64,000 nucleotides of DNA, taken from assembly GCA_965204575.1 (NCBI GenBank), contig OZ241993.1:192001-256000 (forward strand), written 5' to 3'. The stretch comes from an uncultured candidatus Porisulfidus sp. Its GTDB lineage: Bacteria > Pseudomonadota > Gammaproteobacteria > Poriferisulfidales > Poriferisulfidaceae. A program made the position numbers and the translations under genes. The notes under the pieces were generated by a model. It saw nothing but the letters and a program-made list of their open reading frames with translations, was not told the origin of the DNA and did not search any database. Of the stretch, positions 1-64,000 are shown piece by piece; the stretch's first letter is position 1, and each line of letters starts with the position of its first letter.

Positions 1-380
1 TCGAGCACGGAGGCGAGGAACCGGCTCTCCTGAGGCAGCAGGAACATCCTGCGGTTGACAAAATCGCCCCGGTCCGCGTCGTTCATCACCAAGGCGCCAT
101 CGAAGTCTTCGAGTTGCTGGCCGGTGCGCAGCATGGCGTAGGATGGAATGCTTGTCTTTTCCGGATCGAAGTTCGCCCATTTAAGGTCTTCCGTGCGAAT
201 GAAGTCGCCCTTGGATACCGACCGGTCGAACATGAGATATTCGGGCAACGGCGATGCAATGGCGGCAACAGGCTCCTCCTCGACGGTGATAGCAATATCC
301 GCAGCCTTATCGCCAAGGCGTCCGTAGAGGACGAAACCCAGAATGGCAATGACGAGCAGGGCGATCAGCGTGATTCTCAT
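1..380 (-). CDS. cpaB: Flp pilus assembly protein CpaB/RcpC, 5' part (runs off window start)
   Basis: Manual translation from ATG at 380: MRITLIALLVIAILGFVLYG (TM anchor)...SVSKGDFIRTEDLKW (SAF-like)...ESRFLASVL; directly downstream of flp-cpaA. Confidence 0.7.
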   Translation of the reverse strand, partial: MRITLIALLVIAILGFVLYGRLGDKAADIAITVEEEPVAAIASPLPEYLMFDRSVSKGDFIRTEDLKWANFDPEKTSIPSYAMLRTGQQLEDFDGALVMNDADRGDFVNRRMFLLPQESRFLASVL

Positions 381-395
381 GGCAGCGCGTCCAGG

Positions 396-824
396 TTAGG
401 CTTGCAGAACGACGCTCGCGAGAACGATGGCGATCCCGTAAGGAACGCCCCTGTCAGGGCGTTCGCCGTCTCGTCTTTGCAATACGCGGAGCACGAGATA
501 CGGCAACGTAACCGCCACACCGATGAGCGACATGCAGAGGGCGAACGCGGCCACCTCGCCGACGTGCCACAAGGACAGGCCGAAAAACAACTTCGCGTCG
601 CCGGCCCCGACGAGGTTCAGTTGCCAGACCAGATAGCCGACCGCCAGGACTGCCACGGACTGTTTCAGCGCGGGCATCATCGCGGACCCGGACAGGTGCA
701 GCACGATCAGGCCCGCCACCACCAGGTAGACGACGACCCAGTTATCGATCCGTCGATGACGCCAGTCCGTGTAGCAGACCCACAACCAGACCGGAGCCAG
801 CAGGTACCAGTGCACATTCGCCAA
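396..824 (-). CDS. cpaA: Flp prepilin peptidase CpaA/TadV (peptidase A24)
   Basis: D-W-R-H-R-R-I-D-N, GAGDAKL and C-terminal GVPYGIAI motifs; hydrophobic; adjacent to flp. Confidence 0.85.
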   Translation of the reverse strand: MANVHWYLLAPVWLWVCYTDWRHRRIDNWVVVYLVVAGLIVLHLSGSAMMPALKQSVAVLAVGYLVWQLNLVGAGDAKLFFGLSLWHVGEVAAFALCMSLIGVAVTLPYLVLRVLQRRDGERPDRGVPYGIAIVLASVVLQA

Positions 825-1016
825 TTATTCTTCGGGCGTAGCCTCGGTCGGAACAGCCTCCACCACAGCCTCGAAAATATCGTTGAGCGCAACCCTGAAT
901 GCGCCTTCTTCGGCAACTATCGCGGCGATCGCCACCGCAAGGCCCGCGGCCAGGATGCCGTATTCGATGGACGTAACCCCGTCCCTTCTTTTGAGGAAAT
1001 TGGAAAAAGTTTTCAT
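825..1016 (-). CDS. flp: Flp/Fap type IVb pilin
   Basis: 63 aa, FLKRRDG|VTSIEYGILAA Flp motif followed by a hydrophobic helix; GGAGG RBS upstream. Confidence 0.9.
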   Translation of the reverse strand: MKTFSNFLKRRDGVTSIEYGILAAGLAVAIAAIVAEEGAFRVALNDIFEAVVEAVPTEATPEE

Positions 1017-1071
1017 AGTGTCCCTCCATAATCCGACCCGCATTTTATCAAAATAATAATAATAATACAAG

Positions 1072-1086
1072 TGATAATGATTATTA
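1072..1086. promoter_or_regulatory. Fur box between divergent flp and hmuS
   Basis: TGATAATGATTATTA has one mismatch to the 7-1-7 consensus TGATAATnATTATCA; upstream of haem-uptake genes; preceded by an (AAT)5 array. Confidence 0.75.
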
Positions 1087-1223
1087 ATTGTATTCTATGT
1101 TATACTTCGGGTGAGTAAATGTTGAGACTGTGGGGCCTTGCCGTACTTGCCACGGTCCGACCCTAGAAAATTCGGGGACTATGCCAGCCTACCTCGTCAT
1201 TCAGGAGAACGGGAGGAAATTCC

Positions 1224-2318
1224 ATGAGTCATGCCGCTGAAGACCTGAACGGTTCCGCCGAGGAACTGAAAACACGCTATCAACGGCTGAAGAAAGAGCA
1301 GCCGAAGATTCGCGCCCGCGACGCCGCGCGCGAACTGGGCGTCTCGGAAGGCAGCCTGCTGGCCTCCCGCGTCGGAGAAGATGCGACCCGCCTGGCCGAC
1401 AGCGCCAACGACATCCTGATGGACATCCGGCCACTCGGAGAGGTGATGGCGCTGACCCGCAACGAGTCCTGCGTGCACGAGCGCAAGGGCGTTTACGACA
1501 ACGGCCAGTTCTACAACCACGGCAGCATGGCGATGGGCCTGTTCGTCAACCCGGACATCGACCTGCGCCTGTTCATGAACCACTGGAAGTACAACTTCGC
1601 CGCCATTGAGCAGACCCGCGGCGACCCCCGCAAGAGCCTCCAGTTCTTCGACAAGGAGGGCCAAGCCATCCACAAGGTCTACCTCACCGACAAGTCCGAC
1701 GAGGCTGCCTATGACGCGCTCGTCGACAAGCACCGGCACTCCCGCCAGGACACGGCCATCAAGATCGACGCCTACGCCGAGAAAGCGCCTGACGCGCCGG
1801 ACGACCAAGTGGACTGGGCCGCCTTCCGCACCGCCTGGGAGAGTCTCAAGGACACCCATGACTTCTACCCGATGCTCCGCAAGTTCAAGGTCGGGCGGGA
1901 ACAGGCGCTCATCCGCATCGGCCGGGATTTCGCCTACCCGGTCGGAAACGATTCGGCCCGCCGTATTCTCGACCAAGTCCGCGACCGGCAATGCGAAATG
2001 ATGGTGTTTGTCGGGAACCGCGGCTGCATCCAGATCCATACCGGGCCGGTCAAGAAACTGGCCGAATACGGGCCTTGGTACAACGTGCTCGACCCGATGT
2101 TCAACCTGCACCTGCGGGAAGACCGCATCGCGCGCACCTGGGTGACGAGGAAGCCGACCGAGGACGGCATCGTCACCGCCCTGGAAATCTTCGACGGAGA
2201 CGGCGAACTCATTGCAACCTTTTTCGGCAAGCGCAAGCCCGGCATCCCGGAGCTGGAACTGTGGCGGGAAATTATCGCCGGGATTCCGGCCAGCGTCGAA
2301 GATGTCCATGCCGTCTAA
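1224..2318 (+). CDS. hmuS: Haem utilisation/degradation protein HemS/HmuS/ChuS
   Basis: RARDAARELGVSEG, MALTRN, IDLRLF, SLQFFD, MVFVGNRGCIQIHTG, FNLHLRE motifs; duplicated HemS domain. Confidence 0.93.
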   Translation: MSHAAEDLNGSAEELKTRYQRLKKEQPKIRARDAARELGVSEGSLLASRVGEDATRLADSANDILMDIRPLGEVMALTRNESCVHERKGVYDNGQFYNHGSMAMGLFVNPDIDLRLFMNHWKYNFAAIEQTRGDPRKSLQFFDKEGQAIHKVYLTDKSDEAAYDALVDKHRHSRQDTAIKIDAYAEKAPDAPDDQVDWAAFRTAWESLKDTHDFYPMLRKFKVGREQALIRIGRDFAYPVGNDSARRILDQVRDRQCEMMVFVGNRGCIQIHTGPVKKLAEYGPWYNVLDPMFNLHLREDRIARTWVTRKPTEDGIVTALEIFDGDGELIATFFGKRKPGIPELELWREIIAGIPASVEDVHAV

Positions 2319-2467
2319 GTGGCCTGCCCGCTGGATTTTTGATGGGGGTTGCCGCCAGCGGCCTGATCGCGGTGCTCTCCCAGTGCCTGCAATCCCGTAT
2401 CTTGGCTGATCTTCCACCGGGGGACATCGAATGCCCCCGACCTCCTGATGCGAAACGAAATCGAATC

Positions 2468-3301
2468 ATGAGAACCATCCTGACCTGCTTGACCCTGTTC
2501 CTCGCCTTGCCGGCCCAAGCGGAGGCACCGCAACGGGTCGTCACGATCGGCGGCGCGCTGACCGAAACCGTGTATGCACTGGAGGCGAAAGACCTGATTG
2601 TCGGCAGCGACACGACCAGTTATTACCCCCCGGCAGCAGATAAACTGCCCAAGGTCGGCTACCAGCGCACCCTGTCCACGGAAGGTATCCTGTCACTTAA
2701 TCCCGACCTAGTCATCCTCACTGAAGAGGCCGGACCGCCTTCGGTCCTGCGCCAATTGGAATCGGCAGGGGCCGAACTTCTCATCTTGAAGGCCGGACGC
2801 TCCCTGGAGGACGTCAAGACCAACACCCTGAAAATCGCTCAGGCACTGAACCGCGAGGAAACGGGCGCGGCCCTGATTCGGAAGATCGATGTTGAAAGCC
2901 GGGAACTGGCCCATGCAGTCGCAGGCCTGAAGCATCGGAAACGAGTGATGTTCATCCTGCAGCATGGCGGCGGGGCACCGATGGTGGCAGGAAAAGGTAC
3001 TGCAGCCGACAGCATCATCGCACTTTCCGGAGCCGTCAACGTCGTCCAGGACTACGACGGCTACAAGCCGCTCTCTCCGGAAGCCGCGGTAGCGTTGAGG
3101 CCGGATGTCATCCTCATCACCAAGCGGGGACTGGAGCAGGCAGGCGGGAAAGACTCGCTGCTCAAGACGCCCGGCCTGTCGCTCACGCCCGCGGCACGGC
3201 AAGGCCATGTCGTTGCGATGGATGCCCTGCTGATGCTGGGGTTTGGCCCACGCACGGTGCAGGCGGCTTCAGAGCTTAGCCAGGCATATGAGGGTCCATA
3301 A
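2468..3301 (+). CDS. hmuT: Haem ABC transporter periplasmic binding protein
   Basis: Signal peptide, RVVTIGGALTETVYAL, VGYQRTLSTEGILSLNPD, LGFGPR. Confidence 0.9.
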   Translation: MRTILTCLTLFLALPAQAEAPQRVVTIGGALTETVYALEAKDLIVGSDTTSYYPPAADKLPKVGYQRTLSTEGILSLNPDLVILTEEAGPPSVLRQLESAGAELLILKAGRSLEDVKTNTLKIAQALNREETGAALIRKIDVESRELAHAVAGLKHRKRVMFILQHGGGAPMVAGKGTAADSIIALSGAVNVVQDYDGYKPLSPEAAVALRPDVILITKRGLEQAGGKDSLLKTPGLSLTPAARQGHVVAMDALLMLGFGPRTVQAASELSQAYEGP

Positions 3302-4340
3302 CCTGCTGGCAAAGCGAGCGCATGCGCCATTGCCGCATTTGCGGCTGAAAACCCCGGCCCTGCTGGTATTGAGCGGCCTCTTGTGCGGGACGCTAGTCAT
3401 CGCCGCATCCATCGGCGCCCTTCCGGTTCCGGTTCTGTCTCTGCTGAACGGCGAACTTGCCGAGCAACAGGAGACGGTGCTTTTCTTCATCCGGATTCCG
3501 CGCGTCCTTCTGGCCGCGTTTGTCGGTGCCGCGCTGGCGGTGTCGGGAGCCGCCATGCAAGGACTGTTCCGTAACCCGCTGGCCGACCCCGGGCTGATCG
3601 GCATTTCGAGCGGCGCGGCCTTGGCGGTCGCCGTGGTGATTGTCTTGGCTGGACCGCTCACGGGAGCCTTGGGACTGTACAGCTTGAGTGTTGCCGCCTT
3701 CGCCGGCGGGCTCGCCACCTGCCTGCTGATCTTCCGTTTCGCACAACTTACCGGAACTTTTTCCGTCACCTACATGCTGCTTGCGGGAATCGCCATCAAT
3801 GCGCTGGCCGGAGCCGGGGTTGGCTTCCTGACCTACCTGAGCGACGACCAGCAGTTACGATCCCTGACGTTCTGGACGATGGGCAGCCTTGGAGGAGCAC
3901 TCTGGCTGGCCGTGGGAGTGGCCGCAACAATCATCCTGCCCACCCTGTTCTTCCTGATCCGCAACGCCCGGAAACTCAATATCCTGCTCCTCGGGGAGCA
4001 TGAGGCGCGGCACCTCGGCGTGGACAGCGAGCGGCTGAAACGCGTCATCATCGTCTGCACGGCGCTCTCGGTCGGGGCGGCCGTCGCCGTGAGCGGCATC
4101 ATTGGTTTCATCGGGCTGGTCGTCCCACATCTGATGCGCCTGACCATCGGACCCGACCACCGGCTGTTGCTTCCGGCCTCGGCGCTGTTCGGAGCCTTCC
4201 TGCTGCTGGTGGCCGACACGTTCGCCCGAACCGTGGTGTCCCCTGCGGAAATGCCAGTCGGCATTCTGACCAGCCTGATCGGCGGGCCTTTCTTCCTTTG
4301 GCTGCTCATCCGGGAATACGGTCGGAGGTTCGGTTCGTGA
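3288..4340 (+). CDS. hmuU: Haem ABC transporter permease (FecCD family)
   Basis: IRIPRVLL, QGLFRNPLADPGLIGISSGA, IGFIGLVVPH. Confidence 0.92.
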   Translation: MRVHNLLAKRAHAPLPHLRLKTPALLVLSGLLCGTLVIAASIGALPVPVLSLLNGELAEQQETVLFFIRIPRVLLAAFVGAALAVSGAAMQGLFRNPLADPGLIGISSGAALAVAVVIVLAGPLTGALGLYSLSVAAFAGGLATCLLIFRFAQLTGTFSVTYMLLAGIAINALAGAGVGFLTYLSDDQQLRSLTFWTMGSLGGALWLAVGVAATIILPTLFFLIRNARKLNILLLGEHEARHLGVDSERLKRVIIVCTALSVGAAVAVSGIIGFIGLVVPHLMRLTIGPDHRLLLPASALFGAFLLLVADTFARTVVSPAEMPVGILTSLIGGPFFLWLLIREYGRRFGS

Positions 4341-5131
4341 TCGAAGCAAAAAACCTTTCGTATCACGCTGGGAACACCCTGATCCTGAAAAGCGTGGACG
4401 TCACCGTCAAGCCGGGAGACATCACGGCGATCATCGGCCCGAACGGCGCGGGAAAATCTACGCTCATGAAATGCCTTGCCGCTTCCTGCCAGCCGGACCG
4501 CGGCGTCGTTCTTCTCGAAGGCCGTTCCCTTGCCGACTATTCACTGGATGCCCTTTCCAGAAAGCGGGCCATGCTGTCGCAGTCCAATTCCATCAGTTTC
4601 CCTTTCACCGTGCTTGAGATCGTGATGATGGGACGCAATCCCTACGTGATCGGGGGGAGCCCAGTCGAAGATGTCGAGGTGGTGAAAAAAGCACTCGAAA
4701 GCATGGATGCCTGGCACCTGAAAGACCGCATTTTCCCGACCCTCTCCGGCGGCGAACAGCAACGCGTCCATCTCGCCCGAGTATTGGCGCAACTGTGGGA
4801 ACAGGAAAACGCCTACCTGTTTCTTGATGAACCGACCTCGGCCGTGGATATGAAGCACCAATATCAGGTTTTCGATTTAGCCCGCAGGATGGCCAGGGAA
4901 AGAAACCTGGCGGTTTGCGTAATCCTGCACGATCTGAATCTTGTCCTGCGCTATGCCATGCATTCCATTCTCATGAAAGAAGGTCGAATCTATGCATCGG
5001 GAAGGACGCGTGATGTCCTTACGCCCGAAAACGTCATGGACGTATTTGAAGTGCCGCCCGAATTCTTTTCTGATTCAAAGACGCGGAAGACGCGTCCCGA
5101 TTGGACCGAAGCCCTATATCCGTTGCCGTGA
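4337..5131 (+). CDS. hmuV: Haem ABC transporter ATPase
   Basis: Walker A GPNGAGKST, LSGGEQQRV, LDEPT; GTGA overlap with hmuU. Confidence 0.92.
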   Translation: MIEAKNLSYHAGNTLILKSVDVTVKPGDITAIIGPNGAGKSTLMKCLAASCQPDRGVVLLEGRSLADYSLDALSRKRAMLSQSNSISFPFTVLEIVMMGRNPYVIGGSPVEDVEVVKKALESMDAWHLKDRIFPTLSGGEQQRVHLARVLAQLWEQENAYLFLDEPTSAVDMKHQYQVFDLARRMARERNLAVCVILHDLNLVLRYAMHSILMKEGRIYASGRTRDVLTPENVMDVFEVPPEFFSDSKTRKTRPDWTEALYPLP

Positions 5132-5216
5132 AAACTCTTTCAAACAGGAGTTCACGAAATAGGCAGATTTTCATTGACCGTCTCGTTCGGTCCGAAAGCA
5201 CACCTACATATCAGGT

Positions 5217-6524
5217 TCATTGACGGGGCTTTCGACAGGTTAGCGCGACCGGAATGCCCGGCAGACGATGCACTTGGCGAAATCGATTGGCCAGATAGCG
5301 GCGATAGGTCTGTGGCATCAGTTCAAGGCGTGATCCGTGTAAGACAAGCCGCAACGGATGGTTGCCGCCCTGATGGCCGTACCGGACCTGGATTCTGCCC
5401 CCGCGCACACGGGGAGGAGGATTTTGCTGTACGGCTCGCCGTAGAAAATTGTTGATCTCGGGCGTAGAGAAACCTCGCTCCGCCGCGTCATGCAGCAAGA
5501 CTGCCTCCCGCAGTAGGCGTCCAAGCCCCGAACCCCGAACCCCAGACGTGCGTACGACTGGAAGGTAGGAAGCAAACTGAAGTCGGCGACCCAAACGCTG
5601 TTCAGCCCATGCCTGTTGTTCCGGATCCAGCAAGTCGCACTTGTTGAAGGCCACTATGACGGCGCGACCGGCATCCAAGGCCAATGCGATCAATGCCGCG
5701 TCCTGCTCCGCCACTCCCTGTTCGGAATCAATCACCACCATCGCTACTTGTGCACGCTGAATCGAGCGCAATGCCTGCGCCACACTGAAGCCTTCAAGCG
5801 AATCAGGTTCGACTCGGCTCTTGCGGCGGATTCCAGCCGTATCCACCAGCGTCATTTTCCGGTCTCGGAACTCTAATTGCACGTCAATGCTGTCTCGGGT
5901 CGTTCCCGGTTCCGGGGACACGACTAGCCGATCGCTTTGCAGAAGGCGATTGATCAGAGATGACTTGCCTGCGTTAGGTCGCCCGATCACGGCAATCCGA
6001 ATCCGGCCTTGATCCGGTTCCGGTTCCACTGATTCGGCTTGGGCCGGAATCGCGGATTCCAGCAATGCCAAAACTCCCGAACCCCGTTTCGCACTGATTC
6101 CAAACAATGCGTCCGTGCCAAGTTCGGCAAACTCCGCCACTGCCGCATGCGGGTCGCGTCCGTCTACCTTGTTGACTGCGACCAGAAGCGGCTTGCCGCA
6201 TGTGCGCAGGCGCGCGTGAAGCTCTTGATCGCTGGCTACGCAACCCTCCTGCGCATCCAGTACAAGCACCAGTATGTCGGCCTCTGCAATCGCCTGTTCG
6301 GTTTGCCGCATCAGCCCTTGTTCCATCTCGGTATGGGCTTCGGTCATGCCGCCGGTGTCGACCACGACGAACGTACGGCCATCATGATCCGCCAGCCGGT
6401 AGCGCCGATCCCGGGTCACCCCGGGAACGTCGGCGACCAAAGCGTCCCGACTGCCGGTCAGGCGGTTAAAAAGAGTGGACTTGCCGACATTGGGCCGGCC
6501 GAGCAAGGCGACGACGGGAACCAT
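5217..6524 (-). CDS. der: Ribosome biogenesis GTPase Der
   Basis: Tandem G domains GRPNVGKS and GRPNAGKS, DTGG/DTAG, KH-like tail. Confidence 0.97.
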   Translation of the reverse strand: MVPVVALLGRPNVGKSTLFNRLTGSRDALVADVPGVTRDRRYRLADHDGRTFVVVDTGGMTEAHTEMEQGLMRQTEQAIAEADILVLVLDAQEGCVASDQELHARLRTCGKPLLVAVNKVDGRDPHAAVAEFAELGTDALFGISAKRGSGVLALLESAIPAQAESVEPEPDQGRIRIAVIGRPNAGKSSLINRLLQSDRLVVSPEPGTTRDSIDVQLEFRDRKMTLVDTAGIRRKSRVEPDSLEGFSVAQALRSIQRAQVAMVVIDSEQGVAEQDAALIALALDAGRAVIVAFNKCDLLDPEQQAWAEQRLGRRLQFASYLPVVRTSGVRGSGLGRLLREAVLLHDAAERGFSTPEINNFLRRAVQQNPPPRVRGGRIQVRYGHQGGNHPLRLVLHGSRLELMPQTYRRYLANRFRQVHRLPGIPVALTCRKPRQ

Positions 6525-6539
6525 GGCCGCAAACCCGAA

Positions 6540-7742
6540 TCATGATTCGCCCGCGGCTGTCCCCAGCAACGGCACAAATTGATAGGCCGCAAATCGGCCA
6601 TTGAGGTGCAGCAGGTAAATCCGGTCCAGCCGCACTTGCGGGGGGGCTTGCAGAGGGCCGTCAACCTTGTGGCGTGCGACGATTTCACCATCGGTAATCT
6701 GGAACCAGTGCAGATAGCCTTCGAAATCCACGGCAATGACATGCAGGCCGGTCGGTGCAGGTGCGCTGAGACCCCGGTATGCGAGTTCATCCTGCTCCCA
6801 GTACACGCCACCATTCTTTCGATTCAGCGACCACAGAGTGCTTTGGAGATCGGTCACGTACACGGCCACTTCATCGACCCCCGGGGCATGGAGAGCTTTT
6901 ATTTCTTTCGCCCACAGCAGGTTGCCTTCCACTGTCTCCACCGCACCAACCTGGTTGCTCAGCGCGGCGGCATAGGCTACTCCCTCCATTAGTCGCACCG
7001 GCCCGTCTATGTCTACGACTCGTTCCAGTTCGGTTCGACCGGTTGGAATCGCCAACCGCACCTCCCAGTGCTGCAATCCGCTCTCGGAATCAAATGCAAT
7101 CAGTCGCCCGTCGTCGAATCCGGCTATCAGCCGATCCTCCTGCGCTGCCGGTTCACCTGCACCGCGCAGGGTCAGGCTGGGGCTACTGTGAACATGGCTC
7201 CACAGCAAAGTCCCATCCTCGGCTTTCAGCACGCTCAGGCGGCCATCGTTGCTGTGAACAGCCAAGTAACCGTCCGGCAGGGCCTTCAGGCTCAACACTT
7301 CACTGGGGATGGTCTGCTTCCAGATCTGGGCACCGGTCTCTCGATTCAAGGCGAACACTTCCTGCTCCCAAGTCCCCACGTAGACCTGATGGTCGTCGGC
7401 CGCAACACCCGCCAAGATTGTTCCTTCGACACTGGCTTCCCAGATCCTCGCACCCGTCGAAGCATTCAGTGCGACGACTTCACCGTCATTGGCGGCCAGT
7501 AGCACATGCTCGCGGTCAATCCACGGTGCCACGTGGCTGTCCGGGTCGCTGTACTCGGAACCGACCGAATAATCCCACAGCGGAGTCAACGCAATTCGGT
7601 TGATTACCGGCTGCAGCTCGGCAATGCGCGACGGCTCTTTCTCCCAAAGTTCCTGAATGTCGCCGAGTGGATCGATATCGGCACAGGCCGACAGTCCCAC
7701 CGCGCAGGCGAGCAGCAGGACCGTCGAATCAATTGGCTTCAC
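6540..7742 (-). CDS. bamB: Outer membrane protein assembly factor BamB
   Basis: Lipobox LSAC, PQQ-type beta-propeller repeats, GRTELERVVDID; yfgM-bamB-der synteny; start uncertain. Confidence 0.9.
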   Translation of the reverse strand: MKPIDSTVLLLACAVGLSACADIDPLGDIQELWEKEPSRIAELQPVINRIALTPLWDYSVGSEYSDPDSHVAPWIDREHVLLAANDGEVVALNASTGARIWEASVEGTILAGVAADDHQVYVGTWEQEVFALNRETGAQIWKQTIPSEVLSLKALPDGYLAVHSNDGRLSVLKAEDGTLLWSHVHSSPSLTLRGAGEPAAQEDRLIAGFDDGRLIAFDSESGLQHWEVRLAIPTGRTELERVVDIDGPVRLMEGVAYAAALSNQVGAVETVEGNLLWAKEIKALHAPGVDEVAVYVTDLQSTLWSLNRKNGGVYWEQDELAYRGLSAPAPTGLHVIAVDFEGYLHWFQITDGEIVARHKVDGPLQAPPQVRLDRIYLLHLNGRFAAYQFVPLLGTAAGES

Positions 7743-8361
7743 TCTGCTCTCCGAGTTCGGCAAGCTTCAATTCGAGAAACTTGCTGCTGTTCCCCTTCTC
7801 AAGTGCCTGGACATATTCGTGGCGGGCTTCCTGAGCCCGACCGGACTGCCGGTACAGGTCACCGCGGATCTCGTGCACCAAGCCTTCGTAGCCTTCCAGC
7901 GACACGTTCGACAAAACCGCCAGTCCTTCTTCCCATTGCTGCCGTGCCGCGTACAGCCTCGCGAGGCGCAATGCCGCCACCGGTGCGATCAGCAGGTCGT
8001 CCGAGTTTTCGTATGCCCATCGCAACAGGCGAATCGCCTCTTCCGGCTGTTGGTCTTCCTGGTGCAGTCGGGCGGAAATCAGGCTGGCCATCGAGGCGTA
8101 CACGGTGCCGCCATATTCTTGCCGCAGACGCGCTCCCATTTCGTGGGCCTGCTGCGCCTGTTCACTCTCCAGATGGACCCGGTACTGCTGGTACAAGACG
8201 GCCGCTCCTGTCGCTTCCCGCTCCTGCCAGTAGTCCCAGCCCTTATAGCCTCCAACCCCCCCGAGCGCCAGTCCCGCGCCCAGCAATACCCATACGAGAT
8301 TGGCCTTCCACCAATTCCGGAATTCTTCAAGTTGCTGCTGTTCTTCAGGGCTTAAAGCCAT
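7729..8361 (-). CDS. yfgM: YfgM ancillary SecYEG subunit / TPR protein
   Basis: EEQQQLEEFRNWWKAN plus TM segment, RLARL, EIRGD; synteny. Confidence 0.9.
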   Translation of the reverse strand: MALSPEEQQQLEEFRNWWKANLVWVLLGAGLALGGVGGYKGWDYWQEREATGAAVLYQQYRVHLESEQAQQAHEMGARLRQEYGGTVYASMASLISARLHQEDQQPEEAIRLLRWAYENSDDLLIAPVAALRLARLYAARQQWEEGLAVLSNVSLEGYEGLVHEIRGDLYRQSGRAQEARHEYVQALEKGNSSKFLELKLAELGEQSEAN

Positions 8362-8366
8362 GATTC

Positions 8367-9629
8367 CTATCCAGTCGGGGCAAAGTGTTCGGCGAGAACG
8401 GACCCAGTATTATCCAACAAAATCGTCTGCTGTTCTTCCGGACCCCGCAGGAATTTGAGGACCACGCTTTTCTGGTTCAACTCTTCCTCACCCATTATCA
8501 GGACGGCCCGCGCACCGCTTTTGTCGGCGCGGCGCAACTGTGCCTTCATGCTGCCTGCTTCCATATTCATGCGGATCCGAAGGCCCGGCATCTGCTCCCT
8601 CAACTGCATCCCCAGGGAGCACATGCGCACAGTCGCAGCTTCCCCCAGAGCGACGAGGTAGACATCGACCGCCGCAGCTTCCGCTGCCTCCAAGCATTCG
8701 CGAATTCGTTCCAGCCCGAGCGCAAATCCAGCCGCCGGAGTAGCCCGTCCCCCCAATTGCTCGACTAAGCGGTCATAGCGTCCACCGCCGCCAAGCGCAG
8801 ACTGGGCTCCCAAACCGTCCTCCACCCACTCGAACACGGTGAGGTCGTAGTAATCCAGCCCCCGGACCAGCCTCGGGGCGACGGTGTAGTCGACCCCATG
8901 GGCATCCAGTGTTTCCCTCAAGCCGTCGAAATGCGTCCGGGATTCTGTCCCCAGTAAATCCTCCAACCGGGGGGCTTCCTCCAGCAAGCCCTGAATAGAT
9001 TTCGACTTGCTGTCCAACAATCGCAACGGGTTGGTTTTTAGTCTTCGGCGGTCATCTTCCTCCAATTGCGATTCAAACTGCGAGAAATACTCCACCAGCT
9101 GCTTCCGCCAAGCTAGACGCTCATCCAGATTCCCCAACGTATTCAAAATCAGGCGAGGAGACAGGCCGAGCCGCTGCCAACCCTGCTGGCCCAGCAGGAG
9201 AATTTCAGCATCAATGTCCGGTCCGCACATGCCAAAGGTTTCCACTCCGAACTGGTCGAATTGGCGCAGGCGGCCTTTCTGTGGGCGCTCATGCCGGAAA
9301 AACGAACCCAAGTACCACAAGCGCTGCTGCCGGTTGGGGGTCAGTCCATGTTGGATCGCCGCGCGCACGCAACCCGCCGTCCCCTCCGGTCGCAGGCTCA
9401 AAGACTCTCCATTGCGGTCTTCGAAGGTATACATCTCTTTTTCGACAATGTCGGTCGTCTCTCCGATGGATCGCTGGAATAGCGCGGTAGACTCCACCAA
9501 TGGGAAGCGGATTTCCTCATATCCGAATCCACGTGCCGCGTCGATCCACACTTGCTCGATCCGGCGCCGGATCTGAGCTTCGTCCGGTAGGACATCGTGC
9601 ATCCCGCGCACCGATTGCAGACGACTCAT
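8367..9629 (-). CDS. hisS: Histidine--tRNA ligase
   Basis: RGMHD, LRPEGTAG, FRHERPQKGR, LVRGLDYY, GGGRYD. Confidence 0.98.
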   Translation of the reverse strand: MSRLQSVRGMHDVLPDEAQIRRRIEQVWIDAARGFGYEEIRFPLVESTALFQRSIGETTDIVEKEMYTFEDRNGESLSLRPEGTAGCVRAAIQHGLTPNRQQRLWYLGSFFRHERPQKGRLRQFDQFGVETFGMCGPDIDAEILLLGQQGWQRLGLSPRLILNTLGNLDERLAWRKQLVEYFSQFESQLEEDDRRRLKTNPLRLLDSKSKSIQGLLEEAPRLEDLLGTESRTHFDGLRETLDAHGVDYTVAPRLVRGLDYYDLTVFEWVEDGLGAQSALGGGGRYDRLVEQLGGRATPAAGFALGLERIRECLEAAEAAAVDVYLVALGEAATVRMCSLGMQLREQMPGLRIRMNMEAGSMKAQLRRADKSGARAVLIMGEEELNQKSVVLKFLRGPEEQQTILLDNTGSVLAEHFAPTG

Positions 9630-10753
9630 GCCATCGCTCCTGAAGCTGCTGTCTGTGACCCATGCACCGGAATGGCGCGATTAATCCACGGCCTGTGTCC
9701 GCGGGACCTTTGAATATTGCCCGCCAATTGGCCGCAGGCCGCCGCAATGTCATCGCCCCGGGGGCGGCGGGTGGTCGCCACCATGCCTTCTTCGCACAGG
9801 ATCTCGCGGAATCGGCTGCGTACAGGTTCGGGCGATGCAGCATAGCCGCTACCCGGAAAGGCATTGAATGGAATCAGGTTGACCTTGCAGGGCAGGCCAC
9901 GGAGCCTCTGCGCCAAAGCCTGCGCGCATTCAGGGTGATCATTGACGCCATCCAGTAGTACGTACTCAATGATGATCTTGTGCTTGCGTGCACGCCCCGA
10001 GGCGTAACGCTGGCAAGCCGCCAACAGGTCGTCAATCGGGTAGCGGGCATTGATTGGCATCAGTTGCGTGCGCAATGCATCATCCGGGGCATGCAGTGAT
10101 ACCGCGAGGCTGACGTCGGCGACCCGCCGAAGGCGGTCGATGCCTGGAACCAGCCCGGCAGTGCTGACCGTGACCTGGCGACGCCCCAAAGAATGAGCAT
10201 GGCTGTCCCGAAACAAGTCCGCCGCACTGGCAACCGCATCAAGATTCGCCAGCGGTTCTCCCATACCCATAAACACGACATGCGTGACCGGGATATCCGG
10301 CTGCAGACGATGCCGGACTAGCCACAACTGGGAGACGATTTCGTGTGCCGAAAGATTGCGTTCAAACCCGCTGCGTGCGGTTCGGCAAAACGTGCAACCG
10401 AGCGCACAGCCAGCCTGCGAGGATAGGCACAGGGTGGCACGCCCCCGTGCAGGAATCAGTACCATTTCGATGACGTTGCCACAAGTCAGGCGTAGCAACC
10501 ATTTGCGCGTCCCGTCCCGGGCACGGTTGGACTCAACGACATCCGGCAATGTGCATTCGGTCCGCCCGCGCAAGGCGGAACGTACAGTCTGGGGAATCGA
10601 ATCTATCCGTTCCGGATCCACTTTCCCATCGCGATGAATCCCACGAATCAGGGATCCTGCGTGAACCGGCGAACAGCCCCGGTCCGTCAGCCAGTCCGCC
10701 CACTGCTTCCGACTCCACCCGAGTAGGGGGATTTGACCGGGCGCGGAGTTCAT
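9626..10753 (-). CDS. rlmN: 23S rRNA/tRNA methyltransferase RlmN
   Basis: Radical [31 protein letters not shown]. Confidence 0.95.
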
Positions 10754-11181
10754 CGCGATCGAGGACAAATCTCCTCGGGACTGAAGAAAAAGTCGATTTC
10801 CGTGCGCGCGGTGTCCGGACCGTCCGAGCCGTGTACGGCATTTTCATCAACCTGGGACGCAAAGTCGGCTCGAATCGTACCCGGAGCAGCCTGGGCCGGG
10901 TCGGTTGCACCCATCACTTCCCGGTTACATGTAATCGCATTCTCTCCCTCTAGAACCTGCACCATGACGGGGCCGGAGGTCATGAATTCGACCAGATCAG
11001 CATAAAACGGGCGCTCCCGGTGCACTGCATAAAACGCCTCGGCCTGTTCCCGGGAAAGGTGCATCATGCGGGCAGCGACGATACGCAGTCCCGCTGCCTC
11101 GAAACGCTGATAGATAGAGCCGATGTGGTTGTTGCCGACCGCGTCCGGCTTGACGATGGAGAGGGTCTGTTCTACGGCCAT
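10750..11181 (-). CDS. ndk: Nucleoside diphosphate kinase
   Basis: [25 protein letters not shown]. Confidence 0.98.
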
Positions 11182-11327
11182 GGTCCTTCCTTGACCCGGG
11201 ATGCCCGGAATCGTGATTAATCTTGAATTTGTGAGCAGATAACTAAACGGATTATTGTAACGAATTCGTATTTTGGCTTCACAGCGTGTTCGCTAAGATC
11301 AGCTTCTACCTTGGATCGAAATCCGGC

Positions 11328-11358
11328 AAAAAGAAGGGCCCCGAAAAACGGGGCCCCT
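11328..11358 (-). terminator. Rho-independent terminator of groESL
   Basis: Minus strand GGGCCCCG-TTTTT-CGGGGCCC followed by TTCTTTTT, just after the groL stop. Confidence 0.85.
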
Positions 11359-11383
11359 CGAATACAACGGTGCAACCGTGTGA

Positions 11384-13051
<1,668 letters not shown>

Positions 13052-13094
13052 TTAAAAAATTTAGAAATTAGGATTCAATTGTCGGATGGACGAA

Positions 13095-13385
13095 TCAGTC
13101 CTCGATCACAGCCATGATGTCGTCTTCACGCATCACCACCAGTTCATCGCCGTCCAACTTGCATTCGGTTCCAGAGTACTTGCCGAACAGGACACTGTCG
13201 CCAACCTTGACGCCCATCGCCTGAGTCTCTCCATTGTCAAGAACCTTCCCGGGACCCACCGCGAGCACTTCGCCGCGAACTGGTTTTTCCGCAGCACTAT
13301 CCGGGATGACAATACCTCCGGGACTGGTGCGCTCTTCTTCAAGTCGCTTGATCACGACACGGTCATGTAAGGGTCGAAGTTTCAT
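13095..13385 (-). CDS. groS: Co-chaperonin GroES
   Basis: [21 protein letters not shown]. Confidence 0.99.
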
Positions 13386-13474
13386 CGAAAACTCCTAATC
13401 ATTCAATTAATCAATTATTTATGTGGTCATGACGGCAGTGAAACCTGTTCTTTGCCGCCTTTATCACCACCCAT

Positions 13475-13505
13475 ATATGGGGGCGCAAAATTATACAACA
13501 AGGGG
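13475..13505 (-). promoter_or_regulatory. Sigma-32 heat-shock promoter of groESL
   Basis: Minus strand CCCCTTGTT-14 nt-CCCCATAT versus consensus CTTGAA-N13-17-CCCCATnT. Confidence 0.7.
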
Positions 13506-13554
13506 CAAACCTAATAGAATACGTTCTTTCAATTCGAGTACCTTTTCTTCGGCT

Positions 13555-15123
13555 ATGCACTCCGCCGATTCTCTACCCATTCGTCGCGCACTCCTGAGCG
13601 TTTCGGACAAAACCGGCATTGCCGACCTTGCCCGAGCATTGGCCAAGAATGGCGTTGAACTGATCTCCACTGGCGGCACGGCTGCGATACTTCGCGAATC
13701 GGGTTTGACGATTCGTGAGGTCTCCGAATTGACCGGCTTCCCGGAGATCATGGACGGGCGGGTCAAGACTCTCCACCCCAAAGTGCACGGAGCCTTGTTG
13801 GCACGAGGCGAACAGGACCTTGATGTGTGCGCCCTGCATGGCATTGAGCCTATTGATCTTCTGGTGGTCAACCTTTATCCATTTGCGCAAACGGTCGCGA
13901 AGCCGGATTGCGACTTCCAGGAAGCGATCGAAAATATTGATATCGGCGGCCCCGCCATGTTGCGCGGCGCGGCCAAAAACCATGCGCATTGCTGCGTCGT
14001 GATTGACCCTTCCGACTATGCCGGCATTGCCGAGATCGTGAGCGCCGGAGAAGGTGTTAGCGAAGAGACCCGATTTGAGCTTGCCGTCAAGGCCTTTTCG
14101 CATGTCGCAGCCTACGATTCCGACATTACGTATTACCTCGGGCATCAACTTGAGCCGGACAATTTTTTCGGGCAGGACATGCATCTGTCTCTGAAACGTC
14201 AATCCATACTGCGATATGGCGAGAATCCGCATCAACAAGCGGCACTCTACAGTTTTGAGAATCCTCCACCAGGCTCCCTGACCGCTGCCACGCTTCACCA
14301 GGGGCAAGAACTCTCATACAACAATCTTCTTGATACGGATGCAGCTTGGGAATGTGTTCAGGCATTCGAAAAACCCGCCTGCGTCATCGTCAAGCACGCC
14401 AACCCCTGTGGCGTAGCGGAAGCGCGCAATATTGAGGCCGCCTACGAAGGTGCTTACCGTACTGACCCGACTTCGGCATTTGGCGGGATTATCGCGTTCA
14501 ATCGGACCGTATCCGGCCCCCTCGCCCAGACCATCATCGAACGGCAATTCGTGGAAGTGCTGATCGCGCCCAGTTTCCGGAAAAATGCATTGCAGGTCCT
14601 GGCCAAGAAACCTAAAGTGCGGGTACTTTCCGCAGGTACCCCCCAGTCGGGTAAGCAGTGTGCAACCGTGCGTAGCATCAGTGGCGGGCTACTTGGGCAA
14701 ACCCCGGACCACGCGCTTCTTGACGCTAAGGCGCTGCGCGTGGTGACCAAACGCCCTCCAACCGAAAATGAACACCAAGACCTTCTGTTTGCCTGGAAAG
14801 TCGCCAAGTTTGTCAAGTCCAACGCCATTGTCTACGCACGCGACCGATGCACCGTCGGAGTTGGTGCGGGACAGATGAGCCGGATCTATTCTGCGCGAAT
14901 CGCTACCATCAAGGCTGCCGATGAAAACCTTTCGCTAGATGGCGCCGTGATGGCTTCGGATGCATTCTTCCCGTTTCGAGATGGGGTTGATGCCGCCCAC
15001 GAAGCCGGCATTACGGCAGTTATCCAGCCAGGCGGCAGCATGAGAGACGATGAAGTCATTGCCGCGGCCGATGAACACGACATGGCAATGATGTTCACAG
15101 GAATGCGTCATTTCCGGCACTAG
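13555..15123 (+). CDS. purH: Bifunctional AICAR transformylase/IMP cyclohydrolase
   Basis: [41 protein letters not shown]. Confidence 0.98.
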
Positions 15124-15194
15124 TCTCGCTAGTACCACATAGTCCAAAAAACACTCAGGACAGAACGTCCGTCACTGGATAGCCTGAAAACTCC

Positions 15195-15710
15195 TTAGCG
15201 ATTGAACGGCAACTTGGCCAGCATCATGGCCATCCCGCAGGAACCGGTGGCGCCGGAAAACAGTAGGCCTGCTCCGATGAAGCCGGACAATCCGAAAAAT
15301 CCGGGGTGAACCCATACTCCCAGAATGACGCCCAGTAGAACCAGGCTGCCCGCCACAATCTGGACCTGGCGCATGATTTCGATCGGGGCCCCGGAATCCG
15401 AAGCAACCGGATAACCCGCTTTCTTCCAGGCCACAATGCCCCCTTTCAGGACATACGTCTCGGGGTAGCCGACGGCTGCAAGTTGGTCCGCATGAACTTG
15501 CGTGCGGCGACCGCTGCGGCAATGGAAAATCCCGATTTTCTGATGCGGCTCGGCTTTCAGACCCGCTTCCAGCCCGGTCAAAGGGATCCACCGCGCCTCC
15601 GGAATCCTCATCTGGCCCCGCTCTCCGGAATCTCGGATATCAATCAACTCGGCACGGCCTTCATCCAGCCAGCGCCGGGCTTCGCTTGCCTTGATTTCCT
15701 GAACTTCCAC
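15195..15710 (-). CDS. Rhodanese domain plus DUF2892 membrane protein (YgaP-like)
   Basis: LIDIRD, FHCRSGRRT active loop, RQVQIVAGSL...G.CGMA; GTG start with AGGAGG RBS. Confidence 0.85.
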   Translation of the reverse strand: MEVQEIKASEARRWLDEGRAELIDIRDSGERGQMRIPEARWIPLTGLEAGLKAEPHQKIGIFHCRSGRRTQVHADQLAAVGYPETYVLKGGIVAWKKAGYPVASDSGAPIEIMRQVQIVAGSLVLLGVILGVWVHPGFFGLSGFIGAGLLFSGATGSCGMAMMLAKLPFNR

Positions 15711-15837
15711 TATCTGCCTCCTGCACAGGAGTCTTGTAATTCTACACCTCTTGAACCGCAGGTTCCCGGGCTCCCAGTTAGGCAGCACCGCCTTGGTCGC
15801 GGCTCGCTTTCAATCCCGAGTCAAAAGTCACTCCCTC

Positions 15838-16251
15838 TCATAAATGCATCATGACACCCAATATTCCCGCGAGCGAAGTGACACACACCCCTCCTCCGAT
15901 CAGGAGATATCGATAAAGCTGGGAAAATTGGTTGGCTATTTTGGCGTCTAAATCCTTTATATCCGTTTTCAACTCTACCTTCAATTCAGCCATATCTGTT
16001 TTTAGTTCTGCCTTCAACTTGGCCATCTCTTCCCTCAACTCCGCTTTCAGTGCAGCCGTGGTGGAAAGTAGGCTTGCCTCCGTGGCAAGTTCACGTTGCG
16101 CATCGCGTACCACTCCAACGATGGCACTCGCCGGCCTTCGCTCGATGCCCGCTTTCGTCAGCGTATTCACAGCAGCCATCGTATCAAATCCAGGCGGCGA
16201 TGCCGGCTTCTTTGCCGCAGCCGAAGCCGCCTTGGCATGGGGTTCCTTCAT
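15838..16251 (-). CDS. DUF1640/CCDC90-like coiled-coil, C-terminally anchored protein (paralog 1)
   Basis: FDT...L.KAG...ASAIV...LAT motif, LKAELxxxMAx repeats, C-terminal TM; GAGGAGG RBS. Confidence 0.7.
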   Translation of the reverse strand: MKEPHAKAASAAAKKPASPPGFDTMAAVNTLTKAGIERRPASAIVGVVRDAQRELATEASLLSTTAALKAELREEMAKLKAELKTDMAELKVELKTDIKDLDAKIANQFSQLYRYLLIGGGVCVTSLAGILGVMMHL

Positions 16252-16420
16252 GAATTCCTCCTCATTTCAAAAAAACGATTGCGATCCGAAACCAGCCTTT
16301 CGATCGGAGATCGAATTCGCGTTCTTGGCTCGGAGGACGCCCGGCTCTCTGCAACCGTATCTCCTCTTTTGGGGTCCCGAAACCAGATCGCATGCGTCTT
16401 TCATGCCGTCCAAACCTATG

Positions 16421-17992
16421 TCAGCGTTTCATGTTCCGCGCCATTCCCAAGGCACTGACTCGACCGGCATTTCCGACACCCGTCGGGTCCGAGGAAGGCC
16501 CCAGAGCGTCCAGCCCGCGCATGGCGGCATTCCCTGCCGCATAGATCACCCACAACATCCCCAGAGGCAGTAGCATGTGCAACGCCATCGTGCCGTAACC
16601 GAGCGCGATTCGGTCCACTTCCCAGCGTCCGGCGTCCCCAAGTTTCATGCCAGGATACATCGCGTCAATCAACGCATCGTCGAGAAAGTTCGATATTCCA
16701 AACATCATTGAGAACAACCGAACTGCCACGATCATGACCATGATCCGAAGGGCTGCCGTCAGGCTGTAAAACGTCAGGAACAAGTACGCCCCCAGCAGCA
16801 TGTATAGCACCATCAATATCAAACTTTGTGCCATCGGTGCAATGCGCCGCATGATGTGCAACCGGGCGTACAGCCCCAAGGCCTCGGATCCGACGAAAGC
16901 CGTCGCGCCGACCGCGGTCGACAATGTAAATGCCGCCAAACTTCCGCTTGCCGCCCAAGCGGCGAGGCCACTGGCAATTCCGGAACCCGCCGCGAATGCT
17001 GCCAGGCCCGCCAATATTTCGTTATCTGGCCCACCGATGCCGTAGCGGCGCGGACCATTGAGAATGGTATTGCGGACCATTTGCTCTTCGATGAAATCCC
17101 GGCTGTAGGTTCCTTTCGTGAAATTCGCAATCCCGTCCATGTCCGGCACAAAACGCACGAGAAGCTTCATCAATCCTTCATTCCGGTTGTTGCCAAGCCA
17201 CCAGTCCCGGCAAACTGGCAGCTGACGGTCCCCTTTCCAGCGCTTGACTTCAGTGCGGGGCCTGGGGTAGGGATCAAACGAACAGGGGCCCTGCTCCGCG
17301 ACTGCACTGCACAACGCGTAATAGCCGGGCTTTTCCAGGAAATAGCGGTTCCCCGGATACTCGGCATCTTTGCGCGACACGATTTCTTCTGAAGGCTGGA
17401 AAATTTCGTACTTCCGCCAAGCCGGCACGAAGCATTGGCTGGCAAAATGGTCGAACTCCTGGCGGATGCCGGGATCCTTGATGAAAGCATGGCGAGTACG
17501 GAACGCGAGACCAGAATAATCCTGAAAACACGGTAGATGCCCTAGCACGGCTTGAGTGATGCCGCCACTAATCGACAGCACGACGGCCCAGAACATCGGG
17601 ATCCTGGGGTGCTCTTCGTGGAAACGTGCCAGCCGGGTGGTGTCGTATGTGGTGTCGGTGTCCCCGTACGTATGGGTCGCATCCCCAAGCTGACAGACCG
17701 GCGTGTATTCGATGGAATTCGGTTCAACCTTGACGTAAGGCACCACCATGAAAATGAAGACCACCAATGCAACCGGGAGGTCTACCCGCATCTGGCTGAC
17801 GGACCCACCGCTATTGGGGAAAATATTTTCGGTGCTAAGTGGAACGATGAAATTGCGAACGATGACGACCAGGAACGGAATCAGCAACAGGTTCAGATCA
17901 TCGGCCAACTCGAACAACAATTCGTACATGCTCCACCCGAACATGGTCAGGTAGACTTCGATATAACTGAATGTCGGAATTGTCGCGTACAT
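16421..17992 (-). CDS. Conjugal transfer TraG N-terminal domain protein (VirB6-like, MPF_G)
   Basis: SYIEVYLTMFGW N-terminus, IPMFWAVV, FASQCF, CRDWW, several C-terminal TMs; terminal position in the operon. Confidence 0.8.
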   Translation of the reverse strand: MYATIPTFSYIEVYLTMFGWSMYELLFELADDLNLLLIPFLVVIVRNFIVPLSTENIFPNSGGSVSQMRVDLPVALVVFIFMVVPYVKVEPNSIEYTPVCQLGDATHTYGDTDTTYDTTRLARFHEEHPRIPMFWAVVLSISGGITQAVLGHLPCFQDYSGLAFRTRHAFIKDPGIRQEFDHFASQCFVPAWRKYEIFQPSEEIVSRKDAEYPGNRYFLEKPGYYALCSAVAEQGPCSFDPYPRPRTEVKRWKGDRQLPVCRDWWLGNNRNEGLMKLLVRFVPDMDGIANFTKGTYSRDFIEEQMVRNTILNGPRRYGIGGPDNEILAGLAAFAAGSGIASGLAAWAASGSLAAFTLSTAVGATAFVGSEALGLYARLHIMRRIAPMAQSLILMVLYMLLGAYLFLTFYSLTAALRIMVMIVAVRLFSMMFGISNFLDDALIDAMYPGMKLGDAGRWEVDRIALGYGTMALHMLLPLGMLWVIYAAGNAAMRGLDALGPSSDPTGVGNAGRVSALGMARNMKR

Positions 17993-17997
17993 GCCAG

Positions 17998-18369
17998 TCA
18001 ATCCAGATTGCGCAACATCAGCAGGACCTCGTAAGTCGCGCATACCGTGACAACAGCGAACGTCAACTGGCGTCGCTCAAGAAGAGAGAGCGGCATATGC
18101 CCGCGCCCGGCCCGTTTTCGATTAAGCCAATTGATCAATTGCGGCCAGCGCAGGATCAGGTACAGGTAGGTGGCGCCATGCAAGCCGAGATGAAGCCAGA
18201 AGCCGTAACGTTCAAGAAATTCCCGCCACCGTGCCAGATACGCCGCCGTGCGGTTCAGGTGCTCAGGCGTTGCGGCAGCCAACTGCTGCGCGGCATAGAT
18301 GAGCGCGATGCCCAACGCGAGGATGGCTAACAACCCTCCGAGTATTCGGCGCGACCGGGAACCGGTCAT
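17998..18369 (-). CDS. Small ICE membrane protein preceding TraG_N
   Basis: Three hydrophobic segments; conserved position between PFL_4711-like gene and TraG_N. Confidence 0.6.
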   Translation of the reverse strand: MTGSRSRRILGGLLAILALGIALIYAAQQLAAATPEHLNRTAAYLARWREFLERYGFWLHLGLHGATYLYLILRWPQLINWLNRKRAGRGHMPLSLLERRQLTFAVVTVCATYEVLLMLRNLD

Positions 18370-19697
18370 TGGGGGGAATCCTCAGACAATGGAAACCCAC
18401 CGTCGATCAGCCGTGAATCAGTATCCTCGGGTGGGGTCAATCGAATCGGCTTGAGGGCGTCTCCGAGCATTTCATATTCAATAAAGGTCCGGATCGTTTC
18501 GGAAGCCAAGCGATGCGACGCCCGAACTTCGTTCAACACGAAATCCACCTCGCGGTTGACGCGCTCGAATGCCGTGTTCAGAGCCTTGCGGGCCGGAGCC
18601 AATGCCGCGACATTGGGTTCCTGGCGCCCTGCCATCAACGCCGCCCGGGCCAGGAACGTCTTTTCCACGATACGCGCGGTCGCCAGTTCCGAAGCCAAAC
18701 GCTGAATACGCCAGTCTGCGTCCGGACGAGCCTGCAGACCGTCGATCACTTCGCGACGCACTACGAGGTTCCGGCTGGAGATGTCGGCCAGGTCTTCTTC
18801 CCGCAATTCCACCGGGTCCGTCCTGACCAACCGCTCCAACACTTCTTCGATGCGTTTTCGCTCAGGTTCGATCAGGGGCAAAAGACCGTGTCCGGGAACA
18901 GTCGGGCTCGGAGCACCATCCACGAGGCTGATGGCCTGTTCTCCAGCAATATCGACCAGCCAGTTTGCTGCCTCTTCCGGAGTCTTGAACAGTGTCGCGA
19001 TTTCGGTTGCGCGTTCTGTCTTCTGGCACACGGCCGGCTCACCGTTGAGCAGGCACCATCCGGCGCGAGCGCTGTCGTATACCGGACGGATCATGTCCTG
19101 CCCGGCGCCGCCTGCACGCCGACCGCCTACCCAGGCCAGCCCTTTCTCAGGGGCGCTCTCCGCCTCTTCCTGCGCTTCCAGCACATTGCTTTCCTCGTGC
19201 GCTTGATGCCCCCATTCCAGCGACTTGGCAATCTTCGTCCAGGCCCCGGCTGGTCCTCGGTCAGCAATGCTTTTCTCCATCTCCTGGCAGGAACCCAGAG
19301 CCAATTTATAGGCTTCGCCCGCACGAATGGTGTAGTACTGCATCAGTTGGCAGGCACCTGGAAACGCCCGGCAGAACAGACCGCCCGGCAATGCCAAAAG
19401 AATTTGTTCTGGAAGCGATTTCAGGGTAGTCAACTGGTCTTCCAGCCGTTTCAGGATGTCTTGAACCTGGAAACGGAAATCGAATTTCCCGCAACTGTAC
19501 GTGGCTCCGACCTGGATATCCGGGAGCAGCTTGATGCGCAACGTCTCCCCGGGAGCCGTCGGAACCGCACGCGATCCTCCGAGCGTGTAATACAAGCCCA
19601 GTTCCTCGCTGCTCGGCAGTTTGATCTGCGCGTCGGACGCTGCCGGCAGTACTGATAGCGTCAAGCACCAAACACAGGCGCGGGTCCGGAAGATCAT
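18366..19697 (-). CDS. Integrating conjugative element protein, PFL_4711 (TIGR03755) like
   Basis: Signal peptide, LYYTLGG, SCGKFD, ALPG, SCQEME, GLAWVGG.RAGG.GQ, RLASELA, GRQEPNVA. Confidence 0.85.
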   Translation of the reverse strand: MIFRTRACVWCLTLSVLPAASDAQIKLPSSEELGLYYTLGGSRAVPTAPGETLRIKLLPDIQVGATYSCGKFDFRFQVQDILKRLEDQLTTLKSLPEQILLALPGGLFCRAFPGACQLMQYYTIRAGEAYKLALGSCQEMEKSIADRGPAGAWTKIAKSLEWGHQAHEESNVLEAQEEAESAPEKGLAWVGGRRAGGAGQDMIRPVYDSARAGWCLLNGEPAVCQKTERATEIATLFKTPEEAANWLVDIAGEQAISLVDGAPSPTVPGHGLLPLIEPERKRIEEVLERLVRTDPVELREEDLADISSRNLVVRREVIDGLQARPDADWRIQRLASELATARIVEKTFLARAALMAGRQEPNVAALAPARKALNTAFERVNREVDFVLNEVRASHRLASETIRTFIEYEMLGDALKPIRLTPPEDTDSRLIDGGFPLSEDSPQ

Positions 19698-22486
19698 GAT
19701 TCCTGCCCCCGGCGCTGATTCCGAATCGACTCGCTGATTCGATGAACCGCCTCAAGTTCCGAGCAACCGTGCTGACGCATGAGGCTCGCCCGATGAGCCT
19801 TTTCGTTCTTTTCCGTCTGGCTCAGGGCCAGCGAAAGAGCAGGCACGACATTGCGGAAAGGCGCGACCAGCTTGCTCGAAAGAACCACGCTTTCCGTGTA
19901 TTTTCCGGGTTCCTTTCGAGCGGAGAGGATCATCGCCTTCTGCTCTTCGTCGAGCCTGCGGAAGCGCCCAATCATCTCCACCTCGTCCCGCTCCATGGCC
20001 ATGCAGACCCACCATTCCGGCTGGTTTAGCAACTCGCGTGCAGTTTCCGGAATCTGCCGCAGGTTTTGGGTGGCGATCCACAGCCAGGCACCATATGTAC
20101 GCCACATCGCGGAAACCGATAGGATGTAGGGGGAGATCAAAGGATTTTTCAGGAACAGGTGCGCCTCGTCCAAGACCACCACGGTCTGTCGGGCCGAGTA
20201 CTGCTGATCCTGTACCTGATCGTTGATACGCGACAGCAGCCCGCTCATCGCCACGGCCAGCCATGCCTCATTGCGCCGATGCGCCAATGCACCCAACTCC
20301 ACCACCGTCACATCGGATTCGACCCAGGTTTCGCCTGGGCGGTTGAATATCTGCCCCGCCCGCCCAGTGCAAAATAGTTCGATGGCATTGGCCATACGGC
20401 TCAAACTGCGTCGTTGATCCTCGCTCAATCGATCATCTCGCAGGCGACCGGATTCAGCCGCCTGATGCATCAAAGTGGACAGGTCTTCAGTCAGCACCGG
20501 CTCGTCCGGATGAGCCGTCGCCGCCTGAGCGACTGCAAGCAGGGACTTCCGAATCAGGTTCAGGTCCTCGCGCACCAAGCGTTGTTCTTCTTTTGGATCT
20601 CCTCCCGTAATCATTAGCCTCGCCTGTATCTCCATTTCCCCCAGAAGGTCACGTCCGGTCTCAGGGTTCATTTCGTCGCCTTCGGATGCTCGCCCGGTCT
20701 CCAAAAGCAACCGTGCATCGGCAAACGGCGGAATGGAAGTTTGATCCCCGTTGACGTGGTTGACTGACAGGCCTTTCGACTGAAAGTGTTGCGCGAGGAG
20801 GCCAAACGTCGGCAACGCCGTGATCAGGTACAGCCGGGGACGGTGCACGGCGACCGTATGCAGCAATGTATTGATGAGAAAGGCGGTTTTCCCAGATCCG
20901 GTCGGTCCAAATACGAACAGATGCGCATTTTTAGTTCGATCCACCGAATTGAGCGGGTCAAACGACAGAGGTTCCGCACCGCGATTCCAAGCCAGTAGAC
21001 CCGGGTGCTTCGTTCCGGCCGTGCGCCCGTACACTGGAAGGCATCTCACTATGTGATCCATGAACCACAAGCGGGAACGGCGCACATAGAAGCGCCGGTC
21101 CTGAGCTGGATCGAAGTTGAATGGCAGCGCACGAACATAGGAATCCTGCGCCAAGGGATCGTCCCGGGGGGGAATCAACGCAATACCGTGAGCCATTAAG
21201 GTGGCGGACAGCTCGCGAACCCGCTGCTCCAAGGTGGGGCCGTCCACAGCCGAAACGAATACTCCACCGAACACAGGCAAGATCGGGTTCCCGTCAGACA
21301 CCTGGCGCACTGCCTCCTCTGCCAAGGTCCGGATCGCCATCGCCTGTGGGTCGCCACCGACCGCATTGCGCTTGACACGCGCGACGTGCTCCAGGATTTC
21401 GTCCTGCGTGGCAAACACCACAGCCATCATCCAGACCGTTCCTTCCGGCATCTGATCCCATAATGTCTGCTGACGGTCGCCAATTCCCCGCTCCGCAGTC
21501 AAGTGACCCACCCGGGGTTCTCCCAAAATCGCGTTGACTGTAAGGAAGCGGTGCGGCCGACCATGGAAATGCCAGCAACCATCCTTAGTCGAGGACCACG
21601 GGGCACCATGTCGCAAGGCCCGATGTGCCAGGTCTCCCAGGGCCGTTCCCTTGAGCAGGGCGAGCGGCGTTGCGACCAACGGCATCTTGGGGGAATCCGA
21701 AGCTTCCCGAGTCGGCCCGAACCAGTCACCAAGCCAACGGCAGAGATCGTCGCCGTCCAAGGGAGTCAGGCGAATGCCCACCTGGGCCAATGAATGGGCC
21801 AAACGCTCACACAGGTCGTCCAGGTGCTGTCCGTCCGGGATGCTCCCCGGCTCTTCAATGCGCCAGACACACAACCGGATGTGGCGAACTTTCCCTTTCC
21901 ATGACATTTGGCTAGCGGGATCGAAGAAAAAGCCATTCTCATCGCAGGCATCCCCGTAATGTTCGCGCAACACCTCCATCCAGTGCTTCGAGTAAACCGA
22001 GTCCCGGGCTTCCGGGTTGAGATATTCCTCGATCGTTTTGAGGTCATCACCCAAATGGTGGCGGTCATACACGAAGAATTGCGCAATCCAAGGTCGATTC
22101 TGGTTTTGCGGAAAAACATCGCGCAGCAAGGGCACGAGGCGCCGATGCAAGTCTTCGATAACGCGATCCGGTCTTCCCTCGGTCTGTGCGGGGGACACAT
22201 CGAACAAACGTCCGACGCTGCAGAGATCCTTCATCAGGATCATCCCTGATCCGAGTTCGGCTTTTGGGAACAGCAGATCTGCAAAGGACTCTGAAGCCCG
22301 AATCTCCTGCAACCCCGACCGGCTGCCCGAAATCGGCCGCTTGAACTGCGCCCGGGTCAGTGGGCGACGACCCTTTCCACTCCAGCAATGGGCTTCCGGA
22401 TCCGGCGCATGTGCCGGATCCGCTGGCAACGCCGGGCGGAGCCCGGCGAGCCAGCGGTCGAACGCATTGCGTCTGCGCTCACTCAC
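19694..22486 (-). CDS. Conjugative transfer ATPase, PFL_4706 (TIGR03744) like, VirB4/TraC
   Basis: Walker A GPTGSGKT, Walker B VVLDEAH, WNRGAEPLSFDPLN, MWRTYGAWLWIATQ, RKEPGKYTE; start placed at the GTG overlapping the upstream gene. Confidence 0.9.
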   Translation of the reverse strand: MSERRRNAFDRWLAGLRPALPADPAHAPDPEAHCWSGKGRRPLTRAQFKRPISGSRSGLQEIRASESFADLLFPKAELGSGMILMKDLCSVGRLFDVSPAQTEGRPDRVIEDLHRRLVPLLRDVFPQNQNRPWIAQFFVYDRHHLGDDLKTIEEYLNPEARDSVYSKHWMEVLREHYGDACDENGFFFDPASQMSWKGKVRHIRLCVWRIEEPGSIPDGQHLDDLCERLAHSLAQVGIRLTPLDGDDLCRWLGDWFGPTREASDSPKMPLVATPLALLKGTALGDLAHRALRHGAPWSSTKDGCWHFHGRPHRFLTVNAILGEPRVGHLTAERGIGDRQQTLWDQMPEGTVWMMAVVFATQDEILEHVARVKRNAVGGDPQAMAIRTLAEEAVRQVSDGNPILPVFGGVFVSAVDGPTLEQRVRELSATLMAHGIALIPPRDDPLAQDSYVRALPFNFDPAQDRRFYVRRSRLWFMDHIVRCLPVYGRTAGTKHPGLLAWNRGAEPLSFDPLNSVDRTKNAHLFVFGPTGSGKTAFLINTLLHTVAVHRPRLYLITALPTFGLLAQHFQSKGLSVNHVNGDQTSIPPFADARLLLETGRASEGDEMNPETGRDLLGEMEIQARLMITGGDPKEEQRLVREDLNLIRKSLLAVAQAATAHPDEPVLTEDLSTLMHQAAESGRLRDDRLSEDQRRSLSRMANAIELFCTGRAGQIFNRPGETWVESDVTVVELGALAHRRNEAWLAVAMSGLLSRINDQVQDQQYSARQTVVVLDEAHLFLKNPLISPYILSVSAMWRTYGAWLWIATQNLRQIPETARELLNQPEWWVCMAMERDEVEMIGRFRRLDEEQKAMILSARKEPGKYTESVVLSSKLVAPFRNVVPALSLALSQTEKNEKAHRASLMRQHGCSELEAVHRISESIRNQRRGQES

Positions 22487-30711: not shown

Positions 30712-31690
30712 AATTTTCTTCCAGTTTCACCAGCAAACCCAGAAAATCCTCAGGCAGATCCACCTTCCAATCGAGCAAGGTTTCTCGGATCGGATGCTGG
30801 AGTCGAAGGCTGCAGGCATGCAATGCCTGCCGCCCGAACCCCCGGACTGCATCGCGCACGGAAGCGGGTACTCCAGCCGGACTCCGCGCACGGCCACCAT
30901 AAACAGGATCCCCGACTACCGGGTACCCCAAGTGAGCCAGATGCACCCGAATCTGGTGCGTACGGCCAGTCTCGAGCTGAATATCAAGAAGAGTCAAGCC
31001 ACTGAATTTTCGATGCACCCGGTAGTGCGTTATGGCTTCTCTGCCGCCCGCGCGTACACACATGCGCTGGCGTTGACGAGGATGCCGTCCAATCGGCTCC
31101 TCAATGGTTCCGCCTGCGACCAAATCGCCCTGGACCAAGGCCTGGTACCGTCGTCGGATTTCACGTGTTTGAAGTTGTCGGGTCAATGCCGTGCAGGATT
31201 CCGGATTATGCGCTACTGCCACAAGTCCGGTCGTGTCCCGATCCAGCCGGTGCACGATCCCCGCCCGCGGCACTTTGGCGGTGGCTGGAAAGTGGTACAG
31301 GAGAGCGTTCTGGACCGTCCCGTCCGGATGTCCGGGAGCCGGGTGCATGACTTGCCCGGCCGACTTGTTCAAGATGATCAGGTCTTCGTCGGCATAAACA
31401 ACAGCCAATGGCAGGTCCTGTGGCTCGCACTGTGAGGATGTCGGAGCCTGCGGCCAGACCTCGACCCGTTCGCAACCTTGCACCGGATCTCGAGGGCGAG
31501 CGGTTTCTCCTTCTATCAATACGCGCCCTGCCCGAATCCAATCCTGAAGCTGCCGGCGGGAAAACTGTTCGAGCATCTGCGCCAACGCGACGTCCAGGCG
31601 CTTCCCAGCCAAGTCCTCCGGCACTTCCCGAACCAGCGGCAAACCGTCCAATTGCCTAATCCGACTGACACAAAACACCCATACTATCAC
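30704..31690 (-). CDS. rluD: 23S rRNA pseudouridine synthase RluD
   Basis: S4 domain, GIVHRLDRDTTG, LETGRTHQIRVH, RQALHA; start uncertain. Confidence 0.95.
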   Translation of the reverse strand: MIVWVFCVSRIRQLDGLPLVREVPEDLAGKRLDVALAQMLEQFSRRQLQDWIRAGRVLIEGETARPRDPVQGCERVEVWPQAPTSSQCEPQDLPLAVVYADEDLIILNKSAGQVMHPAPGHPDGTVQNALLYHFPATAKVPRAGIVHRLDRDTTGLVAVAHNPESCTALTRQLQTREIRRRYQALVQGDLVAGGTIEEPIGRHPRQRQRMCVRAGGREAITHYRVHRKFSGLTLLDIQLETGRTHQIRVHLAHLGYPVVGDPVYGGRARSPAGVPASVRDAVRGFGRQALHACSLRLQHPIRETLLDWKVDLPEDFLGLLVKLEENCG

Positions 31691-31729
31691 TGCGTTATAT
31701 AATTCAGAGGGCAGCCCCGATCCTTTGTG

Positions 31730-32890
31730 ATGCGTCTTTTACCCGCTGTTCTTTTGCTCGCGTCGTCACTGATGATGACCGGTTGCGGGCTATTGCCGGA
31801 TGCGCCAGAAACCGAATACGAGGGCAAATCCGCAGCGCAGTTGTACGCCATGGGCCTTTCCTACCGTCGCGGTGGCGATTTCACCAAGGCGATCGAAGCT
31901 TTCGAGTATCTGGAATCCGGGTATCCCTTTGATCCGTACGCCCAGCAAGGCTTGCTGGAAATGGCGTATTCCAAATACCGGCAAGAGGAATACACCGAGG
32001 CCATCGTCATACTCGACCGCTTCATCGAACAAAATCCGTTACACACGCATGTCGCGTACGCGCATTACATGCATGGCGTCGCCTATCTGGATTACGGTCG
32101 GACCCTGTTGCACTATGTTCTTCCCTACATCCGGCATAACAAGGACCCGACTCCATGGCTGCTCGCGTTCAAGAGTTTTTCCCTGATCGTGACGAAATAC
32201 CCGGAATCGCGATATGCGACGGATGCTCGCCAGCACACTATCTTCCTGCGCAACCTGCTGGCACGTTATGAACTGCACGTCGCGGATTTCTATCTGCGCC
32301 GCAAAGCTTATGTCGCGGTTGTCAACCGATGCAAGCAGGCGCTGGCCCGCTATCACGGTGCGCCAAATATGGATGACATGTTGTGGTACCTGGAACAAGG
32401 GTACCGGCATCTGGAGATGCACCAGCTCGCGGATGATACGCGGAGCGTTCGAGATCTCAACTTCCCGGACTACGAAGCCCGCATGGTTGCCGAGGAAGAA
32501 GAACCGACTTGGCTATCAAACACGGGTGAATGGATCAGCGATACGGTCGACAGCGCCGCCATCATGGTCGGGTTCGACATCGAGGAATTCCCGCCACCCG
32601 ATTTCAGCGGCGAATACCAGAGGGTCGTTCTCAACCTCGGCGAGGCCGAGGAGTTCGTCGCTTCGCATGAACCGGACAAGGTCGTAGTCAGTGAGGTTAC
32701 GAGCGGCCACATCCCGGATTCGGATATCGATTCCCAAGGCCTTTGGTACCAGTTACGGCGATTGTTCAGTTCGTCGGACGACGAGGAATTGCCAAGTGCC
32801 CCGGGCGACACCCCGGAGCCTGTCGTCAGTTCAGAGGCTCCTGAAACGCCGGCGGAAGAAAGCGCACCGACCCCGGCACCATCGAACTGA
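31730..32890 (+). CDS. bamD: Outer membrane protein assembly factor BamD with acidic C-terminal extension
   Basis: Lipobox MTGC, TPR repeats, YPESRYATDA, LARYELHVADFY; divergent from rluD. Confidence 0.9.
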   Translation: MRLLPAVLLLASSLMMTGCGLLPDAPETEYEGKSAAQLYAMGLSYRRGGDFTKAIEAFEYLESGYPFDPYAQQGLLEMAYSKYRQEEYTEAIVILDRFIEQNPLHTHVAYAHYMHGVAYLDYGRTLLHYVLPYIRHNKDPTPWLLAFKSFSLIVTKYPESRYATDARQHTIFLRNLLARYELHVADFYLRRKAYVAVVNRCKQALARYHGAPNMDDMLWYLEQGYRHLEMHQLADDTRSVRDLNFPDYEARMVAEEEEPTWLSNTGEWISDTVDSAAIMVGFDIEEFPPPDFSGEYQRVVLNLGEAEEFVASHEPDKVVVSEVTSGHIPDSDIDSQGLWYQLRRLFSSSDDEELPSAPGDTPEPVVSSEAPETPAEESAPTPAPSN

Positions 32891-32899
32891 TCCAGGCAA

Positions 32900-34498
32900 T
32901 CACGCTTTATATCCGGACGTGATCGGGTAACGCCGGTCCCTTCCAAATGCCCGCTCTGTCGTCTTCACTCCCGGCGGCGCCTGTCGACGTTTGTACTCAC
33001 TCTTGAGCACCTGGGCAACCACGTCGCGAACCAGGTCAGAATCAAACCCCTGCTCGACAATCTCCGAAGGCGAACGATCCTCCTCAATGAACAGGCGCAA
33101 CACGGCGTCCAGCACGGCGTAGTCCGGCAGCGAATCAGAGTCTTTCTGGTCCGGCTTCAGCTCCGCCGACGGGGGGCGGGTCAGGATTCGCTCCGGAATG
33201 ATTTCCCGGTCACGGTTGCAGTGGCGGGCCAACTGGTAGACCCGGGTCTTGAAGATGTCCTTGAGCGGTGCAAATCCCCCCGCCATATCACCGTACAGGG
33301 TCGCATAGCCGACCGCCATCTCGCTTTTGTTTCCAGTCGTCAGCAACAATTTGCCACTGTGATTCGAGCGGGCCATCAGCAGCAAGCCGCGGATACGCGC
33401 CTGCAGGTTCTGGCAAACCAGATCGTCCTGCTCGGCTTCCGGCCCCAAGGTTTCAAGCATGGACTGGAAGGCAGGTTCAATTGACAGATTCAGGAACGAA
33501 ATGCCCAGACGCTCGCACAACAGCATAGCGTCCTCAATGCTGGCCCCCGATGTGTACCGCGAGGGCATCAACACCGCCTCCAGCCGTTCCGCCCCCAAGG
33601 CATCCGCCGCAATGACCAGCGTCAAGGCCGAATCGATTCCGCCAGACAGACCCACCAGCGCGCCAGAGGCACGGTGCTTGTCCACATAGTCGCGCACGCC
33701 CAGTACCAGCGCCTGGTATAGGGTCGCATCCTCATCCAGGTCTTCGACATCCTGCCGGGAACTGATCCAGCCCGAATCTTTGGGCGTCAGTTCCAGTTCA
33801 GCCTCGACGAACGAAGGAAGTTGCGCGATCCGCTGCCCGGAAGCATCCAGGACAAAACTTGCGCCATCGAAAACCAACTCGTCCTGCCCGCCGACCTGGT
33901 TGACGTACCAGACCGGGCAATCGGTTTCCCGCGCACGTGCACGTGCGACTTCCAAGCGCTTGGACGCCTTGCGCAGGTCGAACGGGGAAGCGTTCAGACA
34001 GACCAGAACTTCGGCCCCGGCCGCCGCCAGGTCTGCAGCCGGTTCCGGCTGCCATAAATCCTCGCAGATCAGCAACCCCAACCGCCGCCCGGCCTCGATG
34101 ACGAAAGGCTTCGAACCCGGAACGAAGTAGCGCTGCTCGTCAAAGACATCGTAATGCGGTAGAAGCTTCTTGCACGCGAAACCCGCCTGTCGGCCCTGAT
34201 GCAGGACGCAGGCCGCGTTGTACAAGGCACCGTTTTCGCGTACGGGAGCCCCCACGATCACCCAGTGTTCACCAACTTGATGCGCCAATTCTTCCAGGGC
34301 AGAAGCGATCTGGTCGATGAAATCATCCCGCAGCAGAAGATCTTCCGGGGGATAGCCGCACAACGCAAGTTCCGGAAAAACCCAGATCGAAGGTTCTTCC
34401 CAAGTTTCCAGCCACGCTTGGATGCGGACCCGGTTGCCATCAATGTCGCCGACCAGTGGGTTGAACTGGACAAGTCGAACAGACAGAAGATTAGTCAT
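32900..34498 (-). CDS. nadE: Glutamine-dependent NAD+ synthetase
   Basis: Nitrilase domain FPEL/ICEDLW, GLSGGIDS, GNKSE, YKRRQAPPG. Confidence 0.97.
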   Translation of the reverse strand: MTNLLSVRLVQFNPLVGDIDGNRVRIQAWLETWEEPSIWVFPELALCGYPPEDLLLRDDFIDQIASALEELAHQVGEHWVIVGAPVRENGALYNAACVLHQGRQAGFACKKLLPHYDVFDEQRYFVPGSKPFVIEAGRRLGLLICEDLWQPEPAADLAAAGAEVLVCLNASPFDLRKASKRLEVARARARETDCPVWYVNQVGGQDELVFDGASFVLDASGQRIAQLPSFVEAELELTPKDSGWISSRQDVEDLDEDATLYQALVLGVRDYVDKHRASGALVGLSGGIDSALTLVIAADALGAERLEAVLMPSRYTSGASIEDAMLLCERLGISFLNLSIEPAFQSMLETLGPEAEQDDLVCQNLQARIRGLLLMARSNHSGKLLLTTGNKSEMAVGYATLYGDMAGGFAPLKDIFKTRVYQLARHCNRDREIIPERILTRPPSAELKPDQKDSDSLPDYAVLDAVLRLFIEEDRSPSEIVEQGFDSDLVRDVVAQVLKSEYKRRQAPPGVKTTERAFGRDRRYPITSGYKA

Positions 34499-34530
34499 GA
34501 CGAGAGTGGCAAATATTCATCTATTTATAG

Positions 34531-34680
34531 GGGGCTCATATACAATAATCCGCAAGCAGACCTTGTATATCCATTGACAGATCATCGGGGTCGCTTGACC
34601 GAACCGTGCCCGAAGGCCCGGCCCGGACAGAGGCGAACGCCCCTCCCTGTCCAGCCGCGCCAGTCCCCAACGCCAATATA
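34531..34680 (-). ncRNA. Putative omega-RNA scaffold overlapping the tnpB 3' end
   Basis: Nested stems GACAG/CTGTC and GGGG..TCGC/GCGA.CCCC, a cUUCGg hairpin, terminal hairpin ATATACAA/TTGTATAT; 5' limit approximate. Confidence 0.6.
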
Positions 34681-35846
34681 TTGAACGCGGCATTGATGTC
34701 CGCATTCCCCGCGTATCCGCAGGATACGCATTCGAATCTCTCTCGCCGACGGTTCGCCTCCGCCACATGCCCGCATCGGTGACAACGCTGGCTCGTGTAC
34801 GCCGGGTCGACCGTCTCCACCCGGTGCGCCTTGTACTCCAGCATGAAGCGCAATCGGCCCCAGCCGCTTTCCGCAATGCTCCGGTTCAAGGTGGATTTCG
34901 CCTTGACGTGCTTGCCGGGTTTCTCCACCGTGCCTCTGGCTGACTTCATCATGTTCCTGATCTTCAGACCCTCCACGCAGACCGTCCCGAACCGGTCCGC
35001 CAAGTCATGGCTGACATGGTGCTTCCAGTTGTCCCGGATATAGGCGATCCTCCGGTGCAGTTTCGCCACGATTCTCCGCTCCTTCTCGCGGCGGTGCGAA
35101 TTCACCATGATGGCTTTGCCTTGTCGAGTCACCCTCGGCCCCCCGTCCGCATCCAGCAAAGGCACGCGCTTGCGCCTCTGCATCTTCCGTTGGTGCCGCT
35201 TCAGCCGGGTCTCAAGGCGGGACACGTCCGGCATGAAAATCCGCTCCGGCTCCGTGGTCGCCACGTTCCACTTCCCTAGGTCCAGCCCGACCGCCTCGCC
35301 GTTGTCCGCCAGTTCCGCATCCGGCACTTCCCAGAACACCGACACATACCACTTCCCGTTGGGATGCTTGGCCACCACCGCCTGCTTCGCCTTGCCGTAG
35401 GCCCACGGGTCGCCGCCCTGACGGTGGATCGGCACCCAGCCCACCTTGGTCACGTAGAGTTTGCCGTCCGCAATCCGCACGTTCTGCGGAATCGTGAACG
35501 AATCGCCGGCTTCCTTGTGCTTGAACTTCGGAAAGCCACGTTGGCCCTTCCGGGCCTCTCTCATCGCATCCGCATACCTTTTCAGCGCGTACCGCACTTC
35601 CGTATACGGCAACGCCTTCAGCCATTCGTGGCCTTCGCTGTTGCGCAGCCTCGTGAATGCCAGGCTTAGAGTGAAGAAAGTCGGCGAGGGTTTCTCTCCT
35701 TGCCCTTCTTTATAGGCTTTCATCGCATCCCGGTTCTGTCCGACCGCCCAGTTCCAGACGTAGCGGTTCGCCCCGGCGATGCCGGACAGCAGCTGTCCCC
35801 GGCGCAGGGTGCCGGGATACAGGCGATAGACGGATGAACGGATCAT
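34536..35846 (-). CDS. tnpB: RNA-guided endonuclease TnpB
   Basis: YRLYP HTH, RYVWN, GFPKFK, RuvC-I GLDLG, RuvC-II VEGL, YTSQRCHRCG...CVSCG zinc ribbon, RuvC-III ADINAA. Confidence 0.93.
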   Translation of the reverse strand: MIRSSVYRLYPGTLRRGQLLSGIAGANRYVWNWAVGQNRDAMKAYKEGQGEKPSPTFFTLSLAFTRLRNSEGHEWLKALPYTEVRYALKRYADAMREARKGQRGFPKFKHKEAGDSFTIPQNVRIADGKLYVTKVGWVPIHRQGGDPWAYGKAKQAVVAKHPNGKWYVSVFWEVPDAELADNGEAVGLDLGKWNVATTEPERIFMPDVSRLETRLKRHQRKMQRRKRVPLLDADGGPRVTRQGKAIMVNSHRREKERRIVAKLHRRIAYIRDNWKHHVSHDLADRFGTVCVEGLKIRNMMKSARGTVEKPGKHVKAKSTLNRSIAESGWGRLRFMLEYKAHRVETVDPAYTSQRCHRCGHVAEANRRRERFECVSCGYAGNADINAAFNILALGTGAAGQGGAFASVRAGPSGTVRSSDPDDLSMDIQGLLADYCI

Positions 35847-35852
35847 GAAAGG

Positions 35853-35882
35853 ATTATGCCATGCCGGAAACCGATTCGACAA
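35853..35882 (-). promoter_or_regulatory. Putative sigma-70 promoter of tnpB (possibly leaderless mRNA)
   Basis: TTGTCG-18 nt-CATAAT with extended TG, 6 nt before the ATG; no RBS. Confidence 0.5.
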
Positions 35883-35975
35883 AAACAAGATAAGGTATTG
35901 AATATATACGAATTATCGTGGGTTTTGCGGATTATCGTATACAATTCCCATTTATAGCCTATTGGGTGTTTGAAA

Positions 35976-36302
35976 TTACTTGGGAAATGCGATTCCAAAA
36001 TCCTCTCGAAACCTGTCGATCTGGTGCATGCGCTCATGCAAAATCGTAACAATGCCAATATCTCCATTTCTGAGCTTTTTCCAGTAGACGTAGTGTCTCT
36101 CGTATCGACAAAAATAACCATCCACTCCAAACTCTGCCGGAATCGGGCGGGACAGAATGCAATCCGCCTCAATCGCGGTGAACACCTCAAACAACCCTAT
36201 TATGTAAGCATCAGCCTGATTAATCCCCCACTTGTCGCGAGAGTATTGATAAATCTCATCAATACGGAGAGAAGCCGCTTCCTGAACGCGGACTGATGCC
36301 AT
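35976..36302 (-). CDS. parE: ParE/RelE family toxin
   Basis: IDEIYQYSRDKWGINQADAYI, HYVYW, IVTILHERM. Confidence 0.88.
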   Translation of the reverse strand: MASVRVQEAASLRIDEIYQYSRDKWGINQADAYIIGLFEVFTAIEADCILSRPIPAEFGVDGYFCRYERHYVYWKKLRNGDIGIVTILHERMHQIDRFREDFGIAFPK

Positions 36303-36310
36303 GCACAAGC

Positions 36311-36565
36311 CTACGTCTTGTTCCGTTCAATGACATCCGAAGCCGAAAGAGGATGAAATGAACTGTCTGGTGCGGCAAAAGCATGTTTCAGTTCAGCCTT
36401 AAGGCGTTCAAAAGCCTCCTGCTCCGCCCGTTCTTTATCACGTCGAATCAAGTCGCGAACATACTCGCTGACATTCTCGTACGACCCAGCCTCGCTGACA
36501 TTCGCTGAAACGAAATCACTGAGTGCACCACTGAGGCGAACCGTCATTGTTGTTGTACGTGCCAT
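36311..36565 (-). CDS. parD: ParD-like RHH antitoxin
   Basis: MTVRLSGAL...GSYENVSEYVRDLIRRD. Confidence 0.88.
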   Translation of the reverse strand: MARTTTMTVRLSGALSDFVSANVSEAGSYENVSEYVRDLIRRDKERAEQEAFERLKAELKHAFAAPDSSFHPLSASDVIERNKT

Positions 36566-36584
36566 AACAATTTAATCACAAAAG

Positions 36585-36615
36585 ATGTAATTAATATACT
36601 TAATATTAATTACAT
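36585..36615. promoter_or_regulatory. Palindromic operator upstream of parD
   Basis: Perfect 13-bp inverted repeat ATGTAATTAATAT-ACTTA-ATATTAATTACAT 19 bp upstream of the start codon. Confidence 0.7.
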
Positions 36616-36646
36616 ATGCAACCCTTATCATCGCTCCCTTATCAAC

Positions 36647-37876
36647 TTAGCTTTCGGGAATCAATCGTAGCAGTTGCCCGTCCGCATCGTCCGTCAGCAA
36701 GTAAATCAGGCCATCCTCCAGTACTCGAATGTCACGAATTCGGTGGCCTTGGGGCTCCGGCAGAACCTGCTCGTGCACTCCGCCGTCCTGTCTTAGCTGC
36801 ACTCGGTATACACTGCGGAACTTCAGCGCGCCGACCAACATCTGCCCGCGCCATGCGGCGAAAGGTTTTCCGTCGTAGACCGCGAACCCTGAAGGGGCAA
36901 TTGACGGCGTCCAGTGCCACACAGGCGGCTCGATGCCCGGCGCATGAGTCTGTTCGCTGATGAGTCCACCGGTGTACTCGCGTCCATGCGTCACCCGGGG
37001 CCAGCCGTAGTTGGCCCCCGCCTGAATCCGGTTCAATTCATCCCCGCCCTTGGGCCCATGTTCGTGTAACCAGAGTTTGCCGTCGAAAGGATTCCACGCT
37101 AATCCCTGCGGATTGCGGTGGCCGTAAGAGTACACCTCCGGCAGAACATCGGCGTTCCCGACAAACGGATTGTCCTCTGGAACCCTCCCATCCGCATGTA
37201 AGCGAATCAGTTTGCCCCAATGGCTGTTCAGTTCTTGCGCGTTCTCGCGCTCGCCTCGGTCTCCCACGGCCAGGAACAGGTATCCCTCGGCATCGAATGC
37301 CAACCGGCCTGCAAAATGCCAAGTCAATCCTCCGCATGGATGCGCTTCGAACAGCAACTGGCCGTCCTCAAGGCGATGGTTCTGCAGGCGGTAGCGACTC
37401 AACACCGTGGTGAAGCCCGTCGCACAGACTCTGCTATAGCTGAGATAGATCCAGCGGTTGTCCGCTCGCCCGTATTCCGGGTGCAGAACCACATCCAGAA
37501 GCCCTCCTTGCCCAACCCGGTCCACTTTCGGCACGCCTTCGATGGAGTGGCGGCTTGAAAAGTCAGCGCTCAGGTGCAACAGGCGTCCGGGCTTTTCCGT
37601 AACCAGCAAGGAGCCGTCCGGCAACTGTGCCAAGCTCCAGGGATATTCCAACCCCTCTTGCAGCACCTCTACTCGGTATCCCACCTCGTCCGATTCTGCC
37701 ACCGCGGCCTCCAGCGCAAAAACGCCTCCCGCGAGCGCGGGCATCACAGCAAAAAACAACAGCGGAAATCCTCTTGGAATTGCAGGGCGGAAGAGGTTTC
37801 CCTCTTGGGCACGAGTTCCCAACTTCCGATGACGCGAAACCTTCACTGCCCCACTCCCCTCACGGAGTAATCGCAA
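36647..37876 (-). CDS. PQQ-dependent soluble aldose sugar dehydrogenase (YliI-like)
   Basis: GLEYPWSL, GQGGLLDV, SYGHRNPQG, EHGPKGGDELN, WTPSIAPSG, RIRD; start uncertain. Confidence 0.9.
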   Translation of the reverse strand: MRLLREGSGAVKVSRHRKLGTRAQEGNLFRPAIPRGFPLLFFAVMPALAGGVFALEAAVAESDEVGYRVEVLQEGLEYPWSLAQLPDGSLLVTEKPGRLLHLSADFSSRHSIEGVPKVDRVGQGGLLDVVLHPEYGRADNRWIYLSYSRVCATGFTTVLSRYRLQNHRLEDGQLLFEAHPCGGLTWHFAGRLAFDAEGYLFLAVGDRGERENAQELNSHWGKLIRLHADGRVPEDNPFVGNADVLPEVYSYGHRNPQGLAWNPFDGKLWLHEHGPKGGDELNRIQAGANYGWPRVTHGREYTGGLISEQTHAPGIEPPVWHWTPSIAPSGFAVYDGKPFAAWRGQMLVGALKFRSVYRVQLRQDGGVHEQVLPEPQGHRIRDIRVLEDGLIYLLTDDADGQLLRLIPES

Positions 37877-37919
37877 TTCACTAACCCCTACAATACACTA
37901 GGAGTATCCGGTCGCATCA

Positions 37920-38714
37920 ATGCCGCATTCCGAAGTTTTCTGGCTCTGCGCCGCATTCGTGGCCGGAACTGCCGCAGGCAGTTTTCTGAACGTGCTGGTA
38001 CACCGCCTCCCCGTCATGGCGCGCGGAGAAAACCCCGAATTGACCTTGTGGTCTCCGCGTTCACACTGTCCCCATTGCGGCCAAACGATCCGTTTGCGCC
38101 ATCTGGTCCCGATCCTCGGCTACCTCGCCCTGCGGGGCCGGTGCGCCTTCTGCAGAGCCCCCATCTCCTTGCGCTACCCCGTGCTGGAACTAACGGCGGG
38201 ATTGCTTGCCGTCGGCATAGTCGCGAACGCGGACAGCTTGCTCGAAGCCGGTGCCTACGCCGTGCTGGGCTGGGGACTTCTGGCGCTTGCCCTCATCGAC
38301 TGGCAGGCGCAACTGTTACCGGACTTGCTTGTCTACCCGCTCCTGTGGCTGGGACTGCTGGTGAATACATCCGGGTTGTTCGCGCCGCTGCATGAGGCGG
38401 TCATCGGAGCCGTTACAGGCTACTTGTCGTTGTGGCTTCTGAACCACTTGTTCTACCTCTTGAGGAAAGAACCCGGCATGGGTTATGGTGACTTCAAGAT
38501 GTTTGCCGTATGCGGAGCCTGGCTGGGCTGGATGATGCTGCCCTGGGCCGCTTTTGCCGCTTCGATACTGACGCTCCTGCTGTGGCTTGCCCGGCGCATG
38601 TGGAATCACGCCGAGCGTGCTCTGCCTTTCGGCCCTGCCCTGGCCTTGGCGTTGTTCGGGTTTTTGATCTGGCGGGATTCCGCCCGAGCGCTGATTGGCG
38701 GGTCCGGATTTTGA
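37920..38714 (+). CDS. pilD: Type IV prepilin peptidase/N-methyltransferase
   Basis: GSFLNVLVHRLP, SHCPHC, LRGRCAFC, GMGYGDFK, PFGPAL; pilD-coaE-zapD synteny. Confidence 0.93.
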   Translation: MPHSEVFWLCAAFVAGTAAGSFLNVLVHRLPVMARGENPELTLWSPRSHCPHCGQTIRLRHLVPILGYLALRGRCAFCRAPISLRYPVLELTAGLLAVGIVANADSLLEAGAYAVLGWGLLALALIDWQAQLLPDLLVYPLLWLGLLVNTSGLFAPLHEAVIGAVTGYLSLWLLNHLFYLLRKEPGMGYGDFKMFAVCGAWLGWMMLPWAAFAASILTLLLWLARRMWNHAERALPFGPALALALFGFLIWRDSARALIGGSGF

Positions 38715-38724
38715 GGAGAGGCGC

Positions 38725-39315
38725 GTGATCAAGATCGGCATGACGGGGGGCATCGCCTGCGGCAAATCGCAGGCCGCCCGGTACTTCGAAGAGCGAGGCG
38801 CCCCGGTCATCGATGCCGACGAGGTGGTGCGCGAACTGACGGCCCCGGGTGGCCCGTTCCTCGAAGCCATCGTCGAACGGGCCGGTCCAGACGTGCTGGA
38901 AAGCGATGGCAGCTTGGACCGAACGCTGCTGCGTACGCGTCTTTTCCTCGATTCGGCCCTGCGCCGTGATCTTGAAGCCTTGTTGCATCCCCCGGTGCGG
39001 GCTGCCATCCGCAATTGGTTTACACAGCAGGAAAGGCCCTATGCCATCGCGACAGTTCCCTTGCTGATCGAGGCTGGCTGGCAGGACGACATGGACCGAA
39101 TCCTGGTCGTGAATTGCCCCGAGGACCTGCAGCGCCAGCGACTGCGGGAGCGCTTCCCGAAAATGGATAATAAGCAAGCCGATGCCATCCTGGCAACTCA
39201 ATTGTCGGCGGACGAGCGTCTGCGACACGCCGATGACGTGATCGAGAATGCAGGAAGCATGGACGCCCTGGCCGAGGCCGTGGACGAGCTGCATCAAAAA
39301 TACCTGGCGGCATGA
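38725..39315 (+). CDS. coaE: Dephospho-CoA kinase
   Basis: GMTGGIACGKS, IDAD, LLHP, VPLLIE. Confidence 0.95.
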   Translation: MIKIGMTGGIACGKSQAARYFEERGAPVIDADEVVRELTAPGGPFLEAIVERAGPDVLESDGSLDRTLLRTRLFLDSALRRDLEALLHPPVRAAIRNWFTQQERPYAIATVPLLIEAGWQDDMDRILVVNCPEDLQRQRLRERFPKMDNKQADAILATQLSADERLRHADDVIENAGSMDALAEAVDELHQKYLAA

Positions 39316-40091
39316 ACGAAGCTCCCCCCACCATAATCTACGAGCAGGCCGTCAACGAACGCATGCGCACGTTCTTGCGGATCGACTTCCTGGCGCGACA
39401 GTTCGAGTATCACTATGCCCAGCCCTCGCTGTGGGAGACCCGGGCCACGGTCGCGACTCTTCTGGAATTCGTCAGCCTGATCAGTCGGCACAACATCAAG
39501 ATCGAACTGATACGGGAGCTGGATCAGCGGCTGGCCTGGCTGGAAATGCTGAGTTCGTCCGACAATGCAGACTTGGACCTCCTGAAAGAAATCGTCGAAC
39601 TGCACCAGAACCTGCGCCATGATGCGCATGACCTTCAGTACCCGGTGCACCAGCATCTGACTCAGCATGACATGCTCAACACGATCAGCCAGCGCATTCG
39701 CATGCCCGGCTGTACCAGCGAGACCGACATTCCGCTGTACCACAACTGGCTGACCAGCCAGCGAGCCGACCATGCCGCCCAGTTGAAGCAATGGTACGAA
39801 CCATTCGCACCGATTATCCAGATCGCGCAAACCGTATTGGAAATGGTTCGAAACAGCGCCACATTCGCCCCCGAAACCGCCAAGGACGGTTGGTTCGAAC
39901 AGGGACTGGATCCCGGCCGGATCCACCAGATGATCCGGATTCGGATGCCTGCGGAGTCAGAGTTCTACCCGGAAATCAGCATCGGAAAACGTTCTTTCAG
40001 CATCGTGTTTCGCGAGGACGGCGATCTGGACCAGCGGCCCGTCCAGACCGACCAGGAAGTCAAGTTCGAGTTGGCCTGCTGCCTGTTCTAG
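39312..40091 (+). CDS. zapD: Cell division protein ZapD
   Basis: YEQAVNERMRTFLR, QRIRMPG, YPEIS, FELACC. Confidence 0.92.
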   Translation: MNEAPPTIIYEQAVNERMRTFLRIDFLARQFEYHYAQPSLWETRATVATLLEFVSLISRHNIKIELIRELDQRLAWLEMLSSSDNADLDLLKEIVELHQNLRHDAHDLQYPVHQHLTQHDMLNTISQRIRMPGCTSETDIPLYHNWLTSQRADHAAQLKQWYEPFAPIIQIAQTVLEMVRNSATFAPETAKDGWFEQGLDPGRIHQMIRIRMPAESEFYPEISIGKRSFSIVFREDGDLDQRPVQTDQEVKFELACCLF

Positions 40092-40113
40092 GGCGTCACC
40101 GGGCTCCGGAGTA

Positions 40114-42222
40114 TCAGACCGAACCCAGGCTCCGGGAATCTCCGAGCCAGCGTTCCATGATCGGTTCCACTGCCTCCGGATCTTTCTGGATGAAGTCCTG
40201 GGCGATCCGCTGCACCCGTTTCAATTGCTGTTCATCCCGGGAAAGGTCCGCCACCCGGAACACCATTTCCCCGGCCTGACGGACTCCGAGCAATTGGCCC
40301 GGCCCGCGCAGATGCAGGTCCCGTTGCGCAATTTCAAACCCGTCGGTTGTCTCCCGCATGATCTGGATGCGGGTTCGGGCATTTTCCGATAGCGGCGACT
40401 TGTACAGCAACACGCAACTGCTTTGCTCGGAGCTACGCCCAACCCGACCGCGGAGTTGGTGTAATTGCGCAAGTCCCAGGCGCTCTGCATTCTCGACTAC
40501 CATCAGTGAAGCATTCGGGACATCGACGCCCACCTCGATGACCGTGGTCGCCACCAGAAGCTGAACCTCTCCACTTTTGAAACGCTGCATGACCCGGTCC
40601 TTGTCCGGCGCCTTCATCCGTCCATGCACCAGACCCACCTCAAGCTCAGGCAGCGCCTGGCAGAGCCGCTGCCAAGTACTTTCCGCAGCCTCGCATTGCA
40701 ACGCCTCGGATTCTTCCACCAGCGTACAAACCCAGTATGCCTGCCGCCCTTCCCGGCAAGCCTCCCGAATCCGTTCCATCAGTTCATCCCGCCGGTCTTC
40801 CGCCATAACAGCCGTCTTGACCGGTTTTCGTCCCGGGGGCATTTCATCCAGAATCGAAGCGTCCAGATCGGCATAGAACGTCATGGCCAGGCTGCGCGGA
40901 ATCGGGGTGGCCGTCATGATCAGCTGGTGGGGGTGCGTTTCTTTCCCCTCGCCCTTGCGCCGCAAGGCCAGGCGCTGGTGAACCCCGAACCGGTGTTGTT
41001 CGTCGATGATCAGCAATCCCAGCCGGTCGAAGTTTACGTCTTCCTGGATCAGGGCATGCGTCCCGATCACAATACGGGCCTGATGGCTCCGGATGCGCGC
41101 CTTCTCCTCCGCTCTCTGCTTGCTTGTCTGGCTGCTCGACAGGAATGCCACCGGAATATTCAACGGAAACAGCCACTCCCAAAAACTGCGGTAGTGCTGT
41201 TCCGCCAACAACTCGATCGGAGCCATCACCGCCACTTGCGCATCCGAGGCGGTAACGCACAAGGCGGCAACCAGCGCGACGATGGTCTTGCCGGAGCCCA
41301 CGTCGCCCTGCAGCAAGCGCATCATGGGGTGGTTGCGGGCCAGATCCTGCCGAATCTCCTCGATGACCCGCTCCTGTGCTTGGGTCAGGCGAAAAGGCAG
41401 GCGTTCCAGGAACTGGCTAATTAATTCGTCGCCTTCCGGGAACGAATCCGCCTGCCGCTGCTCGGCCCGATCGCGCAGACGGATGAAACTCAAATGGTAT
41501 GCGGCCAACTCTTCCACGATCAGCCGTTGCCGGGCCGGGTCGGATTCCGAAAGCAGGGTCTCCATATCCAGCCCCACCTCCGGTTCGTGCAGGCGGCGAA
41601 GCGCTTCGGTAAAGCCGGGCAGGCCCTGCTTCCTGAACAGGTCTTCCCAAGCCGGATGCTCAAGTTGTGCCGGATGGGTTTCGGCCCACTCCAGCGCACG
41701 ACGAATCAGCTTGCGCAGGGAAATCTGCGCAAGTCCCTCCGTCGCCGGATATACCGGGGTCAGGCTGGCGGCAGCGTGTTCGGAAGCGCCAGCCGAGACA
41801 GGTTCGTATTCCGGATGAAACATCCGGAACGTCCGACGCCATAGCTTGACTTCCCCGAAGCAACGCACCCGCGTGCCCGGGACCAGTTGTTCCTGCTGAA
41901 ACGGGCTGAAGCGCATAAAGCACAGCTCCAACGTGCCTGGAGAATCATCAGCCAACTTGACCCGTAGCCTGCGCCCCCTGTAGAGCTCGACACGGGCATC
42001 CTGCACGATGCCCTCGACCATGCAGCGAACGTTCGGACGCAACGCGTCCAGGGAAACCACGCGGGTCCGGTCCTCGTAGGCCCGGGGCAGGTGCAGCAAC
42101 AGGTGGTCGATTCGGAAAATGCCCAAACGGGCGAGTTTCTCGCACACCCGGGGGCCAACGCCGGGCAGTGCGCGAAGTGCCGCCTCTGCCGGGTCGGAAG
42201 CGGGTGGGTCAGTCCGGGTCAT
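40114..42222 (-). CDS. recG: ATP-dependent DNA helicase RecG
   Basis: LPRAYEDR, LQGDVGSGKT, DEQHRFGV, MTATPIPR, QLRGRVGR. Confidence 0.97.
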   Translation of the reverse strand: MTRTDPPASDPAEAALRALPGVGPRVCEKLARLGIFRIDHLLLHLPRAYEDRTRVVSLDALRPNVRCMVEGIVQDARVELYRGRRLRVKLADDSPGTLELCFMRFSPFQQEQLVPGTRVRCFGEVKLWRRTFRMFHPEYEPVSAGASEHAAASLTPVYPATEGLAQISLRKLIRRALEWAETHPAQLEHPAWEDLFRKQGLPGFTEALRRLHEPEVGLDMETLLSESDPARQRLIVEELAAYHLSFIRLRDRAEQRQADSFPEGDELISQFLERLPFRLTQAQERVIEEIRQDLARNHPMMRLLQGDVGSGKTIVALVAALCVTASDAQVAVMAPIELLAEQHYRSFWEWLFPLNIPVAFLSSSQTSKQRAEEKARIRSHQARIVIGTHALIQEDVNFDRLGLLIIDEQHRFGVHQRLALRRKGEGKETHPHQLIMTATPIPRSLAMTFYADLDASILDEMPPGRKPVKTAVMAEDRRDELMERIREACREGRQAYWVCTLVEESEALQCEAAESTWQRLCQALPELEVGLVHGRMKAPDKDRVMQRFKSGEVQLLVATTVIEVGVDVPNASLMVVENAERLGLAQLHQLRGRVGRSSEQSSCVLLYKSPLSENARTRIQIMRETTDGFEIAQRDLHLRGPGQLLGVRQAGEMVFRVADLSRDEQQLKRVQRIAQDFIQKDPEAVEPIMERWLGDSRSLGSV

Positions 42223-42233
42223 CCGGGCCGGTG

Positions 42234-42620
42234 TCAGGCACGTAGATTCAGGATCGCATCCATTTCGACCGCCGCGCCCTTCGGGAGCGCTGCCACGCCC
42301 ACCGCTGCGCGCGCCGGATACGGCTCTGAGAAATACTCGGCCATCACTTCGTTGACCAGAGGGAAATGACTCAGATCGGTCAGGTACACCGTCAGCTTGA
42401 TGCAGTTCGCCAGACTGCCGCCGCTGGCACCGGCGACCGCACTGAGATTGTCGAACACCCTGCGGATTTGCGTCTGCATGTCTCCTTCGACCATTTGCAT
42501 GGTCTGGGGATCCAGGGGAATCTGGCCGGACAGGAACACCCAATCCCCGCTGCGGACCGCCTGGGAATAAGTGCCGATGGCATCGGGCGCGTCGGATGTG
42601 TGGACGGGTTCGAGAGGCAT
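42234..42620 (-). CDS. ridA: RidA/YjgF family deaminase
   Basis: [29 protein letters not shown]. Confidence 0.93.
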
Positions 42621-42687
42621 GTGCGAAGAAAACGGCGGATGCGCCAGAATTATACGCAAGAAACAGTCCGCGATTGTCTTCAGACGC

Positions 42688-43104
42688 TTACAGTTTGACG
42701 ATCAAGGCGACCGCACCCACGATAAGGCCAGACATCATCAACATCCGCACCGTCAGGCGCGTTTCAAGGGCTGCCAGTTCGATTTTAGTTGGGTAGTTTT
42801 CTAACGCGGTCTTCAATTCAGCTTTCAGTTCGGCCTTGGTCGGGTAATTTCCCAGTGCAGCCTTCAGTTCGGCCTTTAGCTCGGCTTTCGTCACCATGTT
42901 CTGGGAGATGGAACTGAACGCGGAGACCACCGCCTCGGCCTGCGGTCCAGAAAATCCGCCTTTCTTCAGGTTGCGGGCCACTTGGAGGGTGTCGAACATG
43001 GGGCGCTGCCTAGATTCCCGAATGCCCGAGCACTTGGAAGTCTGGGCAGATGCGGTCGGGAGTTCGGATGTGGCTTCCTCCGGGATTCGGTGAGCTTGGG
43101 TCAC
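42688..43104 (-). CDS. DUF1640/CCDC90-like coiled-coil, C-terminally anchored protein (paralog 2)
   Basis: [31 protein letters not shown]-terminal TM; GAGGTG RBS before GTG (alternative ATG at 42999). Confidence 0.75.
42790..42891 (-). repeat. In-frame 51-bp tandem duplication
   Basis: Encodes [17 protein letters not shown] and [17 protein letters not shown]. Confidence 0.85.
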
Positions 43105-43140
43105 AATGATAGCACCTCAGAAATGAAATGGAAAAGTGCT

Positions 43141-43266
43141 GTTGTAACTGAAGCCTATCTTTATTGCAAGGGAAAATGGTCGGTTTTTTCAGACCATTTA
43201 TTCCCTCACACAAATATTTGATAATTATGTAATTTTTTCGTAATGTTCTAGAGAATGTAAAGTTTT
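43141..43266 (-). promoter_or_regulatory. Repeated palindromic upstream element, copy 3, with sigma-70-like promoter
   Basis: AATGGTC-GGTTTTTTCA-GACCATT at 43175-43198 (22/24 to copy 1); TTGCAA-17-TACAAC on the minus strand. Confidence 0.72.
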
Positions 43267-43500
43267 GGGTTTATATTGCTAAGTGCCGGTGACATTGGCA
43301 GGCCAGATTCCTCGCCGGCCACAACTGGAAATTGCTAACTTGGAATGTTTTCAGCATTGATCTGGGCCTTCATCGGCACCGCTCCTTGAATTCCTGCACC
43401 ACTCGCCTAGAACTTTATTCATGGGCTGAGTACGAACTCTACAAAAGTTTGGAGAACCCTATCACGATCGGCTAACAACTAGAAGAAGATTTGCTGGCTT

Positions 43501-43923
43501 TCAGAGTGTATTGCGTGAAACAATCCACCTCAATATGAATCTAGCAAATGAAAGTACTGGCGCAATAATTCCAAATACTATTGCGACTCCTGTGTAGCCC
43601 ATATAGACTGCACCACCAGCCACAGTTATCAGCAGCACTCCAAATAAAATAGCCCCAAAGATAATTACGCGCTCGTTTGCCCTGAATGCTCTAGTATCCG
43701 TTGCCCTGATCTCCTGTTCCTTCTCCGCCATTTCCAAGATTCTAAGTGCTGCGCCTGGCACTATCTGGTTGTATTCACGAAAGGCTTCTGTTGTCGGAAG
43801 GGGTCCTTGATGGACGAACAAATATTCAGTTATCTCCTGTTTCTTCTCATCCGGAAGGTCGGCAAGCAGTTGTTCTAATTTGTCCTCCCGCTTCTCTGGG
43901 AGTGGTGTATCTTTTTCACCCAT
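43501..43923 (-). CDS. DUF2335-like membrane protein
   Basis: HQGPLP...YNQIVPGAALRILEMAEKEQ..R then two TMs; low GC. Confidence 0.75.
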   Translation of the reverse strand: MGEKDTPLPEKREDKLEQLLADLPDEKKQEITEYLFVHQGPLPTTEAFREYNQIVPGAALRILEMAEKEQEIRATDTRAFRANERVIIFGAILFGVLLITVAGGAVYMGYTGVAIVFGIIAPVLSFARFILRWIVSRNTL

Positions 43924-44185
43924 CTGTGTGCCGCGCACCTTCTATCATCACTTTGGATACTGCGGTCTCGAAATACCCGCGAATGGCGAGTGCATCCGCA
44001 TGTAGCCCCTCACCACGTTTCAAGGGAGGGCGGAGAGTCATAACCCCAGGATGCAAGTACACCAAAGAAGCAGAATCAATGAGCTCGTTTTGATGTTTGG
44101 TTATTAGTTTATTTATTGACAAAGTATGCTCCAAATTAAAAGGTTGTCCATATGATAATGATAACAAATCATCCGGTTGAAGCAA
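43916..44185 (-). CDS. Small hypothetical ORF overlapping the DUF2335 start
   Basis: Translational-coupling overlap; start uncertain, 5' end abuts the ISL3 insertion. Confidence 0.35.
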   Translation of the reverse strand: MLQPDDLLSLSYGQPFNLEHTLSINKLITKHQNELIDSASLVYLHPGVMTLRPPLKRGEGLHADALAIRGYFETAVSKVMIEGARHTDG

Positions 44186-44195
44186 TCCCTAAAGT

Positions 44196-45543
44196 GGCGC
44201 ATCACGGTTTTGTGTGGAATAGAGGGTCAGGGATAATGCTTCCGCGTTTTAGTCTGGAGTGTGGTCTGATGGAAGCAGTGAACAAGTTTTGCGAGATGCT
44301 GATGTTTCTGCATCCGCCGTGGGAGGTGGTCTCGGTGTCCTGTCGGGAAGGAGGCGAGGATCGCAGCCCGGGGCGCGTCACGATCGAGTTGGCCTATCAG
44401 GCGAAGAGCCTGGTGCCGTGTCCGGAATGCGGGACCTTGTGCAAGCGGCACGACACGAAGGCGCGGGAGTGGCGGGACCTGGATTTGATGGGTTGGCGCA
44501 CGACCTTGCGGGCCGAGGTGCCGCGGGCGAACTGCCCGGAGCACGGGATTCGGCAGATCGCGGTGCCGTGGGCGGAGTCCCACGGTCGTTTCACGATGCG
44601 CTTCGAGACGGAGGTGATCGAGGACCTGCTGGCGATGCCGCTGCGGGCGGTGGCGCAGAAGTGGGGGCTGAGCTGGCATCAGGCGGACGGCATCCGCTCG
44701 CGGGCGGTGCGGCGCGGATTGGCGCGACGCGGGCCGCAGGCACCGAAGCGGATCGGCATCGACGAGACCTCGTTCCAGAAGCGGCATGAATATGTCTCGA
44801 TCGTGGTCGATCAGAAGCCGGCGTCCGGGCGCAAGGGGGTGGTGCTGTATGTGGGAGACCGCAAGGATCAGGCAGCGGTGGAGCCGTTTTTCAGAGAGTT
44901 GGGCGACGCCGCCTGCGCGCAGGTTGAGACGGCCGCGATGGATCTGGCGCCGGCCTACATCGCGGCGACCCTGAAGTACACCCAGGCCGACATCTGCATC
45001 GACCGCTTCCATGTGGTGAGCCTGCTCAACCAGGCGGTGGACCAGGTGCGCCGGGCGGAGCACAAGAGGTTGCTGGCGCAAGGCGATGCCCGCCTGGCGG
45101 GCACCCGTTTCGACTGGCTGATGACCGAGGAGCGGATGGGCCCGGCCCGGCGCCAGCGTCTGGAAGCGTTACGCAAGGAGGACCTGAAGGTGGCCCGGGC
45201 CTGGATCCTGAAGGAACGGGCGGCGGAGATCTGGGCGTTGCGCGACCGGACCCTGGCCTACTACGCCTGGGAAGCCTGGCATCAGGCGGCGAAACGCTCG
45301 CGGCTGGCCCCGGTGATCAAGGCGGCGGAGACGATCTGGAAGCATGTGGAAGAGATCCTGAACGCCGCCGTGCTGGGCATCAGCAATGCCCTGTCGGAAT
45401 CCATCAACGCGAAAGTGCAGTGGATCAAACGCCAAGCCTGCGGCTACCGCAGCCGCGAGCGCTTCCGTGAAGCCATCTACTTTCACTTGGGCGGACTCGA
45501 CCTGTATCCGAGACCTCCGTTCCACACAATTCCGTGAAGACCC
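44196..45543 (+). mobile_element. ISL3-family insertion sequence
   Basis: 24-bp IRs GGCGCATCACGGTTTTGTGTGGAA / GGGTCTTCACGGAATTGTGTGGAA (19/24); 8-bp TSD CCTAAAGT at 44188-44195 and 45544-45551. Confidence 0.92.
44269..45537 (+). CDS. ISL3-family transposase
   Basis: CPECG zinc finger, WRDLD, VPWAE, IGIDETS, IDRFHV, SESINAK, GYRS. Confidence 0.93.
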   Translation: MEAVNKFCEMLMFLHPPWEVVSVSCREGGEDRSPGRVTIELAYQAKSLVPCPECGTLCKRHDTKAREWRDLDLMGWRTTLRAEVPRANCPEHGIRQIAVPWAESHGRFTMRFETEVIEDLLAMPLRAVAQKWGLSWHQADGIRSRAVRRGLARRGPQAPKRIGIDETSFQKRHEYVSIVVDQKPASGRKGVVLYVGDRKDQAAVEPFFRELGDAACAQVETAAMDLAPAYIAATLKYTQADICIDRFHVVSLLNQAVDQVRRAEHKRLLAQGDARLAGTRFDWLMTEERMGPARRQRLEALRKEDLKVARAWILKERAAEIWALRDRTLAYYAWEAWHQAAKRSRLAPVIKAAETIWKHVEEILNAAVLGISNALSESINAKVQWIKRQACGYRSRERFREAIYFHLGGLDLYPRPPFHTIP

Positions 45544-45603
45544 CCTAAAGTTTGATGCGGCGAGCCTGCCTGAACTGCTGCTACTAGATTCTCCTACTCA
45601 CCC

Positions 45604-47793
45604 TTAGCCCGACAGGCGAACGACCTTGCGCACATCCGGCAACCGTCGGACCGCCTTGATGATCGCAGCCAGATGAATCCGGTCGCGGACGTTCAGGATG
45701 AATCCCATATTGATATGGGCGGATCCCTTCGCCTCTTCCAGGTTGACTCCCTCGATATTGCAGCCTTCCTCGGCAATGGCGGCGGCAATACGGGCCAAGA
45801 GCCCGCGGCGGTTCTTGGTGGAAACCCGGATCGAGACCGGGTATTCGCCGTCCACCGTTTCCGCCCATTCGCAGGGAATCCACTGCTCCGGAGATTTGCG
45901 GAACCGTTTCAGGTTGGGGCAGTTGCTCCGGTGGATGACCAGCCCGTGTCCAGCCGACGCGATGCCGGTGACCGTGTCGCCCGGAATCGGCCGGCAGCAC
46001 TTGGCGAATGTGACCGCCATGCCTTCCGTGCCCTGCAACGCGACCGGCTGGTCCTGCTTCCGCCTCAACATGCGATCCAGCCAGCTGGCCGAACTGCGAG
46101 GCAACGCCTCTGCCCCCATCAATTGATGTGCCACGATCGGTGCCATCAGGCGGCCTAGCCCGATGTCTCGAAACAACTGCTGTGCATTCTCCACCTTCAT
46201 GGCTTCCAGAGTCTTCGAGACCTGCTCGCCCGGCAGATCCGTAAAAGTCTTCCCGGACCGGGCCAGCGCCTTGTCCAGCAATCGCATGCCCAATTCCTCC
46301 GCCTGTTCCTCTTTCAGACCTTTCAGGTACTGGCGGATGGACGAACGGGCCTTGGCGGTCACCACGAAGTCCAGCCAGGCCGGAGAAGGTTTGCCATGCG
46401 AAGCCGTCAGGATCTCGACCGTCTGGCCGCTACTCAGTTCCGTGCTCAGGGGAGAGGCGATGCGGTCGATTTTGACCCCGACGCAGGCATTGCCGATTCC
46501 GGAGTGAATCGCATACGCGTAATCCAGCGCGGTGGAGCCCTGCGGCAGGCGCAGAATGTCCCCCGCCGGCGTAAACACGTAGACCTCGTGCGGGAAGAGA
46601 TCCACTTTGACGTGCTCCAGAAACTCTACGGAATCCGGAGCAAGACGCCGGATGTCCAGAATGTTCTGCATCCAGGTCTTGGCGTGCGCCGGCAAGTAGA
46701 GGCTCGCGCCGGACTTGTAGTTCCAGTGCGCCGCGACCCCGCCCTCGGCCACCAGTTCCATTTCCTGCGTACGGACCTGGATTTCCAGCGGCACCGCGTC
46801 CGGGCCCTGCAAGGCCGTGTGCAGCGACTGGTAGCCATTGGCCTTCGGGATCGCGATGTAATCCTTGAATTTGCCCGGCAGCGGCTTGTACAGGCTATGG
46901 ACGACTCCCAGCACCCGGTAGCACTGATCCGCCGTGTCCACGATCACCCGGAACCCGTAGACATCGAAGACCTCGTTGAACGACAGGTGCTTGTCCCGCA
47001 TCTTGCAATAAACGCTGTAGACGCTTTTCTCGCGCCCCTCGATCTGCGCCTTGATCCCGCGCTCCTCGATATGCTGAATCAGGTTCTCGCGGACTTTCTC
47101 GACCCGGTCGTGCTGGCGCCCCCGGTGCGCCTGGATGGATTCCTCAAGGACACGGCTGCGCATCGGATAGAGCGTTTTGAAGGCACGTTCCTCCAGTTCC
47201 AGACAAAGTGCATTCATCCCCAGACGGCGCGTGATCGGCACATAGACCTCGAGGGTTTCGCGGGCGATTCGTTGCTGCTTTTCTCTCGGCAATACATCCA
47301 GCGTACGCATGTTGTGCAGGCGATCGGCCAGCTTGACCAGCATCACCCGGATGTCTCGTACCGTCGCCAGCATCATCTTGCTGAAATTGGCCGCCTGTGC
47401 CTCGCTGCGCGAGACCCCGTCCAAATGCGTCAGCTTGCTGACCCCGTCAACCAGGTGGGCCACATCCTCGCCGAATTCTTCCCGGATCTGATCGCGGGCA
47501 GTCGGTGTGTCCTCGATTACATCGTGCAGCAGGGCCGCAACAATCGTGTCCGCGTCCAGATGCAGGCCGGCCAACGTACAGGCAACCGACAGGGGATGAG
47601 TTATGTAGGGCTCACCGGACAACCGGTACTGCTCGGCGTGCCGCTCGGCACTGAATATATACGCCCGGTAGACCCGCCGGACCTGTTCCAGTTCCAGGTA
47701 CTGGTCGAGCTGATCGCAGAGGCTGTGGAAGCGAACCGGGTTCGGCGAGAGGCTGTCAACCGGCGTGGAAACCGATTCTATCGCCGCGGGCAT
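45604..47793 (-). CDS. spoT: Bifunctional (p)ppGpp synthetase/hydrolase SpoT
   Basis: SGEPYITHP, LLHDVIED, KLADRLHNMRT, KDYIAIPKANGYQSLHT, TGS and ACT domains; follows rpoZ. Confidence 0.97.
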   Translation of the reverse strand: MPAAIESVSTPVDSLSPNPVRFHSLCDQLDQYLELEQVRRVYRAYIFSAERHAEQYRLSGEPYITHPLSVACTLAGLHLDADTIVAALLHDVIEDTPTARDQIREEFGEDVAHLVDGVSKLTHLDGVSRSEAQAANFSKMMLATVRDIRVMLVKLADRLHNMRTLDVLPREKQQRIARETLEVYVPITRRLGMNALCLELEERAFKTLYPMRSRVLEESIQAHRGRQHDRVEKVRENLIQHIEERGIKAQIEGREKSVYSVYCKMRDKHLSFNEVFDVYGFRVIVDTADQCYRVLGVVHSLYKPLPGKFKDYIAIPKANGYQSLHTALQGPDAVPLEIQVRTQEMELVAEGGVAAHWNYKSGASLYLPAHAKTWMQNILDIRRLAPDSVEFLEHVKVDLFPHEVYVFTPAGDILRLPQGSTALDYAYAIHSGIGNACVGVKIDRIASPLSTELSSGQTVEILTASHGKPSPAWLDFVVTAKARSSIRQYLKGLKEEQAEELGMRLLDKALARSGKTFTDLPGEQVSKTLEAMKVENAQQLFRDIGLGRLMAPIVAHQLMGAEALPRSSASWLDRMLRRKQDQPVALQGTEGMAVTFAKCCRPIPGDTVTGIASAGHGLVIHRSNCPNLKRFRKSPEQWIPCEWAETVDGEYPVSIRVSTKNRRGLLARIAAAIAEEGCNIEGVNLEEAKGSAHINMGFILNVRDRIHLAAIIKAVRRLPDVRKVVRLSG

Positions 47794-47811
47794 GGCTCAG
47801 AAAGACAGGGG

Positions 47812-48261
47812 TCAGGCTCCCTTCGCAGGTTCTTCGCCTGGCTTCGGTTCATCGGAAACCTTCGCATCCTCGGCCCCTTGGTCCTCCGATGATGCCGTGC
47901 TGGCAGAAAGCTCCGTATCTTCATCCTCAGCCACGTCGAACTCGTCGTCGAAGTCCTCATCGTCGTCATGTGCGGCCGAGACATCCTCGACCACCATTTC
48001 CGCCGCCTGTTTGTGGATGGTTTCCAGATCCGAAGGGTCGATCTCGTCGTCCGGCTCCTGCATCGGCTGATCCAGGATGTCGGGCGTCACTTTTCCAGCG
48101 GCGATTTCCCGCAGGGCAAGCACGGCGGGTTTGTCGTTGTCCCAAGGCAGAAATTCGGATGCCCCTTTCTTGAGCATGTGGGCACGGCGGGCCGCCACCA
48201 GCACCAAGTCAAAACGGTTGTCGATCCGCTCCAGACAATCTTCGACAGTAATGCGCGCCAT
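47812..48261 (-). CDS. rpoZ: RNA polymerase omega subunit with acidic tail
   Basis: [34 protein letters not shown]. Confidence 0.95.
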
Positions 48262-48460
48262 TCCTGCAAACCTAAAAGAAAAAGGGACGGACAATTATAC
48301 CCGAGATGGAGGTCCGGAAAGTTCGTGCGGCGGTTTCTTTCCGCGAAATACCGTCTTCCGGCAACCCGGCAGAATTCTGCCCAATGATACAATGTGAATC
48401 GGCTGGCACTTGGCCGACTACCTGCTTCTCGGAACAACCCGCCAACATCAGGAGGTTTTT

Positions 48461-48787
48461 TTGAACGCCAATATTATGGCTGTCAGTGATGAGAGTTTCG
48501 GCAGTGAAGTTCTCTCCGGCGATGAACCTGTACTGGTGGATTTCTGGGCTGAATGGTGCGGACCCTGCCGGATGGTCGCCCCGATCCTCGACGAACTCGC
48601 AAAGTTGTACAAGGACCGCCTCAAGGTGGCGAAACTGAACGTGGACGAAAACCCGAAGACCCCGCCGAAGTACGGCATCCGAGGGATTCCGACCCTGATC
48701 CTGTTCAAGAACGGGGAGGTGGCCGGGCAACGCGTCGGCGCGCTGTCCAAATCGCAGTTGACCGCCTTCATCGAAGAGCACCTGTAG
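48461..48787 (+). CDS. trxA: Thioredoxin
   Basis: [13 protein letters not shown]; AGGAGG RBS before TTG; trxA-rho synteny. Confidence 0.97.
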
Positions 48788-48994
48788 GCCTCTGCCCTCG
48801 CGGGAAGCCGTCCGACACCGCCAACCGGATGTGCTAGACTAGGGCATCTTTCCGGGCAGGGCATTCGCCCTGCGACAACCGACAATTCCAGGGAATCCTG
48901 CCGCATGCGGAGTTTTCCCCCTATCGGTGCAGCAATCTCTGCACCAGTTTCCACAACATCCACATCCACCATTCACCGACCCTTCCACATCAAT

Positions 48995-50251
48995 ATGAAT
49001 CTCACGGAACTCAAACGCACCCCTATCACGAAATTGCTTGAAATGGCCGAACAGGCCGGCCTCGAAAACGCCTCTCGCGCACGCAAGCAAGACCTCATCT
49101 TTCAACTGCTCAAGTCCCATGCCCGAAACGGAGAGGATATCTTCGGCGAAGGCGTGCTGGAGATCCTGCAGGAGGGATTCGGCTTCCTGCGCTCCCCGGA
49201 CGTGTCGTACCAGGCCGGCGTCGACGACATCTACGTCTCCCCCAACCAGATCCGCCGGTTCGGCCTGCGCTCCGGCGACACGGTATCCGGGAAGATCCGC
49301 CCGCCCAAGGAAAGTGAACGCTATTTCGCTCTCCTGAAAGTCTCGGAGATCAACTACGAGGCTCCGGAAAAATCCCGCAACCGGACGCTGTTCGAGAACC
49401 TCACCCCGCTGCACCCGGACCAGTGCCTGAAACTCGAGCGCGGCAACGGCAGCACCGAGGACATCACGGCCCGAATCATCGACTTGACCGCGCCGATCGG
49501 CAGGGGCCAACGCGGCTTGATCGTCTCGCCGCCCAAGGCGGGAAAAACCATCCTGCTGCAGAACATCGCGCAGAGCATTACAGCCAATTCACCGGAGTGC
49601 TACCTGATCGTGCTGCTGATCGACGAGCGCCCGGAGGAAGTCACCGAGATGGAACGGATGGTCCAGGGCGACGTGATCTCGAGCACCTTCGATGAATCCG
49701 CGAGCCGGCACGTCCAAGTGTCCGACATGGCGATCGAGAAGGCGCGCCGCCTGGTGGAGCATCGGCGCGATGTCGTGATCCTGCTGGATTCGATCACGCG
49801 CCTGGCCCGCGCCTACAACACCGTCGCGCCCTCTTCCGGCAAGGTGCTGACCGGAGGCGTGGACGCGAATGCCCTGCAACGGCCGAAGCGCTTCTTCGGC
49901 GCCGCCCGCAATATCGAGGAAGGCGGCAGCCTGACCATCATCGCCACCGCCCTGATCGACACCGGGTCGAAGATGGACGAAGTGATCTACGAGGAATTCA
50001 AGGGAACCGGCAACATGGAAATCCACCTGGACCGGCGAATCGCCGAGAAACGGGTCTATCCGGCCATCAACATCAACCGTTCCGGAACCCGCCGCGAAGA
50101 GTTGCTGATGGACCCGGCCGAATTGCAGAAAATCTGGGTGCTGCGCAAGTTCATCCATTCCATGGACGAGATCGCGGCCATGGAATTCCTGCTCGGCAAG
50201 CTTCAGGCCACCAAGACCAACGACGAATTCTTCGAGGCTATGAAGCGCTGA
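48995..50251 (+). CDS. rho: Transcription termination factor Rho
   Basis: [36 protein letters not shown]. Confidence 0.99.
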
Positions 50252-50260
50252 GGCGAATCG

Positions 50261-51553
50261 TCAATCGCCTTTCCCCGAAGCCAGCACGGCCGCGCCGATG
50301 TCGCGCCGGCAGAATTTGCCCTCGAACCGGATCCTCTCCGCCGCCCGGTAGGCCCGTTCCTTGGCAAGGGCCAGGGTCTCCTCTTTCGCACAAACGCACA
50401 GCACTCTCCCGCCATTCGTCACCACCTGCCCATTGTCTGCCGTCGTCCCGGCGTGGAAGACCTTCACCCCGGCCTCTCCTTCCGCCTCGTCGAGGCCGGT
50501 GATGGGAGCACCTTTCGGATAGCGTCCCGGATAGTCCCGGATTGCCAGTACGACGCCCAGCGTGGGGCGCGGATCCCATTCCGGAACACTTTCGTTCAAG
50601 CGCCCTTCGGTGGCGGCAAGGCAATGGTCCAGCAGGTCCGAATCCAACCGGAACAGGATCGGCTGGGTCTCGGGGTCACCGAACCGGCAGTTGTATTCGA
50701 GCACTTTCGGGTTGCCCCCCGAGTCCAGCATGAGCCCGGCGTATAGAAAGCCCCGGTACCGGGTTCCTTCCGAAGCCAACCCCCGAACCGTGGGGTGGAT
50801 AACCTCCTCAAGGACGCGGCGGTGCAGTTCCGGCGTGATCAGCGGCATCGGCGAGTAAGCGCCCATGCCGCCCGTGTTGGGGCCACGGTTGCCTTCGTCG
50901 CGCGCCTTGTGATCCTGCGACGTGGCCAGTGGAATGACATCCGTCCCGTCCACCAGGCAGATGAAACTGGCTTCCCGTCCTTCCAAGAACTCTTCGATCA
51001 CGATGGCGCGGCCGGCTTCCTGGAACTGTGCTTCCCGCAGCATCGCCGAGGCCGCCTGCTCCGCCTCGGCAATGGAAGTCGCCACAACGACACCCTTGCC
51101 GGCCGCCAGGCCATCGGCCTTGACCACGACCGGGGCCGCCTGCCCGGCCAAGTAACGCCGAGCCTGATCGAAATCGGTGAAGCGTTCGTAGCGTGCCGTG
51201 GGAATCCCGTGGCGCGCCATGAAATCCTTGCTGAAACCCTTGGAACTTTCCAGCCGGGCCGCCTCCTTGCAGGGCCCGAGCACCCGGCAGCCTTCCGCCT
51301 CGAACCGGTCGACCAGGCCGCCCGCCAGCGGATCTTCAGGCCCGACCACGGTCAGGTCGATGCCCTCCGACTTCGCGAAATCCAGCAAGGCGCCGGTATC
51401 CGTGGCGGCAATCGCCACGTTCCGGGTCCCCGGCTCCCGCGCCGTGCCCGCGTTGCCCGGAGCGACGAAAACCTGCTCGGCATCCTTCGACTGCGCGAGC
51501 TTCCAGGCCAGCGCATGCTCCCGGCCCCCTCCCCCGATCACCAGGACCTTCAT
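50261..51553 (-). CDS. purD: Phosphoribosylamine--glycine ligase
   Basis: GGGGREHAL, KADGLAAGKGV, GPNTGGMGAYSP, RFGDPETQ. Confidence 0.98.
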   Translation of the reverse strand: MKVLVIGGGGREHALAWKLAQSKDAEQVFVAPGNAGTAREPGTRNVAIAATDTGALLDFAKSEGIDLTVVGPEDPLAGGLVDRFEAEGCRVLGPCKEAARLESSKGFSKDFMARHGIPTARYERFTDFDQARRYLAGQAAPVVVKADGLAAGKGVVVATSIAEAEQAASAMLREAQFQEAGRAIVIEEFLEGREASFICLVDGTDVIPLATSQDHKARDEGNRGPNTGGMGAYSPMPLITPELHRRVLEEVIHPTVRGLASEGTRYRGFLYAGLMLDSGGNPKVLEYNCRFGDPETQPILFRLDSDLLDHCLAATEGRLNESVPEWDPRPTLGVVLAIRDYPGRYPKGAPITGLDEAEGEAGVKVFHAGTTADNGQVVTNGGRVLCVCAKEETLALAKERAYRAAERIRFEGKFCRRDIGAAVLASGKGD

Positions 51554-52305
51554 GATTCCGGCCGCTCCCGCGATTGCCGGTCGGCCTCGAACAACAGGAC
51601 GCTGGAGGCGGTGGCCACATTGAGGCTCTCGACTTCGCCCTGCATCGGGATTCCGACGCAAAAATCGCACAGGCCGCGCGTGCGGACGCGGATGCCCCCG
51701 CCCTCGCCGCCCACGACAATCGCCCAAGGCAAGCGGAACGCGGTCTCCCAGAGGTTCGGGCCCGAATCCGCAGCGGCCGCATAGAGCCAGACCCCGGCCT
51801 GTTTGAGTTGCTCCAGGCTGCGCGCCAGGTTGGAAACCCGAACCAGAGGCACCCGCTCGGCTGAGCCCGAAGCCGACTTGAACGCGCTGCCCGTCAGGCG
51901 GGCCTGATGGCGGGCCGGCACGATGACGGCACAAACGCCCGCCGCTTCGGCGACGCGCAGGCAGGCCCCAAGATTGTGCGGATCCGTCACCCCATCCAAT
52001 ACAAGAAAGCGCGCAGAATCAATATCTTTCTTCAGCAACGCGGATAGATCGCTCTCCGACTTGGAAGCCGGGGGACGGATCCGGGCCGCCACACCCTGAT
52101 GCACCGCGTCCCGAGTGTGGCGACGCAGCACGGCGGCATTGACGCGCTGAACCGGGATGCGCAGTTCCTGGGCACGGACTACCAGCGGATCGGTCGGCGA
52201 ATCTTCCTTCCCGTTCTGCAGCCAAAGTTCATGAACGTCCCCGGGGCGGGCCTGCAGGGCCGCCAGCACGGCATGGCGCCCGTAAATCAACTCCGGCGCA
52301 CTCAT
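51550..52305 (-). CDS. rlmB: 23S rRNA Gm2251 methyltransferase RlmB
   Basis: YGRHAV, HQGV, LDGVTDPHNLGACLR, ESLNVA; follows rnr. Confidence 0.96.
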   Translation of the reverse strand: MSAPELIYGRHAVLAALQARPGDVHELWLQNGKEDSPTDPLVVRAQELRIPVQRVNAAVLRRHTRDAVHQGVAARIRPPASKSESDLSALLKKDIDSARFLVLDGVTDPHNLGACLRVAEAAGVCAVIVPARHQARLTGSAFKSASGSAERVPLVRVSNLARSLEQLKQAGVWLYAAAADSGPNLWETAFRLPWAIVVGGEGGGIRVRTRGLCDFCVGIPMQGEVESLNVATASSVLLFEADRQSRERPES

Positions 52306-54269
52306 TGTCGGCCCCGGCTGCGCCCGTAGTGCCGCGCCAGTGAAATCCTGCGTTCACGGTGGTTGATTTCCCGGATGACCACCTCGATGCGATCCCCCGC
52401 CTGCCAGGCCTCCCCGGTGCGCTTTCCTTGCAGGACCTGAGGGCCCGGTTCGTAGAAATATTCGTCCCCGCCCAGCTTCCGGACATGGAGCAGGCCCTCC
52501 GTATACAGGCCGTCCATTTCCACGAACAGCCCGAACTGCGTGACCGTGCTGACGGTCCCGCCGAAATGTTTCCCCAGGTGCTTCTCCGCAAGGCGGCACT
52601 TGTAGGCCGCCTCGACGTCCCATACGGCCTCGTCGGCCCGCCGCTCCGTCATGGAGCAATGTTCTCCAAGAACCGTGATTTCGGCATGAGAGGGAGACGA
52701 CCCCGATTGCTTCCCTCCCTTCAGCGTCCGGCGGATGGCCCGATGCACGGCCAGGTCCGGGTAGCGCCGGATGGGCGAGGTGAAATGGGCATAGCGTTCC
52801 AATGCCAGGCCGAAGTGGCCGATATTATCGGGCGAATACACGGACAGGCTCTGGCTGCGCAACAGAGCCCGTTCGATCAGCGCTTGATGCTCGGTGCCCC
52901 GGGCCTGCCGAAGCAGGTCGGCGCAATCGCTCGGGGTGACGGGATCACTCGACGGGAATGTCAGGCCGAGGCCTGCGACCAGGGCGCGCAGGGTTTCGAG
53001 TTTTTCCCGCTGGGGCTGATCGTGGATGCGGTAGAGGCTGTGCTGCTTGTGTTGGTGCAACCGTTCGGCCGTGGCCACGTTGGCCAGGATCATGAATTCC
53101 TCGATCAACCGGTGGGACTCGAGCCGGGTGACCGGATGGATGCTCTTGACCTGACCTTGGCCATCGAATTTGAAACGGCACTCGGTACTGCTGAAGTCTA
53201 GGGCTCCGCGACGCTCGCGCCGGGCATGAACCAGCCGGTACAGGGTCGCCAGATTCTCCAGTGCAGGCAAATGGGCGTCGAGACGCTGGCGCGCAGCGGG
53301 CTGGTCCTTGAATACGGCCTGCTCCACGCCCGAATAGGTCAACCGTGCCCGAGAGCGGATCTGTGCCGGGTAAAACCGGGCCGATTGCATCCCTCCGCGG
53401 GGCCCGAGCCGCATTTCGCAGACCAGCGTCTTGCGCTCCACGTCCGGGCGCAGGGAACACAGGTCTTCCGACAGTTCCGGCGGCAGCATCGGGATGACCC
53501 GGTTCGGGAAATAAACCGAAGTTCCCCGCTTGCGTGCCTCGGCATCCAGGGCGCTGCCCGGGCGGACATAGTGCGCGACATCCGCGATCGCCACCCACAG
53601 CGTCCAGCCGGAGCGGGTTTTGCGCGCACAAACGGCGTCGTCGAAATCCTTGGCGTCCGCACCGTCGATGGTCACGAACGGCAGGTCCGTCAAATCCCGC
53701 CGCGGCAACTCGTCCTCAAGCCCGGACAAATCGGCCAATTCCTTGCGGACCCGGCGTGCCCAGGTATACGGCAAACTGTGCGTGGCAATGGCGAGATCGA
53801 CATCCATGTTCTGCTTCGGATCTCCCAGCACGCGGCTGATCTCGGCCTTGCCCGGGTGGCCCTGCTGCGGAAACACCGTGATGTCGGCCACCACCATGTC
53901 CCCGTTCTTCGCATTTGCGTGTTTCGTGGACTCGAAAGCATGCTGGATGCGCGGGTCTTCCGGGACGATGACCGACTTGCGCCGGCCCTCATTCTGGAGC
54001 CGCCCGACCACGGTCTCGTGGCTGCGCTCCAAGACTTCGTGGAACATTCCGCTGGTCTTCCCGCGCCAGCCCGGCTGGCCGGGCCAGACCGAAACGTAGT
54101 CGCCGTGCATCGCGGTGTGCATCTGCGCCTGCGGCAGGAAAATGTCTTCTCCCCCGCTGTCCGGCGTGACGAAGCCGTAGCCGTCACGGTGGGCGGCGAG
54201 GCGCCCGTGGACCGGCTTGGAAGAAGTAGACTGACGAGTGGATCGCCGGGAGGATCTGCGGCGCGGCAT
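52302..54269 (-). CDS. rnr: Ribonuclease R
   Basis: HRDGYGF, TIDGADAKDFDDA, IEEFMILAN, HFTSPIRRYPD, S1 domain; N-terminal HTH appears absent. Confidence 0.95.
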   Translation of the reverse strand: MPRRRSSRRSTRQSTSSKPVHGRLAAHRDGYGFVTPDSGGEDIFLPQAQMHTAMHGDYVSVWPGQPGWRGKTSGMFHEVLERSHETVVGRLQNEGRRKSVIVPEDPRIQHAFESTKHANAKNGDMVVADITVFPQQGHPGKAEISRVLGDPKQNMDVDLAIATHSLPYTWARRVRKELADLSGLEDELPRRDLTDLPFVTIDGADAKDFDDAVCARKTRSGWTLWVAIADVAHYVRPGSALDAEARKRGTSVYFPNRVIPMLPPELSEDLCSLRPDVERKTLVCEMRLGPRGGMQSARFYPAQIRSRARLTYSGVEQAVFKDQPAARQRLDAHLPALENLATLYRLVHARRERRGALDFSSTECRFKFDGQGQVKSIHPVTRLESHRLIEEFMILANVATAERLHQHKQHSLYRIHDQPQREKLETLRALVAGLGLTFPSSDPVTPSDCADLLRQARGTEHQALIERALLRSQSLSVYSPDNIGHFGLALERYAHFTSPIRRYPDLAVHRAIRRTLKGGKQSGSSPSHAEITVLGEHCSMTERRADEAVWDVEAAYKCRLAEKHLGKHFGGTVSTVTQFGLFVEMDGLYTEGLLHVRKLGGDEYFYEPGPQVLQGKRTGEAWQAGDRIEVVIREINHRERRISLARHYGRSRGRQ

Positions 54270-54392
54270 GGAATAAATTGCGGGGAAGCGAAAAACCTGG
54301 AAGGCACCAATTGTAGGATTTTCATTTTAACCCGGTGCGATAGATGACGCACCCAAGGGTGCTAGGATGGAATAGTATCGCTAGCCGTTCCC

Positions 54393-54725
54393 ATGATCCT
54401 GAACATCACCATCAACGAGCAGTCCTATCCAATCCGGATTCCGGACGGGATGCCCGGGGAAGCCGCCGACATGTTCGCCCGCATGGATGCTGACATGGAC
54501 CGGGGCTGGCAGATGTCCCGGGTCTGGGTCGATCGCCCGGATTCCCATCAGCGCTGCCAGATCGTCGCCGACCGGCTGCTGACGGCGATGGAAAATCAAA
54601 ATCAGGAACTGGCCACGATGATGGCCGCCTACATCGTGGCACGGATGCCGGACGTCCGGGAAGTCGTCATTGACACCAGCGGAGACATGACACAGACCCA
54701 GATTGAGCGCGGAGACCAGCCGTAA
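54393..54725 (+). CDS. Hypothetical protein
   Basis: 110-aa ORF filling the gap between rnr and fadD, host-like codon usage, MDADMDRGWQMSR segment. Confidence 0.7.
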   Translation: MILNITINEQSYPIRIPDGMPGEAADMFARMDADMDRGWQMSRVWVDRPDSHQRCQIVADRLLTAMENQNQELATMMAAYIVARMPDVREVVIDTSGDMTQTQIERGDQP

Positions 54726-54742
54726 GGCTGGAAAATCCTACA

Positions 54743-56431
54743 TTACTCGTAAAACGCGGCGATGGTCTCGTCGTATTTCTCATGAAGGGCGCGACGCCGC
54801 AATTTCAGCGTCGCAGTCATCAATCCGTCCCGTTCGCTCCACGGCTCGGTCTCAATGTGCAGGCGTTTGATTCGCGCGTATCCCGGGAAGTTGTGCAACA
54901 AGTCGCCCGTGGCATCCAGTAATCGAGCCTCATCCACCGGTTCATCGACCACCACCACGGCCGACAGGAACGGCCGCCCCTCCCCGGTGACCCAGGCCTG
55001 ACTGATGCGGGGGTCATTGCATAGGGCGCTTTCCAGGTCCTCCGGCGGAACTTTCTCCCCGTTGGACAGCACGATGATTTCCTTTGCCCGCCCGACGATA
55101 TAGATATGGCCATCCTCGATGCGGGCCAAATCGCCCGTATGGAACCATCCCTCGCGGTCAATGGCGGCCTTCGTCGCCTCGGGATTGTCCAGATAGCCCG
55201 GCATGACTCCCTGCCCTTTCACCAGCAATTCCTGGTCATCGGCCAGTTTCACCTCCACGCCCTCGAGCGGCGGACCGACCGAACCGCGCCGGATGTCGCC
55301 GTCCCGATTGACGCTGACCACCGGGGAGGTTTCCGTCAAGCCATAGCCCTGAAGCACCTTCAGGCCAATTCCCGCGAAGAAGTCCGCAACCGAAGAATTC
55401 ATCGCCGCACCGCCGGTGATGGCAAGCCGCAGGTGTCCGCCCAGGCCTTGAAGAACTTTCTTCCCGATCAGACGGCGCGGCAGCAAACCAAGAATCCGCC
55501 ACAAGGACAAAGGACCTGCGCGGCCTGCTCGCCGGCCGAGCGACACTAGGAGCCGTCCGACCGGGCTATTCAGCGGGCGTCTTGAAGTCAGGGCGCGATA
55601 GATCTTTTCGTAGACGCGCGGCACCGATACCATGATGGTGGGCGGCTGCAGGCGAAGATCCTCGCGCAAGGTGGCAACAGAACGGGCAAACGCCACCGTG
55701 GATCCGTGCAACATGGGCGAGTAGTAGCCGACCGTCCGTTCGAACATGTGCGACAGCGGGAGGAAAGACAGCAGCCGGTCTTCCGATCCGATCGGGACTG
55801 CGGCAGTCGCGGCGATGGCGTTGCTCAGGATGTTGGCATGGGTCAGCTGGACGCCCTTGGGCCGGCCGGTGGTCCCCGATGTAAATACGATCGTCGCGAC
55901 GGAGTCGGGATCGTTCTGCGTCACCTGGTACGGTGATGGGGCGATGTCGGAAAGTTCCAAGGGAAATGGCCTGACTTCCGTATCCGGGATCCTGATGGCA
56001 CTGAAGATATGTTCGACACCGGGCATGCGGGCGCATTCGCTTTCGAGTTCCTGCCACTGCGCATGCCCGCCGATGAACAATGCGCGCATGCGGCTGCGTT
56101 CGGCCACGTAAGCGACATTGCCTCCCCGGTCCCGATGGTACAGCGGCACGGTCACAATCCCGAGGCCGGCCGCAGCCAGGTCCAGGGTGACCCAGTAAGT
56201 TCCGCCGTGTGCCATGATGCCGATCCGGTCCCCGGCTTCGAGACCGAGCGCTTTAAGCAGAAACTGGGCCCGGCCGGCCTGTTCGTGCACCGACTCCCAA
56301 CTGTGCCTGAACCATTTGCCCAGCACATGGCTGTACTCGACGTAGGCCACCGCGTCCGGCGTGGCCGCGACTCGCTCTTCGAACAGTTGCCCCAGAGTGC
56401 TTTCGGGTGAAACCTGACCCAATATGCTCAT
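54743..56431 (-). CDS. fadD: Long-chain fatty acid--CoA ligase
   Basis: FTSGTTGRPKG, SFLPLSHMFER, QGYGLTE, TGD, GRAKE. Confidence 0.88.
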   Translation of the reverse strand: MSILGQVSPESTLGQLFEERVAATPDAVAYVEYSHVLGKWFRHSWESVHEQAGRAQFLLKALGLEAGDRIGIMAHGGTYWVTLDLAAAGLGIVTVPLYHRDRGGNVAYVAERSRMRALFIGGHAQWQELESECARMPGVEHIFSAIRIPDTEVRPFPLELSDIAPSPYQVTQNDPDSVATIVFTSGTTGRPKGVQLTHANILSNAIAATAAVPIGSEDRLLSFLPLSHMFERTVGYYSPMLHGSTVAFARSVATLREDLRLQPPTIMVSVPRVYEKIYRALTSRRPLNSPVGRLLVSLGRRAGRAGPLSLWRILGLLPRRLIGKKVLQGLGGHLRLAITGGAAMNSSVADFFAGIGLKVLQGYGLTETSPVVSVNRDGDIRRGSVGPPLEGVEVKLADDQELLVKGQGVMPGYLDNPEATKAAIDREGWFHTGDLARIEDGHIYIVGRAKEIIVLSNGEKVPPEDLESALCNDPRISQAWVTGEGRPFLSAVVVVDEPVDEARLLDATGDLLHNFPGYARIKRLHIETEPWSERDGLMTATLKLRRRALHEKYDETIAAFYE

Positions 56432-58452
56432 GGAACCGTTTTGCGCAAGTGCTCCGAATCCCAGCCCGGCCCGGGGGCAAATCTCGGCCCGTAACGTTTC
56501 TCAAGCTCCTCCAAGCGCCGGCAGACCGCTTCTGTTCGCCGCCGCCGTACCAGGGCCAGCGGTCCCCCGGTGAAAGGCGCAAAGCCGGTTCCCAGGATCA
56601 ACCCCGCATCGATCCAGTCCGCCCGTTCCACCAAGCCTTCATGCAGGCAATGCACGGCTTCGCGCACCATGCTGAGGGTGAGCCGGTCCTCGCAATCCCG
56701 TGACGGCTTCCCGCCGCGCAGGCGTTTTACTTCCCCGTTCTTCCAACGATAGAAGCCCCGCCCGGTCTTGCGCCCCAGATGACCCGCCTCGACGGTTTCG
56801 GTCAAGGTCTTCGGGATCTCCGCCCCCTGGGCCTCGGCCAGGGTCGAACCGGCTGCAAGACAGATGTCGAGCCCCACCATGTCTGCCAACTTCAACGGAC
56901 CCATCGGCATGCCGAATGCCGTCGCCACATGATCGATGGTGGCCACCGACAGCCCCTCTTCCCGGAGGCGGACTGCCTCCAGAAGGTAAGGCATGAGCAC
57001 ACGGTTGACCAGGAATCCCGGTGAGGACTTCACGATCAGCGGCACCCGCCGGATACGTCGGACAAAGCCCGCGGCCCGACCGACCAGTGGCTGCTGCCCG
57101 GGATCGTGGGAGATGACCTCCACCAGCGGCATTTTGGAGACCGGATTGAAGAAGTGGATGCCGATCAACCGGGAGGGGTCATCCAGGGTCTGCGCAAGCC
57201 TTTCGAGGGGCAGGCTCGATGTGTTGCTCGCGAGCAGGGCGTCCGGGCGCATCCGGGACTGCAACCGGCGGTACAGTTCCTGCTTGGCTCCGAGATTCTC
57301 GAAGATCGCCTCGACCACGAGGTCTGCCGCTTCGACCCCGTACCCTTCCGGATCCGGAATCAGGCGATCCAGCACGGCTCGCGTATCTTCCGGGCGACGA
57401 TCAAGCAGTCGGCGGGCGCGCCGGATGGCCGGGGCGATCTGTTCCGGCCCCATGTCCTGAAGCGTTACCCGCAACCCGTTCAGGGCACACCAGGTGGCAA
57501 TGTCTCCCCCCATCACCCCGGCACCGACGACATGGACATTGGAGACTCCCTCCCTGTCCGAGGCTTGGCTGTTGAGTTCTTGGCGGAGCAGGAATACCCG
57601 TGTCAACTGGCGCGACTGCGGCGTCTCGAACAAATCCGCCACGGACTGCGCTTCGGATTCAAGTGCCGTAGCGGAATCCTCGCCCAAGTCTTGCCAATGC
57701 TTGAGCAACCGGTATGGGGCCGGATAATGTTCCTTGGGGGCAACCGATTTCATGCCACGGGCATAGGCCCATGCGACTGCCTCGCGCAGGACCGGCACAC
57801 GAGGCACCCGATCGCGCCATGACAGGCGGCGCTCGGCGGGACGGCTCCGGAGCATCTCCCGTGCGGCCGGATACAACTGGCGCCGCGGCACCACCGCATC
57901 CACCAATTTCAACTTCAAGGCCTCTGCACCGGACACGGCCTTGCCGGTCACCATCATCCGCAACGCCTTCATGTCGCCGACCAAAGCCGGCAGTCGCACG
58001 GAACCCCCGTATCCCGGATGGATGCCGAGCCGCACTTCGGGCAACCCGATCTGGACCTGAGGCCCACTTTCCGCGATCCGGTAGTCGCAGGCCAGCGCCA
58101 ACTCCAGTCCGCCGCCCAGACAGTGCCCGCGGATCGCGGCGATGGTCGGGCAGTCCAAGTTCGCCCAGTCCTCGAACAGCTTCTGCCCCCGGCGCAGCAT
58201 CGCCAAGGCCTGGTCCCGGTCTTCCAGTTTCGTGAATTCGGTCACATCCGCACCCATCGCAAAAGCGCGCTCAGGGTCCGAGCCGAGAATGACACCCGGA
58301 GGGGATTCGGTATACAGATGCTCCAGCACCTCTTCCAACTCGTCCAGCACTCCACTGTGCAGCACGTTCACCGAGCGGCCGGCCACCTCCAGATACAGCT
58401 CCAGGTTGCCGCCTTCACCCGTCACAAACCGCCAGTGCCGCCAATTGTTCAC
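56428..58452 (-). CDS. fadJ: Enoyl-CoA hydratase/3-hydroxyacyl-CoA dehydrogenase (FadJ/FadB-like)
   Basis: GGGLELALAC, GLPEV, GAGVMG, SNTSS, HFFNPV, PGFLVNR. Confidence 0.88.
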   Translation of the reverse strand: MNNWRHWRFVTGEGGNLELYLEVAGRSVNVLHSGVLDELEEVLEHLYTESPPGVILGSDPERAFAMGADVTEFTKLEDRDQALAMLRRGQKLFEDWANLDCPTIAAIRGHCLGGGLELALACDYRIAESGPQVQIGLPEVRLGIHPGYGGSVRLPALVGDMKALRMMVTGKAVSGAEALKLKLVDAVVPRRQLYPAAREMLRSRPAERRLSWRDRVPRVPVLREAVAWAYARGMKSVAPKEHYPAPYRLLKHWQDLGEDSATALESEAQSVADLFETPQSRQLTRVFLLRQELNSQASDREGVSNVHVVGAGVMGGDIATWCALNGLRVTLQDMGPEQIAPAIRRARRLLDRRPEDTRAVLDRLIPDPEGYGVEAADLVVEAIFENLGAKQELYRRLQSRMRPDALLASNTSSLPLERLAQTLDDPSRLIGIHFFNPVSKMPLVEVISHDPGQQPLVGRAAGFVRRIRRVPLIVKSSPGFLVNRVLMPYLLEAVRLREEGLSVATIDHVATAFGMPMGPLKLADMVGLDICLAAGSTLAEAQGAEIPKTLTETVEAGHLGRKTGRGFYRWKNGEVKRLRGGKPSRDCEDRLTLSMVREAVHCLHEGLVERADWIDAGLILGTGFAPFTGGPLALVRRRRTEAVCRRLEELEKRYGPRFAPGPGWDSEHLRKTVP

Positions 58453-59750
58453 GACACGTGCTCCAGCAGTGCGGCACCGCCCTGCCCTCCGCCGATGCAT
58501 AAGCTTGCGACGCCGAACCGCCCCTTCATGTGTTGCAGCTGCTTGAGGACATGCAGCACGATCCGTGCGCCCGTCATGCCTACCGGGTGACCAATCGCGA
58601 CCGCCCCGCCATGCGGATTGAGCCGTTCCTTATCGATTGGCGCAAGGCAATCGGTCCGGCCCAGCACTTCGCGCATGTAGGTTTCGTCCTGCCAGGCCGC
58701 CAAGCATGCCAGGACCTGCACCGCAAATGCTTCGTTGATTTCGAAGCAATCGATTTCAGCAACCGTGACCTCGGCCTGGTCGAACAGATTCCGCATCGCA
58801 TGCACCGGTCCAAGCCCCATCACGACCGGATCCAGCGCGGCCCAGTTGATGTGGTGCAAGATGCCGAGGATCGGAAGCCGGTATTTCTCGATCGCCTCTT
58901 CCGAGGCCAACAGCAACGCGGCCGCACCATCGCTGATTTGCGCACTGTTGCCGGCCGTCACGTTGCCGTTCGGAGAATCGAATGCCGGTCGCAGCCGGCC
59001 CAGTTGATCCAGGGAAGAATCGCGTCGCACGCCAGTATCCTGCGCATAGGCTTCACCGGTCAACCCGTCGTACAGAGGGGTGATCTCGTCATCGAAAACC
59101 CCCGCATCCTGTGCCCGTGCAGCGAGCTCGTGGCTTTCCAGCGCAAAGGTATCCATCGCCCGCCGGGAAATCCGGAAACGGTACGCCAGTTCTTCCGCGG
59201 TCTGGCCCATGTTGAGATCAACGACCGGATCGGTCAAACCGCACTTGAGAGCGCTAACTGGGTTCAGCATGCGGGGCCTGAATCCCAGCACCGCGCGTAA
59301 TCGGGCCCAACGCCCTCTCGCCCGGCTGAAACGTCCGAGCCAGGACACGGCTTCCGGCCCGAGCAGCACGGGCGCGCGGCTCATTGCCTCGACTCCTCCG
59401 GCGAGGATCAAGTCCGAAGCGCCCTGCGCGATGCGTTGCGCCGCCGCATCCAGTGCCTGCATCCCGGATGCACAGTTGCGCTGGACGGTATGCGCGGGCA
59501 CACTCAGGTCCAACCCCAGGCGGAGGCCGATTATCCGGGAGATGTTGGCCTCGGACTCGCTGGGCATCACGCAGCCCCAGACCAGTTCCTGTATTCCCTC
59601 TCGAACCTCCGGATGCCGCAGGATAAGGTCCCGGCTGCAGGCCACCGCCAGGTCACTCGCGGAAAACGGCCCCGGGGAGCCGGACGCCTTGAGGATCGGC
59701 GTGCGCCGGCCGTCGACGACGTAGACCGTGCGCCCGTAGTTCAGCGGCAT
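58449..59750 (-). CDS. fadI: Acetyl-CoA acyltransferase (thiolase, FadI-like)
   Basis: NCASG, NEAFA, GHPVG, CIGGGQG. Confidence 0.88.
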   Translation of the reverse strand: MPLNYGRTVYVVDGRRTPILKASGSPGPFSASDLAVACSRDLILRHPEVREGIQELVWGCVMPSESEANISRIIGLRLGLDLSVPAHTVQRNCASGMQALDAAAQRIAQGASDLILAGGVEAMSRAPVLLGPEAVSWLGRFSRARGRWARLRAVLGFRPRMLNPVSALKCGLTDPVVDLNMGQTAEELAYRFRISRRAMDTFALESHELAARAQDAGVFDDEITPLYDGLTGEAYAQDTGVRRDSSLDQLGRLRPAFDSPNGNVTAGNSAQISDGAAALLLASEEAIEKYRLPILGILHHINWAALDPVVMGLGPVHAMRNLFDQAEVTVAEIDCFEINEAFAVQVLACLAAWQDETYMREVLGRTDCLAPIDKERLNPHGGAVAIGHPVGMTGARIVLHVLKQLQHMKGRFGVASLCIGGGQGGAALLEHVS

Positions 59751-59796
59751 GACTGGCGCCGGGTTGCGGCGGGTCTCGGCAGATCCTGGAGACTCA

Positions 59797-64000: not shown

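Follow-up and report, generated by a model that had tools for sequence, protein, structure and literature searches.

It was concluded that the tnpB gene lying between nadE and parE is carried by a 1419-bp transposon with ends of the IS1595 type. The best overall explanation, with a probability of about 0.7, is an IS1595-type shell that was mobilised in trans and in which TnpB and an omegaRNA would serve for retention. An IS1595-type shell with a TnpB cargo predicted to be active was regarded as highly probable, and retention by means of a TAM and an anti-TAM as having slightly less than an even chance.

Structure of the element

Within the window, i.e. the whole 64-kb stretch of DNA that was analysed, the element occupied positions 34531-35949, with nadE (32900-34498, minus strand) and parE (35976-36308, minus strand) as its neighbours. 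The following features were assigned:

34511..34530, minus strand: predicted guide-matching stretch (the duplication plus ~12 nt of flank)
34523..34530, no strand: TSD copy on the tnpB 3' side, ATTTATAG on the plus strand, CTATAAAT when read in tnpB orientation
34531..34555, no strand: RE terminal inverted repeat (TIR) on the tnpB 3' side, GGGGCTCATATACAATAATCCGCAA
34531..34732, minus strand: putative omegaRNA scaffold, overlapping the tnpB 3' end and reaching the RE boundary
34536..35846, minus strand: tnpB CDS, 436 aa plus stop, the element end being 5 nt from the stop
35847..35924, minus strand: non-coding LE region 5' of tnpB, presumed promoter region
35925..35949, no strand: LE terminal inverted repeat on the tnpB 5' side, reverse complement GGGAATTGTATACGATAATCCGCAA
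35950..35957, no strand: TSD copy on the tnpB 5' side, ATTTATAG
35958, minus strand: TAM-like base, G in tnpB orientation, adjoining the LE-side duplication on its 5' side

The preliminary description had reported a tnpB unit of 1419 bp bounded by TIRs and a TSD and lacking a transposase, and both points were confirmed. The TIRs matched at 20/25 positions, the ATTTATAG duplication was exact, and the single intact tnpB was the sole long ORF with a family match. No family other than tnpB was matched by the long ORFs of the element, hence there was no internal transposase. Since an IS1595-type DDE transposase with an N-terminal zinc ribbon was not encoded inside, the element is a non-autonomous derivative and not a full member of the IS1595 family. 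A repeat search of positions 34400-36100 returned the TIR pair as the longest inverted pair (30 nt, 77%) and also recovered the 8-bp direct repeat at the element edges. It was computed that ~8e-5 such TIR and TSD pairs are expected by chance per 64-kb window. The class of MITEs, which are short and non-coding, was ruled out for this element, which is 1419 bp long and has an ORF of 436 aa that is under selection.

Copies and element-free loci

Three copies of the family of the element, family A, were found in the genome (100, 89 and 77% identity), all bounded by the same repeats, and six further full-length copies ending at the same repeats were found in sister genomes. The alignment of the family-A copies stopped exactly at the repeats, and the identity of the flanks dropped to 0.22. 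Duplications of at least 6/8 were recorded in 6/9 full-length copies and the 8-mers differed, which bore out the expectation of different 8-bp TSDs around other copies; in tnpB orientation they included AAAACTAG/AAAGCTAG, AATAACTG/AATGACCG, AAAGTTTT, ATTTGTTT/ATTTGGTT and CTTTTTTT. No recognisable duplication was present in the other three full-length copies (L159, L161, L164), which counts against the main reading. Because the family-A copies are only 77-90% identical, they are, judging by this divergence, old and give no sign of recent movement.

The syntenic nadE-parE loci of two sister species (G002 and G007) contained neither the element nor its repeats. In nine syntenic nadE-parE loci no convincing element repeat was found, and a single 13/17 match occurred in L004. 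Of the empty allele that had been predicted, the element-free and repeat-free locus was therefore recovered, but a single copy of ATTTATAG was not seen in G002 and G007, the intergenic DNA of which was too diverged. A true MITE-like derivative of 229 bp with A-type ends was present in G005.

Relationship to IS1595 transposons

The IS1595-family transposases were identified by Pfam PF12762. They were present in 30/53 genomes of the order and were common in sister genomes. The IS1595 end consensus of ISfinder (ggnnatTAT, GGGgctg) served for a first comparison. Further, 17 independent autonomous IS1595 copies were delimited by perfect or near-perfect repeats that begin with GGGAATTAT.../GGGAACTATATAC..., and in 17/17 of those counted the 8-bp AT-rich duplication was exact. 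The start GGGAATT.TATAC was common to the element and to these copies, and ends of the form GGGAAYTAT(A/G)TA... were common to the element and the IS1595 transposons of the order.

The 25-mers of the element ends were compared with 30 IS1595 loci at a threshold of at least 17/25, resulting in 20 matches for the LE and 12 for the RE, when the shuffled-end controls gave about 1.1-1.3 matches. Neither 25-mer matched in 9 ISL3 loci. The best IS1595 ends agreed with the element at 19/25 positions (L188, L194, L187), and the RE consensus of the sister copies agreed with an IS1595 end at 20/25 at best (L209). The IS1595-type reading was thus supported by the family-type ends, the 8-bp duplications and the lack of a Y1 TnpA. 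As to the transposase that had been expected to share these ends, family-type ends were found at the level of 19-20/25, but none of the IS1595 transposases in the 53 genomes of the order had the exact repeats of the element. An exact 17-mer scan of the A-type repeat against 185,579 species genomes revealed no autonomous partner either. The scan returned 102 stretches, about the number expected by chance; the few credible ones all came from the same candidate genus and belonged to MAGs of uncultured sponge-associated gammaproteobacteria.

Matching ends of tnpB elements and IS1595 transposons were observed for sister tnpB families and in other genomes only (G005 and G020). In G005, the locus L187 (44-2723) encoded an IS1595 transposase (NF033547, 200 bits) and a passenger methyltransferase-HNH gene, and its repeats were 24/25 identical to those of the family-C copy C6 of the genome studied here. 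In G020, the repeats of a tnpB element and the IS1595 end of the same genome agreed at 21/22 positions (counted by eye). The genome studied here (G000) contained no cognate IS1595 transposase with the same ends. Its sole IS1595 transposase (1081566-1082527) was split and truncated, and its one end resembled the C type (16/24 by eye count); as a second end was missing and the A-type ends were not matched, this remnant was rejected as the direct partner. Because the only IS1595 transposase of the genome is now broken, the element is probably stranded there. A tnpB and a DDE transposase occurred together in 0/147 loci, hence the capture itself was not observed.

The TnpB protein

The Pfam domains HTH_OrfB_IS605, OrfB_IS605 and Cas12f1-like_TNB were recognised in the TnpB protein, with scores above the curated cut-offs (PF07282 75.9, PF01385 44.3 and PF12323 22.8 bits). 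The NCBIfam model NF040570 was matched with 235.5 bits at a cut-off of 100. Residues 4-400 aligned with the solved ISDra2 TnpB (8bf8/8exa, E 1e-21). In an alignment to 9yyg, a closely related designed TnpB, the acidic motifs GLDLG, VEGL and NADINAA and both CxxC pairs of the zinc ribbon were present. The three RuvC acidic residues and the zinc ribbon noted in the preliminary description were therefore seen against a relative of solved structure; the RuvC D-E-D residues are those which we take to be catalytic from what is known of ISDra2.

All family-A tnpB ORFs (12/12) were intact, with omega values of 0.08-0.20 at dS of 0.26-2.1, a pattern by which tnpB is under purifying selection. An apparent fusion, the 886-aa open frame of L270, was found to be a family-A tnpB split by an IS110 insertion. 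At the strict threshold of E<=1e-80, no relatives of the TnpB outside the genus were detected in 400 genomes of the class (G299 unscored). A tblastn search of the TnpB against plasmids gave hits in 4031 records, and the identity among the 30 matches listed was an uninformative 32.4-36.4%. A TnpB tree was built by FastTree with a midpoint root; 53/58 sources were included (B2, B3, C6 and C7 of G000 and L281 were left out), and eight shell labels were 'unknown'.

Putative omegaRNA and guide

The region 34531..34732 was the best-conserved part of the element. Its mean pairwise identity over the 9 copies was 0.86-0.98 in six windows (0.91-0.98 in five of them), when the tnpB ORF outside this region had a mean of ~0.82 and the LE non-coding region 35847..35924 was the least conserved within the element (0.59-0.72). 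The inner portion of the RE repeat is included in the predicted terminal hairpin of the putative omegaRNA. The hairpins obtained by RNAalifold contained few compensatory pairs, and the covariation was sparse in a region that is also coding. No Rfam family was assigned to this region, the only match being a snoRNA at chance level (E 0.2).

Contigs of RNA libraries (one run) were 90-95% alike to the element and covered 34531-34723 and parts of tnpB; as they are only 90-95% alike, they derive from relatives. Two of them stopped matching at 34531 and continued into unlike flanks, which does not in itself show transcription.

The scaffold of IS200/IS605 TnpB ends at the transposon boundary (PMC10711439). 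By analogy, we infer that the guide would be read through from the RE, so that the predicted guide-matching stretch 34511..34530 would lie just upstream of the nadE start (34498). The position of the conserved purine described below fits a guide register that starts at the 3' duplication.

Asymmetry of the flanks

Repeats with variable 8-mer duplications recurred in 33 tnpB elements of several families. The base 5' of the LE-side duplication was G in 27 of them, A in 6 and a pyrimidine in 0. Among 25 autonomous ISL3 and IS1595 insertions, G was found at 8/50 sides and a purine at 19/50. The Fisher test of the tnpB against the autonomous flanks gave p = 2.5e-9 for G and 6.7e-10 for a purine, on sites that are independent insertions but come from few element families in related genomes. 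On the RE side of family C (n=11), the base 3' of the duplication, taken as its complement, was a purine in only 5/11. In family B, position -3 was C in 8/11 and position -2 was T in 6/11 (hand count), and the CAG mirror of CTG was absent from the RE-side flanks of this family. All element REs end in C, a class of base never found at -1.

The -1, -2 and -3 bases were tallied by eye and the totals were then entered into the Fisher test. The family-A rows left out of the count were L159, L161 and L164, in which no duplication reached 6/8, and L165-L168, in which the LE was undefined. The rows B3, L175 and L181 of family B were also left out, although their projected -1 base was still G, as were L217, L220, L227, L222 and L233 of family C and L274, L276, L277, L278 and L281 of other families. 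As orthologues, the family-C rows L218 and L225 entered the count as one. Among the controls, L254, L255, L189 and L260 were left out for an unclear register or duplication, and L263, L264, L188, L190, L193, L194 and L202 because no repeat pair was found.

The purine 5' of the duplication looks like a TAM, in which case the ...CCC end of the element would be an anti-TAM. Known TAMs are 4-5 nt long, and a single conserved purine would be a weak TAM in comparison. The asymmetry could instead come from a transposase acting on unequal ends.

Proposed mechanism

It was proposed that the element is a DNA transposon with IS1595-family DDE ends (GGG-starting repeats of ~25 bp and an 8-bp AT-rich duplication), in which tnpB and the presumed omegaRNA overlapping its 3' end stand in for the transposase. 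The element would be moved by an IS1595-family transposase supplied in trans, and TnpB/omegaRNA would be retained by selection. Transcription through the RE would yield a guide composed of the 3' duplication copy and the right flank. In an element-free allele a TAM with a purine (mostly G) as its last base would stand before the target; TnpB would cut this allele, which would be repaired from a copy still holding the element. In an occupied allele the same target would be preceded by the ...CCC end. As this end would not be a TAM, the element would spare itself from cutting.

Alternative explanations

All tnpB copies of the 1.8-Mb genome (16/16) sit in DDE shells of two families, families A and C in IS1595-type shells and family B in ISL3-type ones. 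It was considered that the shell of the element might also be of the ISL3 type and be moved by the intact ISL3 transposase of the genome. It is encoded by three intact and identical ISL3 copies of 1349 bp, of which one lies in the window (44195-45543, the enzyme at 44236-45534), and no other intact DDE transposase of the genome makes 8-bp duplications. The family-B elements and this ISL3 have ...TTYGTGTGGAA repeats in common; in ISL3 loci the family-B ends matched 14-18 times at 17/25 or better, with 21/25 as the best value, and both 8-bp duplications and GG-starting repeats characterise the ISL3 family and family B alike. However, the ends of the element differ from the ISL3-type ...GTGTGGAA, both giving 0 matches at this threshold in the 9 ISL3 loci against 20 and 12 in the IS1595 loci, and share nothing with GGCGCATCACGGTTTTGTGTGGAA beyond GGG. 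Moreover, the ISL3 copies are 100% identical and the A copies 77-89%, so a recent ISL3 burst did not include family A. By the comparison of the ends ISL3 was rejected as the partner of family A, and this explanation is improbable. Two further ISL3-related candidates were rejected, namely a PF01610 match at G000:793189, which is a desaturase with an ISL3-like tail (known domain NF049919) and not a transposase, and L025, a truncated ISL3 fragment of G014 without ends. An ordinary tnpB-only element of the IS200/IS605 family (IS1341 group), with an incidental 8-bp repeat and incidental inverted repeats and moved as single-stranded DNA by a Y1 TnpA, is hardly credible. Elements of that family usually carry TnpB, and the protein is nearer to the IS200-type than to the IS607-type NCBIfam model (175 vs 96 bits, both below the cut-off); tnpB-only elements are stated to be without TIRs and TSDs in the account of Bao and Jurka (PMC3627910). 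Against it are the repeats and duplications with different 8-mers in 33 elements, their chance level of ~8e-5 and the ends matching IS1595 elements. Y1 TnpA (PF01797) gave 0 matches in the genome, which is 98.75% complete, when the control was positive in 6/14 reference genomes.

The two other alternatives concern the cargo. The IS1595-type shell may hold and the purine may still be due to asymmetry in the target preference of the transposase or to a host bias, TnpB being useful in some other way. Such a preference would agree with strong conservation at one position only, and with the repeats of the tnpB elements being imperfect (20/25) when those of autonomous copies are near-perfect. It was judged unlikely, though of appreciable weight, as the purine rule is common to two kinds of shell (IS1595-type and ISL3-type) with unrelated transposases, autonomous IS1595 and ISL3 copies are unbiased, family B adds the C at -3 and the T at -2 in the 8/11 and 6/11 sites given above, and the REs all end in the base class never found at -1. 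Very improbable is a tnpB that has been domesticated as a TldR-like regulator without nuclease activity, or that is decaying as a pseudogene in a dead transposon. The copies are old and the element can probably not move in this genome, as such a fate would have it, but the D/E/D motifs and the zinc ribbon are intact, 12/12 ORFs are full length with omega of 0.08-0.20, and tnpB remains within transposon ends at many loci.

Comparison with known systems

A DDE shell that carries tnpB and is presumably mobilised in trans has precedents. Six DDE-associated TnpB branches (DDE-1 to DDE-6) with inverted terminal repeats were reported in 2023 by Altae-Tran et al., together with solo TnpBs that have the same ends and are presumed to be mobilised in trans; as in the element, tnpB lies inside the inverted repeats and its 3' end is near the transposon end (PMC10691335). 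The partnership, which the preliminary description had called poorly characterised, is thus less unexplored than supposed. DDE-associated TnpB with inverted repeats is already known, and the element adds a variant and not a new kind. The main text of PMC10691335 names only IS630 among the DDE partners, and a 2026 review names ISL2, IS630 and IS1031 (PMC13565253). Neither IS1595 nor ISL3 is named as a partner, and neither the register of TAM and duplication nor a flank asymmetry is described, in that main text or in the corresponding sections of the review; Tables S1-S2 and Additional Files 10-11 of the former may list branches linked to IS1595 or ISL3. In the open literature surveyed, neither IS1595 nor ISL3 was named as a TnpB partner, and the joint mentions of TnpB and ISL3 were all incidental, judging by titles and abstracts.

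The element is like the IS1595 family in its GGG-starting repeats (~20-40 bp in the family) and exact 8-bp AT-rich duplications. This family also tolerates passengers, e.g. the methyltransferase-HNH gene in L187. The element is unlike it in having no internal transposase, an RNA-guided nuclease as cargo and imperfect repeats (20/25). With the IS1341 group of IS200/IS605 it shares a single tnpB of the same family, a length of ~1.3-1.5 kb and a gene whose 3' end abuts the element end. IS200/IS605 elements have no inverted repeats and make no target duplication (PMC3627910, PMC13565253). The element differs by its 20/25 TIRs in place of subterminal hairpins, by variable 8-bp duplications in place of insertion 3' of a fixed 4-5-nt motif, and by a host genome without a Y1 (HUH) TnpA.

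Fanzor, a eukaryotic TnpB-type nuclease, is found in TIR/TSD transposons of several DDE superfamilies, and its guide-RNA scaffolds include end bases recognised by the transposase (PMC10711439, PMC13565253). It is similar to the element as a TnpB-type nuclease captured by TIR/TSD transposons. In the Fanzor structures reported in the review, the 5' duplication lies within the TAM and the 3' duplication within the scaffold (PMC13565253). The element is bacterial, not eukaryotic, and its conserved base is outside the variable 8-bp duplication, which suggests that the guide includes the 3' duplication.

Significance

Cas12 descends from TnpB, a small nuclease that also serves in genome editing. What TnpB does in nature is understood for IS200/IS605 and IS607 elements, whose excision is scarless and whose insertion takes place next to the TAM. 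According to the 2026 review, DDE cut-and-paste elements can be expected to benefit little from TnpB, and in prokaryotes the two are seldom paired (PMC13565253). The present lineage is a natural counter-example to this view, with 16 DDE-shelled tnpB copies, purifying selection and a flank signature missing from autonomous elements with the same ends.

It is tentatively proposed, at rather less than even odds, that TnpB/omegaRNA is a portable retention cassette carried by IS1595 and ISL3 in one small-genome gammaproteobacterial lineage, with a guide starting at the 3' duplication, a TAM outside the 5' copy (a purine or G, and CTG in the ISL3-shell clade) and the ...CCC end as the anti-TAM. This raises a testable question, namely how a guide-RNA nuclease tells self from non-self if the 8 bp duplicated at each insertion are variable, and the lineage offers TnpB variants whose TAM may be very short. 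If the proposal is true, the TAM could be read from genomes alone as a footprint of survivorship, and restorative homing would work for cut-and-paste elements whose transposases lack a matching target preference.

Structure of the element and its tnpB gene

A unit of 1419 bp was located between two copies of the octamer ATTTATAG, which were read directly from the sequence at positions 34523-34530 and 35950-35957 of the window. The unit started with GGGGCTCATATACAATAATCCGCAA and ended with the reverse complement of GGGAATTGTATACGATAATCCGCAA, the two matching at 20 of 25 positions. When the region 34400-36100 was searched for repeats, these terminal repeats were the longest inverted pair, and the 8-bp direct repeat was listed as well. 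Based on the base composition of the genome, ~8e-5 repeat-plus-duplication pairs were expected by chance per 64-kb window. The genes of the region were as follows.

32900-34498, minus strand, nadE, neighbour of the element
35846 to 34536, minus strand, tnpB, the sole long gene of the unit, 436 aa
35976-36565, minus strand, parE/parD pair, neighbour of the element

The stop codon of tnpB was positioned 5 nt inside the element end. The 436-aa protein matched three Pfam TnpB domains, scored 235 bits against NCBIfam NF040570 (cut-off 100) and was aligned end to end with the solved ISDra2 TnpB (E 1e-21). The acidic motifs GLDLG, VEGL and NADINAA and both CxxC pairs were present in an alignment to a closely related designed TnpB. 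The preliminary description of a 1419-bp unit with imperfect inverted repeats and an exact 8-bp duplication was thus reproduced in every detail, and the RuvC acidic residues and zinc ribbon claimed for TnpB were recovered. Only 37 nt separated the tnpB stop from the start of nadE in the same orientation (34498-34536), and nadE may be expressed in part by read-through from the element.

Copies and insertion sites

The window corresponds to positions 192001-256000 of C1, the single contig (1.82 Mb) of the source genome, G000. This genome contained 16 tnpB loci of families A (3 copies, including the element at nadE-parE), B (6) and C (7), the latter two being 36-39% identical to A. All three families had GG(G)-starting repeats of ~25 bp and copy-specific AT-rich 8-bp duplications. 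No match to the Y1 TnpA (PF01797) was found in G000, thus the IS200/IS605 mechanism has no enzyme here.

Further family-A copies were detected by BLAST at 266612-268030 (89%) and 362141 to about 363575 (77%), and the similarity among the G000 copies ended at the same terminal repeats. Six additional full-length copies were obtained from sister genomes of the genus. Outside the family-A repeats, the mean pairwise identity fell to 0.22. It had been suggested to check whether other copies carry different 8-bp duplications; this was borne out at six of the nine full-length copies, where a duplication of at least 6/8, different in each, was present, and no such duplication was seen at the other three (L159, L161 and L164).

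Flanking 8-mers of family-A copies, in tnpB orientation
CTATAAAT/CTATAAAT
AAAACTAG/AAAGCTAG
AATAACTG/AATGACCG
ATTTGTTT/ATTTGGTT
AAAGTTTT/AAAGTTTT
CTTTTTTT/CTTTTTTT

An element-free site was found in two related genomes, G002 and G007, in which nadE adjoined parE across a diverged spacer of ~70 bp. A convincing copy of the terminal repeat was present at none of the nine syntenic loci. The parE/parD pair itself was missing in several sister genomes (G011, G012, G005 and G003), which had a PQQ-dehydrogenase-like gene within about 60 bp after nadE.

Derivatives and further copies of the tnpB elements were also recorded. Locus L017 (~1097-2445; G017:C1 ~803096-804444) retained A-type repeats and about 100 nt of the tnpB 3' region, which includes the putative omegaRNA; in place of tnpB it had an ORF of 302 aa that matched no Pfam family. 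The A-type repeats GGAGACATACAATAATCCGCAAGG ... GGGAAAACACAATAATCCGCAAA also bounded a MITE-like unit of ~240 bp (L018 ~733-975; G005:C2 ~18732-18975), which had no clear duplication. In G012 (locus L270), a family-A tnpB was interrupted by an IS110 copy. The family-C copy C7 of G000 (L225, C1 ~1618195-1619509) and a locus of G011 (L218, C12 10062-11377) had both flanks in common and therefore represent an orthologous insertion, which is older than the split of the two species and has been kept almost intact.

Conservation of the cargo

All 12 recovered family-A ORFs were intact (432-438 aa). Pairwise omega of tnpB was 0.08-0.20 over dS 0.26-2.1, and the gene is under purifying selection across many separate insertions. 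Conservation was highest in the final ~200 nt of the element, which extend from RuvC-III up to the right end (RE, the tnpB 3' side), with identities of 0.91-0.98 in five of six 30-nt windows and 0.86 in one, compared with roughly 0.82 elsewhere. One block in it was invariant across 11 copies. Hairpins were predicted in this region; the final one, with a few compensatory changes, formed between the RE repeat, through its inner half, and a complementary stretch immediately upstream. Family C had the same 3' layout with a different repeat sequence. We infer that these ~200 nt resemble the scaffold of an omegaRNA, the putative guide RNA, that would share sequence with the transposase-binding end. 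The putative omegaRNA region overlapped the coding sequence and had no Rfam model.

Relationship of the ends to IS1595 and ISL3

Of the 53 genomes of the order, 30 had the IS1595 DDE domain (PF12762), as did 13 of the 15 sister genomes in the genus. Seventeen independent autonomous IS1595 copies, i.e. with their own transposase, had perfect repeats starting with GGGAATTAT..., GGGAACTATATAC... or GGGACTTATAG... and exact 8-bp duplications; their sizes were 1246-1410 bp, with a passenger-carrying form of 2680 bp. The latter (L187 44-2723, G005:C2; duplication GGCCATTT) encoded, besides a transposase of 307 aa (NF033547, 200 bits), a passenger protein of 399 aa in which an adenine-methyltransferase is joined to an HNH domain, and its repeats were 24/25 identical to those of the family-C copy C6 in G000. 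In G020, the tnpB-element repeats GGGAATTATATAYCTAAATCTA equalled that genome's own IS1595 end at 21/22 positions, counted by eye.

The ends were compared by a reciprocal scan of 25-mers (match at least 17/25) against 30 IS1595 and 9 ISL3 loci. The left end (LE, tnpB 5' side) and RE of the element gave 20 and 12 matches in the IS1595 loci and none in the ISL3 loci. Family-B ends gave 2 and 2 matches in IS1595 loci versus 18 and 14 in ISL3 loci, and shuffled queries gave 0-2. ISL3 was therefore rejected for family A, which had nothing beyond GGG in common with ISL3 ends; on this comparison the shell, i.e. the ends plus target duplication hosting tnpB, is assigned to the IS1595 type. The closest IS1595 ends matched the element at 19/25 (L188, L194, L187-type), and an end of L209 matched the RE form common to sister family-A copies at 20/25. 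The earlier proposal of IS1595-type ends with 8-bp duplications was thus supported; a transposase with exactly the same ends was not found among the genomes of the order. Of 147 fetched loci, not one combined tnpB with a DDE gene. When 185,579 species genomes were scanned for exact 17-mer matches, 102 stretches came up, close to the number due to chance, and only those in same-genus records were credible. The IS1595 gene of G000 was split and truncated, which probably leaves the element stranded there; the remnant adjoined a methyltransferase gene (1082542-1083480).

The repeats of family B, e.g. GGTCTTCACGGATTCGTGTGGAAA, matched the ends of an ISL3-family element of 1349 bp, present in G000 as three 100% identical copies.

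Window 44195-45543
G000:C1 36848-38195
G000:C1 396973-398321

It encoded a 433-aa transposase (NF033550, 283 bits), had the TIRs GGCGCATCACGGTTTTGTGTGGAA / GGGTCTTCACGGAATTGTGTGGAA and exact 8-bp duplications (CCTAAAGT, AATCTATT and GAACATTT), and has been recently active in G000. The six family-B loci were solo tnpB elements of ~1.46 kb (e.g. 105881-107336 and 1468268-1469734) with 8-bp duplications and CTG-like flanks. Besides the IS1595 type, ISL3 is a second DDE family whose ends host TnpB in G000.

Other mobile elements of G000 included about five IS1380-like copies (PF13701; C1 1066530-1068416 and four more) and two kinds of IS110-family elements (C1 24145-25603 and 1241919-1243330). Weak PF01610 matches in 35 of 53 genomes were caused by a fatty-acid-desaturase-like protein of ~405-416 aa with an ISL3-transposase-like C-terminal bundle, found at one locus in most genomes of the order (L016 1483-2733; G000:C1 ~793171-794421). 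This protein is already known and matches the curated DesA/ISL3 tail domain NF049919.

Flanking base and proposed RNA-guided retention

All tnpB elements with a recognisable duplication were oriented left to right, and the base immediately 5' of the LE-side duplication (-1) was scored. It was G in 6/6 family-A and 11/11 family-B elements (the latter with C at -3 in 8 and T at -2 in 6), G in 6 and A in 5 of 11 family-C elements, and G in 4 and A in 1 of five further elements of G009, G020, G017 and G001. Across the 33 elements, this base was G 27 times, A 6 times and never a pyrimidine. The RE-side mirror position had no bias (in family C, the complement of the base following the RE-side duplication was a purine in 5 of 11), and family-B RE flanks had no CAG mirror of CTG. 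Among 25 autonomous insertions (8 ISL3, 17 IS1595), G was found on 8 and a purine on 19 of 50 sides; tnpB and autonomous flanks differed with Fisher p = 2.5e-9 (G) and 6.7e-10 (purine). With exact 8/8 duplications only, 16 elements remained, 12 with G and 4 with A (p = 2.5e-5).

As a rival explanation, the flank asymmetry may stem from the transposases, through an effect of unequal ends. The signal tracked tnpB and its orientation, and neither transposase. It was proposed that the guide would be formed by read-through beyond RE, i.e. by the 3' duplication and flank, and that the target-adjacent motif (TAM) would lie just outside the 5' duplication with a purine at its end. The occupied site would be spared, as the same target would there be preceded by the element's terminal C, and old insertions would be enriched for sites whose empty allele TnpB can cut. 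A single conserved base makes for a thin TAM, and we place this retention mechanism slightly below even odds. In the Fanzor system, as outlined in a 2026 review (PMC13565253), the TAM includes the 5' duplication, and the scaffold includes the 3' duplication; the register proposed here differs.

Distribution and significance

TnpB homologs (E<=1e-40) were found in 21 of the 53 order genomes. Solo elements that combined IS1595-type repeats with exact duplications occurred in both tnpB-carrying families of the order. In a midpoint-rooted FastTree of 53 TnpBs, read for clade membership, the ISL3-shell proteins formed one clade beside family A and every other clade was IS1595-shell. The tree would be compatible with a single shell switch.

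In the sections consulted, tnpB-only elements are said to lack TIRs and TSDs (Bao and Jurka, PMC3627910). Altae-Tran et al. 2023 (PMC10691335) describe six TnpB branches that are associated with DDE transposases and have inverted terminal repeats, as well as solo TnpBs that share these ends and are probably moved in trans; IS630 is the only DDE partner named in the main text. The parts of the 2026 review consulted list ISL2, IS630 and IS1031 as DDE partners and consider the pairing rare and of doubtful benefit (PMC13565253). TnpB with ISL3 or IS1595 appeared to be mentioned only incidentally in the papers found by full-text search, and a prior listing of these partners in supplements is possible.

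The evidence supports the element as a non-autonomous shell of IS1595 type that has a bacterial TnpB as its cargo. The value of the finding lies in two DDE families hosting TnpB within one lineage, genome-wide, in the evidence of selection on tnpB, and in a TAM-like flank footprint, which leads to a concrete testable model in which duplication-making transposons would be retained by RNA guidance.
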